This document shows positions 1-64,000 of a stretch of 64,000 bases of DNA, piece by piece. The notes beneath the pieces are model-generated. The model saw only the letters and a program-made list of their open reading frames with translations. It made no database searches and was not told the origin of the DNA. This DNA is from Candidatus Multivoradales bacterium (GTDB lineage Bacteria > Acidobacteriota > Thermoanaerobaculia > Multivoradales > JAHEKO01). The stretch lies in NCBI GenBank assembly GCA_965223855.1, contig CBDCXM010000009.1:128001-192000 (forward strand). Reading direction: 5' to 3'. Positions within the stretch are counted from its first letter, which is position 1. Every line of letters begins with the position of its first letter. A program made the translations under genes and the position numbers.

Positions 1-885
1 CCACGGCAGCAGCGCCCAGGTGCCGTCCGGCAGGATCGGCAGCGAGAAACGGACGAAGCCGTAAGTGCCCATCTTCAGGAGCACCCCGGCAAGGATGACC
101 GAGCCGGCGGTCGGCGCCTCGACATGCGCGTCCGGCAGCCAGGTGTGGAACGGGAACATCGGCACCTTGATGGCGAAGCCGACGAAGAAGGCGAGGAAGA
201 TCCACCACTGCATGCCGGCGGGTATCGATGCCGAGATCTCGTGGAACTGCAGGATCGAGAAGGTCTTCGGGTTGCCGAGCCCTTCGACCCCCAGAAGGCC
301 GGTCGAGTTGTAGAAGTAGAGTGCCAGGATGCCCAGGAGCATCAGCACCGAGCCGACCAGGGTGTAGAGGAAGAACTTGATCGCGGCGTAGAGCTTGCGC
401 TCGCCGCCCCAGATGCCGATCAGGAAGTACATCGGCACCAGCATCACTTCCCAGAAGACGTAGAAGAGGAAGAAGTCCATCGCCATGAAGACGCCCAGCA
501 TTCCGGTCTGGAGCATCAGCATGAAGACGTAGTACTCCTTCTCCCGTTCCTTGATGGCGGTCCACGAAGAGAGGAAGGCGATCACGCCGAGAAGCGTCGT
601 CAGCAGCACCAGCAGCAGCGCGATGCCGTCGATGCCGAACTCGTAGCGCACTCCGATCGACGGGATCCACGACGCGCTCTCGCGGAACTGGAAGAGCTCA
701 CCGGCGCGATCGAACTCGAACCAGAGCGGAATCGAGATCAGGAAATCGAGGAACGCGACGCCGGTGGCGAAGCGACGGATCGACCCGCCGTTGTCCTTGT
801 TCATGAAGAGCACCAGCAGCGCGCCGACGAGCGGCACGTAGGCGACGATGCTCAGGATCGGGAGGTCGTGGATGAAATCGAACAT
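1..885 (-). CDS. nuoM: NADH-quinone oxidoreductase subunit M (3'-truncated by window edge)
   Basis: Manual translation from ATG at 885: MFDFIHDLPILS...GIDGIALLLVLLT...FYVFWEVMLVPMYFLIGIWG...AIKVPMFPFHTWLPDAHVEAPTAGSVILAGVLLKMGTYG; follows nuoL. Confidence 0.95.
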   Translation of the reverse strand, partial: MFDFIHDLPILSIVAYVPLVGALLVLFMNKDNGGSIRRFATGVAFLDFLISIPLWFEFDRAGELFQFRESASWIPSIGVRYEFGIDGIALLLVLLTTLLGVIAFLSSWTAIKEREKEYYVFMLMLQTGMLGVFMAMDFFLFYVFWEVMLVPMYFLIGIWGGERKLYAAIKFFLYTLVGSVLMLLGILALYFYNSTGLLGVEGLGNPKTFSILQFHEISASIPAGMQWWIFLAFFVGFAIKVPMFPFHTWLPDAHVEAPTAGSVILAGVLLKMGTYGFVRFSLPILPDGTWALLPW

Positions 886-904
886 GGGCGTTGCCTCGAG
901 TCCG

Positions 905-2971
905 TTATCTCTTCAGGCCGATGACGACGTAGAACCACACCAGCACCGCCATCCCGATCGCGAGGACCAGGGCGTATTGAGAGACCGAGCCGGTCTGCAA
1001 CCGGCGGAAGAAGCGCGAGCCGAGCTTCGAAACCCAGCCCACGAGATTGACCAGCCCGTCGACGAAGTACTTGTCGAAGAAGCCGGAGAGCAGCGACGTC
1101 GCGACCGTGAAGTGACGCGAGCCGTTCACCAGCACCCCGTCGATGAATCTGCTGTCGAAGCCGAAGAGGCCGCGAGCGCTCGACCAGGTCCCCTTGACCA
1201 CGGTCGCGTCGTACGCCTCGTCGACGAAGTACTTGTTCTCGAGCCAGCGGTGCACCGCCGGGAAGCGCGCCACCCACTTCTCCCCTTCGGCGAGTCCGCT
1301 GTCACCGCCGTAGGTTCGGCGGGCCAGCAGGATGCCGCCGACCGCCACCGCGATCGACAGCGCCATCAGGGCGAGTTCGACGGCGAGACTCGCGTGGTGG
1401 CCGTGGTCGTCGCCGACGTGGGCGATGACCGGCTCCAGGAAGTGCTTGAACTTGTCGGCCCCGTGGATCAGGAAGTCCGGGAATCCGACCAGGCCTGCGA
1501 ACGCGGCGCCGACCGCCAGCACCATCAGCGGCACCGTCATCGACGGCGGCGATTCGTGCAGGTGGTGGTGCTGCTCCTCGGTGCCGCGGAACTCGCCGTG
1601 GAAGGTCATGAAGAGGAGCCGGAACATGTAGCAGGCGGTGAGACCCGCCGTCAGCAGACCGATCCCCCACAGCACCTTGTGATCGACCCAGGTGGCCGCG
1701 AGGATCGCGTCCTTGCTGAAGAAGCCGGCGAGCGGCGGGATGCCGGCGATCGCGATCGTGCCGACGAGGAAGGTGCGGTAGGTGATCGGCAGGTGCTCCT
1801 TCAAGCCGCCCATCTTGCGCATGTCCTGCTCGCCGCCCATGGCGTGGATCACCGAGCCGGAGCCGAGGAACATGAGCGCCTTGAAGAAGGCGTGCGTCAT
1901 CAGGTGGAAGACCGCCGCCGTGTAGGCGCCGACGCCGCAGGCGAGGAACATGTAGCCGAGCTGCGACACCGTCGAGTAGGCGAGCACCTTCTTGATGTCG
2001 GTCTGCGCCAGGCCGATCGTCGCCGCGAAGATCGCCGTCGCGGCGCCGATGATCGCCACCAGTTCGGAGGTGCCGGGTGCCAGTTGATAGAGCACGTTCG
2101 AGCGCGCCACCATGTAGACACCGGCGGTCACCATGGTGGCGGCATGAATCAGAGCCGAGACCGGCGTCGGGCCTGCCATCGCGTCCGGTAGCCAGGTGTA
2201 GAGCGGGATCTGGGCGCTCTTACCCGTGGCGCCGAGGAACAGAGCCAGCGTCACGAAGCCGGCGAAGGTGAGGCCGAGGACGTAGCCCCCCTGCACCAGC
2301 GCCGGGTTGGCCTCGATGGCGCCGAAGAGCTTCTCGTAGTTGAGCGTGCCGAAGTGGGCCGCCAGCGCGAACATGCCGGCGAGGAAGCAGAAGTCGCCGA
2401 TCCGGTTGACGATGAACGCCTTGCGTCCCGCGAACGGCGGGAACTCCTGGTCGTAGTAGAAGCCGATCAGCAGGTAGGAGCACAGTCCCACCCCTTCCCA
2501 ACCGACGAACGTCACCAGGTAGTTGTTGCCGAGGATGAGCATCAGCATCATCCCCATGAAGAGGTTCAGGTAGGTGAAGTAGCGCTGGAACCCCGGCTCG
2601 TGGTCCATGTAACCGACCGAGAAGATGTGGATCCAGAAGCCGACGAAGGTGACGACGAAGAGCATCACGCACGACAGCGGATCGAGCAGGAAGCCCATCT
2701 CGATCGAGAGATTCGCGAACGTGCCGTCGGCGATCCCCATCATGCCGGCGGGGATCCACTCGTAGACCGACTGCTCGAAAGGCTCATGCGCCGCGTAGAG
2801 ATCGCTGCCGACGTAGCCGAAGATGGCGAAGATCGACAGGACCAGACAGGCGAGTACCGAGCCACAGGCGACCGCGGCGACACCCTTCTTGTCGAGCCGG
2901 TTGCGCAGCACGACGCCGTTCAGAAACGCGCCGAGGAACGGCAGGACCGGAATGAGCCACAGCCACCTCAT
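905..2971 (-). CDS. nuoL: NADH-quinone oxidoreductase subunit L, with extended lateral helix
   Basis: GWEGVGLCSYLLIGF, GKSAQIPLYTWLPDAMAGPTPVSALIHAATMVTAG, DIKKVLAYSTVSQLGYM, HAFFKAL motifs. Confidence 0.97.
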   Translation of the reverse strand: MRWLWLIPVLPFLGAFLNGVVLRNRLDKKGVAAVACGSVLACLVLSIFAIFGYVGSDLYAAHEPFEQSVYEWIPAGMMGIADGTFANLSIEMGFLLDPLSCVMLFVVTFVGFWIHIFSVGYMDHEPGFQRYFTYLNLFMGMMLMLILGNNYLVTFVGWEGVGLCSYLLIGFYYDQEFPPFAGRKAFIVNRIGDFCFLAGMFALAAHFGTLNYEKLFGAIEANPALVQGGYVLGLTFAGFVTLALFLGATGKSAQIPLYTWLPDAMAGPTPVSALIHAATMVTAGVYMVARSNVLYQLAPGTSELVAIIGAATAIFAATIGLAQTDIKKVLAYSTVSQLGYMFLACGVGAYTAAVFHLMTHAFFKALMFLGSGSVIHAMGGEQDMRKMGGLKEHLPITYRTFLVGTIAIAGIPPLAGFFSKDAILAATWVDHKVLWGIGLLTAGLTACYMFRLLFMTFHGEFRGTEEQHHHLHESPPSMTVPLMVLAVGAAFAGLVGFPDFLIHGADKFKHFLEPVIAHVGDDHGHHASLAVELALMALSIAVAVGGILLARRTYGGDSGLAEGEKWVARFPAVHRWLENKYFVDEAYDATVVKGTWSSARGLFGFDSRFIDGVLVNGSRHFTVATSLLSGFFDKYFVDGLVNLVGWVSKLGSRFFRRLQTGSVSQYALVLAIGMAVLVWFYVVIGLKR

Positions 2972-3285
2972 CCGGACAGCTCCATCGCCTTGTCGAGCTC
3001 GGTCGTCTTGCGCAGGCGGAAGAGCGCGATCAGGATGCCGAGGCCGACAGCCGCCTCACCGGCGGCCACCGCGATCGTGAAGATCGCGAAGATCTGCCCG
3101 GTCAGGTCACCGTGACTCGCCGAAAAGGCGATCAGGTTGAGGTTGACCGAGTTGAGCACCAGCTCGATCGACATCAGCACGGTGATCATGTTGCGGCGCA
3201 CGACGATGCCGATCGTCCCGATCAGGAAGAGGATCGCCGACAGCAACAGGTAGTGGGTCGTCCCCACGTCGAAGAGCGCGCTCAT
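2968..3285 (-). CDS. nuoK: NADH-quinone oxidoreductase subunit K
   Basis: RRNMITVLMSIELVLNSVNLN and AVAAGEAAVGLG motifs; start reassigned to ATG at 3285 (MSALFDV), just after the nuoJ stop. Confidence 0.95.
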   Translation of the reverse strand: MSALFDVGTTHYLLLSAILFLIGTIGIVVRRNMITVLMSIELVLNSVNLNLIAFSASHGDLTGQIFAIFTIAVAAGEAAVGLGILIALFRLRKTTELDKAMELSG

Positions 3286-3287
3286 CC

Positions 3288-3821
3288 CTATTGCCTCCGC
3301 CCCAGCACGACCGCGCCGACCATCGCCACCAGCAGGAAGACGGAGACGATCTCGAACGGCAGCAGGTACTGCCGATAGAGCAGCCACGCCACCGCCTCGG
3401 AGTTTCCGAGCGACTCCCCTTCGACGTCCGAGAACGCCGCCGGAGGCGCGCTCACGTCACCGAACTGCGCCGGGATGAAGGCGGTCAGCAACACCGCCGC
3501 GATGACACCCGCCGCCAGCACCGCCACCCACCAGTGGCCGCCGTACTTGTCCTGCTCCATCAACTGGTGCTGATTCACCAGCATGATCACGAACAGAAAC
3601 AGCACCATGATCCCGCCGCCGTAGACGAAAACCTGCACCACCGCCAGAAACTCGGCGAACCGCAACAGGAACAACACCGCCACCGAAATGAACGTCACCA
3701 GCAGCGAAATCGCCCCGTACATCGGGTTGCGCAGCAGCACCACCCCCAACGCCCCCGCCACCGTAATCCCGGCAAACAGGAAGAACAACAGCCCGGCGCC
3801 GTTCTCAACTAGGAAATCCAA
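3288..3821 (-). CDS. nuoJ: NADH-quinone oxidoreductase subunit J
   Basis: AEFLAVVQVFVYGGGIMVLFLFVIMLV and YLLPFEIVSVFLLVAMVGAVVL motifs; TTG start. Confidence 0.95.
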   Translation of the reverse strand: MDFLVENGAGLLFFLFAGITVAGALGVVLLRNPMYGAISLLVTFISVAVLFLLRFAEFLAVVQVFVYGGGIMVLFLFVIMLVNQHQLMEQDKYGGHWWVAVLAAGVIAAVLLTAFIPAQFGDVSAPPAAFSDVEGESLGNSEAVAWLLYRQYLLPFEIVSVFLLVAMVGAVVLGRRQ

Positions 3822-3856
3822 GCAGAAGCTTCCTTCCCCTCAAACCGTGCTCGTGG

Positions 3857-4076
3857 AGTGGGCCGGATCGTCGCACCGCAGCCGGGCGTAGTCGAGACGT
3901 ACCAGACGTACGTCGCAGGCTGCGCCCGGCGAGGACGCGGCGAGCCGGTCCGCTGCCCTTCAACTCCGTGTCGTTGTAGTGGGCCGGATCGTCGTACCGC
4001 AGCCGGGCGTGCCCGAGACGTACTCAGACGTACGTCGCAGGCTGCGCCCGGCGAGGACGCGGCGAGCCGGTCCGCT
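3857..4076. repeat. Two tandem ~100-bp imperfect palindromic (REP/MITE-like) elements between nuoI and nuoJ
   Basis: Copies at ~3857-3954 and ~3978-4076 are nearly identical; each folds into a long hairpin (AGTGGGCCGG/CCGGTCCGCT, GCCGGGCGT/GCGCCCGGC, GACGTAC/GTACGTC). Confidence 0.85.
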
Positions 4077-4090
4077 CCGCGAGTACGCCC

Positions 4091-4570
4091 TCACCGCACT
4101 TCCTCATCGGTATACGACGGTCTGACCTTCCAGTCCTGGAGCTCGTCCATGTCCACGTACAGGTTCTCCCACCGATCGTAGGAAGCCAGCTCGTACGTCT
4201 TCGACGTCAACCAGATCGACTTCGGATTCGTCGGACACGCCTCCTCGCACAGGCCGCAGAACATGCAGCGCTGGACGTCGATGTCGAAGCGATCGAGCAC
4301 CTTCTCCTTCTTCTCCAGCACCGGGTTCATCTCCTGGTGCCAGTCGATGTAGATGATGTCGATCGGGCAGTCGCGCGCGCACAGCGTGCACTTGATGCAG
4401 CGCTCCTCGTCGAGGCGGAACATGCCGCGGAAGCGGTGCGCCGGCTCGAGGCGCTCCTCGGGGTATTGGACCGTCTCCTTCTTCTTGAAGATGTGACGGA
4501 AGGTGATCCCCAGCCCCGAGAAGAGGTCGAGGAGCATGAACTTGTCGAGCATTCTGCGCATCGAGCTCAT
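4091..4570 (-). CDS. nuoI: NADH-quinone oxidoreductase subunit I (2x[4Fe-4S])
   Basis: TVQYPEE, RFRG, CIKCTLCARDCP and CMFCGLCEEACP; true start ATG 4570 overlaps the nuoH stop. Confidence 0.95.
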   Translation of the reverse strand: MSSMRRMLDKFMLLDLFSGLGITFRHIFKKKETVQYPEERLEPAHRFRGMFRLDEERCIKCTLCARDCPIDIIYIDWHQEMNPVLEKKEKVLDRFDIDVQRCMFCGLCEEACPTNPKSIWLTSKTYELASYDRWENLYVDMDELQDWKVRPSYTDEEVR

Positions 4571-5655
4571 AGGAGGATCTTCCACAGGCCGACGCCGAAG
4601 ACGGTGAAGAGGACCAGCGGGATCAACCACTTCCAGCCGAGGTCCATGAGCTGGTCGAAGCGGTAGCGCGGGAAGGTGCCGCGGAACCAGATGTAGACGA
4701 ACAGGAAGGCGAACAGCTTGATCGAGAACCAGATCAGGCCCATCAGGCCCGCCGGAATGAACGAGGGCGACAGGAACGACAGCGCCTCGACGTTCGGGAA
4801 CGGCTGCTGCCAGCCGCCGAGGAAGAGCGTCACACCGAGCGCCGAGACGACGATCATGTTGGCGTACTCGCCGAGGAAGAAGAGGGCGAAGCGCATGCCG
4901 GTGTACTCGGTGTGGAAGCCGGCCACCAGCTCCGACTCCGCCTCCGGCAGGTCGAACGGGTTGCGGTTCGATTCGGCGACGCCGGCGACGAAGTAGATGA
5001 AGAAGGCGATCAGGCCGAACGGGAAGAACTGGAAGATGAACCAGCGCGACTGCTCGAACTGCGCCATCACGACGCCCTGGAGCGACATCGTCCCCGCCAT
5101 CAGCAGCGGGATCACCAGCGAGAAGCCCTGCGGGACCTCGTAGGAGATCATCTGCGCCGCCGAGCGCAGCCCGCCGAGGAGCGAGAACTTCGAGTTCGAC
5201 GCCCAACCGCCGATGATGATGCCGTAGACCCCGACCGTCGCCATGGCGACGACGAAGAGCAGGGCCACGTTGACGTCGGTGATGAAAAAGTCGAGACTGC
5301 CGCCGCTCTCGGAAGCGGGCGGGCCGAACGGGATCACCGAGAAGATGATGAACGCCGGCGCCACCACCAGGCAGGGGGCGAGGATGAACGCCCAGCGCAC
5401 CGCCTTGCTGGGGATCACGTCCTCCTTCACCAGCAGCTTGGCGATGTCGGCGATCGGCTGAAGGATCCCCCACGGACCGACCCGGTTGGGTCCGAGCCGC
5501 ACCTGCATGAAGCCGAGGATCTTGCGCTCGGCGAGCACCAGATACGAGATCAGCGGCAGGATGCCGAGGAACAGGAGCGCCGCGATCTTGATCAGCGGCG
5601 ACACCGCGTAGGTGAAGAGCGTCGGCCCGACTGCTTCCTGGATCGCTTCGAACAC
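4567..5655 (-). CDS. nuoH: NADH-quinone oxidoreductase subunit H
   Basis: ERKILGFMQVRLGPNRVGPWGILQPIADIAKLLVKE, NRNPFDLPEAESELVAGFHTEY, PRYRFDQLM. Confidence 0.97.
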   Translation of the reverse strand: MFEAIQEAVGPTLFTYAVSPLIKIAALLFLGILPLISYLVLAERKILGFMQVRLGPNRVGPWGILQPIADIAKLLVKEDVIPSKAVRWAFILAPCLVVAPAFIIFSVIPFGPPASESGGSLDFFITDVNVALLFVVAMATVGVYGIIIGGWASNSKFSLLGGLRSAAQMISYEVPQGFSLVIPLLMAGTMSLQGVVMAQFEQSRWFIFQFFPFGLIAFFIYFVAGVAESNRNPFDLPEAESELVAGFHTEYTGMRFALFFLGEYANMIVVSALGVTLFLGGWQQPFPNVEALSFLSPSFIPAGLMGLIWFSIKLFAFLFVYIWFRGTFPRYRFDQLMDLGWKWLIPLVLFTVFGVGLWKILL

Positions 5656-5661
5656 GCCCAG

Positions 5662-6837
5662 CTACCGATCCACTTCGCCGAGCACGATGTCGGTCGTGCC
5701 GATGATCGCCACCAGATCCGCCAGCAGGTGATCCTGCGCCAGCTCGGGGACGATCTGCAGGTTGTAGAAAGAGGGAGCCCGCACGTGACAGCGGTCCGGG
5801 TTCGGCGTGCCGTTGCCGACGACGTAGAAGCCGATCTCTCCCTTCGGCCCCTCGATCGCGTAGTACGCCTCGGCACCCTTGTTCGCCTTGAGGACGCGCG
5901 GCCGCTTGGCCATGATGTCCCCTTCGGGAAGCTTGTCGAGGCACTGGCGCAGGATGCGCGCCGACTGCCGCATCTCCTCCATACGGACGAGGTAGCGGTC
6001 GTAGGTGTCGCCGTTGTAGTAGACCGGGACGTCGAACTCGACCTCGTCGTACGCCTCGTAGGGAGTCGCCTTGCGCAGGTCGAAATCGACCCCGCTGCCG
6101 CGCAGCATCGGGCCGGTGATGCCGTACTGGAGCGCCTGCTCCTTCGACATCACGCCGACGCCGACGGTGCGCTTCTTCCAGATCCGGTTGTTGGTCAGGA
6201 GCCCCTCGTAGATATCGACCTTCTCCGGGAACTTGTCGACGAAGGCGGAGCAGCGATCGGTCCAGCCGACCGGCAGGTCGAACGGCAGCCCGCCCGGGCG
6301 CATGCAGTTGAGCGTCAGGCGCGCGCCGCAGTACTCCTCGAAGAGATCGAGGATCTGCTCCCGCTCGCGGAAGCAGTAGAAGAACGGCGTCATCGCGCCG
6401 ATGTCGATCGCATGCGTGGCAAGCCACAGCAGATGGCTCGAGATCCGCTGCAGCTCGCACAGGATCGTGCGGATGTAGCTCGCACGCGGCGGCACGGTGA
6501 GCCCGGTCAGCTTCTCCACCGCGCCGACGTAGGCGAGGTTGTTGGTCGCCGCCGCCACGTAGTCCATCCGGTCGGTGTGCGGCACGTTCTGGAAGAACGG
6601 GTGCAACTCGAAGAGCTTCTCCGTACCGCGGTGCAGGTAGCCGATGATCGGGTAGCTGTCGACGATCCGCTCGCCGTCGATCTTCAGGTTGATCCGGAGC
6701 ACCCCGTGCGTCGACGGATGCTGGGGCCCGAGGGCGAGCTCCATCTCTTCGACGTCGAAGAGCGTCTCACGCGTGGGCTTGTTGCCTGAGCCGTTGCCCT
6801 GGCCATTGCCCTGGCCGTTGCCGTTGCCGTTCGCCAT
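5662..6837 (-). CDS. nuoD: NADH-quinone oxidoreductase subunit D
   Basis: GPQHPSTHGVLR, GYLHRGTEKL, DRMDY, EGPKGE, DIVLGEVDR; short Gly-Asn repeat at N-terminus. Confidence 0.97.
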   Translation of the reverse strand: MANGNGNGQGNGQGNGSGNKPTRETLFDVEEMELALGPQHPSTHGVLRINLKIDGERIVDSYPIIGYLHRGTEKLFELHPFFQNVPHTDRMDYVAAATNNLAYVGAVEKLTGLTVPPRASYIRTILCELQRISSHLLWLATHAIDIGAMTPFFYCFREREQILDLFEEYCGARLTLNCMRPGGLPFDLPVGWTDRCSAFVDKFPEKVDIYEGLLTNNRIWKKRTVGVGVMSKEQALQYGITGPMLRGSGVDFDLRKATPYEAYDEVEFDVPVYYNGDTYDRYLVRMEEMRQSARILRQCLDKLPEGDIMAKRPRVLKANKGAEAYYAIEGPKGEIGFYVVGNGTPNPDRCHVRAPSFYNLQIVPELAQDHLLADLVAIIGTTDIVLGEVDR

Positions 6838-6853
6838 CGGTGTCAGAGGCCGC

Positions 6854-7750
<897 letters not shown>

Positions 7751-7760
7751 CGCGGTCGAT

Positions 7761-8236
<476 letters not shown>

Positions 8237-8237
<1 letters not shown>

Positions 8238-8593
8238 CAAGCCCAATTGAGAGCCCCCCGATTCCAGGCGTAGACGTAGCCGATGATGAGGATGATCAGG
8301 AAGACGACCATCTCGATGAAGCCGAAGAGCGCGAGCTGATCGAACATCACCGCCCACGGGAAGAGAAAGACCGTCTCGACGTCGAAGATGACGAAGAGCA
8401 CCGCCAGCAGGTAGTAGCGGATCGAGAACCGGTTGTCGTGGGCGAGCGTCTCGGCCGGGTTACCGCACTCGTACGGCTCGTTGTTGGTCGCTCCGGAGCC
8501 GGCCATCCGGAACAGTTTCGCCGCGATCAGCGTCGCCGCGAGGAACAGGATGGAGACGAGGGTGAAGACGAGGATCGGAAGATAGGTTTCCAT
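8237..8593 (-). CDS. nuoA: NADH-quinone oxidoreductase subunit A
   Basis: [41 protein letters not shown]. Confidence 0.96.
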
Positions 8594-8670
8594 TCAGCGC
8601 TGCCGAGACTGGTGCGCCCTCGAAGTGCGGCGCCCTCGATCGATGACCTGCTCTGCCTTGAAGCGCGGTC

Positions 8671-8698
8671 ATTGTACCGGAGGGTCTAGGCGAGTCAA
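8671..8698 (-). promoter_or_regulatory. Putative sigma70 promoter of the nuo operon
   Basis: Minus strand TTGACT-N16-TACAAT about 80 bp upstream of nuoA. Confidence 0.65.
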
Positions 8699-8727
8699 GA
8701 CGCTCCGGCACCCCTGTTCGAGCCCCC

Positions 8728-9789
8728 TCAGGAGACCTGCCCGGAGGCCGTCAACGGCAGGTCGAAGAGACCCTCGATCGACGCGTCGCGAGCCTGCACG
8801 AGGACCCGGATCGCAGTGCCCATCCCCTCTGGATTGAGGAGCTGCGCGGCCTCCAGTCGCAACTCCATCGGCGCCTCCTCGAGGGCTTCGAACACTCCGC
8901 ACGCGCCGAGCCACTCGGCCTGGGAGACGACTGCGATCGTCTCGAGGCCGGCCGCCTCGCCTTCCTCGATCAGAGTGGTGAAGTCGACGTGGGCGGTGAG
9001 GTCCTGGCTGCCGATGTCGACGAACGGATCACGATGAACCGTCTGGCGGCGATAGCAGGCCACCGTGCCGTGGCGCCGCACTCGCGCGTCGAAGAGCCGC
9101 TCACGCTCGAAGCCGTAGTCGCAGGTGACGAGCAGGCCTCGCCCCAGGCGCTCGGCGAGCTGCCGGTAGAGCGGGCGCCAGCCGCGGGCGAGATCGACGA
9201 TCTGGCCGGGCTCGAATCGCGAGGTGTCCGCCAGCTCCCTCGAGAAGGGCTCGAGTACGGCAGTCGTGGCCGGTACGGTCTTCCAGCACAACGCCTCCTC
9301 TTCCAGCCCTACCCGGACCTCTTCCCAACCCTCGCCCGTCCACCTCAGTCGGTCGCACGGGAGGGCATCGAAGAGTTCGTAGGAGAAGAGGAGACCGGTG
9401 AGAGGCCCGACGCTCTCGAGATCCGCAACGACCTCGACTCCGCGAGGCGCCTCCCTGACGACGCGATCCCACGCCAGCAGACCGGCTTCGAAGGCGGGCG
9501 GCAGCGATCCGACCAGCGCCTCCAGGTGACGCCCGTTGCCGAATCCACCCTCCAGGAAGTCCGCCCTCCCGAGCTGGTGGCTGAGGCGCTGGAGCAGTCT
9601 CGCGGTGGAGCGACCGAAGAGCGGCGACAGCGACGAGCCGGTCACGAAGTCCCCCTGCGCCCCGATCCTCGGCGTCGGCGTCGCGTAGTAGCCCCCTTCT
9701 CCGTAAAGCGCTTCCTCCATAAACTCGGAGAACGGCAGGGGGCCGTGCCGTTCGATCCGGGCGCGCAGACGTTCTTCCGGCGTGCTCAC
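8728..9789 (-). CDS. SAM-dependent methyltransferase, MidA/NDUFAF7 (DUF185) family
   Basis: GPLPFSEFMEEALY...GYY...IGAQGDFVT, ELFDALP, DYG, QDLTAHVDF motifs; likely GTG start at 9789. Confidence 0.88.
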   Translation of the reverse strand: MSTPEERLRARIERHGPLPFSEFMEEALYGEGGYYATPTPRIGAQGDFVTGSSLSPLFGRSTARLLQRLSHQLGRADFLEGGFGNGRHLEALVGSLPPAFEAGLLAWDRVVREAPRGVEVVADLESVGPLTGLLFSYELFDALPCDRLRWTGEGWEEVRVGLEEEALCWKTVPATTAVLEPFSRELADTSRFEPGQIVDLARGWRPLYRQLAERLGRGLLVTCDYGFERERLFDARVRRHGTVACYRRQTVHRDPFVDIGSQDLTAHVDFTTLIEEGEAAGLETIAVVSQAEWLGACGVFEALEEAPMELRLEAAQLLNPEGMGTAIRVLVQARDASIEGLFDLPLTASGQVS

Positions 9790-9814
9790 GACCGAAGTGT
9801 ATACTTCCACGCAA
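9790..9814. promoter_or_regulatory. Putative bidirectional promoter with overlapping -10 elements
   Basis: TATACT on + (9800-9805) and TACACT on - (9796-9801) in a 25-bp gap between divergent starts. Confidence 0.5.
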
Positions 9815-10855
9815 ATGTCTCAAGACAAGGGACTTCCGTCGGCCGAGCGACTGCTCGCACTGGTCGAGAGCATGGCCGGCCAGCCGGTCGTCATGCTCGT
9901 CGACATGGTGGCGGACCGCTTCATCAGCGGCACGCCGAAGCGGATCAGCCGCGAGGCGCCGGTGCTGATCCTGCGGCACGACAGCGAGACGGTGATCCCC
10001 GGCGGCGGCGCCAACGCCGTCGCCAACGTCGCGGCACTCGGCGGCCGGCCGCTGCCGCTGGGCGTCGTCGGCGCCGACGCCAGCGGGCGCGAGCTGCTCG
10101 ATCTCTTCGCCGGCCTCGGCATAGATACCGCGGGGATCGCAGTACGCGCCGGCTACCGCACGCCCACCAAGGTGCGGATCCTCGGCGGCGGCCGTCACGC
10201 GATCAAGCAGCAGATCGTGCGCTACGACATCGAGGACCAGCTCGAGCTGGGCACCGAGGAACGGGAGCTCTTCGATCGCGCTCTCGCAGGGTGGACGGGT
10301 ACCGCGGGCACGGCCGTGCTCTCCGACTACGGCTACGGTACGGTCGACCCGCAGCTGGCGCCGCGACTGCGCAGCGCGCTCGCCGACGGGGGTTCCCTCG
10401 TCTGCGACAGTCGCTACCGGCTCGGCGACTTCACCGGCATGGACGCCGCCACGCCGAACGCCGAGGAGGCCGAGATGCTTCTCGGGCGCGAGCTCGACCC
10501 CGACCTCGACGGCGCCGGTCGTGCGCTGCGCGAGCGACTCGACTGCCGGCACCTGCTGGTCACGCGGGGCAGCTCCGGGATGAGCCTCTTCTCCGATCTC
10601 GAGCACGCCCACCTGCCGGTCCACGGCTCGACCCAGGTCGCCGACGTCACCGGCGCCGGCGACACCGTGATCGGCACGTTCGCACTGGCGACCGCGGCCG
10701 GCGCCACCCCGCTCGAAGCGGCGCTCCTGGCCAACTATGCGGGCGGCATCGTCGTCATGAAGATGGGCACCGCGACGCTGACCCGCGACGAGCTGTCGGC
10801 GGCCGTCACGTCCGGGGGCCGGGTTCTCGAGGGGGTGACGTGGGACGGGTCCTGA
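9815..10855 (+). CDS. rfaE1: D-glycero-beta-D-manno-heptose-7-phosphate kinase (RfaE/HldE kinase domain, PfkB family)
   Basis: RISREAPV, PGGGANAVAN, TPTKVR, LSDYGYG, DVTGAGDTVI, ANYAGGIVVMKMGT. Confidence 0.9.
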   Translation: MSQDKGLPSAERLLALVESMAGQPVVMLVDMVADRFISGTPKRISREAPVLILRHDSETVIPGGGANAVANVAALGGRPLPLGVVGADASGRELLDLFAGLGIDTAGIAVRAGYRTPTKVRILGGGRHAIKQQIVRYDIEDQLELGTEERELFDRALAGWTGTAGTAVLSDYGYGTVDPQLAPRLRSALADGGSLVCDSRYRLGDFTGMDAATPNAEEAEMLLGRELDPDLDGAGRALRERLDCRHLLVTRGSSGMSLFSDLEHAHLPVHGSTQVADVTGAGDTVIGTFALATAAGATPLEAALLANYAGGIVVMKMGTATLTRDELSAAVTSGGRVLEGVTWDGS

Positions 10856-11322
10856 CGGAGGCGGAGCTCTCCGCCGAGATCGCACGCCTCAGAGAGGCCG
10901 GCCGTACCGTCGCGCTGGCGAACGGCCACTTCGACCTCGTGCACGTCGGCCACGTGCGCTACCTCACCGCCGCCGCCGCCGAGGCGGACGCGCTGGTCGT
11001 GGCGCTCAACTCCGACGCGTCGGTCGAGAGCCTCAAGGGGCCGGGGCGCCCGATCGTCCCGGCCGGGGAGCGCGCCGAGCTGCTGGCGGCGCTCGCGGTG
11101 GTCGACTACGTCGTCGTCTTCGAGGGCGACACCCCGGGGCCGCTGATCTCACGGCTCCAGCCCGATGTGCACTGCAAGGGGACCGACTACGGCACGCCGG
11201 AGAACGTGCCCGAGTACGAGGTCGTGCGCGCCTACGGTGGGCGGACGGCCCTCGTCGGCGACCCCAAGGACCACTCCACCACCGACATCATCGCCAGCGT
11301 CCGCCGCCTCGGCGACAGCTGA
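10840..11322 (+). CDS. rfaE2: Heptose-1-phosphate adenylyltransferase (RfaE/HldE domain II)
   Basis: NGHFDLVHVGHVRYL, ALNSDASV..LKGPGRP, KGTDY, STTDII; GTG start at 10840 in the C-terminal part of the 8989..11322 ORF. Confidence 0.92.
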   Translation: MGRVLTEAELSAEIARLREAGRTVALANGHFDLVHVGHVRYLTAAAAEADALVVALNSDASVESLKGPGRPIVPAGERAELLAALAVVDYVVVFEGDTPGPLISRLQPDVHCKGTDYGTPENVPEYEVVRAYGGRTALVGDPKDHSTTDIIASVRRLGDS

Positions 11323-11332
11323 GGAGCGCCCC

Positions 11333-12340
11333 GTGGCGCCGTCGCGGATCCTCATCGTGCGCACGAGCGCGATGGGAGACGTGGTCCACACCCTGCCGCT
11401 CGCCACGGCGCTGAGGAGACGCCGGCCGGAGGCGCGCATCGGCTGGGTGGTCGAGTCCGCCTGGGCACCGCTGCTGGCGGAGCACAACGCCGTCGACGAG
11501 GTGATCGAAGTGCGGCTCAAGACGTGGCGCAAGCGGCCTCTGTCGCGGGAGACCCGGCGGCAGTTACGGGAGTTCCTCGCCCGCCTCGACGGCTTCGAGG
11601 CGGACGTCGCGATCGACGCGATGGGCAACCACAAGGGCGCGCTGATCGCCGCCCTCAGCCGCGCCGGCAGGGTGATCGGAGCGCGCCGGGAAGACCGGCG
11701 CGAGCCCTCCAGTGCTGTGTGGGCCGGCGAGTCGATCCCGGTACGGGGCGCGCACGTCGTCGAACGGCAGCGCTCGCTCGCCGCCGCAGTCGATGCCGAC
11801 GACGGGGTGATCGACTTCGACGGCGACTCGATCCTGCCCCGCTCGCAGGCGGCGTCGGTGCCTCCGATCCTCATCCAACCCTCCGCCGGCTGGCCGAGCA
11901 AGGAGTACCCGCCGGAACGCTGGGCGGCGGTCGCCGCCGCCCTCGCCTCCGACTTCCCCGTCGGCATCCTCGTCGCCCCGGGAGAAGGCGCTCTCGCCGA
12001 GTTGATCGCGGAGCAGGCAGGCGCCGGCACCACCACCGTCGACGCGCTCAACCTGCCGGCGCTCGCCGCGGCGCTGCGCGGAGCCAAGCTGATCCTCGGC
12101 GGCGACACCGGCCCGGTGCACCTCGCGCACGCGCTGGGAACCCCGGCGATCTGCCTCCTCGGGCCGACCGATCCGGAGCGCAACGGCTTGTGGGGGGCTC
12201 CCGACCGGAATCTCTCCCATCGGCTGCCGTGCAGTTTCTGCTATCAGAGGTTCGACGAGGCCAAGGCCTGTCTTCTGGAGATCGCTCCCGAGGAGATCGT
12301 CGCCCGCGCCTCGTCGCACTTCCGGGCGGCCGCTCGGTAG
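11333..12340 (+). CDS. GT9 lipopolysaccharide heptosyltransferase (WaaC-like)
   Basis: RILIVRTSAMGDVVHTLP, GGDTGPVHLAHALGTP..LLGPT; GAGGAG RBS before GTG 11333. Confidence 0.9.
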   Translation: MAPSRILIVRTSAMGDVVHTLPLATALRRRRPEARIGWVVESAWAPLLAEHNAVDEVIEVRLKTWRKRPLSRETRRQLREFLARLDGFEADVAIDAMGNHKGALIAALSRAGRVIGARREDRREPSSAVWAGESIPVRGAHVVERQRSLAAAVDADDGVIDFDGDSILPRSQAASVPPILIQPSAGWPSKEYPPERWAAVAAALASDFPVGILVAPGEGALAELIAEQAGAGTTTVDALNLPALAAALRGAKLILGGDTGPVHLAHALGTPAICLLGPTDPERNGLWGAPDRNLSHRLPCSFCYQRFDEAKACLLEIAPEEIVARASSHFRAAAR

Positions 12341-12480
12341 CGGCGGCGCCGGACTCCCTCCACCGTCCGGCCTGCCCGGCTGGGGGCACCCCTGAGATTC
12401 GGGCCGCCCACACTGCGAGAGCTACCTCCAGTGATGTCAAGCGCGTGTCGACCGGACCAGGCCTCCCGCTCGGAAAGAGC

Positions 12481-12510
12481 TTGACATCCATTTGTGGATC
12501 GCCTGACAAT
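12481..12510 (+). promoter_or_regulatory. Putative sigma70 promoter of the radical SAM gene
   Basis: TTGACA-N18-GACAAT, 60 bp upstream of ATG 12570. Confidence 0.5.
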
Positions 12511-12569
12511 TTTCCCGGGGAACATCGTCGGAGGTGCGCTCCCCGCGCCATTCTCTGACTGGAGGACGC

Positions 12570-14588
12570 ATGGAGATCTTCCTCGCAGACCTGGGTCACA
12601 GTCTGCTGACCCTGAGTTCGGACATATTCCCGCTCGGCATCGCCAACCTGGCGACCTATCTTCAGGCCTTCCTCGGAGAAGTCCTGCTCGACATCAGCCT
12701 GTTCCGCGATCCGGCCGAACTCAAGGTCGCGCTCGACAAGGGCCCGCCCGACGTGCTGGCGCTGTCGAGCTACGCCTGGAATCACAACCTCGCGCGCGCC
12801 TTCGCCTCGCACACGAAGGAGCGGTATCCCGAGGTGCTGACCGTCGTCGGAGGCCCCCACTTTCCGCTGACCCGGCCGGAGCAGGAGAGCTACCTGCGCT
12901 CGGTGCCGGAGTTCGACGTTGCGAGCCGCGGCCCGACCTATGAGGGAGAGCGAGCCTTCCTGAACGTGATCCGGCGCTTCCACGAGGCGGACAGGAACCT
13001 CGACTCGATGCAGGCCGAAGAGCTTCCCGGAGCGGTGTGGGTGCGCAAGAGCGACGGAGAGTTCATGCACGGCGGAGCGATCGATCGGATCCTCGACCTC
13101 GACGAGATTCCGTCTCCCTACCTCGCCGGCATGATGGATCGGTACATCGGCACCGGCCTCTTCCCGATGCTCCAGATGTCGCGCGGCTGTCCGTTCACCT
13201 GCACGTTCTGCAACTCGGCAGTCGCCGACAACAGCAGGGTCCACCGACACTCGGTCGAGAACGTCTACGCCGACCTCGAGTATCTGGCGCAGCGCGTCAA
13301 GCCGGAGACGCCGGTCTGCTTCGCCGACGACAACTTCGGGATGTACCCGTGGGACGAAGAGCTGGCCGACAGGATCGCCCACCTCCAGGATCGCTACGGC
13401 TGGCCCCAGTACCTGCGAACCACCACCGGCAAGAACCGCAGCGACCGAATCATCCGCGTGATGCGCAAGATCCGCGGCGCGCTGCCGATGACCGCCGCGG
13501 TGCAATCGCTCAACCCCCAGGTGCTCGCCAACATCGAGCGCGACAACATCAGCCTCGACGCCTACGCCGACATCCAGAAGGAGGTCCAGGCGCAAGGGAT
13601 GCAAGCCTACGGCGAGCTGATCCTCTGCCTGCCGGGAGAGACCAAGGAGTCGTTCTTCAAGGCGGTGCGCGACCTGCTCGAGACCGGGGTGAGTCGTGTC
13701 TCCGCCCACCAGCTCATGCTGCTCTACGGCGCCCCGCTGGCCAACCCGGAGGAGCGCGAGCGGCACGGCTTCGGCACACGCTTCCGGGTCGTCGCCCGCA
13801 ACATCAGCGACTATCTCGGCGAGCCGATCATCGAGACCGAGGAGATCGTCGTCGAGACGCCGACCTTCAGCTTCCAGGACTATCTCGACTGCCGGGTCTT
13901 CCATCTGCTGCTGACGATCTTCTTCTACGAGGACAATTTCCAGGAGGCGTTCGAGCTGGCGCGGCACTACGGCATCCGGCCGTTCGACGTGGTCGAACGC
14001 CAGGCGCAGCGCCTCGAGGACGCGCCCGAAGCGCTGACCGAGGTGCTCGCCGACTTCGTGCGCGAGAGCAAGGAGGAGCTCTTCGACACGGACGAGGAGT
14101 GCCTCGCCTGGTCACGGGAGAACTACGAGCGCCTGGTCAGCGGCGAGCTGGGCGGGAACCTGCTCTCCAAGTACTCGATGCTGGGCCGCTTCTTCACGAC
14201 CCGTGCTTCGCTCGAGTTTCTCGAGGACGCGATCGACTCGCTCCTCGAAGAGCGGGGGGCGCCGCCCGAGGCGTTCGAGCAGCTCACCGCCGTCTGCAGC
14301 TACCTGGAGACCCTCATGCTCCGCTCACCCTTCGCCGAGAGCGTCCAGGACGAGCCCTTGTGGACGACTCGCTACGATGTCGAAGCCTGGCGTGACGGCG
14401 GCTTCGGCGACCTGTCGGAATATCGCTACGAGCGCGAAGAGACGTTCCCGACCGCGGTGCCGGACTCCCGGCGCGAGCTGATCCTGAGCCGGGTCGCTGC
14501 CTTCGGCGATAACCCCCAGGGGCTCGGGAAGTTCACGCGTACGATGTTCGCGCGGGACCTTCGACGGGAACTCGTCGTCGCGAACTGA
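12570..14588 (+). CDS. Cobalamin (B12)-binding radical SAM protein
   Basis: N-terminal B12-binding-type segment (FPLGIANLATY...SSYAWN...VVGGP...YEGE), IPSPY, RGCPFTCTFC (CxxxCxxC), ADDNFG, LPGET; GGAGG RBS. Confidence 0.9.
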   Translation: MEIFLADLGHSLLTLSSDIFPLGIANLATYLQAFLGEVLLDISLFRDPAELKVALDKGPPDVLALSSYAWNHNLARAFASHTKERYPEVLTVVGGPHFPLTRPEQESYLRSVPEFDVASRGPTYEGERAFLNVIRRFHEADRNLDSMQAEELPGAVWVRKSDGEFMHGGAIDRILDLDEIPSPYLAGMMDRYIGTGLFPMLQMSRGCPFTCTFCNSAVADNSRVHRHSVENVYADLEYLAQRVKPETPVCFADDNFGMYPWDEELADRIAHLQDRYGWPQYLRTTTGKNRSDRIIRVMRKIRGALPMTAAVQSLNPQVLANIERDNISLDAYADIQKEVQAQGMQAYGELILCLPGETKESFFKAVRDLLETGVSRVSAHQLMLLYGAPLANPEERERHGFGTRFRVVARNISDYLGEPIIETEEIVVETPTFSFQDYLDCRVFHLLLTIFFYEDNFQEAFELARHYGIRPFDVVERQAQRLEDAPEALTEVLADFVRESKEELFDTDEECLAWSRENYERLVSGELGGNLLSKYSMLGRFFTTRASLEFLEDAIDSLLEERGAPPEAFEQLTAVCSYLETLMLRSPFAESVQDEPLWTTRYDVEAWRDGGFGDLSEYRYEREETFPTAVPDSRRELILSRVAAFGDNPQGLGKFTRTMFARDLRRELVVAN

Positions 14589-14606
14589 TCCGCGCGACCA
14601 GACCCG

Positions 14607-14930
14607 GTGACGCTCGAGCAGTGGATCGCACTGTGCCGCCGTGCGCGGTCCGACGGCGCGAGATCAGACGGTGCGGTAACCGGCGCGAGCTGGATCGAAG
14701 CCGGAATCACACCGCCTCCGGTGACGGCACCGCCCCTGACCAGGGTGCCGCTCGAGGAGGCCGAAAAGCTTATCGAACGCGCCGCCGGGCTGGATTCGGA
14801 CGAAGCCCGCGAGCTGCTCGAAGGTGCACTCGCCTGGCTCGAGCATCCGCATCCACAGGCCTCGCCGGAACTGCTTCGGAGGATGCGCGAACAATCGCGC
14901 ACCCTGACGCAGGCTCTCGGCGACCGCTAG
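14607..14930 (+). CDS. Hypothetical protein
   Basis: 107-aa ORF filling the gap between the radical SAM gene and ClC, same strand as upstream gene; no recognisable motif. Confidence 0.45.
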   Translation: MTLEQWIALCRRARSDGARSDGAVTGASWIEAGITPPPVTAPPLTRVPLEEAEKLIERAAGLDSDEARELLEGALAWLEHPHPQASPELLRRMREQSRTLTQALGDR

Positions 14931-14961
14931 CGGCACCCCCCGACGGCGCGGAGGATCGCCC

Positions 14962-16968
14962 TCAGAGCGCCGAGAGTCGGCGCAGGTCCGCCGCCCTGCC
15001 GACGACGACGAGTCGATCGCCCGGACCGATCACGGTCGACGGCTCGGGGACGAGTTCGATCTCGTGCTCTCCCGGGCGCGCGCCGCGACGGAGCATCAGA
15101 ACGTGAGCACCGTAGCGGGCACGCACGTCGAGGTCTGCGATCGACCTGCCGACGAACCTCCCGGGGGTCTCCATCTCCACCATCTCGTAGTCGGCGCCGA
15201 GGCTGACCGAGTCGGTAGCCGTCGCCACCAGGCTGCCCGAGAGTTCTGCCGCCATGTCGCGCTTGAGCACTTCTTCGTTGTATGCGTCGAGCAAGTGCTT
15301 GCGAGTCACCACGCCGACGAAGCGACCGCCGTCGACCACCGGAAGCTCTTCCCTGTTCCTACCTGCGAAGATCTTCGTCACGGTATCCAGGTCCTGTGAC
15401 GGTGACAGCGAACTTGCGTCCGCACGGGCGAGGTCTCGGGCTTCCAGAGAATCCACATGGCCGAGATCGGCGAGCCGGGTGCGCAGTTCGTCGATGACGA
15501 TGACCCCTTCGAGAGCGCCATCCTCGCGGACGACGTAGAGGCACGGATGCGGATGGTCGCTCACCAGCGCCACCACCTCTCCAACCGTGAGATCTCCGGA
15601 AACCGTCGGCGCTCCCGCGCTCATCACGTCCGCCACCTTGAGGGCGCGCAGAACGTTCAGGTCCCTGCCCCGGCGCAGATCGACCCCCCTGCGCAGCAGC
15701 TTGACCGTGTAGATGGAGTCCCGACGGAGTCTCGTGGCGAGCAGCGTCGCGAGCATGCACGACGCCATGATCGGCACAATCAGCGCGTAGTCCGAGGTCA
15801 TCTCGAAGAGGATGAGGATCGCCGTCAGCGGTGCATGAGTCGTCGCGGCAACCACGGCGCCCATGCCGACGAGGGCGTAGGCACCGGGGTTCGCCGCCAC
15901 CTCCGGCGCCCACGCGTGCGCTACGGTCCCGACCGCTCCCCCAGTCATCGCGCCCAGGAACAACGATGGTGCGAACACTCCTCCGGAGCCCCCGGAGCCG
16001 ATCGTGACGCTCGTCGCCACGATCTTGAACACGAGCAGCGCCGCGAGCATCGTCATCGACAGGTCTCCAACCAGTGCCTGCTCGATCGCCTCGTAGCCGA
16101 CTCCGAGAACGTGGGGGTACGCGAGTCCGATCGCGCCCACCAGCACACCGCCGACGACCGGCAGGAACCATCCCGGGATCGGAGTCCGATCGGCGACATC
16201 CTCGGCGGCGTAGAGAATTCGCACGAAGGCGAGGCCGACCAACGCCGCGACGATCCCGAGAACGGCATAGACCCCCAGTTCCCACGGGCTGGTCAGCGAG
16301 TACTCCGGAACCACGAACGCCGGAATGTCGCCCAGGTAGTGGCGCGAGATGACCGTGGCGATCACCGACGAGATGACGATCGGCGTGAACTGGGTGACCG
16401 CGAACTCACCGAGGATCACCTCAGCCGCAAAGAGCGGCCCGGCGATCGGCGCGTTGAACGTCGCCGCGACACCGGCCGCGGCACCACAGCCGACGAGCGT
16501 CCGCAGCCGGCTGCCCGACAGGCGGAAGAGCTGTCCCAGCGCCGAGCCGAGGGCGGAGCCGATCTGAACGATCGGCCCTTCGCGACCGACCGAGCCTCCG
16601 GTACCGATCGACACGGCCGAGGCGAGACTCTTGACCACCACCAGACGCGGCCGGATCACTCCCGACCGCATCGCCACCGCCTCCATCACCTCGGGGACGC
16701 CGTGCCCCTTCGCCTCGCGCGCGAAGCAGTGCACAAGCGGCCCGACGATCAGGCCGCCCAGCGCCGGCACCAGGACTACGTACCAGCCGGGGTGTGAGCG
16801 GATCAGGTCGAGGGGTACCGGTGCTCCTCCCCAACTCCACGTCTGGACCGCCTCGATCAGGCGGCGAAAGAGAACAGCCCCGACACCGCCGAGGCAACCG
16901 ACCGCAGCGGCCATCACGACCATGAAGCTGTGCTCGGCCTGCATGGCCCGCTCGAGTAGACGGCGCAT
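14962..16968 (-). CDS. ClC-family chloride channel/antiporter with CBS pair and C-terminal RCK_C (TrkA_C) domain
   Basis: GHGVPE, GGSVGREGP, GGVFAP, SIY motifs; two CBS repeats; GRSIADLDVRARYGAHVL..R...P...I.PGDRLVVVG. Confidence 0.92.
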   Translation of the reverse strand: MRRLLERAMQAEHSFMVVMAAAVGCLGGVGAVLFRRLIEAVQTWSWGGAPVPLDLIRSHPGWYVVLVPALGGLIVGPLVHCFAREAKGHGVPEVMEAVAMRSGVIRPRLVVVKSLASAVSIGTGGSVGREGPIVQIGSALGSALGQLFRLSGSRLRTLVGCGAAAGVAATFNAPIAGPLFAAEVILGEFAVTQFTPIVISSVIATVISRHYLGDIPAFVVPEYSLTSPWELGVYAVLGIVAALVGLAFVRILYAAEDVADRTPIPGWFLPVVGGVLVGAIGLAYPHVLGVGYEAIEQALVGDLSMTMLAALLVFKIVATSVTIGSGGSGGVFAPSLFLGAMTGGAVGTVAHAWAPEVAANPGAYALVGMGAVVAATTHAPLTAILILFEMTSDYALIVPIMASCMLATLLATRLRRDSIYTVKLLRRGVDLRRGRDLNVLRALKVADVMSAGAPTVSGDLTVGEVVALVSDHPHPCLYVVREDGALEGVIVIDELRTRLADLGHVDSLEARDLARADASSLSPSQDLDTVTKIFAGRNREELPVVDGGRFVGVVTRKHLLDAYNEEVLKRDMAAELSGSLVATATDSVSLGADYEMVEMETPGRFVGRSIADLDVRARYGAHVLMLRRGARPGEHEIELVPEPSTVIGPGDRLVVVGRAADLRRLSAL

Positions 16969-17165
16969 CGTGGAATCTGCAGAGTATCTCTCCGCGCTCC
17001 CGTATTCAGCCTCGGAGCCGCAGGCGAGTTCAGCAGGATCGACAGTCCGGCGGCGCGAGCCACCGGCGCGCGTTCTCCGCCAACGACCCCCTTGACGTCG
17101 TACTCGCCGTCCCGAACTCGGCCGACAACCGGAATTCCGCTCGCTGGAGCGGCGTTGGCTTCGGC

Positions 17166-19442
17166 ATGTTCCGGGCCCTCATCTTCCTCCTCACCTGCGC
17201 GGCGCTCCTCCCGGAAGAAGAGGCTCTTGCAGGCAGTGCGTCGGTCCGAGCCCGTGTCTCGCTGGACGGAGACTCAGCCGTCGGAGCCAGGGTTCGAGTC
17301 CTCCGCTCGGAGCGGCTCGGGAAGCCGCTGGCGACTCTCGCGGAGTCGACCGTTGACTCGGAGGGCATCGTCAAACTCGAAATACCGGTTCCCGAGCGGC
17401 CATGGCCCAGGCGCGCGTCGGAGCAACCGTCTCTGGTGATCGAGTCACCAGGACTCCCTCCCAAGGTCCTGCCGATTCCCTTCCACAAGTTCGACAACAG
17501 CTACGACGCCTTCGGAACTCTTCACCTCGGGGAGATCTCGATCGACCGGGGTTGCGACCTGACAGGCAGGGTCCTGGCGAGGAGCCACTCCACGGCCCCC
17601 GCTTCCGGCAGCCCTCTTTCCGGCGCCCTCGTGGTGGTCTGGCTGGAGGGTTTCGACTCACCGTGGCGAGCGGTGACGGATGCTCAGGGGAGCTTCAAGA
17701 TGGACATGATGCCACCGGCGAAGTTCGTTGTCGGGCTCGCCCATGAGGACTTCGTTCCCCGGCGAACGTCGGTCGAGCACAACTGCCCGGAAGAAGCGCA
17801 GCAGGAGTTCGTGATCGACCGCGGACTGCAGTTGCAAGGAACGGTGCGCCACGAGGATGGTCGTCCAGCGGTTGGCGCATCGGTCGCATCGCTTCCCGTC
17901 GCCCCTCTTGGAGCACCCTTCGGCTGGCTCCCTCACCCCATCGCCGGGACTCACCAGGACGGTGCCTACACGGTGGGCGCCCGAGACGACGACGAGTGGA
18001 GCCTCTTCGCTGAGGCCGAAGGCACCCTGCGCAAGGGCACCCGCACGAGATCAGATCGCAACCTGAGCGAGATTGCCGATCTCGTACTCAAAGCGAAGCG
18101 TCGTGTCCGAGGGAAGGTCGAGGACGAGTCCTGGCCCGTCGAGGGGGCCCTTCTCGGATTCGCCCACCTCGATGACCAGGCCCCTCCAGTGAGGGCCGAG
18201 AGCGGGCCCGACGGAGCGTTCGACTCCGGAGCGTTGGCTGCGGGTCGGTACCTGGTCACGGTCGAGAGCGAGGAGCACGAGACCGTGCAGGTGGAGCTGG
18301 ACCTGTCGGCCGATGCTCCCGCGACCCTGTACGCGAAACTTCGAACCGCCGGCACCGGTTCGATGGTCGTGCGGGTCGTCGACGACAACTCGGACCCGGT
18401 CGAGGGCGCCTCCGTGCTGGCGATGGACAACTTCGACCGTTGCACGACAGACCGCAGCGGAGAGTGTCAACTGGAAGGGATCCCTCTTGGAGAGGAGTTC
18501 TTCGTGATGACGGAGCACCCGGCTCACGACGCGGTCGTCCGCGCCTGCCAACTTCCCGCGGACCGCCAGGTGGAGATTCAATTCGAGGAGTCGAGCCGGG
18601 AAATGGTCCGTCTGCGAGGCTCCGTTCGGGGCGAGGATGGAGAACCGGTTGTGGGGGCCAGGGTCCGCCTCCACGAGCCCTACCGTCCCTCCGGCCCAAG
18701 GGTCCAGACCGTCACGGACAGCCGAGGCTCGTTTGTTCTGCCGCCGGTGCCGGAGGGCTTCTACGCGCTCAAGATCCATGCCCGTCAGATGGCGCCTTTC
18801 GGTAGGGGACTCAAGGTGCTCGAGTCGGAGTCGGAGCTCGAGGTCGTACTCTCGGTCGGAACACGCATCGAAGGCACTTTGGAGGGCGTCGAGGGACCCA
18901 TGCCGTCGGTCGTCACGATTCGGGCGATCGATGAACGCGGAGGCGAACCCGCACCCTGCAGCTCGGGGAGCTGGTTCGACTCCTTCCCCCCGTCGGCGCA
19001 AAGAGCCGGAACCGACCCGAGCATCGCCAATGCCGAGCTTGTACAGGGGCGGTACCGGTTCGAACACGTCCCGCCAGGCGACTGGCAGATTCTGGCTGTG
19101 ACAGCCGACCACACATGGTCCACGGTCGCCCGCATAGCGGAGGGTGAGCGCGAGACCTGGCTGCCGATCGAAGGCCTTCCTCGCTCGATGTGTCCGGACC
19201 CCAACGACACCGTCGCAGCGCAGGCCAACGAATCACTGGTCTTTCGCCTCGAAGCTCACGACAAGGCCTACCTGGGAGACTATTTCCACTTCGTGCTCAA
19301 GGACCCCGGCACGGGAGAGTCCTATGGCTTCGACGATTACTACGATGCTGGGGAGGTGGCTGAATGGACAGGCCTCCCACGCGGCGAAGGCCTGGAAGCT
19401 GACCGTCTTCACGACCAGGTTTCATCACACCTGGACCCTTGA
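17166..19442 (+). CDS. Secreted protein with multiple carboxypeptidase regulatory-like (prealbumin-fold) repeats; probably frameshifted near 19390
   Basis: Signal peptide; repeated G.V...G.PV.GA.V and TD..G.F....P.G.Y.L motifs. Confidence 0.75.
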   Translation: MFRALIFLLTCAALLPEEEALAGSASVRARVSLDGDSAVGARVRVLRSERLGKPLATLAESTVDSEGIVKLEIPVPERPWPRRASEQPSLVIESPGLPPKVLPIPFHKFDNSYDAFGTLHLGEISIDRGCDLTGRVLARSHSTAPASGSPLSGALVVVWLEGFDSPWRAVTDAQGSFKMDMMPPAKFVVGLAHEDFVPRRTSVEHNCPEEAQQEFVIDRGLQLQGTVRHEDGRPAVGASVASLPVAPLGAPFGWLPHPIAGTHQDGAYTVGARDDDEWSLFAEAEGTLRKGTRTRSDRNLSEIADLVLKAKRRVRGKVEDESWPVEGALLGFAHLDDQAPPVRAESGPDGAFDSGALAAGRYLVTVESEEHETVQVELDLSADAPATLYAKLRTAGTGSMVVRVVDDNSDPVEGASVLAMDNFDRCTTDRSGECQLEGIPLGEEFFVMTEHPAHDAVVRACQLPADRQVEIQFEESSREMVRLRGSVRGEDGEPVVGARVRLHEPYRPSGPRVQTVTDSRGSFVLPPVPEGFYALKIHARQMAPFGRGLKVLESESELEVVLSVGTRIEGTLEGVEGPMPSVVTIRAIDERGGEPAPCSSGSWFDSFPPSAQRAGTDPSIANAELVQGRYRFEHVPPGDWQILAVTADHTWSTVARIAEGERETWLPIEGLPRSMCPDPNDTVAAQANESLVFRLEAHDKAYLGDYFHFVLKDPGTGESYGFDDYYDAGEVAEWTGLPRGEGLEADRLHDQVSSHLDP

Positions 19443-19737
19443 TCTCCCCTCCCCGCCGCGGACCTTCGTCATACCCCCAGCAGGGAACCTGACCCTCGAC
19501 GTGCTCGACTTGGCGCCCGGCAACAGGCAAAGCGATCTCCTGCTCGAGGAACTGAGAGTGGCGCTCGTGCCCCTCTTCGAGCCGGCACCGAAGCCTGTTC
19601 TGGCATCGGGCCAACTCACCTTCGGTGGCCTCCAACCCGGGTTGTGGCGGGTAGAACTCTCAAGTCCCGAGAGGTCGTGGACACCGGTCCTCGTGGAGAT
19701 CCACGATCGCGCCAGTCGGCGTGTCCTGTTTCGCTGA
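19391..19737 (+). pseudogene. Probable out-of-frame C-terminal continuation of the 17166 protein
   Basis: The alternate frame encodes one more repeat of the same type (GNLTLDV...LTFGGLQPGLWRVELSSP); removing one G at 19389-19390 joins the frames. Confidence 0.5.
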
Positions 19738-19772
19738 CTCAACCAGATCCTCCCCGCTGCTAGCCTCACCCG

Positions 19773-20630
19773 ATGGCGAGCGACGCACATCAGAGTCTGC
19801 AGGTCTGGCCCGCCTGCCCCGTGTGCGCCGGCGACAGAAGGGTGTCGTGGGTGGAGCATGAGGACTTCACCTTCGTCCGCTGCACCTGCGGCCTGGTCTA
19901 CAAGAGCCGCGACGTTCGTGTCGAAGAGGCCCAGCCAGCCACTTTGTGGAACGAGCGTTACCTGCGGCGTCGCAGCCACCGGGTCGCCAAGGCCCGGCGC
20001 CAGCTGCTCGACCTGCTGAACCACGTCGAGCCGGGGCCCTTGCTCGAGGTGGGCTGCTCCCTCGGTCACACACTCGAGGCAGCCCGCCGGCTCGGTCTTC
20101 CGGCTACGGGGATCGACCTCAACCCGGAGGTCATCGAGTTGTGCCGCGAGAAGGGGCTCGACGCACAGGTCGCCGACCTCGACCAACCCCTCCCGTTCGC
20201 GGACGGGAGTTTCAGGATGGTCGTCCTCAAGCACGTGCTCGAGCACGTCCCGAACCCCCGGCCGGCGCTCGCCGAGGTGCGCCGGGTGCTCGAGCCGGAC
20301 GGCGCCGTCTTCATCGCCCTGCCCAACCTCGCGTTCTGGCGCGCCCGGAGCAACCCGGGGCACGTCTTCTTCGGCGCCGGGGGCGTTCAGCACTACGTCT
20401 ATTACGAGCCCGACCACGCGGCTCGCCTCGTCCGGGAAGAGGGCTTCGAGGTGCTCCGGTTGGACCCGCACCTCTATCAGCGCTCGGCCCCGCTCGGAGA
20501 ACGCGTCGCGCAGATCGCGGCTCTGCCGCTGCGTGCCCTCGGCGCCCATCTGCGCAGCCGGCTCGGCCTGCGTCAGGAGTTCTGGCTGATCGCACGCCGT
20601 ATATCGTTTGTTGATCGACACTTAGATTGA
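19773..20630 (+). CDS. Class I SAM-dependent methyltransferase with N-terminal Cys (zinc-ribbon-like) motif
   Basis: CPVC...RCTCGL, LLEVGCSLG, HVLEHVPNP, LEPDG. Confidence 0.88.
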   Translation: MASDAHQSLQVWPACPVCAGDRRVSWVEHEDFTFVRCTCGLVYKSRDVRVEEAQPATLWNERYLRRRSHRVAKARRQLLDLLNHVEPGPLLEVGCSLGHTLEAARRLGLPATGIDLNPEVIELCREKGLDAQVADLDQPLPFADGSFRMVVLKHVLEHVPNPRPALAEVRRVLEPDGAVFIALPNLAFWRARSNPGHVFFGAGGVQHYVYYEPDHAARLVREEGFEVLRLDPHLYQRSAPLGERVAQIAALPLRALGAHLRSRLGLRQEFWLIARRISFVDRHLD

Positions 20631-20664
20631 CGACTCCGCTTCCGCGGGCGTAGACTGCGGCGTC

Positions 20665-22422
20665 ATGACGACGAGTCCGACGACGGGCGAGAAGGGAGCG
20701 AACCGGCTGGGCGACCTGCTGGTCGGTGCCGGGAAGATCTCCGCCGAGCAGTTGCAGCAGGCGCTCGAGTCCCAGCGCGACGAGGGGGGGCGGCTCGGCA
20801 CGCACCTCGTGCGGCTCGGTTTCATGTCGGACCCGCAGCTGGTCGAGTTCCTGGCGGATCGCTACGGCGTGCCGGCGGTCGACCTGACCGACCTCGAGAT
20901 CGACGAGGCGGTGATCCAGCTCGTGCCTGCCGAAGTCGCCCGAAAGTACACGGTGCTGCCGGTGGCGAAGACGGGCGCGAAGCTCACGATCGCCATGGCG
21001 GACCCGACGAACGTGTTCGCCATGGACGACATCAAGTTCATGACCGGCTACACGGTCGAGCCGGTGGTCGCTTCCGACACCGCGCTGCGCGAGGCGATCG
21101 ACGAATACCACGGCTCGACCCACGCGATCGAGCTGCGCAAGGTGATGGAGGACATCGCCGAAGCGGACGACGCCGACCTCGAGGTTCTCGACGAAGACGA
21201 GGACATCGACCTCCAGGAGCTGACCCAGCAGTCGGAGGAGGCACCGGTCGTCCGGCTGGTGAACATCATCCTCACCGACGCGATCAAGCGCGGCGCCTCC
21301 GACATCCACATCGAGACCTACGAGAAGCAGTACCGGGTGCGCTACCGCATCGACGGCGTCCTCTACGAAATGATGCGCCCGCCGATGAAGCTCAAGGAGG
21401 CGATCGCCAGCCGCCTCAAGATCATGGCGAAACTCGACATCGCCGAGAAGCGCCTCCCGCAGGACGGCCGCATCAAGATCAAGACCCGCGGCTCCGGCAA
21501 GGTGAAGGACCTCGACTTCCGCGTCTCGAGCCTGCCGACGATCTTCGGCGAGAAGATCGTCATGCGTCTGCTCGACAAAGACAAGCTGATGCTCGACATG
21601 ACGAAGCTCGGCTTCGAGCCCGACCCGCTGCGACGCTTCGAGCAGGCGATCTTCCGGCCCTACGGCATGGTGCTCGTCACCGGCCCGACCGGTTCCGGTA
21701 AGACGAACACGCTCTACTCGGCGCTGTCGCGCATCAATTCGCCCGAGACCAACATCATGACTGCCGAGGATCCGGTCGAGTTCAATCTCGAGGGGATCAA
21801 CCAGGTGCAGATCAAGGAGCAGATCGGGCTCAACTTCGCGGCGGCGATGCGATCGTTCCTGCGCCAGGACCCGAACATCATCCTCGTCGGTGAGATTCGC
21901 GACTTCGAGACGGCCGAGGTGGCGATCAAGGCCGCCATGACCGGTCACCTCGTGCTCTCGACCCTTCACACCAACGACGCCCCCTCGTCGGTCAACCGGC
22001 TGATGAACATGGGTGTCGAGCCGTTTCTCGTCGCGAGTTCGGTTCATCTCGTCGTCGCCCAGCGCCTGGTTCGCCAGATCTGCTCCGGCTGCAAAGAAGC
22101 GATCAAAGTGCCGCCGCAGAGCCTCGTCAACCTCGGTTTCGCACCCGACGAAGCGCAGTCGATGCAGCTCTTCAAGGGGCGCGGCTGCGAGCGTTGCTCG
22201 ACGACCGGCTACAAGGGGCGGATCGGCCTCTTCGAGGTGATGGAGGTCGACGACGAGATCCGCGACCTCGTCCTCTCCGGCGCCAGCGCCTACGAGCTGC
22301 GCGAGAAGGCGCTCGCCAACGAGATGATCTCGCTCCGGCAGAGCGGCCTGCAGAAGATCCGCGACGGCGTCACGACGATCGAAGAGGTCGTGCGCGAGAC
22401 CGTCGCCGACCAGACCTTCTGA
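20665..22422 (+). CDS. pilB: Type IV-A pilus assembly ATPase PilB with MshEN domain
   Basis: RLGDLLV..G.I...QL..AL..Q, ASDIHIE, LDIAEKRLPQDG, GPTGSGKT, LRQDPNIILVGEIRD, STLHTND, tetracysteine motif. Confidence 0.95.
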   Translation: MTTSPTTGEKGANRLGDLLVGAGKISAEQLQQALESQRDEGGRLGTHLVRLGFMSDPQLVEFLADRYGVPAVDLTDLEIDEAVIQLVPAEVARKYTVLPVAKTGAKLTIAMADPTNVFAMDDIKFMTGYTVEPVVASDTALREAIDEYHGSTHAIELRKVMEDIAEADDADLEVLDEDEDIDLQELTQQSEEAPVVRLVNIILTDAIKRGASDIHIETYEKQYRVRYRIDGVLYEMMRPPMKLKEAIASRLKIMAKLDIAEKRLPQDGRIKIKTRGSGKVKDLDFRVSSLPTIFGEKIVMRLLDKDKLMLDMTKLGFEPDPLRRFEQAIFRPYGMVLVTGPTGSGKTNTLYSALSRINSPETNIMTAEDPVEFNLEGINQVQIKEQIGLNFAAAMRSFLRQDPNIILVGEIRDFETAEVAIKAAMTGHLVLSTLHTNDAPSSVNRLMNMGVEPFLVASSVHLVVAQRLVRQICSGCKEAIKVPPQSLVNLGFAPDEAQSMQLFKGRGCERCSTTGYKGRIGLFEVMEVDDEIRDLVLSGASAYELREKALANEMISLRQSGLQKIRDGVTTIEEVVRETVADQTF

Positions 22423-22462
22423 CTCCGGCTCGCCCGGCAGGAGCTGAGTCGCCGAGCCGGAC

Positions 22463-23026
22463 TCAGGCCCGGCTGTCCCAGAGGACGTCGTCCCGGCCGG
22501 AGCGGGCGTTCTGCGCCCGTGCCATGACGAACAGCAGGTCGGAGAGCCGGTTCAGGTAGCGCAGGGCGTGCTCGTTGATCGCCTCGGCGCGTCCGAGGGT
22601 GACGACGCAACGCTCGGCGCGCCGGCAGATCGTCCTCGCGAGGTGGAGCGCCGCCGCCCCTGTGCTCCCGCCGGGAATGATGAAGTTCTCGAGCGGCGGC
22701 AGTTCCTCGCTCAGGGTGTCGATCTCCGCCTCGAGCGCCTCGACATGCCGGGTCTCGATGCGCGGCACCGGCATGCTCTCCTTGTCCTCCTCGAGGATGC
22801 ACAGGTCGGAACCGAGATGGAAGAGCTCGTTCTGAATGCGCGCGAGGCTCGCCGCCAGTTGCTCGTCCAGCTCGCCGGCCACCGCGACACCGAGCGCCGA
22901 GTTGAGCTCGTCTACGGTGCCGTAGGCATCGATCCTCACCGCGTCCTTGTCGACTCTCTGGCCGCCGCCGAGCGCCGTCGTGCCGTCGTCACCGGTGCGG
23001 GTGTAGACCTTGGTGATTCGTGGCAT
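22463..23026 (-). CDS. pduO: ATP:cob(I)alamin adenosyltransferase, PduO type
   Basis: [42 protein letters not shown]. Confidence 0.95.
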
Positions 23027-23059
23027 GGCGGGGGCGCCGGAGGGAGAAGCGCGGGCGGG

Positions 23060-23075
23060 TAGACTCGGCAGTCTA
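23060..23075. promoter_or_regulatory. Palindromic TAGACT-N4-AGTCTA between divergent pduO and pabB
   Basis: Each half is a -10-like hexamer on opposite strands; could alternatively be a regulator operator. Confidence 0.45.
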
Positions 23076-23079
23076 ACGC

Positions 23080-24840
23080 ATGGCCGCTGCGACCGATGAG
23101 ACGGCGAGGGCCGTCTTCTACGACCCGGGATCGGACCACTGGTGGGTCTTCGGCACCGCTGTCAGCGTCCGCTGGGTCCACTCGCCCGACGAGGTCGTGC
23201 CGACGCTCGAAGAGGCGACGGAGGCGTCGAGCGAAGGGCTGTGGAGTTTCGGCTACCTCGCCTACGAGGCGGCACCGGGATTCGATCCGAAGCTCGAAGT
23301 CCGACCGACCGGCGAGCCGCTGGGCTGGTGGGCGACCTGCCCTCCCCCACGAGCCGTGAGGGACGACGACCTGCCGGCTCCCGGGTCGTTCGTGCTCGGC
23401 TCCCCTCACGCCACCCTCTCGGCCGTAGAGCACGCAAGAGGAGTCGGCCGGATTCACGAGGCGATCGCACGAGGGGACACCTACCAGGTCAACTACACCC
23501 ATCACCTCGAAGCGCCCTTCCGCGGCAGCGCCTGGGGCCTCTTCCGGCGGCTGTGGCGCAATCAGCGCGCTCCCTACTCCGCATGGCTCGAGAACGACCG
23601 CCAGGTCGTGTGCTCCGCCTCGCCTGAGCTGTTCTTCGAACTCGACGGCGATCGGCTGTGGAGTCGCCCGATGAAGGGGACGGCGCCTCGAGGGCTCTAC
23701 ACCGGGGACGACCGCCGGGTCGCCGAGGCCCTCGCCGCGTCCCCCAAGGACTCCGCGGAGAACATCATGATCGTCGACATGATCCGCAACGACCTGGGGC
23801 GGGTCGCAAAGCCGGGCTCGGTGGAGGTGCGGTCACTCCTCGACGTCGAGTGTTACCCGTCGGTGTTCCAGCTGACCTCCACGGTCGAGGCCGAGACGGC
23901 GGCCTCGGTTGCCGAGATCTTCCGCGCACTCTTCCCGTGCGCCTCGATCACCGGCGCCCCGAAGCGACGCACGATGGAACTGATCGCCGACTTCGAACAG
24001 AGGCCCCGGGGCCTCTACACCGGAGCCATCGGTTGGATCGCACCCGAGCGCAGGGCGAGGTTCAGCGTCGCCATCCGCACGGCGGTCATCGACCGCGCCG
24101 CCTCGACCCTGAAATTCGGCACCGGCGGCGGCATCGTCTGGGACTCCCGGCCGGCCGCCGAGTACCAGGAGTGCCTCGACAAGACGGTCGTCCTCACCCA
24201 CGAGCCGCGATCCTTCTCGCTCGTCGAGACGATGCGCTGGGAGCCGGAGAGGGGATACCGGCGGCTCGACCGTCATCTCGATCGCTTGCGAGATTCGGCG
24301 GGCTACTTCGACATTCCACTCGACGTTGCCGGCGTCACTTCGGTACTGCACGAGGCGTCCGGGACCTGGAAGGGACCGCAACGGGTCCGTCTCACCATCG
24401 ATCTCGCCGGGACTCCGGCGCTCGAGGCGTCGGACTTCTCTCCCCGGCCGGTGCCGTGGAGCCTGGCGCTGGCCGGTTCACCGGTCGACCGGGGATCGCG
24501 CTGGCTCTACCACAAGACGACCCGGCGCGAGACCTACACCGCCGCAGCGGCCGAGCACCCCGACGCCGATGACGTCGTCCTGTGGAACGACGACTCCGAG
24601 CTCACCGAGACCACGGTCGGCAATCTCTTCCTGGAGCTCGAGGACGGCTTGTGGACCCCACCGGTCGAGTGCGGCCTCCTGGCCGGAACGATGCGGGCGC
24701 AACTGCTCGACAACGGCACGGCGCAGGAACGGGTCCTCGGAGTCGCCGATCTCGCCCGCGCACGCGCGATCTGGGTCACCAACTCGGTCCAGGGTCGAGT
24801 GCCGGCGCAGCTCGTCCCCGGTTCCGCGCTCACGTTGTAG
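23080..24840 (+). CDS. pabB: Aminodeoxychorismate synthase component I fused to class IV aminotransferase (PabB-PabC)
   Basis: [45 protein letters not shown]; C-terminal [25 protein letters not shown]. Confidence 0.92.
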
Positions 24841-24945
24841 CGCCCGCCTCGGCGCCGCCCTCTTCCCGGGAACCGACCTCCTGTCGGGCGGTCGCGATTC
24901 GCGATCCCGGCCCGATGACCCGGTCCGAGAGCCCCATCCGTGGAT

Positions 24946-27189
24946 TCACTCCGAAGCGGCGGACTCCGCGGCCGACGAATCGCTCGCGGCGTCGGCCGTC
25001 ATCGAGAAGGTGTCGGGCCCGACCTCCGGGTTCCACTCCGCGCTCTCCACCTCACTCTCGAGGTAGGGAGATCCCTCGAAGGTCGCTTCGACCCGGAACG
25101 GCAACAGCACACCCCCGACGGGACGGTAGTCGGAGTAGTTCTGCAGCACCTCGCCGCTCCGGCCCTGGAAGTCGCTGCCCTCGAAGGCGATGGCGACGAT
25201 CCTGCCGTCGGCATCCAGGTGGAGCCGGAACTCCTCTCCGGCCGCAGTGACCGCCACTCGAGCGCCGGGCTCCTCCTCCCCTCCTTCGAGCTCGCTCGCC
25301 GTCACCCGTCCTTCGGCCGCCAGACGCAGCAGCACCGGCAGCGTGCGGGGAAGGCCGCCGATGACGTTGGCCCACTGGCGGCCTTCGAGTCGCCGCTTCC
25401 CTTCAGGGGTCTCGACCCAGGCGCCCTCACGGTTGGCGATGGTGGTCATGACCCCGGAAGGCAGTGTCACCAGCTGACGCAGCGCGCCCGGAAAGGCGAC
25501 CCACTGGTCGATCGCGACCTCGATCTCGCCACCGGCCGTCGTCGCCCGCGCCTCGGCCCGTTGCCGGATGCTCTCGAAGGCAAGGATCACCTCTTCTCCG
25601 CCATGCGCTTCCACCGACCGGCCGAGCCACTCCATCCCCTTGCCGGCCGCCTCCGTCGTGGCGGCTACGGCAGCTTCGTCGAGCGGAGGGATCGTGATGT
25701 CGATTTCGGTGACCTCCCCGAAGTCGCTCAGGGGACGGTCGCGACCCTCGGCCGGGCCGACGACCAGGATCGTAAACGCCTCTGGATCGATGTACTTGCG
25801 GGCCACCTCGGCAACCTGCTCGGTCGTCACCGCCTCGATCCCCGGCACGTACTGCTCGAGTCGGTCGAGCGGATAGCCGAAGTACTCGTAGAGAAGCTGG
25901 CGACCGAGAATCTCGCCGGAGGAGTCCGACGCGAAGACGAACGAGTTCAGAAGATTCCGCTTCGCCTGCTCGACCTCCTCCTCGGTCGGCGGCTCCTCGT
26001 CGAGGACCTTGCGCGCCTCCGTCAGCAGCGACTCGATTGCCGCGCCGGTCGTCTCGGTCTTCGTGCTCGTGAAGAGCTGCAGGACGCCGTCGCGATCCCA
26101 GTCGCTGCCGATCCGGCCGCTGACGGTGTAGGCGAGGCCCTGATCGGAACGGATTCTCGAGAGCAGGCGCGACGTGAAACCGCCGGAGAACATCTCGTTG
26201 AAGACCTCGATGGCGTAGAAATCGGGGTTGTCCTTGCGGACACCGGGATGCCCCATGAGGATGTTCGACTGCGCGACGTCGTTCTTCTCGACCCAGAAGA
26301 CGCCGGGCGTCGGCTCCTCCCGGTAGCCTCCCTCGAAGGGGGGCTCGGGGGGCCGGCCCGGCCAGTCCCCGAAGGCGCTCGTCATGAGGTCGATCATCTC
26401 CGGAGTCTCGAAGTCGCCGACAACGCCGACGATCATGTTGCCGGGATGGAAGTAGCGCTCGTGGAAGGCGATCAGGTCGCTCCGGGTGAGCGAGGCGATG
26501 CTGGTGAACGTCTCGGCCTGGGTGTAGGCCGAGTCGGCGCCACGCACGACTCGCGCGAACTCGCGGCTCATGATGCCGGTCGGATTGTCGTTCTGGCGGG
26601 CGATTCCGGCGTTGATCCGGTTCTTCGCCACCGCGATCTCGCTCGCGTCGAACGCCGGATTGCGCAGCACGTCGACGAGCATCTCCAGCACGTCGGCGAA
26701 GTCTTCGGCCAGCGCCCTCGCCGAGGCGCTGCCGGAATCGATCCCGATACCGGTCTCGACGCTCGCCGCCCGGTTCTCGAGGAAGCGATCGATCTCGGGG
26801 CCGGTACGGCTGGTCGTCCCACCGGTGCGCAGGACGGCTCCGGTCAGCGTCGCCAGACCCGCCTTTCCGGCCGGCTCGAGCCGACCGCCCGTGCGAACCC
26901 GGACGAAGGCATCGATCAGCGGAAGCTCGTGGTCCTCGACGAGGATCAGCACCAGGCCGTTCGGAAGCTCGACCCGGGTCGGCTCCGGAACCTCGAATTC
27001 GTTCTGGGGCGGATAGCTCAGCTCTTCGAGTGTCGGAATCGGCGGCGCTTCGGCGCGGGAAGACGCGGCCTGAGGAGCGGCCTGGGCGCCGACCGAGGCA
27101 CCGAGAATCAGCGCGGCGGCACAGGCCGCCAGACGGCGACCCGGCTCGACTGCGGCGTGCAACGGAGAACGGCTCTTTCGATCTCGCAT
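24946..27189 (-). CDS. M16 (pitrilysin) family protein, non-catalytic subunit with extra C-terminal domain
   Basis: LPNGLVLILVEDHELP, GLATLT replaces HxxEH, FTSRL...IRSDQGLAY; signal peptide. Confidence 0.88.
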   Translation of the reverse strand: MRDRKSRSPLHAAVEPGRRLAACAAALILGASVGAQAAPQAASSRAEAPPIPTLEELSYPPQNEFEVPEPTRVELPNGLVLILVEDHELPLIDAFVRVRTGGRLEPAGKAGLATLTGAVLRTGGTTSRTGPEIDRFLENRAASVETGIGIDSGSASARALAEDFADVLEMLVDVLRNPAFDASEIAVAKNRINAGIARQNDNPTGIMSREFARVVRGADSAYTQAETFTSIASLTRSDLIAFHERYFHPGNMIVGVVGDFETPEMIDLMTSAFGDWPGRPPEPPFEGGYREEPTPGVFWVEKNDVAQSNILMGHPGVRKDNPDFYAIEVFNEMFSGGFTSRLLSRIRSDQGLAYTVSGRIGSDWDRDGVLQLFTSTKTETTGAAIESLLTEARKVLDEEPPTEEEVEQAKRNLLNSFVFASDSSGEILGRQLLYEYFGYPLDRLEQYVPGIEAVTTEQVAEVARKYIDPEAFTILVVGPAEGRDRPLSDFGEVTEIDITIPPLDEAAVAATTEAAGKGMEWLGRSVEAHGGEEVILAFESIRQRAEARATTAGGEIEVAIDQWVAFPGALRQLVTLPSGVMTTIANREGAWVETPEGKRRLEGRQWANVIGGLPRTLPVLLRLAAEGRVTASELEGGEEEPGARVAVTAAGEEFRLHLDADGRIVAIAFEGSDFQGRSGEVLQNYSDYRPVGGVLLPFRVEATFEGSPYLESEVESAEWNPEVGPDTFSMTADAASDSSAAESAASE

Positions 27190-27193
27190 GTCC

Positions 27194-28717
27194 CTACTCC
27201 CCGGCTTCCTGCGACGTCTCGGTGACGATCATGCCGACGGTTCGGTTGCCGGCGACGAGCGTCTCGCTCGTCACCCTGCGGATGTCCTCCTTGGTCACGG
27301 CGTCGATCCTCTCGATCGAACGGAACAGCTCTCGCCAGTCGCCGTAGAGGGTCTGGAACTGCACGAGGCTGTCCGCCAGCCCCGAGTTGCTGCGCAGCGA
27401 CCGCAGCAGGCCGGCCTTCGCCCGCGCCTTGAATCGGTCGAGCTCCTCGTCGGTCACGTCCTCGCTCTTCATCCGCTCGATCTCCTCACGGATGGCCGCC
27501 TGGACCTCCTCGTTGGAACTCTCGGGGCTCGGGAACGCCCACGCGAGCCACAGCGTCGGGTACTTGCTGCCGGGAAGCTGGGAGAAGGACCCGGCGTTCG
27601 CGGCGATGCGGCGGTCGCGCACGAGCGAGCGGTAGAGCCTCGAGGTGCGGCCGCTCGAGAGGATGTCGTCGACCGCATCCCACACCGCCTGGTCCGGGTG
27701 AGTCCGCGCAGGGATGTGGTAGCCCTCGATGTACACAGGCTGCGACGGATCCTCGAGGGTGACGATCTTCTCGGCAATCTGCGGCGGCTCCTCGGTGCGG
27801 AGCGGCTCCGGCAGCGGCCCGGCAGGAATCCGCCCGAAGTAGCGCTCGAGCATCGGCACGAGCGTCTCGGTGTCAATGTCACCGACGATCGCGGTAACCA
27901 TGTTGGCCGGCACGTAGTACTTCTCGTAAAAGGCGCGCGCGTCGGCGATGGTGATCGACTGGAGGTCGCTCATGTAGCCGACGACGGGCTGCTTGTAGGG
28001 ATGAGCGACGAACGCCGTCGACTGGAACTGCTCGAGCAGGCGGCCGATCGGTTGGCTCTCGGTGCGCATCCGCCGTTCCTCCTGAACGACGTCGCGCTCC
28101 ATGTAGAACTCGCGGAACACCGGGTTGAGGAAGCGGTCCGACTCGAGCCAGCAGAACAGCTCGATCTTGTTGGCCGGCAGGGAGTAGATGTAGCCGGTGA
28201 AATCGGTGTCGGTGAAAGCGTTGATCCCGACGCCGCCCTCGCTCGAAAGCACCCTGTCGAACTCACCGGAGATGACGAACTCGCGGGCCTCTTGCTGCAG
28301 TTCCCGGAACGCCTCCTCGAGCTCGGCGAGTCGATCTTCGTCGGGGGCCTGTGAGAGACGCTCCGCCTGCAAAGCCTCGTAGGCGGCCTCCATGCGATCG
28401 AGAGCCTCCTGCTCGGCTTCGTAGTCGGTCGAGCCGAAGTTCGTGGTTCCCTTGAACGCCATGTGCTCGAACATGTGCGCGATCCCCGTGATCCCGGGGA
28501 CCTCCTGAGCCGAGCCGACGTTCACCAGGGTCTGGAACGAGAACACGGGAGCGACTGATCTCTCGACCAGCACGAACGTCCACCCGTTCTCCAGACGGTG
28601 CACCGTGGTGCGACTCTCGAACTCCTCGAGATCCTGCGCCCCCAGACCGAGGCTCGACACGATGCCGACGGCGCACCACACCGCGGCGACAGACCACTGC
28701 CTACGCTTTCGTCCCAC
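27194..28717 (-). CDS. M16 family zinc peptidase, catalytic subunit
   Basis: GIAHMFEHMAFKGT (HxxEH), NAFT, ERDVVQEERR, HPY; signal peptide. Confidence 0.93.
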   Translation of the reverse strand: MGRKRRQWSVAAVWCAVGIVSSLGLGAQDLEEFESRTTVHRLENGWTFVLVERSVAPVFSFQTLVNVGSAQEVPGITGIAHMFEHMAFKGTTNFGSTDYEAEQEALDRMEAAYEALQAERLSQAPDEDRLAELEEAFRELQQEAREFVISGEFDRVLSSEGGVGINAFTDTDFTGYIYSLPANKIELFCWLESDRFLNPVFREFYMERDVVQEERRMRTESQPIGRLLEQFQSTAFVAHPYKQPVVGYMSDLQSITIADARAFYEKYYVPANMVTAIVGDIDTETLVPMLERYFGRIPAGPLPEPLRTEEPPQIAEKIVTLEDPSQPVYIEGYHIPARTHPDQAVWDAVDDILSSGRTSRLYRSLVRDRRIAANAGSFSQLPGSKYPTLWLAWAFPSPESSNEEVQAAIREEIERMKSEDVTDEELDRFKARAKAGLLRSLRSNSGLADSLVQFQTLYGDWRELFRSIERIDAVTKEDIRRVTSETLVAGNRTVGMIVTETSQEAGE

Positions 28718-28887
28718 TTCGACTCTCCCTTTCGTTCGTCACGGTACCCGCCGCGGGCCTGTCACACCCACGCGAGGCGGCGCTCGGGGCGCGCAGCATA
28801 GCAGTCAGGCAGCACCGATCGGGGGAGCGTGCGGTGGAGGTCGCCGCTGGCGCGTTCTCCACCCGCGCAACCCCAGGGAAGGATGAA

Positions 28888-28917
28888 GAGGCGCACCCCC
28901 GTTCGGGAGTGCGCCTC
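28888..28917 (-). terminator. Stem-loop downstream of the giant protein gene (probable terminator)
   Basis: GAGGCGCACTCCC-GAAC-GGGGGTGCGCCTC followed by a weak T-rich tail. Confidence 0.55.
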
Positions 28918-28945
28918 GGAAGGTCGTCGCTGCCGAGGGCCTTCG

Positions 28946-31900
28946 CTACGGCAACTCGACGGCGGGGTCGCCCGTGACGCCGTAGGCGTAGAGCATCTCG
29001 ACCGGTCCGCCCTCGAGACCGAACTGGCCGGTCGTGGTGAGGAAGATCTCACCGAGCGTCGCACCGGGCGAGTCCTTCAGCGCCGTAGCGTAGAGGACGT
29101 TGAGGCGATGGGCCGCGCCGCCGAACGAGATGCCGCTCGGCGACCAGACGGCGATCGCTCCACCGTCGGCGTCAGTGACGAGCGCCTCGGCCACCGACTC
29201 GACCATCGGGATGTCCGACCGGCCGGCGATGCAGGTCAACGCCGAGACCACCGGGAGACGATCACCATTGGCGAGCAACTCCATGTCGTGAATCCCGAGC
29301 ACGTTCTCGGCGGCGAACTGCGTCACCCCGGCATGGCCGACGTAGTTGACGAGCTGAGCACCGTCGTTCCACGCCGCCTGGAGAGCCGCACGGGCATCCG
29401 CCGTGGTCATCTCCTCGAGGTGGATCGAGGTCTGCTCATAGCTCGGCCACAGGCCGGCGATCGTGTTGCTCTCGCTGGTGAACTGGCCTGCCGCGTCCGG
29501 GTTGTCGGCGACGAGGATCGCGCGACCCTGCCACGGGCCGGACGAGACGTCGTACGCCTCGACCTTGTCGTTGTAGGCGGCAAACTCGTCGCTGCTGACG
29601 ATCGGCAGACGACCGATGGCGACTTCCGGCACCGCATCGTCACCGACGAGGTCGGCGAGGATGTTGTCGGAACCGACGAGACCGTACGGAGTGCCGACCA
29701 GCACGATCGGCAGGAAGCTGTCGCCGTTGCCCTGCAGGTCGCGCGGATCGAACGTCCCGCGGCCGGCGAGCACGACATAGCGCGGCGCCTCGATCCAGTT
29801 CGCGGTCGCGTAGTCGAGCAGCTCATGGATCGCCCACGGGGTGACGATTCCGTCGCTGAAGGCGTCGTAGACGTCGGTCAGCGAGACCGCCATCGACGAC
29901 AGACCCTGACCGTTGCGATGCACCGCCAACCGTTCGGCTTCGCTCATCCACTCGGCGGGCGCAACGACCAGATGCTCGACGGCCAGGCTGCTGTCGAGCA
30001 GATCGACGGCCGGGACGACCGCGCGCAGGCCGCTCACCGGCCGTGCCGACGGGAAGGTCGTCACGAAGTACTCCTCCTCGCCCTTGCCGGGAGTGAAGCT
30101 CGCCTGCACACCACCGGGACCGAACTCGGCGCGCACGTTGCGCACCTCCTTCGGCGCCGCCGGATCGGAGATGTCGAGCACCGCGACGTCGACGGAGGAG
30201 AGACCCTCGATCGTGACGACGGCATTGCCGTCGGCGCGAGCGACGAGAGCGTCGTCCACCGCCCGGTAGAAGCGCGGGTAGTCGAGCTCGAAGCGATCGA
30301 TGAAGAAGATTGAAGCGGTCGAGCCGTTCTCCAGCGTCCCTTCGACCTCGAACGTCGTCGTCGCACCGAGCAACGCGGCGTCGAAGGCGAAGGTCGCCTC
30401 GTGGCGCTCCTTGCCGCTCCAGGCGGTCGTGCCGACCTCGGCCCCGTTCACCCGCAGCGTCGCCGAGTGATCGAGCGCGGCCGGTCCGTTGGTGCCGCCC
30501 TTGAGGGCGACGGTGATCTCGGCCTGGCCGGTCGCGCCGTCGGGCACCGTGACCTCGAAGCTCCGCGTGTTGTTCGTCGAGGCGGCGTTGATGCCGTCCC
30601 AGAACCACGGATCCGCTTCGGTGATCACGGTCGTGTTGATCACCGGCAGCAGGTCTTCCTCGAACCGCTCGATCGACTGGAAGATGCCGCCCGGTGCCGG
30701 CGTCGGGTAGTCGTTCTCCACCCTGCCGACCCGGACACCGCGCTCGTCGAGCGTGACCCGGTAGACGTTGTAGCGGGTGTAGAGACTGTCGATCGCCTCG
30801 CCGTAGAAGTAGAGACCGTCGCCCTGGCGCCCCTCCGGGATCCAGGAGATCCGGCGGCCCTGATTCTCGACCGCCACCATGCCCTGCATCAGCAGCCTGC
30901 GGACTCCGCTCTCGCGAACGCCCGAGGCGGCCGCCAGCTCGGCCGCGGAAACTCGGTAGAGACCGGTCTCCTCGACGTCGACCTGCAGCACCTGAGAGGT
31001 CGGCGGCTGGCCTGAGCCGATACCGCGGAGGCTCCGATCATCGTCCTTGCGAACGGCGGCCGCGCGGGCTGCCGTCATCCGATCGGCGAAGCGCTCGGAG
31101 ACGTTGGGCATCGCAATCGCGCTCTCCTCGAGAGTGGCGCGCTCGCCACGGCGGCCCAGCTTGACGTCGTACGGACCGTAGAGCTGACTGCCACCGTCCG
31201 CCTGGTGCTCGACGATCAGGTAGCGCAGCGTGTCCGCCAGCGGCGCACGCTCGTCCGCCACCCGGTAGACACCGCCCTGCGGCGCGCCGACGAGAGCGGG
31301 CACGAGCCCGTCCGTGACCGGCACCCAGTCGCGGAGTTCCGCGTCGCGCCGCAGCACTTCGAAGCCGGCGGTCAACGCTTCGTAGCCCGTCGAGAACTCG
31401 AACACCACCGAGCCGCCGTCGTCGTAGGCGGTCACCGAAGTGATGAGCGCAGCGGTGATCGCACGCAGACCGGCATCGACCGTCGTGTCGACCTCGCCGG
31501 CGGTCATCGTGATCGGTGGATCGGTCGCCACCGGAGCGAGGCCTTCGTTGGTGTCGCTCACCTGCTCGGCATCGCTGTCGATCGTGTCGTCACCACCGGC
31601 GAGGTTCTCCGGCGTGAAGTCCTCGAAGCCGGCGGGCCGGATGAACAGCACCCGGTAGTCGCCCGGCGGCAGGCCGGGGAACTCGTAGATGCCGTTGGCG
31701 TCGGTCACCGCCTCGATATTGGCGCCGAGGGCGTCGGTGATCGGGGCGAAGGTGATCGGGTCGACCAGCTGCACGGTGACGTTCGGCACCGGCGGCTCTT
31801 CGTCGCCCGTTCCGGGCAGGCCGTCCGTGCCGAGCGGCTCGTACTCGCCGTCGCCGTCGATCGAGTCGTTCCACACCAGGTTGCCGAGGGTCGAAAGCAC

Positions 31901-34900
31901 ATAGTCCTCGACCTCGCCCGTCGTGGCCGAGCCGGTCACGGCGTCGCCACCCTGGCCGACGGCGGTCGTGATGCGGAAACGTGCCGCCATCACGCCGGTC
32001 GCACCGGCAGGGACGCTCGCGATGTTGATGATGTTGTTCGGCCCGGCACCCGCCTCGACGTCGAAGTTCGACGCGATCTGCTCACCCGCGTCGGCGAAGT
32101 CGCCGTCGGAGTTGAAGTCGATCCAGGCGTTGAGGATGCCGACGCCGTCGGCGTTCGTCCCGGTCGTGGCGCCGCCGGTGATCTGGATGTCGACCGAGGC
32201 GCCCGGGTGGACCGGATGGAGGAAGACGACGCCGTCCTCGTCGTCGCCGTTGAGGTCGTTGTCGTCACCGAGGGCGTCGAAGGTCGGCTGACCGTCGGTC
32301 TCGGTGTCGGGCGCGGTACCGAGGAACACGTTGCCGACCGAGGTCGTCTCGTGGTTGGCACCGTTGTTGGCCGAGAGCGTCGCGTACGGCCCGTCCGGCA
32401 GATCGCCCCAGTCGAACTCGAGGGCGCGGAAGCCGAAGTCGTAGGTCGCTTCGACGTCGTTCTCCGTCGTCGGGTCGGCGGCATTCACCGTCATGTCGGT
32501 GATGCCCTGCGTCGCGAAGGCGTCGACGCCGGCGGGGTCGTCGGAGTCACGGTTGTCGTCCGCGTTGCCGTTGACGTCCGTCATCGTCGACGGACCGACG
32601 CCGGCAAGCGCCACGATGTTGTCGGCGTCCGCGAGGTCGATCGAGATCTCGTAGGTCGGCTCCGGCGCCACGCCGTCACCGTTGTAGTCCTCGTCGGCGA
32701 GCAGGTTCTGGAACGCATAGGCCCCGGCCGTGTCGGTCGTCCGGATGAGCGTCACCACCGTGGCGTCGGGATAGGTGATCGTCAGCGTCACCTCGACGTT
32801 CGGGATGCCGGTCGGATCGGTCGGATCCTGCAGACCGTTGAAGTCGTTGTCGATCCACACCCGGTTGCCGAGCGCCGCCAGATCGACGTAGTAACCGAAG
32901 TCGACCGTCAGCACGTCGGGCGTGCCCGGCGTCAGCGTCACTCCGTAGGTGTCCGACTTGCTGGTGTCGTCGACTGCCTGGCTCTGGTCGCCCAGGGAGT
33001 GCCAGTAGCCGCCGAGCATGTCCATCGTGTCGGTGACATCCACGACGTAGTCGTAGCTGCCGCCGCCGTCGTCGACCGGCAGGTTCTGGAACAGGTAGTT
33101 GCCGTTGGCGTCGGTGACCGTGGAACCGATCTTCGGTTCGCCCGGATCGACGAGGCCGTTGCCGTTGGCGTCGTAGTAGAGGTCGAGTGTCTTGCCGGGG
33201 AGGCCGGGCTCGTCGTCGTCGTTGCCGGGGATGCCGTCCGGTCCGTTCGGGCCGTCGTTGATGCCGTCGGCGTTGGTGTCCTGCCAGACGAGATTGCCGA
33301 TCGAGCCGCTGGCACCGGCCGGCACGTAGCCGAAGTCCTGATCGAGGTCGATCGGGCCGGTCGTGTTGAGGTCGACGCCCGAGAGGCTGTCGTTACCACC
33401 GTCCGGATCGACCGAGTTGGTCAGGCCCGGGGGCAGAGTCGTCGTATCGACCTCGACCATGTAGGTCTCGGCCGGATCGAGGTTGCCGAAGAAGTAGTTG
33501 CCGTTCTCGTCGGTCACGGTCGAGGCGATCAGCACCTCATCGCCGTTGTTCGGGATCCCGTCGGGGTCGGTGTAGAGATTGACCGTCACCCCTTCGATGC
33601 CCTCGCCGTCGTCCGGCGCGCCGTTGGCGTTGGCGTCCAGGAACACGGTGTCGCCGATGCCGCCTTCGCCCGGATCCTGCGTCGGATCGGTGTAGCCGAA
33701 GTCCTGATCGAGATCGACCACCGGATTGGGGTCGGCGCTCGTCGGATCGAGCGAGACCGCGCCGGCGCCGTCTTCGTCGCCGTTGCCCGGCACGCCGTCG
33801 TCATCCGGGTCGCCGGTATTGAGCTGACCGTCGAGGATGTTGTCGGTGTCGGTCACGCAGACGACGTAGTTGCCGTCCGGCACGCCGTCGAAGAGGTAGT
33901 TGCCGTTCGCGTCGGTGATGTCGGAAGCGACGATCGGTTCGTCGTCGCCGCCACCCGGTACGCCGTCGTTGCCCAGCGGCTCCCAGATGCCGTCGCCGTC
34001 GAGATCGAGCGCCAGCTTCACGGTCACACCCGGGATACCGGGCTCGCCCGCGTCGAGGACGCCGTCGCCGTCGGTGTCGCTCCACACCGTGTCTCCGACC
34101 GTGTTGTCTTGGTCGGCCGGCGGCTGGTAGCCGAAGTCGGCGTTCAGGAACACGTCGCCCGGGCCGAGGATGATCGGATCGGTCGTCGTGTTGTCCGGGG
34201 CGCCGGCCGGCTGGCCGAAGTCGTCCGGATCGCCGGTCTGGGTGTAGCCGGCAGGCGGCGTCACGGTGACCGTGCACGCACTCGGCGTCAGACCGTCGAA
34301 GAGGTAGTTGCCGGTGGCGTCGGTCGTCGTCGAAGCGGCGACGTCGTCACCGGTGCCGAACTCACCGTCCGGTCCGGCGCACAGCAGATCCACCGTCACG
34401 CCGGCGAGTCCGAGCTCGTTCGGATCCTGCACCCCGTCGCCGTCGGCGTCGATCCACACCTTGTCGCCGATCGCCGCCGTGTTGGTGCCGCCGTTGACGT
34501 CGGTGTCCGGGTTGTAGTTGTAGCCGAAGTCGGCGGTGAGGTTCTCCTCACCCAGGCCGGCGGTCACCGGGTAGCCGTTGCCGCTGTGGTCCTGGTTGCC
34601 GAAATCGGAGGTCGGGTTGGTCGACGGAGTCGTTTGCGTGAGCCCTGCGGGAAGCGTGTTCGCCGTCGCGTCGGTGCCGTCGAAGACGTCGACGAAGTAG
34701 GCCGCGCTCGGCAGCAGGCCCGGGAACAGGTAGCCGCCGGCCGTGTCGGTCGCGGTCGTCGCGACGACCGTGTCGGGCACGCCGTCGCCGTCGGTGTCCT
34801 CGGAGAGCTGGACTACCGCGTTCGGAATCCCCGGCTCACCGGCGTCCTGCAGGCCGTCGGAGTTCTCGTCGACCCAGACGTAGTTGCCGATCGCCGCCGG

Positions 34901-37900
34901 CGGGACGCACAGATCGACCCGCGTCAGACCACCGCTCGTCGGGCCACCGATGCGCAGCTGCGAGACGCCATCGGTGTTGACGACCACGGTCTCCACCGAG
35001 TTGTCGCCGAAGTCGGGGATCGTCGGAACGCTGCTCAGCAGGTTGCCTGCCGCGTCGCGCGACTCGACATCCCACTCGGAATCGTCGATCACCTGAACGC
35101 CGGAAATGTAGATCGGCGTCGCGAAGTCGATCGTGAAGAAGCCGCCGGTGCCGTTGTCGTCCGGGTCGCTGGCGTCGCCGTCCTCGCTGATGATGAGGAT
35201 GTTGTCGAGCGCCGTGCAGTTCTCGCCCGCCTGACCGACCTCACCGCCGGTGCCGACGCCCGGCAGGGTGCCGTTGTTGAGACCGTCGTCACAGGTGTCG
35301 TTGGGCGAAGCGAGGTCCGGATCGCCGCCCGAGGCGACGTTCGAGTCGAAGATCATCAGCGGGCCGGTGCCGCCGCCGTTCACGCTCTCGAGCGCGAAGG
35401 TGACGCCGATCGCCGCCCACTGGTTGTCGACCGTCGCTCCGGAGGCGATCGACACGTTGGCCGCGTCGCGCTCGAAGTCGATCGTGTAGGGAACGCCCGT
35501 CTCGCAGATGAGCGACTCGGGGATGAAGCCGGCGTCGACCGACGTGTCGTTCGTGCCGACACCGACGATCACGTCGCCCGTGATCCCGGTCACCGGATCC
35601 GCGTCGCTGTCGGTCAGGTCGCTGCCGATGTTCTGGAGCGTCGGGTCGAAGCTTGCCGGCTCGACGAATTCGAGCCGGTAGGTGCCGGCCGGCAGGCCGG
35701 GAAACTCGTAGCTGCCGTCGAGCGCCGTCGTGGTCGTGATTGGCACGCCGTTGGCGTCGAGCACCGGGTTGTTGGCGCCGTCGAGCAGGTTGACGATCAC
35801 GCCCGGCAGGCCGGGCTCTCCGGCGTCCTGGATGCCGTCGCCGGCGGTACCGCCGCCCGCGCCGTTGTCGATCCAGACGAAGTCGCCGATCGCGCCGAGC
35901 ACGTAGTCCTCGACCTCACCGGTCGAGGCCGCACCGGTCACGGCGTCGCCGCCCTGTCCGGCGGCGTCGGTGATGCGGAAGCGGGCCGCCATGGTGCCGG
36001 TCGCGCCGGCCGGAACGGCCGCGATGTTGATCGTGTTGACGCCCGAGGCGATGTCGAGGTTGGCGGCGATCTGTTCGCCGGCGTCGGCGAAGTCGCCATC
36101 CGAGTTGAAGTCGATCCAGGCATTGAGAATACCGATCCCGTCGGCTCCTCCGCCGGTCGAGGCACAGCCGGTGACCTGGATGTCCGCCGCCGCGCCCGGG
36201 GTGAGCGGATCGAGGAACACCACTCCGTCCTCATCGTCGCCGTTGACGTCGGTGTCGTCCCCGGTCGCCGTCGCGTTCGGCTGGCCGTCGGTCTCCGAAT
36301 CGGGATCGGTGCCGATGCAGGTGTTGCCGACGCCGGTGATCTCGTGGTTCGGGCCGTTGCTGGCCGCAAGCGTCGCGTACGGGCCATCCGGCAGATCGCC
36401 CCAGTCGAACTCGAGGGCGCGGAAGCCGAAGTCGTAGACGTGACGGTTGTTGCCCGCACCCCCCGTCGTCACCGGGGTGATCGAGAAACCGGCGAGGATC
36501 GTCGAGTCGCCGTCGGAGTCACGCAGGTCGTCGTTGCCGTCGCCCACCGGGGCGGCATCGAGCAGTGTCGGGTTGAAGCCTGCCAGCGCTCCCTGCGTGG
36601 TGTCGACCCGCAGACAGTAGTTCGTCTCGTACTGGAGGCCACCGGTCACGTTTGCGTCGGTGAACAGATACTCCCCATCTCCCGCGGTGACGGTCGAGCC
36701 GACCTGAGTCTGATCGCCGGTCGTGCTGCAGTCACCGTCGGTGTCCTCGAGCAGGACCACGGTGACGCCGTTGAGCCCGGCCTCCAGTGGATCCTGAACG
36801 CCGTCGGCATCGCCGTCGTTCCAGATGCGGTTGCCGATCTCGAGAGGCGCCGGATCGCACAACCCCTCCACATCCCCGAGACCGCCCGCCTTGCCGAAGG
36901 TGTCGGGGTTCGATCGCAGGAAGAGCCGATACTGGTTGTCGCGCTCGCCGTCGGAGTGGCGGTACCAGTGCATTCCGCCGCTGAAGACATCGACACCCGC
37001 TGCGCTGTTGAGCGGGTCGTACACCGAAAGCGTCAGGTCGTCGTTGATCGGCACCTGGAAGAGACCGGCGAGAATCACCTCGTCGTGGATACCCGTCAGC
37101 GCATCCTCGAAGTAATACTCGCCATTGGCCGGCCCCTGTCCCGTTCCGGCCCCGGCCGTCGCCGTGCCACCGCAGCTCGCGTTGGCTTCGAGCGTCCACC
37201 CGGCGCCGTTCGAGCAGGCTCGCAGCAGGTCACCGGCAGCGTCGCCGCGCAGGAGCGTAGTGTTGCCGTTCGTGTCGTAGTCCGGGTCCGGCTCGTTGTC
37301 GTCGAAACTGGACTGATGGCCGAATCGATCCATGAAACCGAGAAGCAGGTCACCCTCGTCGAAATCGATGTCGAGCAGCCACGGCTGGGGGTACGCGCGC
37401 TCCGTCCCGAAGACGGGACCGAACACATCCGCGTAGTCGTCCGACCACGGCTGCCACTCGGCCTGAATCGAGCCGCCGGCTCCGGCATCCACAACGATCC
37501 CGCGAACGTAGTCGAGGTCCATCTGGAAGACCGGTGCACCGGAGAACGTGTCCGTGTCCGGATCGAAGGTGTGCACGTATGCCACGAGATCCGCGATCGT
37601 CGGGCCGTCACAGACCTGTCCGACGTAGACCAGACCGTCCTCGAAGGCCACCGCACCAGGACGCAGATTCCCGGTGCAAGCCGGCGTCGGCAGCGCGAAC
37701 TCGGTCGCCGTCGTCGGGGCGCTCGCCTGAACGGGAATCTCGATCAGCGTGTTCTCGAACAGGTTGGTGACATAGAGAAACGACTCGTCGTCGGCAATGT
37801 CCATGTCACCGAGAGAGATCTTGCCCACCTCGGCGTACGACGCTGGGTCGTAGGCCCAGCAGGTGTCGTTGTCGTTTGCGTTGCCGCAGGTGTCGGTCGG

Positions 37901-38767
37901 CTGAGGATGAGGATCTCCGCCGCCTCCCACGGTCGAGATTCCGGCCACGCTGTCCAGGTCGAGATACAGCGACACGGTCGGCGTTCCGGAAGCGTCGTCG
38001 ATCCGGTAGATGTGGCCGGTCTCGCCGAAGTTTCGGAAGCCGCTGTGGCGTTTCATGAAGGACGCGGCAAACAACGAGTCCGTAGTTCGCTGATAGGCGA
38101 GCCCCCAGGTCGTCCCGATCTGGGCACCTCGCGCGACCTCGGTCGGCGTCGGCACATCGACCGACCCGGCGTCACAGACCCCGTTGAGGTCTTCGTCGGC
38201 GCAGCCGGCGTTGTAGGGGAAGGAGACCAACACATCCTCGCCGGCAGCGGTGAAGACAGTTTGATCTCCCTTGAGATAGCAGTTCACCGCCAGCGTGGGG
38301 TCCGACTGGCAGTACTGTCCCGGGTTGGTCACGCCGAAGTCGACGCCCGTAGCGCCGTTAGCGGCGAAGACGACCGAGGTGTTGCCGGAGCCGCTCAGGC
38401 TCGCGCCGGGCTGGAAGTGATTGAGCGCCGCCGGGATGATGAACTCGACCCGGTAGTTGCCGGCGCCGAGGGTGAGGTTGTAGGTGCCGTCCGCTGCGGT
38501 GACGTCGCTGTCGACCGGGGTGTTGCCGCCGGCGAACGCCTGGACCGTGATGCCTGCGACGCCGGACTCGATGCCGCCGTCGTTGACACCGTCGAGATCG
38601 ACGTCACGAAACACCGTTCCGCTGATGTCGGCCGCGACCGGCGCCGCGAGCAGGGCGGCGGCAATCCAGCCGCACAACAGTGCCCTCCGCCTCGTCGACG
38701 CCGCCTTCTCCGACAGTGCGGTCCCAGGCGAACGCTCCCCCTTGCGATCAGAACTCAATAGACGCAT
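28946..38767 (-). CDS. Giant secreted Asp/Gly-rich surface protein: ~10 SdrD B-like repeats, 2 GEVED domains, C-terminal PorU/C25-like cysteine peptidase
   Basis: Signal peptide (AAALLAAPVAA-D); repeated IG(N/D).VW.D.D.DG.QD..EPG...V.V.L...TD..G.Y.F...DFG; two WIDFN.DGDF.D.GEQ...GEVEDY units; C25 motifs YVVLAG, PEVAIGRLP, NYVGHAG, ALTC, GGAIA, GDP; GAGGGAG RBS before ATG 38767. Confidence 0.9.
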   Translation of the reverse strand: MRLLSSDRKGERSPGTALSEKAASTRRRALLCGWIAAALLAAPVAADISGTVFRDVDLDGVNDGGIESGVAGITVQAFAGGNTPVDSDVTAADGTYNLTLGAGNYRVEFIIPAALNHFQPGASLSGSGNTSVVFAANGATGVDFGVTNPGQYCQSDPTLAVNCYLKGDQTVFTAAGEDVLVSFPYNAGCADEDLNGVCDAGSVDVPTPTEVARGAQIGTTWGLAYQRTTDSLFAASFMKRHSGFRNFGETGHIYRIDDASGTPTVSLYLDLDSVAGISTVGGGGDPHPQPTDTCGNANDNDTCWAYDPASYAEVGKISLGDMDIADDESFLYVTNLFENTLIEIPVQASAPTTATEFALPTPACTGNLRPGAVAFEDGLVYVGQVCDGPTIADLVAYVHTFDPDTDTFSGAPVFQMDLDYVRGIVVDAGAGGSIQAEWQPWSDDYADVFGPVFGTERAYPQPWLLDIDFDEGDLLLGFMDRFGHQSSFDDNEPDPDYDTNGNTTLLRGDAAGDLLRACSNGAGWTLEANASCGGTATAGAGTGQGPANGEYYFEDALTGIHDEVILAGLFQVPINDDLTLSVYDPLNSAAGVDVFSGGMHWYRHSDGERDNQYRLFLRSNPDTFGKAGGLGDVEGLCDPAPLEIGNRIWNDGDADGVQDPLEAGLNGVTVVLLEDTDGDCSTTGDQTQVGSTVTAGDGEYLFTDANVTGGLQYETNYCLRVDTTQGALAGFNPTLLDAAPVGDGNDDLRDSDGDSTILAGFSITPVTTGGAGNNRHVYDFGFRALEFDWGDLPDGPYATLAASNGPNHEITGVGNTCIGTDPDSETDGQPNATATGDDTDVNGDDEDGVVFLDPLTPGAAADIQVTGCASTGGGADGIGILNAWIDFNSDGDFADAGEQIAANLDIASGVNTINIAAVPAGATGTMAARFRITDAAGQGGDAVTGAASTGEVEDYVLGAIGDFVWIDNGAGGGTAGDGIQDAGEPGLPGVIVNLLDGANNPVLDANGVPITTTTALDGSYEFPGLPAGTYRLEFVEPASFDPTLQNIGSDLTDSDADPVTGITGDVIVGVGTNDTSVDAGFIPESLICETGVPYTIDFERDAANVSIASGATVDNQWAAIGVTFALESVNGGGTGPLMIFDSNVASGGDPDLASPNDTCDDGLNNGTLPGVGTGGEVGQAGENCTALDNILIISEDGDASDPDDNGTGGFFTIDFATPIYISGVQVIDDSEWDVESRDAAGNLLSSVPTIPDFGDNSVETVVVNTDGVSQLRIGGPTSGGLTRVDLCVPPAAIGNYVWVDENSDGLQDAGEPGIPNAVVQLSEDTDGDGVPDTVVATTATDTAGGYLFPGLLPSAAYFVDVFDGTDATANTLPAGLTQTTPSTNPTSDFGNQDHSGNGYPVTAGLGEENLTADFGYNYNPDTDVNGGTNTAAIGDKVWIDADGDGVQDPNELGLAGVTVDLLCAGPDGEFGTGDDVAASTTTDATGNYLFDGLTPSACTVTVTPPAGYTQTGDPDDFGQPAGAPDNTTTDPIILGPGDVFLNADFGYQPPADQDNTVGDTVWSDTDGDGVLDAGEPGIPGVTVKLALDLDGDGIWEPLGNDGVPGGGDDEPIVASDITDANGNYLFDGVPDGNYVVCVTDTDNILDGQLNTGDPDDDGVPGNGDEDGAGAVSLDPTSADPNPVVDLDQDFGYTDPTQDPGEGGIGDTVFLDANANGAPDDGEGIEGVTVNLYTDPDGIPNNGDEVLIASTVTDENGNYFFGNLDPAETYMVEVDTTTLPPGLTNSVDPDGGNDSLSGVDLNTTGPIDLDQDFGYVPAGASGSIGNLVWQDTNADGINDGPNGPDGIPGNDDDEPGLPGKTLDLYYDANGNGLVDPGEPKIGSTVTDANGNYLFQNLPVDDGGGSYDYVVDVTDTMDMLGGYWHSLGDQSQAVDDTSKSDTYGVTLTPGTPDVLTVDFGYYVDLAALGNRVWIDNDFNGLQDPTDPTGIPNVEVTLTITYPDATVVTLIRTTDTAGAYAFQNLLADEDYNGDGVAPEPTYEISIDLADADNIVALAGVGPSTMTDVNGNADDNRDSDDPAGVDAFATQGITDMTVNAADPTTENDVEATYDFGFRALEFDWGDLPDGPYATLSANNGANHETTSVGNVFLGTAPDTETDGQPTFDALGDDNDLNGDDEDGVVFLHPVHPGASVDIQITGGATTGTNADGVGILNAWIDFNSDGDFADAGEQIASNFDVEAGAGPNNIINIASVPAGATGVMAARFRITTAVGQGGDAVTGSATTGEVEDYVLSTLGNLVWNDSIDGDGEYEPLGTDGLPGTGDEEPPVPNVTVQLVDPITFAPITDALGANIEAVTDANGIYEFPGLPPGDYRVLFIRPAGFEDFTPENLAGGDDTIDSDAEQVSDTNEGLAPVATDPPITMTAGEVDTTVDAGLRAITAALITSVTAYDDGGSVVFEFSTGYEALTAGFEVLRRDAELRDWVPVTDGLVPALVGAPQGGVYRVADERAPLADTLRYLIVEHQADGGSQLYGPYDVKLGRRGERATLEESAIAMPNVSERFADRMTAARAAAVRKDDDRSLRGIGSGQPPTSQVLQVDVEETGLYRVSAAELAAASGVRESGVRRLLMQGMVAVENQGRRISWIPEGRQGDGLYFYGEAIDSLYTRYNVYRVTLDERGVRVGRVENDYPTPAPGGIFQSIERFEEDLLPVINTTVITEADPWFWDGINAASTNNTRSFEVTVPDGATGQAEITVALKGGTNGPAALDHSATLRVNGAEVGTTAWSGKERHEATFAFDAALLGATTTFEVEGTLENGSTASIFFIDRFELDYPRFYRAVDDALVARADGNAVVTIEGLSSVDVAVLDISDPAAPKEVRNVRAEFGPGGVQASFTPGKGEEEYFVTTFPSARPVSGLRAVVPAVDLLDSSLAVEHLVVAPAEWMSEAERLAVHRNGQGLSSMAVSLTDVYDAFSDGIVTPWAIHELLDYATANWIEAPRYVVLAGRGTFDPRDLQGNGDSFLPIVLVGTPYGLVGSDNILADLVGDDAVPEVAIGRLPIVSSDEFAAYNDKVEAYDVSSGPWQGRAILVADNPDAAGQFTSESNTIAGLWPSYEQTSIHLEEMTTADARAALQAAWNDGAQLVNYVGHAGVTQFAAENVLGIHDMELLANGDRLPVVSALTCIAGRSDIPMVESVAEALVTDADGGAIAVWSPSGISFGGAAHRLNVLYATALKDSPGATLGEIFLTTTGQFGLEGGPVEMLYAYGVTGDPAVELP
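31900..36437 (-). repeat. Intragenic duplication of a ~540-bp GEVED module (copies ~31900-32444 and ~35900-36437)
   Basis: Identical peptides YDFGFRALEFDWGDLPDGPYATL, NGDDEDGVVFL, GILNAWIDFNSDGDFADAGEQIA, GEVEDYVL, with long identical DNA runs. Confidence 0.85.
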
Positions 38768-39106
38768 GACGACTCCCTCGATGTGATGCAACCCCTGGCT
38801 GATACGCGGTGCCGCCTCCCTGGGGCGGCACACCCTTCGATTTCATGGATCCATCCCAGTGTAAAAAGTCACAACCGGATCACGAACTATCTCACCCGAA
38901 GACGCACCTTGTCCAGAAAAGAAGTCACGGCGGCGGGGGTCCGAGAAGCGCCTTTCCGGCATCGTCGGGGCGAGCCTTCGAGGCCCCTTTCGACGACGGT
39001 CGAACCCGGTTCTCGGGCGCTACCCCCGTGCCACGACGCCGGCCGTCTCCGAAGCGGCGGCCCCGTGCCCGGCGGCGTCTCGCGCCTCTTCCCGTCGGGG
39101 GCCCGA

Positions 39107-39548
39107 TCAGCCGGAGTTCCCGCCGCCGCCGGCCGCTACCCAGGCGCGGTGGTCGGCGAGCAGGCAACGGTCCTGCACAACCCCGATTCCGGCTTCCTCG
39201 AGCCGCCGTGCGACCTCGTCGTTGCGGATGCCGAGCTGGAACCAGATCCACCGGGGCGGCGGCTCGATCGCCAGTAGCTCGTCGAGGTGGCCGGGAAGGT
39301 GTGCGCTCCGGCGGAAGACATCGACCACGTCGATCGGCTCGGTCAAATCTTCCAGGCTCGCGACGACCGTCTCGCCCCACAACTCGCGGCCGGCGAACAC
39401 CGGGTTGACCGGCAGGATCCGATAGGCGCGATCGGCGAGGTAGTCCGGCACGTAGTGCGCCGGCTTTGTTCGGGTCGACGTGGGCGCCGAGGACGGCGAT
39501 GGTCTTCGCCTCGGCCAGGATGGTCTCGACGGCGTCAGGCAGCGGCAT
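39107..39548 (-). pseudogene. CoA-binding protein (YccU-like) interrupted by a +1 frameshift
   Basis: N-part IL.EAKTIAVLGA in one frame; VPDYL...PVNP, IDVVDVFRRS, WFQLGI, VVQDRCL in another; removing one T from TTT 39465-39467 restores NKPAHYVPDY. Confidence 0.85.
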
Positions 39549-39629
39549 CGTGACAGGGACTCCTTCCTCGCCGGCTACCGCCCGGCGACAGGCGCCACGA
39601 TACACTCGCCTTTTCTGGAGGAACCTCGC

Positions 39630-40160
39630 ATGAAGTCCTGTTCTCGTGGAATCGTCGTCTCGGTGGGGGTCGGACTGGCCCTCCTCACGACCGGCTGCGC
39701 CACCGTCGGGTTCACCCCGCCGGACATCACTCTCGTCGATGTCGCCTTCAGTGACCTGACGCTGTTCGAAAGCTCCGGCCGGCTGACGGTGCGGATCGCC
39801 AACGAGAACAGCGATCCGATCGTCGTCGACGGGGGCGTCTACAACCTCTACCTCAACGGCATCAGGGTCGGAAAGGGGCTCACGGACGCCAACTTCGAAG
39901 TCGCCCGCCTCAGCTCGGCGACCACCGACATCGAAGTCTTCATCAACAACATCGCCCTCGCCACCCGGCTGCGACAGATCATCGATTCGGGCTCGGTCGA
40001 CTACCGGCTCAAGGGGAAGCTGTTTCTCGATCGCCTCGGCCGCCGGGCGCAGCGCTTCGACCGCTCGGGCCGCTACGAGTTCAAGCGACGCAACGACGGC
40101 GATCCTCTCGACCTGGAGGGCACTCCCTTCGACTCGACCGACTCCGGCGGGCCGCGCTGA
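39630..40160 (+). CDS. LEA type 2 (WHy domain) lipoprotein
   Basis: Lipobox-like LLTTGC; P.ITL..V, L.VRIANEN..PI, Y.LYLNG.RVGKG, YRLKGKL; GGAGG RBS. Confidence 0.8.
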   Translation: MKSCSRGIVVSVGVGLALLTTGCATVGFTPPDITLVDVAFSDLTLFESSGRLTVRIANENSDPIVVDGGVYNLYLNGIRVGKGLTDANFEVARLSSATTDIEVFINNIALATRLRQIIDSGSVDYRLKGKLFLDRLGRRAQRFDRSGRYEFKRRNDGDPLDLEGTPFDSTDSGGPR

Positions 40161-40179
40161 CGAGCCGAAGCGCCTCACC

Positions 40180-40205
40180 GGAACAAACCACGAGCGTGCT
40201 CCGTA
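40180..40205 (+). promoter_or_regulatory. Possible ECF-type promoter upstream of the SPFH gene
   Basis: GGAAC-N17-CGTA about 80 bp upstream of ATG 40288. Confidence 0.3.
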
Positions 40206-40287
40206 CGGCAGCACGAGTGCATCGAAGCTCCCTCAGCGGAGCCTGTCCGAGCCCCGCCGGCTCGCGATTCGGAAAGGAAACACCACC

Positions 40288-41379
40288 ATGAGCATCCTCG
40301 AATTCCTCAAGGGCGAACTGCTCGAGATCATCGAGTGGACCGACGACTCCCGCGACATCCTCTGCTACCGCTTCCCCGACGACGACAAGGCGATCAAGCG
40401 CGGTGCGCAGCTCATCGTGCGCGAGTCGCAGGTCGCGCAGTTCGTCTACCTCGGCGAGTTCGGCGACACGTTCGGGCCCGGCAAGCACACCCTCGTCACC
40501 GACAACATCCCGATCCTGACGCGGCTCAAGTCTTGGAAGTACGGGCTCGAGTCGCCGTTCAAGGCCGACGTCTACTACGTCAACACGAGGCTTTTCACCG
40601 GCAACAAGTGGGGCACCGCCAACCCGATCATGATGCGCGACGAGGATTTCGGCATCGTCCGGGCGCGCGCCTTCGGCACCTTCGACTTCCGGATCGTCGA
40701 CGCGAAGCTGTTCCTCAAGGAGGTGGCCGGCTCCGATCACAACTTCCGCCTCGAGGAGTTCAGCGACACGATGCGCTCGCGCGTGGTGAGCACCTTCGCC
40801 GACGCGCTGGCGTCGTCGAACATCCCGGTGCTCGACGCGGCAACCCGCTACACCGAGCTCGGCGATGCGTTGCTGCCGGTGATCAACCCGGTGATGGTCG
40901 GCAAGTACGGCATCGAGATCGCCAGCTTCATCATCGAGAACGTCTCCGTGCCCAAGGAGGTCGAGGAGGCGATCGACAAGCGTTCGAGCATGGCCGCGGT
41001 GGGCGACCTCAACGAGTACGTCAAGTTCCAGATGGCGCAGGGGATGGCACAGGGCGGCGGCGGTTCGGCCGGTACGGCGACCGAGCTCGCGGTCGGCTTC
41101 GCCGTCGCGCAGCAGATGATGCAGCAACAGGGCGGCATCCTCGGCACCGCGTCGCCCGAAGCCCCCGGAGTCGGGCCGGCCAAGCCTCGACCGCCCGTAC
41201 AACCGCAGGTACAGACTCAGATTCCCGATCTGCTGACGCCGGCTCAGGCGGCCCAGGCGATGGGGGTCGAGGAGAGCGACGTGATGACGGTCATCGAAGC
41301 GGGTGAGCTCAAGGCGAAGAAGATCGGCTCGGCCTACCGCATCCGGCGCGACGCTCTCGAAGCGTTCCTGGCCGACTGA
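40288..41379 (+). CDS. SPFH (YdjI-like band 7) protein with C-terminal excisionase-type helix-turn-helix
   Basis: EIIEW, QLIVRESQVA, GPGKHTL.T.NIP, SPFKADVY, KWGT.NP; C-terminal LLTPAQAAQAMGV....V...I..GELKAKKIGSAYRI. Confidence 0.88.
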   Translation: MSILEFLKGELLEIIEWTDDSRDILCYRFPDDDKAIKRGAQLIVRESQVAQFVYLGEFGDTFGPGKHTLVTDNIPILTRLKSWKYGLESPFKADVYYVNTRLFTGNKWGTANPIMMRDEDFGIVRARAFGTFDFRIVDAKLFLKEVAGSDHNFRLEEFSDTMRSRVVSTFADALASSNIPVLDAATRYTELGDALLPVINPVMVGKYGIEIASFIIENVSVPKEVEEAIDKRSSMAAVGDLNEYVKFQMAQGMAQGGGGSAGTATELAVGFAVAQQMMQQQGGILGTASPEAPGVGPAKPRPPVQPQVQTQIPDLLTPAQAAQAMGVEESDVMTVIEAGELKAKKIGSAYRIRRDALEAFLAD

Positions 41380-41437
41380 CGCGGCCGGCAACCTCCGGCA
41401 ACTTCGAGGGGGTCGAGATGGCAGTCTGGATGCGGCG

Positions 41438-42520
41438 ATGACCGAAACTCTGGCGCTCGACAAGCACGGCTGCCCGGCTTGCGGAGCCCAGGCGGAGTGG
41501 AACCCCGGCACCCAGAACCTCTCGTGCGGCTATTGCGGCACGCAGTCGCCCTACGAGGTGACGACCGAGGGGGAGATCCGCGAGATCGACCTCGTCCGCA
41601 CCCTGCGCGAGATGCCGGAGGAGCTGCGCGGCTGGCAGGCGTCGAAGAAGAGCGTGCGCTGCCGCAGTTGCAAGGCGGTCTCGGTCTTCGACCCGGCCCG
41701 GGTCGGTCAGAACTGCGAGTTCTGCGGCTCCCCGGAACTGATCGACTACGACGAGCTCAAGCCGCCCATCCGGCCGCAGAGCGTGCTGCCGTTCAAGGTC
41801 AGCGAGGCGGCGGTGCGCGAGTCGCTGCGCCGCTGGTTCGGCAGCAAATGGCTCGCTCCGGGAAAGCTCAAGAAGAAGGCGCTCGTCGACACCGTCCGCG
41901 GCGTCTACATCCCCTACTGGACCTTCGACGCACAGGTCGATTGCCCCTGGCGGGCCGAGTCCGGCCACTACTACTACACCAGCCGCAGCGTCCGCGACTC
42001 GAACGGCCGGTTGCGGCGCCAGCGGGTGCGCCACGTCCGCTGGCGCCCAGCCTCGGGGCGGCTTCAGCACTTCTTCGACGACGAGCCGGTGCCCGGCACC
42101 CAGGGGATCCCGCTCGACCTGCTGAAGCAGGCCGAGCCGTTCCCGACCCGTGATCTCCTCCCCTACGACACTGCGTATCTCTCGGGCTTCATCGTCGAGC
42201 ACTACAAAGTCGTGCTGATCGAGGCGGCACAGGGCGCCCGGGAGTCGATGGAGGATCAGCTCCGGACGATGTGCGCGCATCGCATCCCCGGCGACACCTA
42301 CCGCAACCTGTCGATCGAGCCGATCTACAGCGGCGAGACGTTCAAGCACATCCTGGTGCCGGTGTGGGTGCTGTCCTACGACTATCGCGGGCGGCCGTTC
42401 CAGATGGTGGTCAACGGAGTGACCGGGAAGATCGCGGGCCGCTACCCGAAGAGCTTCTGGAAGATCTTCTTCCTCGTTGCGCTGATGGTGATCGTGATCG
42501 GCCTCGTGCTCTTCGCCTGA
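41438..42520 (+). CDS. Multi-zinc-ribbon protein with C-terminal transmembrane anchor (YdjG-like)
   Basis: Four CxxC pairs (CPAC, CGYC, CRSC, CEFC), P..VLPF, YIPYWTFD, LVPVW, VNGVTGKI.G; terminal hydrophobic helix. Confidence 0.82.
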   Translation: MTETLALDKHGCPACGAQAEWNPGTQNLSCGYCGTQSPYEVTTEGEIREIDLVRTLREMPEELRGWQASKKSVRCRSCKAVSVFDPARVGQNCEFCGSPELIDYDELKPPIRPQSVLPFKVSEAAVRESLRRWFGSKWLAPGKLKKKALVDTVRGVYIPYWTFDAQVDCPWRAESGHYYYTSRSVRDSNGRLRRQRVRHVRWRPASGRLQHFFDDEPVPGTQGIPLDLLKQAEPFPTRDLLPYDTAYLSGFIVEHYKVVLIEAAQGARESMEDQLRTMCAHRIPGDTYRNLSIEPIYSGETFKHILVPVWVLSYDYRGRPFQMVVNGVTGKIAGRYPKSFWKIFFLVALMVIVIGLVLFA

Positions 42521-42568
42521 ATTCTCTTCGCCAGAGCGCTCTTTGCCTGAGCGCCCTTTGCCTGAGTG
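42509..42568. repeat. Four imperfect 15-bp tandem repeats starting over the zinc-ribbon gene stop codon
   Basis: CTCTTCGCCTGAATT / CTCTTCGCCAGAGCG / CTCTTTGCCTGAGCG / CCCTTTGCCTGAGTG. Confidence 0.75.
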
Positions 42569-42592
42569 CTCAGGACGCGTCAGACTCGAACC

Positions 42593-42952
42593 ATGAACGC
42601 CCTCTTCGTCGGCGCCCTCTACGCCGCCCTCGCCGTCGCCGCCGGGGCTTTCGGCGCTCATGCCCTCGTGGAGCGGCTCGACCCGAAAGCGCTCGGACAG
42701 TGGAAGACCGCGGCGAGCTATCTGATGTACGGCGCTCTCGGTCTCCTCGCCACCGGAGTCCTCGCTCGCCTGTGGCAGGCGCCGCTGCGAGGCCCGACCC
42801 TGGCACTCGGGATCGGCAGCGCACTCTTCGCGGCCACCGTGTTCGCACTGGCCCTGGGCGGCCCGCGCTGGCTGGGCGCGATCACGCCGCTCGGCGGCGC
42901 CGGCATGATCCTCGGTTTCGCCTGGCTCGCTGTCTCGGCGCTCGGGCGCTAG
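42593..42952 (+). CDS. DUF423 (YgdD/TMEM256 family) membrane protein
   Basis: AVAAGAFGAHAL, WKTA..Y, LGAITPLGG. Confidence 0.9.
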   Translation: MNALFVGALYAALAVAAGAFGAHALVERLDPKALGQWKTAASYLMYGALGLLATGVLARLWQAPLRGPTLALGIGSALFAATVFALALGGPRWLGAITPLGGAGMILGFAWLAVSALGR

Positions 42953-42991
42953 CCCACGAGCCGGCCCACGGAGAAAGGGGCGGGATTTCGG

Positions 42992-43021
42992 CGAAGGATT
43001 GCGGCCCGCCGGTCATCCAAC
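42992..43021 (+). promoter_or_regulatory. Putative cognate ECF promoter, copy 1 (autoregulatory)
   Basis: CGAAGGATT-N13-CATCCAAC; the identical bipartite motif recurs at 48158-48187 on the minus strand. Confidence 0.75.
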
Positions 43022-43067
43022 ATGAAAGAGTCGGGCAGAACCCGCCCGACCCTCCCACCGGGAGCCG

Positions 43068-43700
43068 ATGAACCGCCGAGGGACAGAACGAGAGCTGATC
43101 CGCCGCATGCTCGGCGGCGAGCGGGAGGCGTTCGACCGCTTCTGCGACGAGTACGTGCCGCAGCTCTATCGCTTCGCCCGCCGCCGGCTGCGCGGCGACG
43201 ACGACGTGACACAGGAGGTCGTCCAATCGACCGTCTGCAAGGCGATCCGTGGACTCGGATCGTTCCGCGGCGAAGCTGCGCTGATGACCTGGCTATGCGC
43301 GGTCTGCCGCAACGAGATCGCTGCGCACTTCCGCCGGCGGACGAAGCACGACGGCGAGATCGCCCTCGACGCGCTCGAGACCGACACCCACCACGTGCTC
43401 GTCGATCACGACTCTCCCGACCCTGAAACGACCGCCATGCGGGCCGAGGGGCGGGAGCGGATTCACGATGTTCTCGACACCCTGCCACCGCACTATTCCG
43501 ATGCGCTGCAGATGAAGTACGTCGAGGGCCTGTCGACCCGCGAGATTGCCGACCGGCTCGAACTCTCGGCCAAGGCGACCGAGTCGCTCCTGACCCGAGC
43601 CCGAGTGAGATTCCGCCAGCGCTACTCGCGCGCGGAAGACCCGGTGACCGCACCGCCTCGAGAACGAGGCACGGTCGCCCCCCTGGAGTTTCAAGCATGA
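43068..43700 (+). CDS. ECF sigma-70 factor
   Basis: Region 2 (LYRFA..RL...EVVQ...SFRGEAALMTWL..VCRN) and region 4 (LP....AL.MKYVEGLS..EIA..L.......ESLL.RAR). Confidence 0.93.
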   Translation: MNRRGTERELIRRMLGGEREAFDRFCDEYVPQLYRFARRRLRGDDDVTQEVVQSTVCKAIRGLGSFRGEAALMTWLCAVCRNEIAAHFRRRTKHDGEIALDALETDTHHVLVDHDSPDPETTAMRAEGRERIHDVLDTLPPHYSDALQMKYVEGLSTREIADRLELSAKATESLLTRARVRFRQRYSRAEDPVTAPPRERGTVAPLEFQA

Positions 43701-44653
43701 GCGAGACCAAGATCCGACCGTTGCACGACCCCGAGATCGCTTCCGACCTGCGCTCCGCAGGCCCTCGCGAAGCCGTTCCACAGGAGGCGCTGGCCGCCAT
43801 CCGTGAGGCTGCGACCGTCGAATGGCAGGACGTCGTCCGCGGACGTCGGTCGGCCCGAAGAACGCGCCTGATGGCGGCGGCCGCGCTCGTCGCGGTCGCG
43901 CTCGGAGTTTCGCTGTGGGCGTGGCGCGGTACGACCGTCGGCGCCGAGAGCGTGGCTCTGGTCGAGGCAGCTCCCGCCTCGACGGTCTGGGCAACGGGCA
44001 TGCCGGTTTCCAGGGGGACCGTTCTCGCGCCCGAGACCGACCTGGCGCTGCGCCTTGCGGGCGGGCAGTCGATCCGGCTGCAGGGCGGGAGCGAAGTCAG
44101 GGTCGCGGCGGCCGACGCTCTCGAGCTGAGTCGCGGAACCCTCTACTTCGACTCGGCCGGCGCTCCGGCGGGCACGAGCCTCACCGTAGCGACCCCGTTC
44201 GGCTCCGTGAGTGACATCGGAACCCAGTTCGAGCTGCGCCTCTCCGAGGAAGAGCTGACCGTGAAGGTGCGCGAGGGCGCGGTCGATCTGTCCGCCCGGG
44301 AGGCGCCGATCCGGATCGGCCAGGGCGAGCAGCTCGTCCTCTCGAGCGACGGCAGCGTCGCACGCCACCCGGTCGATCGGTACGGAGAGACGTGGTCCTG
44401 GGTGGTCGCCCTGGCGAAGCCGGTCGAAGTCGAGGGTCTGCCGCTCGGCGACTTCCTCGACTGGTTCAGCCGCGAGACCGGCCAGGCGATCGACTACGCG
44501 AGCGCCGACATCGAGACGGCCTCCCGAGCCACCGTGCTGCACGGCTCCATCGAGGGACTCGACCCCTTCCGGGCGCTCGACGTCGTCCTCGCGAGCTCCG
44601 GCTTCACCTTCGAGGCGGTCGATGGACGGATCGTTCTCGACGACCCCTCCTGA
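43697..44653 (+). CDS. FecR-family transmembrane anti-sigma/sensor protein
   Basis: Single TM (AAAALVAVAL); LELSRG.LYFD, V.TPFG.V.DIGTQF, V.VREGAV; ATGA overlap with the sigma gene. Confidence 0.9.
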   Translation: MSETKIRPLHDPEIASDLRSAGPREAVPQEALAAIREAATVEWQDVVRGRRSARRTRLMAAAALVAVALGVSLWAWRGTTVGAESVALVEAAPASTVWATGMPVSRGTVLAPETDLALRLAGGQSIRLQGGSEVRVAAADALELSRGTLYFDSAGAPAGTSLTVATPFGSVSDIGTQFELRLSEEELTVKVREGAVDLSAREAPIRIGQGEQLVLSSDGSVARHPVDRYGETWSWVVALAKPVEVEGLPLGDFLDWFSRETGQAIDYASADIETASRATVLHGSIEGLDPFRALDVVLASSGFTFEAVDGRIVLDDPS

Positions 44654-44696
44654 GGTGTCCACCCCGGTTCGCTGAGCGCCTCGAAGCCCTGCGAAG

Positions 44697-47234
44697 CTAG
44701 AAGGTCACCCGCAAGCCGGCCGAAGGCAGAATCCCGGCCCACTCCTCGGCGATCCGGTCCAGCATCCCCGTGTCCTCGTCGATCTCGATGTCGAAACCGG
44801 CGACGTTGCCCCGGTCGTAGAGGTTCTGCACGTCGATCCAGAACGACCACGACGCCGACGGTGAGCGCCAGGAGCGGGCGAGTCGCAGATCGAGCCGGTG
44901 GTAGTCCGGGAGCCTCTCGCTCGCCCGTTCCCCGAGCACCGGGACGAACTCCACCTCTCCCTCCTCGTCGATCACCTGCTCGACACGGATCGGCGTCGTC
45001 GGCCAGCCGCTGTGAAACCGCCAGGCGGCATTCAAGGTCCAGCGCCCGCCGAGGCGCAGGTCGAGATCCGCGCTGAAGCTGTGCGGCTGATCGCCCGGTC
45101 TCGGGATCCAGCCGCCGGGTATGCGATCTTCGCTCGACGACCAGGCATAGTTGAGCCACCACCCCACTCGTCGGCCCGGCCGACCGCGAACGGACAGCTC
45201 GACACCCCGGGCCCGGCTGCGCCCCGGAGCGACGACGACGCGATCGGGCTCGAGCTCCGGGAACGTGTTGAGCGACTCGTAGAGGTTCTCGTAGCGGGGA
45301 AGTGGATTGCTGACCGGCCGCTCGTAGATCTCGAGCCGGAAGCCGACCCCCCGGCCGTCACCGCCAGGCACCCGCTCGTAGCCGACGACCCGGTGCTCCG
45401 CTCTCTCGACCGGCCGAAAGCTGGTCTCGCCGTCTTCGACCAGGAGCTCGTAGGGCCGTTGACTCTGATGGAAGCGGCCCCACGCCGCGCGGACGATCGA
45501 TCTCCCACCCAGATTCCGAGCGACGTTGATCCTCGGGCTCCAAAGTGACTCGTTGGTCTGAGAATGATGGTCGTAGCGCAGACCGACCTCGGTCGTCGTG
45601 GTGCCCCCTCCCTGGAGCCGACCCGAGAAGTACCCTGCGGCGTGCTGCTCGTCGAAGCTCTCGACGAAGCGCACCTCCTCGTTCGGCGGCTCGCGAATCA
45701 CCGCGAGGGGATTGATGAAGTCGTTGGTGGAGGCGTAGTCGTAGTCGGCGACGAAGCGGCGCAGCTGGCCGCCGACCTTGATCGAATGCCGGGACCCCAC
45801 TCGCGCCCGGAGATCGCTGCGAAACGCCTCCACCTCGAGAGTCCGTCGATCCTCGACGGTGATCTCGCCGTCCTCTTCGGCCTCGAAGCCGGTTCGCTCA
45901 CGCTCGATCCGGCTGCTCGAAAGCGCCGACTCGATCAGGACCGTAGGGCTTGCGAGGAGGGTGTGGGTCAGCCAGGCGTAGCTCGACAGATAGTCGGTCG
46001 CAGTCTGCTTCTCTCCGTCCTCCGAGACCTCCGCGAATTCCAGTTCGTCCTGTCCATGGAGGGCATTGAGCCGCCACGAGCTGGTGGCGGAGCCATCGAA
46101 CTCGAGCTTTCCGAAGGCGTCCCAGAAGCGCGGATCCTCGTTTCCCAGCAGTCGACTTGCGAGGTCGATCGAGCCGCGACGCCCGAGGCCCAGCCAGCGG
46201 CCCCGCTCCCCCTGGAACGACCCTGCACTCCCCGCCTCGAGAGAGAGCAGGCTGAGGCCGATCTCCGTCTGTCGGGGGCCGCTCGGACGGATGGTCACCA
46301 TGTCGAGGACGCCGCTCATGCGGTCGCCGTGTTCCGCGGGAAAGCCGCCTGTCGACAGCTCGACGCTCTCGAGCACCCGCGACGGAACGACGCTCAGGGC
46401 GTTGTCGAAGTCCTTCAGGTGGTAGGTCTCGAAGAGCTCCTGTCCGTCGAGAAGCACCCGGGTCTCGTCCCGTCTGCCCCCCCGGACGCTGAACGAGGCG
46501 CTGACGTCGTTGCCGGTGATCCCCGGCAGCAGGCTCAGAGCACGGAAGACGTCTCCGCCCAGATGAGGCAGCGCCTCGAGGTCGTCGCGGCTCAGCGCCA
46601 CCGGCGCGGCCGGCGCCTCGCGCAGCAGGGAGATCCGGCTCGGAGTGACGACGACCTCCTCCTCGGTCACGGGAGCGCGATCGAGCACGGCATCCGTCCG
46701 GACGGTTTCGCCGTGCCGCACACGAACCCCTTCGAGGCGAGCGACGACATATCCCCGCCGGGCGATGAGGAGCTCGTACTCGCCCAGCGGGAGCGCGAGA
46801 CTGAACCGGCCGTCAGGGCCGGTCCGGGTCTCTCGGGACCCCCCGCGCGCGCGCACCGAAGCCCCCGCCACGGGTGTCCCATCGCGAGCCCGAACCGCTC
46901 CGGCCACCGTGCCCTCGCTCTTGTCCCGGTCGACGACGACGAGGAGGTCGCCCTCTTCGCGCACGCCCAGGCCATGCTGGCTCAGAGCGAGCTCGAGGAG
47001 CCACCGCGCGTCGGTCCCCTCGAGCGCCGTCTCGAGCTCGAGCTGCGGCGTCACCAGCCGATCGCTGAAGACGAGCTCGAGCGACTCGCCGCGAAGCGTC
47101 TCGAGTACCTCGAGCAGAGACGTTCCGCGAGCGAATCGCAACTCCTGGCCGAAGACGCCGCCGGTGGTCAGGGAGAGCAGCACCGCCGGGACCGCGAACA
47201 ACCGCCATCCACGACCTCGCTCGCCCGCCGCCAT
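44697..47234 (-). CDS. TonB-dependent receptor with N-terminal signalling (STN-like) and carboxypeptidase-like domains
   Basis: SL.EVL..L....LELVFS N-domain; plug LPG...SVRGG...VLLDG...GGFPAEHGDRMSGVL; C-terminal PDYHRLDL, QNLYDR.N, terminal F. Confidence 0.9.
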   Translation of the reverse strand: MAAGERGRGWRLFAVPAVLLSLTTGGVFGQELRFARGTSLLEVLETLRGESLELVFSDRLVTPQLELETALEGTDARWLLELALSQHGLGVREEGDLLVVVDRDKSEGTVAGAVRARDGTPVAGASVRARGGSRETRTGPDGRFSLALPLGEYELLIARRGYVVARLEGVRVRHGETVRTDAVLDRAPVTEEEVVVTPSRISLLREAPAAPVALSRDDLEALPHLGGDVFRALSLLPGITGNDVSASFSVRGGRRDETRVLLDGQELFETYHLKDFDNALSVVPSRVLESVELSTGGFPAEHGDRMSGVLDMVTIRPSGPRQTEIGLSLLSLEAGSAGSFQGERGRWLGLGRRGSIDLASRLLGNEDPRFWDAFGKLEFDGSATSSWRLNALHGQDELEFAEVSEDGEKQTATDYLSSYAWLTHTLLASPTVLIESALSSSRIERERTGFEAEEDGEITVEDRRTLEVEAFRSDLRARVGSRHSIKVGGQLRRFVADYDYASTNDFINPLAVIREPPNEEVRFVESFDEQHAAGYFSGRLQGGGTTTTEVGLRYDHHSQTNESLWSPRINVARNLGGRSIVRAAWGRFHQSQRPYELLVEDGETSFRPVERAEHRVVGYERVPGGDGRGVGFRLEIYERPVSNPLPRYENLYESLNTFPELEPDRVVVAPGRSRARGVELSVRGRPGRRVGWWLNYAWSSSEDRIPGGWIPRPGDQPHSFSADLDLRLGGRWTLNAAWRFHSGWPTTPIRVEQVIDEEGEVEFVPVLGERASERLPDYHRLDLRLARSWRSPSASWSFWIDVQNLYDRGNVAGFDIEIDEDTGMLDRIAEEWAGILPSAGLRVTF

Positions 47235-47271
47235 CTCACGATCTCCCTGACATCTCGCGGAGCATACAGAA

Positions 47272-47308
47272 CGGGCGGGGCGCCTCCGTGTGGAGAAGCC
47301 CCCGCCCG
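47272..47308 (-). terminator. Stem-loop between the secreted protein gene and the TonB receptor gene
   Basis: CGGGCGGGGGCTTCTCC-ACAC-GGAGGCGCCCCGCCCG followed by TTCTGT. Confidence 0.45.
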
Positions 47309-47397
47309 ACGCGAGCTGGTGTTCAAGGACACTTCAGCCGTCAGCCACCCCCGGGGCGCGGACAAAGGGCGCGCTCCGGGGACGGCGTCGGCCGGCC

Positions 47398-48084
47398 TCA
47401 CTCGACCTCGAACTCGACCTCCGAGATCGTCCGGTTGCCGCTGCGCTCGATCGCGATGACCTCGACCTTGTAGGTTCCGGCGCGGCGCAGGAACTGCGGC
47501 GGGACCTGGAAGCTCGTCTGGTTGCGCCCCATGTCGATGCGGAACACCCTCAGCTGCGGCTCGTCCGTCTCGAGGACGACCTCGTAGCTCCTGATTCCGG
47601 AAACGGGAGCCCACTCGATGATCGCGTTGGCCCGATCGACCGTGCTCTCCTCCTCGGGGGAGAGGATCTCCGGCGCGTCGGGGAGGTTGTGGGTCAGGCG
47701 CGCACTGCCCCGAAGGCTCGCTCCGTCGGTGGTCCGACCGCGGAAGCGGTAGACGCCGGCCGGGAACAGCGCGAGAAACTCCTCCAGCGGCTGCTCGTCG
47801 AACGAGGGCTCGGCGCTCTCGATGAAGAGCTCCGTGATCCCCTGGAGAGCGATTCCGCCGTCGGCGGCAACTCCCATCACCGTTGTTCCGTTCGGCGCGA
47901 GCACCTCCATCGTGTCCCACTGCTCACCGTCCAGGAACACCTGGATCCCGGCGTCTCCGTCCGTGTCGTTGATCTCGATGTAGATCGCGGTCTCGTCGAG
48001 CCGCACGGCCAAAGCAGGCGTTGCCAACACCACGAGAGCGAGCATTGTGCTCACCGCCACAATTCCTACTGTCTTGCGCTGCAT
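47398..48084 (-). CDS. Secreted hypothetical protein with C-terminal Ig/FN3-like domain
   Basis: Signal peptide MQRKTVGIVAVSTMLALVVLATPALA; IEINDTDGDAGIQVFLDGEQW; C-terminal I.W.PV...Y.V...GTYKVEVIA...GN; GGAGA RBS. Confidence 0.78.
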   Translation of the reverse strand: MQRKTVGIVAVSTMLALVVLATPALAVRLDETAIYIEINDTDGDAGIQVFLDGEQWDTMEVLAPNGTTVMGVAADGGIALQGITELFIESAEPSFDEQPLEEFLALFPAGVYRFRGRTTDGASLRGSARLTHNLPDAPEILSPEEESTVDRANAIIEWAPVSGIRSYEVVLETDEPQLRVFRIDMGRNQTSFQVPPQFLRRAGTYKVEVIAIERSGNRTISEVEFEVE

Positions 48085-48157
48085 CCGTCGTCTCCTTTCA
48101 GCCGCGGGGTCGCGATTCGTCCCGGAACGGGAGAGACGCCTCGCCAGCCGTCGGTGA

Positions 48158-48187
48158 GTTGGATGCGGGAGCCCGGGAAATCCTTCG
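48158..48187 (-). promoter_or_regulatory. Putative cognate ECF promoter, copy 2
   Basis: CGAAGGATT-N13-CATCCAAC about 75 bp upstream of ATG 48084. Confidence 0.75.
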
Positions 48188-48200
48188 AGCCGGAAGCGAG

Positions 48201-49565
48201 TCAGCTTCCGGGTGGACAGCCGCCCTGGGCTGCCGAGCGGCGCATGAGGGTCCACTCCCTCCCCTGCGACGGGGGATCGGTCTGAATCGTCAGCACGGCG
48301 CTCTGCACCGAGGTGCCGGCCACACGGCAGAAGCCCATCGTCACGTCGACCGACTCGCCAGGGTTCAACCGTCGTGGAAGGGGGGGCACGGCGTTCACCT
48401 GCCAGTTCGCTCGCGCCGCTTCGTCGACCGCCGCCGACCGGACCGTGACCGGCTCCTCACCCGTGTTGGTCGCGCGGATGGTTCGGGTTCCCGTGCAGCC
48501 GTCCAACGTGCCCGAGAAGCACAGGTCGTCGGGTAGCGGGAACTCGTCGGGGCCGACGACCTCCTCGAAGCTCAGCGCGAAGTCGGGCTCGACTCTGGCG
48601 AGCAGGTCGATGCGATGTTCCCGCAGGCCGAAGCGGTTCTGCGGCGGCACCTCGTAAGTGGTGAAGAACGACAGGGCACCCTCCGCCTGCCCGGAAAGCT
48701 CCTGCCGCGACGCCAGGAAGAAGCCGGCAATCTGGCACCTGCTCGTCCGACTCCCGATCCGCGTGGAGCCTTGCGGAACGAGTTCCAGCAGTCCCTCGTT
48801 GGCGCAGGAGGCCGAGTGGGCATGAAAGCCGGGGTCGGATCCGGGGAGGAGTGGGTTCTCGAGAGCGACGATGTCGATCGGCTCGCTGCGGAGATCGCCG
48901 CAGTTCGTGATCTCGACCACCAGCGACCCAGCGGTCCGACCCTCGTCGAACGTTCCGAAGTCGAAGCTGTCGCCGCACGGTAAGCCGTTGCAGGTGATCT
49001 CGAGGCACTGGTCGGACGGGGGAGGCGGCGGACCCTCACAGAACGGCATGACGGAGGGCGGGTCCTCGAGGCATCCCCTGAGCATCGGGAAGTCGACGGG
49101 CCCCTGGGGGGTGCAGGTCACGCTCTCCGGCCAGACGCACCATGGGCCCTCGTGCCTGTCGAGGAACGTCCCGTTCAGAGCGATCACGTCGGAGGGAATC
49201 CGATCCGGGGTCGCCGCCCAGTCGATGATGTCCCTCCACTCCGCAGTGACGGAGGCTTCGTTGTCGTAGTCCCCGCACTGCGGGCAGCGCGCGCCCGAGC
49301 AGGTCGCCAGCGGCAGCCGTGGCAGCGCTTCCCCATCGACGTTCCGCACCAGGTCCGTGTGACGGAGACTCGAGAGGGTCTCGACGTGCCCGTCCGCACT
49401 CTGCAGCTGAGCCACGCAGTGATAGCTGGTGCCCTCCTCTGGCGGATCGGAGTGGTAGACCGGTCTAGTCGGAGCTGCGAGAAAGCAACCGGAGGTCGAG
49501 ATCGTCAGAAACGCGATCAGCGACAGGACGGTCGAAGCGTTTGACCGGGCGAGAAGCGAGTACAT
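48201..49565 (-). CDS. Cysteine-rich putative lipoprotein with C-terminal Ig-like (ASH/choice-of-anchor D-like) domains
   Basis: Hydrophobic leader ending TSGC; about 19 Cys; FDFG...VEITNCG and TIRATNTG.EPV.V...LNPGES...V...F...AVLTIQTD; AGGAGG RBS. Confidence 0.7.
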   Translation of the reverse strand: MYSLLARSNASTVLSLIAFLTISTSGCFLAAPTRPVYHSDPPEEGTSYHCVAQLQSADGHVETLSSLRHTDLVRNVDGEALPRLPLATCSGARCPQCGDYDNEASVTAEWRDIIDWAATPDRIPSDVIALNGTFLDRHEGPWCVWPESVTCTPQGPVDFPMLRGCLEDPPSVMPFCEGPPPPPSDQCLEITCNGLPCGDSFDFGTFDEGRTAGSLVVEITNCGDLRSEPIDIVALENPLLPGSDPGFHAHSASCANEGLLELVPQGSTRIGSRTSRCQIAGFFLASRQELSGQAEGALSFFTTYEVPPQNRFGLREHRIDLLARVEPDFALSFEEVVGPDEFPLPDDLCFSGTLDGCTGTRTIRATNTGEEPVTVRSAAVDEAARANWQVNAVPPLPRRLNPGESVDVTMGFCRVAGTSVQSAVLTIQTDPPSQGREWTLMRRSAAQGGCPPGS

Positions 49566-49736
49566 GGCTGATTCCTCCTGAGTGCGACGTGAGACTCGGG
49601 CTCACGAGTTCAGGCGACACAGGGGAACGCACCACAACATCTCCCGCCACTCTTCCTGACCGATCCTTCGGCCAGCGCAACCGCCCTCGGCCCAGGTACC
49701 GAAGAAACCATCGCCTTGATGACCGGAGCTCCGGAC

Positions 49737-50177
49737 CGCGGCATCGGACAAGCCGGTAGGCGTCCGTTCGAGGAGGGCCTGCCGGGGCCGTGAGGACCCA
49801 GCCGAGTTGCCGATAGCCCTTCCGCTCCGATGCCGCGCAGGGTCCGACAGAGCGGCGCCGACTTCCGCTTCACCGGGAAGCGCCGCGTGCCCTGGCAGGC
49901 CCTCCTCGAACGGGCGCCGGCTCAGGAGGAGAAGCACCAGCGAGCCAAGATCGCTCAGGCAAGCCCCTGCACGGCCTGGATCCTAGAGCGCGGTATCGGG
50001 CAAGCCGGTAGGCGTCCGTTCGAGGAGGGCCCATCAGGGCCGTGAGGACCCAGCCGAGTTGCCGATGGCTCTTCCGCCCTGGTGCCGCGCAGGGTCCGAC
50101 AGAGCGGCGCCGACTTCCCTCCCACCGAGATGCGCCGCGTGCCCTGGCGGGCCCTCCTCGAACGGACGCCGGCTCAG
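49737..50177. repeat. Two ~189-bp structured repeats at 252-bp spacing, each bounded by ~30-bp inverted repeats
   Basis: Copies 49737-49925 and 49989-50177; arms GGCGTCCGTTCGAGGAGGGCC / GGCCCTCCTCGAACGG(G/A)CGCC; internal stems GGACCC/GGGTCC and GCGGCGC/GCGCCGC. Confidence 0.9.
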
Positions 50178-50207
50178 AACCAGAAAGGACTCGAGAGCGA
50201 GAAACGC

Positions 50208-51560
50208 TCAGCCGAGGCCGATGCCGGCGTAGCGAGCCACCGAGTCGCGAGCCAGCATCCGCCGGCCGTCGACCACCAGCGGCTGCCCGTCGCGCCCGCC
50301 GAGCAACTCCGGCAATCGCTCGAACTCTCCCCACCGCGTCATCAGCGCGATTCCATCGACGCCCTCGACCGCCTCCGCGAGCGTCGATGCATAGGAGACT
50401 TCGAGGCCGGCGAGCTCCTTGCGCGCCTCGCCCTCGGCGATCGGGTCGAAGGCGACGACGTCGGCCCCGAGCTCGACCAGCCGGCGCACCACCGGAAGCG
50501 CCGGCGACTCCCGGATGTCGTCGGTCTCCGGCTTGAAGGCGAGACCGAGCACCGCGATCCGGCGACCCGCCACCTCACCCAGACCGTCGATCATCAGATC
50601 GACCACCCGCTCCGGCTGCGCCTCGTTGACGGCGATCACCGCGTCGAGCAGCGCCATCGGCTCCCCGGCCGCCTTGCCGTGAGCGATCAGCGCCTTGACG
50701 TCCTTGGGGAAGCACGAACCACCGAACCCGCAACCCGCTTCGAGGTAGGTCGTGAACCCGGGCGTGACCCGCTCGCCGGCTTCGCGGTCCTCGCCGAGGA
50801 TCGGCGACAGCCGCTTGTCGAGGTGAACACCCCGCATCACCTCGGCGACGTCGACCCCGCCGACTGCGGTCGAGAGATTCGCGATCTCGTTCGAGAACGA
50901 GATCATCGTCGCCAGCACCGAGTTGGCGGCGTACTTGATCATCTCGGCGGTCCTGGGAGTCGTGCGCACGACATCGACTCCTTCGAAGACGGCGTAGAGC
51001 TCTGCCATCGTGTCGATCGCCCGCTCGTCGATGCCGCCGAGGACGATGCGATCGGGATGAAGGAAGTCCTCGACCGCCTCACCCTCGCGAAGGAACTCCG
51101 GATTCATGCCGACGCCGAAGTCGCGGCCCGGCTCGAGGCCGGAGGCCTCCGCCACCGCCGGCAGCACGACCTCCTCGGTCGTCCCCGGCACGACGGTGCT
51201 CTTGACGACCACGACGTGGTAGCCCTCTTTGTCCGCGAGCGCCGCACCGATCTGACGTGCCGCCTGCTCGACGTAGGAAAGATCGATCCGCTCCCCAGCG
51301 AACGGCGTCCCGACGGCGATCAGCGTGAGGTCGCTGCCGGCGACCGCCGGGGCGAGTTCCGTCGTCGCCGTCAGCCGTTCTCCGACGAGCGGCGCCATCA
51401 GGGTCTCGAGGCCACGCTCGTGGATCGGCGGCTCGCCGCGATTGATGCGCTCGACCTTCGCGTCGTCGATGTCGATGCAGATCACCTCGTGGCCGAGATG
51501 CGCCAGGCAGGCTCCGCTGACGAGGCCGACGTAGCCGGTGCCGACGATCGAGACCTTCAT
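50208..51560 (-). CDS. ugd: UDP-glucose/GDP-mannose dehydrogenase
   Basis: IVGTGYVGL, AVGTP, KSTVVPGT, NPEFLREG, KYAAN, GFGGSCFPKD, GLAFKPETDDIRES. Confidence 0.95.
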   Translation of the reverse strand: MKVSIVGTGYVGLVSGACLAHLGHEVICIDIDDAKVERINRGEPPIHERGLETLMAPLVGERLTATTELAPAVAGSDLTLIAVGTPFAGERIDLSYVEQAARQIGAALADKEGYHVVVVKSTVVPGTTEEVVLPAVAEASGLEPGRDFGVGMNPEFLREGEAVEDFLHPDRIVLGGIDERAIDTMAELYAVFEGVDVVRTTPRTAEMIKYAANSVLATMISFSNEIANLSTAVGGVDVAEVMRGVHLDKRLSPILGEDREAGERVTPGFTTYLEAGCGFGGSCFPKDVKALIAHGKAAGEPMALLDAVIAVNEAQPERVVDLMIDGLGEVAGRRIAVLGLAFKPETDDIRESPALPVVRRLVELGADVVAFDPIAEGEARKELAGLEVSYASTLAEAVEGVDGIALMTRWGEFERLPELLGGRDGQPLVVDGRRMLARDSVARYAGIGLG

Positions 51561-52708
51561 CGCTCGTCGTCCTCACGGTTGCCCGCGTACCAGACGAGGG
51601 CCCGCCGCAGACCGTCTTCGAAGGAGACTCCAGGTTCGTAGCCGATCTCCTCGCGCGCCTTGTCGATCACCGGACAGCGCCGGTTCGGGTTGTCGACCAG
51701 ATAGTCGGCGTCCTCGCTCTTTTCGCGGACGACGCTCCCCTCGTAGCCGAAGAGCTCGCCCCCAAGCGCCACGACCCGCTCGGCAAGCTCCGCCATCGAG
51801 ATCTCCGGCCGGTCGGTGCCGATGTTGTAGGGCTCGCCGCGACCGCCGCCCACGAGAATCTTGAAATATCCGGCGACCGCGTCGGCGACGTAGCAGAAGG
51901 TGCGGGTCGCCGAGCCGTCCGAGAGCATCACGATGTCGCGCCCGGCGAGCACGTCGCGGGCGAAGTCGGGAAGGACCCTTCGGTCGCCGAGCTTGAGGCC
52001 GGGGCCGTAATTGTTGAACGGCCGCGCGATCGAGACCGGCACACCGCGCTCGGCGGCGAAGTTGACGCACAGCGTCTCGCCGTAGCGCTTCGACTCGTCG
52101 TAGCAGGCCCGCGGCCCGGTGCACGAGACGTTGCCGCGGTAGCTCTCGGGCGTCGGGATCGACTCCGGATCCGGATCGCCGTAGATCTCGCTGGTCGAGA
52201 AGAAGAGGAAGCCGCGAACGGGCAGGCCGTTCTGTTCCTGGTCGCGCGCCCAGTCGAGAAGCTGGCGCAGGCCGCCGACGTTGGCGTCCATCGTCTCGAT
52301 CGGGTTCTGCCGGTAGAACGTCGGCGAGGCGATCGACGCCGCATGGATCACCCAGTCGAAGTCCGGCATGTCGACCGGCAGCGGATGGGTGATGTCGTGG
52401 CGCCGCAGCTCCAGATGAGGGTCGGACTCGAGGACTTCGAGCCAGCCGGGGACGCCGCGTGAGTAGTTGTCGAAGACGGTGACGGAGATCGGCTCACCGA
52501 GCCCGAGCCCGTTCCAGGCGAGCGGCGCCTGCACCAGGTAGTAGCCGAGGAAACCGGCGCCGCCGGTGACGAGCAGCCGGCCGCCGGCCATGGCTGCGAA
52601 CTCGTCGGCCAGCGCGGCGGTGAGCTCTTCGAGGTCGCCCGCCACGACATCGGTCGCGGCGTCGCGCCAGTAGGACTCGTCGTCCAGGGAGACGAAGGAT
52701 TCGGGCAT
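51557..52708 (-). CDS. NAD-dependent epimerase/dehydratase, UDP-glucuronate decarboxylase (UDP-xylose synthase)-like
   Basis: VTGGAGFLG, HAASIASP, STSEIYGDP, GPRACYDESKR, FNNYGP, TRTFCYV, RRCP. Confidence 0.88.
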   Translation of the reverse strand: MPESFVSLDDESYWRDAATDVVAGDLEELTAALADEFAAMAGGRLLVTGGAGFLGYYLVQAPLAWNGLGLGEPISVTVFDNYSRGVPGWLEVLESDPHLELRRHDITHPLPVDMPDFDWVIHAASIASPTFYRQNPIETMDANVGGLRQLLDWARDQEQNGLPVRGFLFFSTSEIYGDPDPESIPTPESYRGNVSCTGPRACYDESKRYGETLCVNFAAERGVPVSIARPFNNYGPGLKLGDRRVLPDFARDVLAGRDIVMLSDGSATRTFCYVADAVAGYFKILVGGGRGEPYNIGTDRPEISMAELAERVVALGGELFGYEGSVVREKSEDADYLVDNPNRRCPVIDKAREEIGYEPGVSFEDGLRRALVWYAGNREDDER

Positions 52709-52810
52709 TTCTGGGGGTCCTGTCGCAGGGCCGCGACGGCGGGAACGCGCCGCTCGGAGAGATACCGATGGTATCAGGGAGCCGCCACGCCCCCTTTCGA
52801 GCCGCGCACG

Positions 52811-52838
52811 AAAAACGGCCGGGGCGAACCCCGGCCGT
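52811..52838 (-). terminator. Rho-independent terminator of the minus-strand TonB receptor
   Basis: ACGGCCGGGG-TTCG-CCCCGGCCGT followed by T run. Confidence 0.85.
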
Positions 52839-52861
52839 CGATACCTCGATGAAGCCGAAGG

Positions 52862-54931
52862 CTAGAAGCGGAAGCTCACCTTGCCCGTGACCTTGCGCCC
52901 GATGATGTCGCCGAAGACGTGCTGCTGAATGTCCTCGTCGGCGACGTTCTGCGCATCGACGCGGAAGGTGCCCTTGCCGTCCATGAAGTAGACGCCGAAG
53001 CCGAGGTTGATCTGCTCGAACGCCGGGGTCGGTCCATGGAAGCGGGAGTCGAGGACATCGGTCCAGAACGCCTCGTCCTGGTAGTTGACGTTCGCGTTCC
53101 AGAACCAGCGGTCGGCGGTGTAGGAGAGCCCGATGTTGGCCCGGTTCTCCGGCGGAATGCCGACGTCGGCCTGAGGAATGCCGGTGACCTCCGGCTCGTC
53201 CTGGTAGGAGTAGTTGAAGAACCAGGACCAGGTGTCGTTCGGATTGCCGTTGAGCGAGAACTCGAGTCCCTGATTGATCGACTCGCCGACGTTGCGGTAG
53301 GAGAAGACCGACGGGAAGAGACCGGCGAGACCACCGAACTGCGGCGGCACGTCGAGGACGAACGTCGGGAACGGGAAGTTCGGCGGAGGATTGGCCGCCG
53401 TGTAGACGTTGCGGGTGAAGAAGTCGATGTCGTCGGTCGTCTCGTTGCGGTAGATCGACAGCGTCATCATCGTGCCGTTGCCGAAGGTGCCGACGTAGCC
53501 GACCTCGAGAGCGTCGAGCTGCTGCTCGGTGAGATCGGGGTTGCCGATCGCGAGCGACGGGAAGACGTAGGGCAGCGGCCCCGCCGGCGTCGGCAGCGTC
53601 ACGAGGTTGATGATCGTGATGTCGAGGAAGTTGTTGATCAGCGACGGCGCCCGGAACGCGCGGTTATAGGAGAGCCGCACCGTGTGGTAGGTGCTCGGCG
53701 AGATCATCAGGCTCGTCCGCGGCGAGACCACCGAACCGATCGGGTCGAGGTCGTCCCAGCGTGCGCCGACCAGCCAGCGCACCTTGTCGCCGATCAGGAT
53801 CTCGTCCTGGACGAAGACACCGAACTCGTCGCGGCTGTCGCCCTGCGGGGCGATCGTGATGTCGAACGAGTTGGTGCGCGCCGTCGCGCCGAAGGTGAAG
53901 ACGTGGTTGCCGCCCACCACCTTGGTATCGGTGTAGTCGGCGCTCACGGTGTCGCTGTTGAAGCCGAGCACCAGCGGCCGGCCGTCGGGACCGACGGTCA
54001 GCAGATTGTCCCCCTCACCGTCGAGGACGTTGACGAAGAGACCGAAGCGCTTGGCGTACTTGCTCCACGAGACCTGGCCGTAGCTCAGGCTGGTCGAGGA
54101 GTCGATGTCGAACGGGCCGATACCGGTGTGGATGATGCCGTCGGTCGCCGCGCGGCCGAAGCCGAAGCGCAGCGTCGAGTCGGGCGTCAGGTCATAGTCC
54201 CACCGCAGATCGACCTTCGGTTGGCTCGTCCCCTGGTTGTCGATCGTCGGGTACGGCGTGTTGGTGCCCGGGATCGTGCCGACCGGACGGTCGTAGGGAT
54301 CCTGCTCGTAGTAGCCGGCCGAGAACTTGAAGCCGAGCTTCTCCGAAGCGCGGGCGTGCGAGACGTTCGCCAGCAGGGTCCCGAACTCACCCCCGCCGAT
54401 GGTCACCGAGGTGCCCTCCATCTCGCGCGGGCTCTTGGTGATGACGTTGACGACACCGGTCTGGGCGTTGGCACCCCACACCGCGCTGCCGGGACCGCGC
54501 ACGACCTCGATCTGCTTGATCTCGTGCGGATCGGAGGGCATGAACTCCCAGACGACGAAGCCGAAGAAGTCGAGGTAGATCGAGCGGCTGTCGACCAGCA
54601 CGAGCTGGCTCGTCGCCAGCGAGTTGGTCGAAGCGCGGCTGGTGATGTTGACGTCACGCGCGCTGATCTGGGTGACGTTGACCCCCGGGACATTACGCAG
54701 GATGTCGCCGTAGTCGTCGACCGGTGCCGTCTCGAGCGCTTCGGCGGAGATCACCGTCATCGACGCGGGCGCCTCCTGCAAGCGCTGCTCCGTTCGGGAA
54801 GCGGTGACGACCATGACCTCTTCGACGCGTTCGAGTTCCTCGCCCTCGGCGTCGTCAGCTTCTTCCTGCGCGACCGCCATCGTGGCACCCAACGCGGCGA
54901 CGAGCAGCAGCATCCAGAGCTTCTTTTGCAT
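52862..54931 (-). CDS. TonB-dependent receptor
   Basis: Signal peptide from ATG 54931; VVTASR.EQ....PASMTVI, LRNVPGV, IKQIEVVRGPGSAVWGANA..GVVNVITK; terminal F. Confidence 0.93.
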   Translation of the reverse strand: MQKKLWMLLLVAALGATMAVAQEEADDAEGEELERVEEVMVVTASRTEQRLQEAPASMTVISAEALETAPVDDYGDILRNVPGVNVTQISARDVNITSRASTNSLATSQLVLVDSRSIYLDFFGFVVWEFMPSDPHEIKQIEVVRGPGSAVWGANAQTGVVNVITKSPREMEGTSVTIGGGEFGTLLANVSHARASEKLGFKFSAGYYEQDPYDRPVGTIPGTNTPYPTIDNQGTSQPKVDLRWDYDLTPDSTLRFGFGRAATDGIIHTGIGPFDIDSSTSLSYGQVSWSKYAKRFGLFVNVLDGEGDNLLTVGPDGRPLVLGFNSDTVSADYTDTKVVGGNHVFTFGATARTNSFDITIAPQGDSRDEFGVFVQDEILIGDKVRWLVGARWDDLDPIGSVVSPRTSLMISPSTYHTVRLSYNRAFRAPSLINNFLDITIINLVTLPTPAGPLPYVFPSLAIGNPDLTEQQLDALEVGYVGTFGNGTMMTLSIYRNETTDDIDFFTRNVYTAANPPPNFPFPTFVLDVPPQFGGLAGLFPSVFSYRNVGESINQGLEFSLNGNPNDTWSWFFNYSYQDEPEVTGIPQADVGIPPENRANIGLSYTADRWFWNANVNYQDEAFWTDVLDSRFHGPTPAFEQINLGFGVYFMDGKGTFRVDAQNVADEDIQQHVFGDIIGRKVTGKVSFRF

Positions 54932-55134
54932 CCTCTCAATCCTCCAGTTCTTGCCGCCGATCGGCTCGCAGCCCGAAGGGCTGAACGGTCCCCGCGAGAT
55001 CCGAGATAGCGGTCGCTCGAGACGTCTGCCTCGAAAATTCAATGATGGCGCAACTTTAGCACCATGAGGCATTTCCGCCACACAATCGCCACGGAATCGA
55101 CGCTGGACGGCGATGGTTTCGGCCGCGCGCCCGG

Positions 55135-55168
55135 TGTTACAGTCGTCACTCAATTGAGTGCGATGACT
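55135..55168 (+). promoter_or_regulatory. Extended -10 followed by a palindromic operator upstream of the Oar-like receptor
   Basis: TGtTACAGT (55135-55143); perfect 14-bp palindrome CACTCAATTGAGTG (55147-55160) inside a longer imperfect one. Confidence 0.5.
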
Positions 55169-55286
55169 CGCCACGCTCCCGGTACAAGACAGAGCTCCTG
55201 AACGCCGCCGTGCGGCGTGATCGGCTCGGAGTTCGTCCGGTCCTCGAGGTGGGGGGTTGAGAACCTCTTCAAGGAGAACCCTTTTG

Positions 55287-58181
55287 ATGAATCGACGCAG
55301 AGTCTCAGCAGTTTTTGCCTGTCTCGTGGCGAGCCTGCTCGTGCTGACACCGGCTTCGGCCCAACAGGTGCTCGGCTCGATCGGCGGCTACGTCACCGAC
55401 GACAGCGGCGCGGCGCTTCCCGGAGTGACGGTCACCGTCTCCAACGACGACACCGGTGCTTCCCGCGTCATCAGTACCAACGAAGCCGGCCTCTATCGGG
55501 CCAGCGGCCTCCAGGCCGGCAACTACACGGTGACGACCGAGCTCGACGGCTTCCAGAGCGTTCGCCGCGAGAACGTCGTCCTTCAGATCGCACAGGACAT
55601 CGCGATCAACATCGAGATGGCGGTCGGATCGGTCGAAGACGCGATCACGGTGACCGCAGAGTCGCCGCTGATCGAGGTCAGCCGCTCGAGCGCCGCCAGC
55701 TACATCAGTGAGAAGGAGATCGAGGCGCTGCCGATCGCCGGCCGCGACTTCACCGACTTCGCCCTCCTGACACCGACGGTGCAGCGCGATCCGGTCCGTG
55801 GCTTCCTGACGATGAGCGGCCAGCGCGGCATCTACACCGGCATGAACATCGACGGCACGTCGGGCAAGAGCGCCTTCTTCGGCTACGGCCGGGGCGGTGA
55901 GGCGACCGAGAACGACGGCCTCGTCGTCGCTCAGGACTCCGTCAAGGAGTTCCAGGTGATCACCAACGGCTTCGCTCCCGAGTACGGTGCCAACGGTGGC
56001 GGCTACATCAACGTAATCACCCAGTCGGGCACCAACGACCTCAAGGGCTCTGCCTTCTACTACTTCACCGACGACTCGATGACCGCCGACCTGCCGTCGT
56101 CGCCGCTCGACAACTTCAACGGCCGGGACGGCAGTCGCAGCCCCGACGAGTTCGAGCGCACCAACTACGGCGCCTCTCTCGGCGGCGCGTTCGTGCAGGA
56201 CAAGACGCACTTCTTCCTGTCGATCGACCAGAGCGACCGCGATTCCCCGTTCATCCGCAGCATCGACACTCCCGGTCTCTATGACGCGATCATCGCGCAG
56301 GACGCCGTGATCCCGGGTCTTGCGGATCTCGTGTCGGACTACACCCGCAACGCCGACGGCACCGCCTCGGGCCTCTTCAATCGCAACGTCGACAACCGGA
56401 TCATCTTCTTCAAGATCGACCAGCAGTTCAACGACTCGCACAGCGGTACCTTCCGGGTCAACAACACCGACTACGAGCGCACCAGCACCTTCAAGGACGA
56501 GGAGTCGCTGAAGGTCGAGGACACCCGCTCGTTCGTCGCCTCGGTCGTCTCGGTGCTCGGCGGCAACAAGGTCAACGAGTTCCGGATTCAGTCGGCGACC
56601 GACGATCTCGATCGCCAGTCGCTGCGCGTCGGAGGCCAGATCGAAGCGCAGGTGCAGTTCCGCTTCGACGAGTTCGACCAGATCGGCAAGTTCGACTTCC
56701 TGCCGATCATCGCGGAAGAGGACAAGCTGCAGATCCAGAACAGCTTCTCCTACATCTTCGGCAACCACGACCTCAAGTTCGGCATCGACTATCAGAAGGA
56801 CGATCTCGCTCAGGTCTTCAAGGGGAGCTCGGACGGTCGCTACCGTTTCAACTCCCTCGAGGACTTCATGAACAACGATCCGTCCTCGGTGCGCATCTAC
56901 TTCGGCAACGTCGCGTTCCCGAACTACGACGAGGCTCAGACGCTGACCGCGATCTACGCTCAGGACTCGTACCGGCCCAACTCGAAGCTGACGCTCAACT
57001 ACGGCTTCCGCTTCGGTCAGACCGACAATCCGAGCGGGCTGACGCACGTCTTCGACATCGGCCGGAGCATTCCGGACGACACCGACAACTTCGCGCCGCG
57101 CTTCGGCTTCGCCTATCAGCTCGGCGACGACGGCTCGCAGGTCATCCGCGGCGGCATCGGCCTCTTCTACGGCCGCACGCCGACGCTGCTGTTCGCCAGC
57201 CAGGTGCAGGAGAACGGCCTGTTCCCCAACTTCGGCCGCGTGACCATCGGCCCCGGCGACATCGGCTACGTGCCTCTCGGCCAGCCGATCGACAACACCA
57301 ACCCGCCGCCGGACACGATCCCGTCGACGAGCTACCTCGAGCCCGGCTTCCAGGACCCCGAGACCACCCGCATCAACCTCGGTTACGAGCGCGAGCTCGG
57401 CACCAGCGGTTGGTCGGCCGGCGTCGACGCGGTCTATGCCGACGGCAAGAACCTGCAGTCGAACGTCGATCTCAACAAGGAGCAGCTGGCCTACGACGAG
57501 TTCGGCCGTCCGCGCTTCTCGTTCTCGCGTCCCGATTCCAACTTCAACCAGATCTTCGTCCGCCGCTCGATCGGCGAGTCCGAGTACAGCGCGCTCACCT
57601 TCAAGGTGAATCGCCGGTTCCGCGGCCGCTATCAGCTTCAGGCGCACTACACCTGGTCGGAGGACAAGTCGACCGACGACAACGAGCGCAGCGCCACGAG
57701 CGTCACCGTCTCGGACCCGACCAACCCGGGCTACGACTACGGTCTCTCGGACCGCGACGTCACCGACCGGCTGGTCGTGAGCGGCCTCGTCGATCTGCCG
57801 TGGAAGCTGCGTCTTTCCGGTAGCGCCGAGTACCGCTCCGGCACGCCGTACACGGGGATCGACTCCGACAACGACTTCGACTACTGCGGTTCGGGTTTCG
57901 GCAACTGCCCGGACACCCGCGCCGTCGTCGGTGGGCGTGTCGTGCCGCGCAACTCGTTCCGCAACGAGTCGGTGCAGCGGGTCGATGTCCGCCTGGCGCG
58001 TTCGTTCGCTATCGGCAAGGTCGATCTCGATCTCTTCTACGAGGCGTTCAACCTGTTCGACGACAACAGCTTCTCCGTCGGCGGCGGTCAGAACGATCCG
58101 TCCGAGGAGGATTTTGGCCTCGGCGACGACCTCATCACTCAGCCGCAGACCTTCCAGTGGGGCGTTCGCATCCGCTACTAG
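55287..58181 (+). CDS. Oar-like TonB-dependent receptor with N-terminal carboxypeptidase regulatory-like domain
   Basis: G.VTD.SGAALPGVTV, LPIAGRDF..FALLTP, SVKEFQV.TNGFAPEYG..GG.INVIT.SGTN, NFAPRFGFAY, EAFNLF, Q.GVRIRY; AAGGAG RBS. Confidence 0.94.
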   Translation: MNRRRVSAVFACLVASLLVLTPASAQQVLGSIGGYVTDDSGAALPGVTVTVSNDDTGASRVISTNEAGLYRASGLQAGNYTVTTELDGFQSVRRENVVLQIAQDIAINIEMAVGSVEDAITVTAESPLIEVSRSSAASYISEKEIEALPIAGRDFTDFALLTPTVQRDPVRGFLTMSGQRGIYTGMNIDGTSGKSAFFGYGRGGEATENDGLVVAQDSVKEFQVITNGFAPEYGANGGGYINVITQSGTNDLKGSAFYYFTDDSMTADLPSSPLDNFNGRDGSRSPDEFERTNYGASLGGAFVQDKTHFFLSIDQSDRDSPFIRSIDTPGLYDAIIAQDAVIPGLADLVSDYTRNADGTASGLFNRNVDNRIIFFKIDQQFNDSHSGTFRVNNTDYERTSTFKDEESLKVEDTRSFVASVVSVLGGNKVNEFRIQSATDDLDRQSLRVGGQIEAQVQFRFDEFDQIGKFDFLPIIAEEDKLQIQNSFSYIFGNHDLKFGIDYQKDDLAQVFKGSSDGRYRFNSLEDFMNNDPSSVRIYFGNVAFPNYDEAQTLTAIYAQDSYRPNSKLTLNYGFRFGQTDNPSGLTHVFDIGRSIPDDTDNFAPRFGFAYQLGDDGSQVIRGGIGLFYGRTPTLLFASQVQENGLFPNFGRVTIGPGDIGYVPLGQPIDNTNPPPDTIPSTSYLEPGFQDPETTRINLGYERELGTSGWSAGVDAVYADGKNLQSNVDLNKEQLAYDEFGRPRFSFSRPDSNFNQIFVRRSIGESEYSALTFKVNRRFRGRYQLQAHYTWSEDKSTDDNERSATSVTVSDPTNPGYDYGLSDRDVTDRLVVSGLVDLPWKLRLSGSAEYRSGTPYTGIDSDNDFDYCGSGFGNCPDTRAVVGGRVVPRNSFRNESVQRVDVRLARSFAIGKVDLDLFYEAFNLFDDNSFSVGGGQNDPSEEDFGLGDDLITQPQTFQWGVRIRY

Positions 58182-58203
58182 GTCTCGACCGAGCAGTCCT
58201 TTC

Positions 58204-58234
58204 ACGGCGGCCTCCTCCGGGGGCCGCCGTTTTT
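58204..58234 (+). terminator. Rho-independent terminator
   Basis: ACGGCGGCCTCC-TCC-GGGGGCCGCCGT followed by TTTT. Confidence 0.85.
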
Positions 58235-58305
58235 CTATTGCCGGAGCCCGATTCGGATCGCCTTGGAACCGGCCGGCGGAGAGATGCTCGTCGGGCGCTC
58301 CCTTG

Positions 58306-59931
58306 TCAGTGAGACGTGGCGAGGATGAAACGCCGGCCGCAGCGAAGACGCTCGAAGCGAACTCGCCGACCGTCGAGGTGGCTCACCTCGAGAGTCGTCT
58401 CGTCTCGACCGCACGCCAGCACGACCTCGGCCGCGCTCTGGGAGAGGTAGCTCGGCGCTCTCTCGAGCCCTCGGTGCTGGCCGTCATCGGTTCTCCACCT
58501 CGAGTGCCAGAGGTCGATCGACTCGCGGGCGAAGGTGATCGAAACCGATCGTCCGCTCCCCGCACGGTTGTCGAGAACGAGTGCCGGGCCGCCGTTCTGA
58601 GTGAGAACGAGGTCTACATCGCCGTCCCGGTCGAGATCGCCGGCCGCAAGGCCTCGACCGACGAGGGCGGGGTAGCCGCTGTCTCTCTCCTCGAACCGGC
58701 CGTCGCCGTCGTTGACGAAGAACTGCAACGGCTGAGCGTGGCGAAGGGCCGGATCGAACTCCGCGATGTTGTCGATGATGTGGCCGTTGGCAACCGCGAG
58801 GTCGAGGTCTCCGTCGAGGTCGAGGTCGGCCATCACGGTACCGAAGCCCACCCAGGGCCGGCTCGGGACTCCGAGACCGGCAGCGTCTGTGGCGTCGAGA
58901 AAGAGGCCGGCCGCGGCGCCGCGATAGAGGGTGTTGGTCTCTTCGTCCAGGTGGGTCGAGAAGAGCTCGGGCCGCCCGTCGCCGTCGAGATCCCCGGCGG
59001 CCAGACCCATGCTGGCCTCCCCCTCTCCGTTGCCGTTGACGGCGAGACCGGCCAGCAGCGCCCCCTCGATCAGCCTCCCATCGCGCACCCGATAGAGGTA
59101 GTTGGCCGTCGTGTCGTTGGCAACGTAGAGATCGATCGTGCCGTCGAGGTCGAGATCGGCCGCGAGAACTCCCAGCCCCCTGCCCTCGTCGCCCTCCATC
59201 ACACCGACCTCGTCATCGAGAGAGGTCCAGGTTCCGTCGCCCTCGTTGCGATAGACGACGTCACGCGCTCCGCGGTAGAGGTCGGGGTGGCAGAAGGCGC
59301 GCAGCCCGGTCTGCGCGTTGCCGCAGAAGAGCGCCCCTTCGGCCTCGAACTCGACGTAGGAGGCGACGTAGAGATCCAGATCGCCGTCGCTCTCAAGGTC
59401 GAAGAACGCCGCACCGGTGCTCCACAAGTCTCCCGAAGCGGTATCGAGTCGCTCGAAGGACCCGTCCCCGCCATTTCGATAGAGGACGTTGGGGCCGTAG
59501 TTCGTCACGTAGAGGTCGGGCCAACCGTCTCCGTCGACGTCGCCGACCACCACGCCCATGCCGAGTCCGAGATCGCCGAGCCCCGAGCTTTGCGTTCGGT
59601 CGACGAAGGTGCCGTCATCCTGCTGCTCGAGCAGCAGGTTGCCCCGCCAACGCTGCGGGCCGGCCGCTTCCACCGGAGCCCCCTGCACGAGATAGAGGTC
59701 GAGGTCACCGTCGAGGTCGTAGTCGAAAATCGCCACGCCGGCACCCATGTTCTCGGGCATGTGCTTCTCGCCTGTCTGGAAGGTGCGATGCTCGAAGATC
59801 ACTCCGCGCTCGACGGCTACATCGACGAAGGCGAGCGTCTCACCCCCTTCGGCACCTCCTGCAGCTACAGCAAACCCGGAGGTCAGGAGCGCCCCCAGGC
59901 CAGCCCGTCGGAAGATCGATGCGCGCCGCAC
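58306..59931 (-). CDS. CRTAC1/ASPIC-UnbV family FG-GAP repeat protein
   Basis: F.DVA...G..F.H, E.MGAGVA.FDYD.DGDLDLY, repeated D.D.DG..DL(Y/F), N.LYRN.GDG.F, GRGLAAGDLD.DGD.D, SYLSQS. Confidence 0.92.
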   Translation of the reverse strand: MRRASIFRRAGLGALLTSGFAVAAGGAEGGETLAFVDVAVERGVIFEHRTFQTGEKHMPENMGAGVAIFDYDLDGDLDLYLVQGAPVEAAGPQRWRGNLLLEQQDDGTFVDRTQSSGLGDLGLGMGVVVGDVDGDGWPDLYVTNYGPNVLYRNGGDGSFERLDTASGDLWSTGAAFFDLESDGDLDLYVASYVEFEAEGALFCGNAQTGLRAFCHPDLYRGARDVVYRNEGDGTWTSLDDEVGVMEGDEGRGLGVLAADLDLDGTIDLYVANDTTANYLYRVRDGRLIEGALLAGLAVNGNGEGEASMGLAAGDLDGDGRPELFSTHLDEETNTLYRGAAAGLFLDATDAAGLGVPSRPWVGFGTVMADLDLDGDLDLAVANGHIIDNIAEFDPALRHAQPLQFFVNDGDGRFEERDSGYPALVGRGLAAGDLDRDGDVDLVLTQNGGPALVLDNRAGSGRSVSITFARESIDLWHSRWRTDDGQHRGLERAPSYLSQSAAEVVLACGRDETTLEVSHLDGRRVRFERLRCGRRFILATSH

Positions 59932-59975
59932 GCACCGACTCTAGCCCGTCCTTCGAACGCCGCCGTCCGTCGGAG

Positions 59976-61418
59976 CTATCCGTCGCCGGTCGGCTCGCCC
60001 AGGGCTCTAAGGGCCTCGAGCTGTTCCCGGCTCTCTTCGAAGCGCTCGAGGTCGGAGAGCACCGCGGCGTACTCCTGGCGCAGATTGGAGCTTTCGAAGC
60101 CGAGAGTGAGCGCGCGGCCGAAGGCCTCGGCCGCAGGGGGCAATCGGCCGGCGCGAGCGAGCGCACTTCCAAGCAGCGCCCACCCCTCCCCGAACCCCGG
60201 CTCCATCACGAGGAGGTGTTCCGCGGCCGTCACCGCCTCCACGGCAAGACCGGAAGCGAGAGAGAAGGAGGCGACGAGGAAAACCGCCTCCGCATCCGTC
60301 GGGTCGAGCGCCGCCGCCTTGCCCGCGGCCTTGCGGGCATCGTCGGCGCGGCCCTGAGCGTAGAGAAGCTTCGACCGCAGCACCCAGAAGCGCGGTTCCT
60401 CGTCCCCCGCCTCTCCCGCTGCGTCGAGGCGTGCCCAGGCCTCTGCCGGCTTCCCCGCAACGGCGAGCTGCTGTGCCTCGTTGAGGGTGGTGCCGAGTTC
60501 GCGCTCGAGGCGGCGCTCGCCCTGATCCCGTTCTTCGAGTTCCCGGTAGCGCTCTAGCGCCCGAGCCGCACCGTCGCCGTCCCCTTGCTGCTGGAGGGCG
60601 GCACCGAGACGGAACCAGACCTGCGCTTCGTCCGGCAGCTGCTCGCTCGCCGCTCTCAGCTGGTCGGTCGCCTCCTGCCAGCGGCCGAGCTCGCCGAGCA
60701 GTCGGCCGTACTCGAGTCGGGCGCGACCCTCGTTCGCCGCTCCGGCTTCGAGCGCACTCTCGAAGATGCCTGGCGCCTCCTCGCGGCGAGCGGGCAGTGC
60801 CGCCAGTGACAACGCGCGAACGAGGAGCACATCGCCGGACGTCGTCGGGCCCGCCACCGCCGCCAGCGCCGCCTCCGGCGCCCCCGCTGAGAGGTGGAGC
60901 AGTCCGAGCTCACGTCTCAGGGCGTCCGCCCCGGCTCCCCCGCCCACGGCTTCGAGCCCTTCCTCCAGGATCGCGATCGCCGCCTCACCGCGTCCCAGGT
61001 CACGCTCGACGAGAGCTGCCGCCAGGTGGCAGTCGAACTGAGTCGGTAGCGCCCTTCGACAGTTTGCAAGAGCCTCGAGCCCCGGGGCGACTCGCCCGCC
61101 GGCCACCAACGCGCGGCCCAGAGCGCGTTGCGCCGAGCCGTAGAAAGGCGTCCCCTCGGTCGCGAGGTCGACGGCCGCGCGCGCCGCGCGCAGAGCGGCC
61201 GCCACATCGCCCTCGCCCTCCGCCGACGCCGCCAGTCCCAACCACGCCTCGACCGAGGACGGATCCTCGGCCAGGGCACCCTCGAAATGCCGGCGCGCGG
61301 TCGGGTAGTCGCCGCGATCCAGCGCCTCGAGTCCTGTCGTCGGCTGCCCCGCGGCCGACAAGGCCGTCAGCAGACCGAGGAGCACGACGGCTACTGAGCC
61401 GAGACGAACCCGCACCAA
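59976..61418 (-). CDS. Exported tetratricopeptide repeat protein
   Basis: Signal peptide; repeated A...F..AL..DP....AW..LA/LG helical pattern. Confidence 0.85.
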   Translation of the reverse strand: MVRVRLGSVAVVLLGLLTALSAAGQPTTGLEALDRGDYPTARRHFEGALAEDPSSVEAWLGLAASAEGEGDVAAALRAARAAVDLATEGTPFYGSAQRALGRALVAGGRVAPGLEALANCRRALPTQFDCHLAAALVERDLGRGEAAIAILEEGLEAVGGGAGADALRRELGLLHLSAGAPEAALAAVAGPTTSGDVLLVRALSLAALPARREEAPGIFESALEAGAANEGRARLEYGRLLGELGRWQEATDQLRAASEQLPDEAQVWFRLGAALQQQGDGDGAARALERYRELEERDQGERRLERELGTTLNEAQQLAVAGKPAEAWARLDAAGEAGDEEPRFWVLRSKLLYAQGRADDARKAAGKAAALDPTDAEAVFLVASFSLASGLAVEAVTAAEHLLVMEPGFGEGWALLGSALARAGRLPPAAEAFGRALTLGFESSNLRQEYAAVLSDLERFEESREQLEALRALGEPTGDG

Positions 61419-61429
61419 CGCTCCGCGGA

Positions 61430-62431
61430 TCAGACCTGCCCGGAGGGGCGGAACAGCTCGTCGTGCACCCGCAGGGCGTAGCGATCGCTCATCCCGGCGA
61501 CGAAGTCGATCACCTGGAGTCGCTCGGAGGCCTCGGCGTGCTTGTAGCTGTCAGGCACCTCCTCCGGGTGCTCGAGGAAGTAGTCGACGAGGTCGCGGAT
61601 CAGCTTGACCGCCTTCTGCGCCTGGCGCTCGCTCTCCGGCCGCAGGTAGACGTTCTCGAACATGAAGTCGCGGAAGCGGTGCATCTCGCCGAGCGCCTCC
61701 TCCTCCATCGCCAGCTCACCGGCCGCGAGCGAGCCGTCGATCACGGCCCGCACCATGACGGAGATCCACTCGCCGCCCGGCTCGCCGAAGCGCGCCACCG
61801 CGCTCTGCGGGATGTCGGAACGATCGAGGATGCCGGCGCGCATGGCGTCGAACATGTCGTGCACCAGGTAGGCGATGCGGTCGGCGAACCGGCAGATCCC
61901 CCCTTCCGGCGTCGCCGGGCCCGGATCGATCTTCCAGGTATGGGCGCGGATGCCGTCGAGCACCTCCCACGAGAGGTTCAACGGCTCGAGGACGTCCAAG
62001 ACCCGCACGCTCTGCTCGGCGTGCAGCCACTCCCCGTCGACGTAGGGGGAGAGGGCCACTTCGCCGGTGTGGCCGAACGGCGGGTGGCCGACCTCGTGGC
62101 CGAGGCAGATCGCCTCCGCCAGTGGCTCGTTGAGCCCCAGCGCCACCGCAAGGGAACGACCGATCTGGGTCACCTGCAGGGTGTGGGTCAACCGGGTGAC
62201 GAAGTGATCGCCCTCCGGATTGATGAAGACCTGAGTCTTGTGCTTCAGGCGCCGGAACGACTTGGAGTGGTAGATGCGGTCGCGGTCGCGCTCGAACGCG
62301 GTCCGCACCGGGTCCGGCTCCTCGGCCTCGCGGCGACCCCTGGAGTCGGCGGCGCGTGTGGCGCTCGGTGCCAGCAGCTCACGCTCCAGTTGCTCTCTGT
62401 TCTCCCGCGTCCGGTACAGAAACTCACTCAC
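61430..62431 (-). CDS. dgt: dGTP triphosphohydrolase-like HD-domain protein
   Basis: RTAFERDRDRI.HSKSFRRLKHKTQVF, TRLTHTL, GHEVGHPPFGH.GE, ADRIAY..HD..DA, DFVAGMSDRYA; GTG start 62431 overlaps the phnE stop. Confidence 0.9.
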   Translation of the reverse strand: MSEFLYRTRENREQLERELLAPSATRAADSRGRREAEEPDPVRTAFERDRDRIYHSKSFRRLKHKTQVFINPEGDHFVTRLTHTLQVTQIGRSLAVALGLNEPLAEAICLGHEVGHPPFGHTGEVALSPYVDGEWLHAEQSVRVLDVLEPLNLSWEVLDGIRAHTWKIDPGPATPEGGICRFADRIAYLVHDMFDAMRAGILDRSDIPQSAVARFGEPGGEWISVMVRAVIDGSLAAGELAMEEEALGEMHRFRDFMFENVYLRPESERQAQKAVKLIRDLVDYFLEHPEEVPDSYKHAEASERLQVIDFVAGMSDRYALRVHDELFRPSGQV

Positions 62432-63209
62432 GAACCAATCTCTCCCGAATCGACCCCGACAGCGCGTCGACCGCAAGCACGACGAGGACGGTCACGACGA
62501 CAACTGCTCCAGCCTGTGCGAACTCGCGGTAGCGCAGAGTGTTGAGGAGGACACCGCCGATCCCGCCGGCGCCGACCACCCCGAGGACCGCCGAGGCGCG
62601 CAGATTGATCTCGAAGCGGAAGAGCCAGATCGCGACGATCTCCGCCATCACCTGCGGCAGGACGGCGAACCGTAGCACGGAGAGCGAGCCCCCTCCAGAG
62701 GCGGTCACCGCCTCGACCGGGCGGGCATCCATCGACTCGACGACGTCTGCCGTCAGCTTGCCGAGGGTGCCCACGGAGTGGAGGCCGACCGCAAGGGTTC
62801 CGGCGAAGGCGCCCAGACCGACGACCGGCACGAAGTAGATCGCCAGCAGGATCTCCGGCACGGCGCGAATCATCGCCAGTACCGGCTTGAGCAACCGGGA
62901 GAGACGCGGGAAGAGATTGCTCGCCGCCGCCAGCCCTAGCGGCAGACTCAGCGCCGCACCGACGATGGTGCCGAACCAGGCGATCTGGATCGACTCGAGA
63001 ATCGCCGGCACGACCGACTGACGGCCGTACTCGACGTCCGGGGGGAAGAAGAGGCCGGCGAGGCGCGCCAGCGTCTTCGGCAGGCCGGCGAGCCGCCTGC
63101 CGTCGATGTCGAGACCCGCGGCCGCCCACAGCATGAGGCCGAGAAGCACCACGCCGAGCCAGACGCTCGCAGGAATGCCGCGCCGCCGCGGGATCGCCGT
63201 CGTGCTCAC
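62424..63209 (-). CDS. phnE: Phosphonate/phosphite ABC transporter permease PhnE
   Basis: LESIQIA..GT, IRAVPE, GKL.AD.VE, RFEINLRASAVLGVVGAGGIG; GTG start 63209 overlaps the upstream phnE stop. Confidence 0.92.
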   Translation of the reverse strand: MSTTAIPRRRGIPASVWLGVVLLGLMLWAAAGLDIDGRRLAGLPKTLARLAGLFFPPDVEYGRQSVVPAILESIQIAWFGTIVGAALSLPLGLAAASNLFPRLSRLLKPVLAMIRAVPEILLAIYFVPVVGLGAFAGTLAVGLHSVGTLGKLTADVVESMDARPVEAVTASGGGSLSVLRFAVLPQVMAEIVAIWLFRFEINLRASAVLGVVGAGGIGGVLLNTLRYREFAQAGAVVVVTVLVVLAVDALSGSIRERLVRE

Positions 63210-64000
63210 ACCAGCCTCCGCCGCGCCGCCGCCGAAAGCTGCTCGATCACCAGCACGACGAGGAAGACGAACAGCACGATCATCGTCACCCGGTCGTACT
63301 GGAAGGTCGTCCGCTGCGTGTTGAGCACCATGCCGATTCCGCCGGCGCCGACGAGGCCGAGGACGGTCGAGGCGCGCACGTTGAGTTCGAAGGCGTAGAG
63401 AACGTAGGAGACGTACTGCGGCAGGAACTGCGGGTAACCCGAGAAGCGCACCATCTCTAGCCAGTTGCCGCCGCTCGCCCGCACCGCCTCGGTGAGCTTC
63501 ATGTCGATCGACTCGATCGACTCGGCGGTGAGCTTCGAGACCACCGCGACGGTGAAGACGATCAGGGCGAGACTGCCGGCGAACGGGCCGAAGCCGACGG
63601 CGCTGGCGAAGAGCATCGCCCAGAACAGATCGGGCATCGTCCGCAACACGTTCATGACGTTGCGGTGGAACCAGAAGAGCGGCTTCGACGGCGAGAGGTT
63701 GCGCGCAGCGAGGATCGCCAGCGGCAGCGCTACGAGACTCCCCAGGATCGTGCCGATGACGGCGATCTGGAGCGTCTCGATGAACGGCCCGATGAGCCGC
63801 GGCCAGAAGTTCCAGGCGGGCGGGAACGACTCGGCGATCAGGCGATCCATCTTGCCGAGGTTGCCGAAGAGCTCCGTGAACGAGAAGCCGATGCCGCGCG
63901 CCGACCAGACCGTCAGGGCGCCCAGAACCAGCGCCGCCAGCGACGCGGCCGCCCAACGGCGGGTGCGGTCCGGCGGCTGCGGGCGGGAGTTCGACTCGCT
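63206..64000 (-). CDS. phnE: Phosphonate/phosphite ABC transporter permease PhnE (5'-truncated by window edge)
   Basis: ETLQIA..GT, LRTMPDL.WA, KL.AESIE, FELNVRASTVLGLVGAGGIG; frame stays open to the window end. Confidence 0.92.
   Translation of the reverse strand, partial: SESNSRPQPPDRTRRWAAASLAALVLGALTVWSARGIGFSFTELFGNLGKMDRLIAESFPPAWNFWPRLIGPFIETLQIAVIGTILGSLVALPLAILAARNLSPSKPLFWFHRNVMNVLRTMPDLFWAMLFASAVGFGPFAGSLALIVFTVAVVSKLTAESIESIDMKLTEAVRASGGNWLEMVRFSGYPQFLPQYVSYVLYAFELNVRASTVLGLVGAGGIGMVLNTQRTTFQYDRVTMIVLFVFLVVLVIEQLSAAARRRLV

Follow-up and report, generated by a model that had tools for sequence, protein, structure and literature searches.

Organization of the repeat locus

The window analyzed here is a stretch of 64,000 nucleotides from the genome of a Candidatus Multivoradales bacterium (G000 in the following). 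It carries two direct repeats (49734-49933 and 49986-50185), which are 89% identical and lie 252 nt apart from start to start. The neighboring genes are both encoded on the minus strand and lie outside the element, a 454-aa ORF without Pfam match (48201-49565) on one side and a UDP-glucose/GDP-mannose dehydrogenase gene (50208-51560) on the other. All features of the repeats are given for the plus strand. Each unit starts with a leader (49734-49756 in unit 1 and 49986-50008 in unit 2, identical at 20/23 positions), continues with a hairpin of about 164 nt (A1, 49757-49920; A2, 50009-50172) and ends with a tail (49921-49985 and 50173-50237). Both hairpins have TAGG at the 5' foot (49757-49760 and 50009-50012) and CCGG at the 3' foot (49917-49920 and 50169-50172), and they score 187.6 and 189.9 bits, respectively, with R1, the covariance model built from these two copies.

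The inverted arms of the hairpins are 30 nt long and 93% complementary in A1 (49759-49788/49889-49918) as well as in A2 (50011-50040/50141-50170). In the consensus fold, the long closing stem P1 surrounds two shorter arms, P2 and P3. According to the R1 consensus structure and the pair table, the 5' arm of P1 in A1 (49759-49789) pairs with the 3' arm at 49887-49918, which was also recovered by the inverted-arm search. P2 (49790-49848) is composed of a GGACCC/GGGTCC base, an interior with weak pairing and a mini-stem of 3 bp that carries a CCTTCC loop. It is followed by an AGA junction (49849-49851), present at the same place in the copies of subfamily A and in most copies of subfamily B (see below), and by P3 (49852-49886) with a GCGGCGC/GCGCCGC stem, in which 7/7 pairs are invariant in the three A copies, and a loop containing ACCGGGAA. 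The plus strands of A1 and A2 fold with -118.3 kcal/mol (z -6.4) and -118.1 kcal/mol (z -5.8), and in both cases 0/200 shuffles were equally good. For the minus strands we obtained -114.9 kcal/mol (z -3.9) and -114.7 kcal/mol (z -3.7), with all z values calculated from dinucleotide-preserving shuffles.

A comparison of A1 and A2 revealed 17 different positions out of 164, nine of them located in seven base pairs and eight unpaired, and all seven altered base pairs remain paired. Two pairs are changed on both sides, namely 49780/49897 in the closing stem (T-A in A1 to C-G in A2) and 49815/49826 in the mini-stem (A-T to G-C); the other five are one-sided changes between wobble (G-T) and Watson-Crick pairs, all of them transitions. 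The first-pass annotation of this DNA had described a duplicated element with covarying stems, and had pointed to the T-A to C-G compensation in the closing stem and to the covarying mini-stem; these descriptions agree with the pair-by-pair comparison.

The tails of the two units are far less alike than the hairpins (41/67 aligned columns identical). This weak similarity nevertheless reflects clear homology, as the alignment score was reached by 0/3000 shuffles. The unit 2 tail extends from position 50208 on into the 3' end of the dehydrogenase gene, and the end of unit 1 weakly resembles this 3' end (118/3000 shuffles score as high). The 252-nt tandem with its similar tails and this weak resemblance would fit a purely local stem-loop, duplicated in tandem and without relatives, which might for instance terminate transcription or stabilize mRNA in the polysaccharide gene cluster. 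Such an origin is hardly conceivable to us, since it is contradicted by relatives of the same architecture at more than 20 other sites of the genome and in other genomes. It survives only as a way to explain the pair itself, through local duplication instead of two insertions: A1 and A2 may go back to a single local duplication or may represent a head-to-tail dimer. DNA contigs of four runs from one study cover this region and none of them bridges either unit, a result that carries no weight for or against the arrangement. In X1-X3, one contig piece spans 49837-50030, which is the junction between units 1 and 2.

A further feature of the two copies is the complementarity of leader and core. 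The leader of A1 includes a 12-nt stretch, CGCGGCATCGGA (49737-49748), which is the perfect complement of 49826-49837, and in A2 a 13-nt run (49988-50000) pairs with 50078-50090, including three G-T pairs. Complementary runs of this length are moderately unusual, as they were found in 14/2000 leader shuffles for A1 and in 17/2000 for A2. Position 49826 has two possible partners, leader position 49748 and mini-stem position 49815, and both are changed alike in A2. In the third A copy and in 19 B copies tested, no run of leader-core pairing exceeded the shuffled expectation, and we rejected it as a family-wide feature. The complementarity noticed in the first pass is real in A1 and A2. The putative pseudoknot that was proposed from it was not found in the other copies tested and is based on A1 and A2, two non-independent sequences.

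A family of hairpins with a conserved core

The first-pass annotation had counted two copies, which turned out to be wrong, as the element belongs to a multi-copy family. R1 detects three copies in G000, here called subfamily A. The third copy, A3 (G000:C9:1533465-1533634, 62.3 bits), is located between convergent purine-catabolism genes and keeps GGCCGTGAGG, CCGACAGAGCGGCGCC and AAGCGCCGCGTGC. Its closing stem has another sequence than that of A1 and A2; 28/30 pairs form and 17/30 are changed on both sides. Subfamily B, which was first met by a loose motif scan ranked on fold energy, has the same plan and comprises 19 copies in G000 with its own covariance model (R2) and 21 copies with a refined model (R3). 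Without filters, R1 scores four B copies with 24.7-35.9 bits, and the cores of all seven A and B elements compared are 100-104 nt in size; therefore, we assign A and B to one family, each with the rank of a subfamily. When both were aligned together with MAFFT, the 5' arms were shifted, and this alignment did not enter a joint model. A third subfamily, C, was found with R3 in 9/40 genomes of g27, a genus of another family of the same order, with one or two copies each at 32-41 bits.

Members of the family are approximately 164-190 nt long and have a closing stem of 30-40 bp. The core, a conserved three-way junction of about 100 nt, consists of P2, the AGA junction and P3 with an ACCGRG-A loop, followed by CGT or GTG. 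At the 5' foot, TAGG is present in 14/22 copies of G000 (GTAGG in 8) and GTAGG in 10/14 copies of the congener G002, and the 3' foot carries CCGG, in the form CCGG(C), in 21/22 and 12/14 copies, respectively. Subfamily C is different at both ends: (G)TAGG was found at the 5' foot of 0/11 copies, with CAGCC instead in 9/11, and the 3' foot reads GGCGGGTG in 9/11.

In the first pass, structure and not sequence alone was proposed to be under selection. Conservation of the structure by compensated changes is seen in comparisons within A, within B and between A1 and A2. Among the three A copies, both partners have changed in 20/59 pairs, and 97.6% of all cells are paired, compared with 35-42% for slid partners. 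In the 34 B copies, both partners have changed in 23/40 pairs, and pairing is found in 88% of cells in an alignment that was fitted to R2 and is thus biased toward structure; slid controls reach 29-54%, and 0/500 shuffles came up to the values of the real alignment. In nearly every B copy, pairing is also seen in the outer half of the stem, which is outside the R2 model. Furthermore, the mid-stem sequence differs in nearly every G000 copy and is unique in the genome, and it is still paired. In G002, the stems of the recent copies are alike. All three subfamilies, A, B and C, have conserved junction and loop nucleotides in combination with covarying stems.

It is tempting to see a new class of structured nucleic acid in this architecture, that is, a junction module of about 100 nt that would act as RNA or single-stranded DNA with a protein partner, and a mid-stem of 15-20 bp, rewritten and yet paired, that might serve as a specificity or processing cassette. 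The family would then be a mobile, self-propagating structured element for which no counterpart has been described. We regard such a class as unlikely. A role of the variable stems in guiding to other sites of G000 was also considered and rejected; they have no other match in this genome, in which the guide-like RNA among the first-pass candidates thus has no support.

Strand preference of the fold

In the outer stems of the G000 copies, 658 Watson-Crick positions are accompanied by 30 G-T and 11 A-C mismatches when read on the element strand (binomial p 0.004), and the corresponding numbers in G002 are 8 and 5. This strand bias supports the first-pass statement that the wobbles favor the plus strand. 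Because G-T (or G-U) is tolerated and A-C is not, the fold is probably maintained on a single strand, which argues for a single-stranded active form. If anything, the opposite effect would be expected from a mutation bias linked to replication, judged from the usual direction of the mutations that generate GC skew. According to GC skew, contig C9 has its origin near 0.76 Mb and its terminus near 2.98 Mb. In 15/22 copies the C-rich strand is the element strand (p 0.13), and the same holds for 10/12 of the single copies with A1 and A2 counted once (p 0.04). This bias is suggestive only, being confounded with gene direction. IS608-type elements use the strand opposite to the C-rich one.

A one-sided fold would also fit elements that act as RNA. 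They could be a multiplied family of functional structured RNAs, such as protein-binding scaffolds, substrates for processing or ribozymes, or they could be mobile and kept for the sake of working transcripts. The function would then reside in the three-way junction, with the long stem serving as a module for processing or stability. Since the junction is conserved in three subfamilies and the old copies hold perfect pairing in their copy-specific stems, functional RNA is a serious rival explanation, if a somewhat unlikely one. The excess of G-U over A-C on one strand, the better fold of the plus strand and the conservation of 7/7 altered pairs between A1 and A2 next to tails with far lower identity are likewise in line with it. 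However, we found neither a sigma-70-like promoter nor an intrinsic terminator at the window copies, the G000 copies lack conserved upstream flanks, and the orientation to neighboring genes is mixed, at least by a crude GC3-based gene call. The absence from orthologous sites of congeners, the patchy distribution, the partly decayed stems of orthologous g27 copies and the missing Rfam match also speak against an RNA function.

Using Rfam 15 we obtained best E values of 0.45-7.9 for the region 49400-50500 of the window, far under the gathering thresholds, and a single chance match (E 0.8) for four other loci comprising A3 and B copies, so that no curated family is matched at any of these loci. 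A bacterial Y RNA was considered as a candidate and rejected: TROVE (Ro60) was found in 0/5 genomes, with Deinococcus radiodurans as positive control, and there is no match to Y_RNA or YrlA. A general literature search found no description of such an element.

Distribution in related genomes

The hairpin family is small and lineage-restricted, and its distribution is patchy. As the large covariance searches used strict filters and scored few candidates per genome, so that weak copies may be missed, the following numbers refer to matches under these settings. With R1, only G000 itself was matched among 45 genomes of its own family, and none of the four congeners (G001-G004). With R2, 14 copies were found in G002 as the only one of the four congeners, and G000 and G002 were the only matches in the order sample (2/151). 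With R3, matches in the order sample increased to 6/151, namely G000, G002 with 20 copies, G005 with a single match and three g27 genomes; the class sample yielded 3/151 (G000 and two g27 genomes) and the phylum sample 1/151 (G000 only). In G001, BLAST gave partial matches at contig ends. A BLAST search of the 200-nt unit against 60 relatives returned only chance short matches in coding sequence. In public genome contigs, an A-type pattern, which fits 3/36 known copies, had 62 matches, 0 of them confirmed by R2 or R1. A B-type pattern had 11 matches in public metagenome contigs, and again none was confirmed.

Evidence for mobility

Orthologous sites in the congeners differ in the presence of the element. 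At site G000:C9:1810158 the gene gap is 346-394 nt in G000 and 16-78 nt in G001-G004, and at site C9:2124571 it is 268-318 nt in G000 and 45-185 nt in G001, G002 and G004, with 907 nt of other DNA at this position in G003. As the short gaps leave no space for it, the element is absent at both sites in those congeners. Two flanking proteins that were tried for an orthologous empty site are not conserved in the genus. In G002, the stop codon of the dehydrogenase gene is followed by a spacer of 50 nt and by another neighboring gene, without the element, and no element was found within the 88 nt available of the 3' flank in G001.

The copies in G002 are 82-90% identical by BLAST, including about 35 nt of the 5' flank and about 70 nt of the 3' flank, and thus represent a recent burst of copies. 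In G000, the copies are intergenic with mixed orientation to neighboring genes (crude GC3-based gene call), and dimers are found as three inverted pairs and as the tandem A1-A2, besides one cluster of three copies; no similarity was obvious when the five spacers of inverted pairs were read. The search for a protein gene that is consistently adjacent to the copies found none, and the neighbors are unrelated housekeeping genes. From its multiple copies, their absence at orthologous sites, the burst in G002 and the lack of a linked gene, the family behaves as non-autonomous mobile DNA.

Long inverted termini, interspersed intergenic copies, presence/absence differences between congeners and a burst of similar copies would also be typical for a MITE of a DDE-type insertion sequence, with the stem as terminal inverted repeats whose pairing is maintained by palindrome correction at the DNA level instead of single-strand selection. 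This explanation seems very unlikely to us. The termini of the family are its least conserved part and the interior its most conserved, which is the reverse of a MITE; two short internal arms covary as well; and the G-T excess over A-C is unexpected from double-strand mechanisms. Moreover, among the R2 and R3 model matches there is no longer element with the same core, and no target-site duplication was visible at the single filled/empty site that was aligned. Neither a duplication nor an exact boundary can be defined at this site, because intergenic DNA is unalignable between species.

Association with a GTAG REP and search for a mobilizing enzyme

In G002, the 3' flank of the long hairpin ends in a 7-bp hairpin followed by CTAC, and on the other strand this corresponds to a canonical GTAG REP. 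The 25-nt REP is inverted and located about 35 nt 3' of the long hairpin. At up to three mismatches it occurs in 48 copies in G002, compared with 0 for a reversed control, and 0 copies were found in G000, G001, G003 and G004. As the hairpin is joined to an inverted REP, the G002 unit is a doublet whose outer ends both carry GTAG-type tags, and such a doublet is the published layout of a REPIN (PMC3733652; PMC3337134).

The number of Pfam Y1_Tnp matches is 16 in G000, 10 in G002 and 3 in G003. The nearest of the 16 genes in G000 is approximately 37 kb away from any copy found with R1 or R2, and in G002 no contig with a Y1 gene is among those that carry the 48 REP copies. In the five genomes searched, the NCBIfam RAYT cut-off of 80 was not reached; the best score (73 bits) belongs to G003, in which no hairpin copies were found, and G151, which has a copy, gave no match. 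The best RAYT-like gene is flanked by a different inverted repeat. The RAYT-like and Y1 proteins of G000 include one of 219 aa (C9:452705-453364). A RAYT gene between the two inverted REPs on contig C62 of G002 was considered and rejected, as the ORF list gives short or overlapping frames only. The resident Y1 IS-like genes were also considered as parents of the element and rejected, as this family of about 315 aa has ends of the CCGGGTGAATAGT type, which are unrelated to the element; unlike a PATE derived from IS200/IS605, the element thus does not share its ends with the resident Y1 family.

Comparison with known mobile hairpins

REPs and REPINs, which are tiny hairpins, represent the best-known persistent mobile DNA of bacteria. 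The family shares several habits with GTAG REPs: they are extragenic palindromes with a GTAG-type tag at the 5' foot, which in our family is seen in part of the G000 and G002 copies; their sub-families show complementary changes in the stems, and G-T pairs are frequent; and they are found in head-head, tail-tail and head-tail dimers and in clusters, with a patchy and lineage-specific spread (PMC3733652). Inverted and tandem dimers are explicitly mentioned for GTAG repeats in the same account (PMC3733652). In contrast, the GTAG REPs described there are 20-40 nt long with stems of 6-13 bp and loops of up to 27 bp, compared with 164-190 nt and stems of 30-40 bp in our family, the "loop" of which is the conserved 100-nt three-way junction, and tens of copies are found here instead of hundreds (PMC3733652). 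In addition, no RAYT gene is flanked by repeats of the family, and the tag is lacking in subfamily C. The family thus differs from REPs by its 100-nt conserved junction and by its 30-40-bp stems, which stay paired despite sequence turnover.

Taking these points together, we favor with moderate confidence that the family represents a REP/REPIN-like, non-autonomous mobile hairpin element which is active in single-stranded form, with A1-A2 as a head-to-tail pair of subfamily A. The active form would most likely be single-stranded DNA of the top strand, and the foot of the stem could be bound and cut by a putative structure-specific HUH/Y1 enzyme acting in trans (RAYT or TnpA-IS200), so that mobilization may resemble that in REP/REPIN systems. 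Transcripts crossing the elements would carry very stable hairpins. Several observations count against this preferred reading: the paired copy-specific stems in G000 are not predicted by a simple decay of selfish copies, the size of the element is far outside that of the described GTAG REPs, no mobilizing enzyme was found, subfamily C is without the TAGG tag, neither a target-site duplication nor exact boundaries could be defined, and replication direction lends it weak support. Of the three candidates in the first-pass annotation, the non-autonomous GTAG-type element fits best; it is supported by the interspersed copies, their absence from orthologous congener sites and the coupling to the REP in G002, and it lacks support from a RAYT that reaches the cut-off or adjoins a copy and from the tag in C (0/11).

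Two other groups of elements are similar in part. In Correia/NEMIS, ERIC and RUP-type MITEs, the terminal inverted repeats are maintained and target-site duplications occur. With a size of 100-200 nt, an intergenic location and long transcript hairpins they are like the elements analyzed here; our family differs from them in its variable termini and its conserved branched interior, and no duplication was visible in it. The HEARO and omega RNAs of IscB and TnpB are multi-copy structured RNAs tied to mobile elements, and models for them are available in Rfam. A conserved multi-stem scaffold and several copies per genome are common to them and our family, whereas the latter had no Rfam match up to E values of 10 (window region) or 1 (four loci), has no adjoining nuclease or transposase gene and varies in a double-stranded stem and not in a single-stranded guide.

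If a single-strand, structure-reading enzyme mobilizes the family, the range of cargo of such enzymes would be widened, and the copies would provide a natural series of compensated stems for studies of recognition. If instead the junction works as RNA, it would represent an undescribed RNA class. In both cases, the family is of use for annotation, as it accounts for long "empty" intergenic regions in this lineage, and its elements mark break points of short-read assemblies.

Genes and strain variation beside the hairpin copies

A second strain is visible beside the two window hairpins in the contigs of public runs, where it extends over window 49461-49718. In this strain the 72 nt at 49461-49534 are swapped for 75 different letters, and the adjoining stretch up to 49718 (from 49534) carries 22 substitutions, none of them beyond 49688. 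No difference inside either hairpin is reported from these contigs.

The ORF of 454 aa on the minus strand next to the hairpins (window 48201-49565) is without a Pfam match. Its closest relative within the genus shares 29% identity, and a paralog in the source genome (G000:C9:384628-385845) shares 33%. Atlas leads, all of which are below 0.9, hint at ASH/HYDIN-type Ig-like domain proteins. The third copy of hairpin subfamily A sits beside a purine-catabolism cluster (locus L016, at about 1.532 Mb of G000:C9), in which a single ORF (L016:46-1023) combines an OHCU decarboxylase domain with an allantoicase repeat and adjoins a HIUase gene and a DUF6986 gene.

Y1 and RAYT-like genes of the source genome

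Among the HUH-type transposase genes considered as possible mobilisers of the hairpins, a RAYT-like gene of 219 aa (G000:C9:452705-453364, equivalent to L060:1459-2118) reached 68.6 bits against the NCBIfam model REP_Tyr_transpos, which has a cut-off of 80. Inverted copies of GGTGACAGGATACC are located on both sides of this gene, and with these flanks it resembles the TIR-flanked tyrosine transposases as they are described in section 16 of PMC3733652.

The source genome also contains a diverged family of Y1_Tnp genes of about 315 aa with at least 15 loci, for example C9:526261, C9:93439 and C4:8540. DNA identity among the copies ranges from 65 to 95%; C4:8540 and C9:93439 are 95% identical over 3.5 kb, and the closest copies have ends of the type CCGGGTGAATAGT in common.

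Other repeats and conserved elements

A second interspersed repeat, which has no relation to the hairpin family, is present in 18 copies in the source genome (e.g. C2:19778 and C9:841157). The copies have a stretch starting with GTAGATTCAGTG in common, which is preceded by GCAGCTACGTCGAGGAGCGCAG, and a Y1 gene lies within 30 kb of only one of the 18 (C2:19778, at a distance of 2.4 kb).

In the congener G002, we found 48 copies of a canonical GTAG-tagged REP of 25 nt (GTAG plus a 7-bp stem; e.g. C20:12485-12509 and C165:9621-9645) with up to three mismatches allowed. The same search returned no copies in G000, G001, G003 and G004, and the reversed-pattern control gave no matches.

At locus L037, a promoter-like stretch, CTTGACACC ... 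GCTAGCTT (L037:1858-1920), is conserved at orthologous sites in G002-G004 and is the sole alignable part of the intergenic region among the four genomes of the genus compared; the segment extracted from G001 stops short of this position.

Over its whole length, contig C9 of the source genome has its cumulative GC skew minimum at about 0.76 Mb and its maximum at about 2.98 Mb, and contig C8 stays negative along its entire length.
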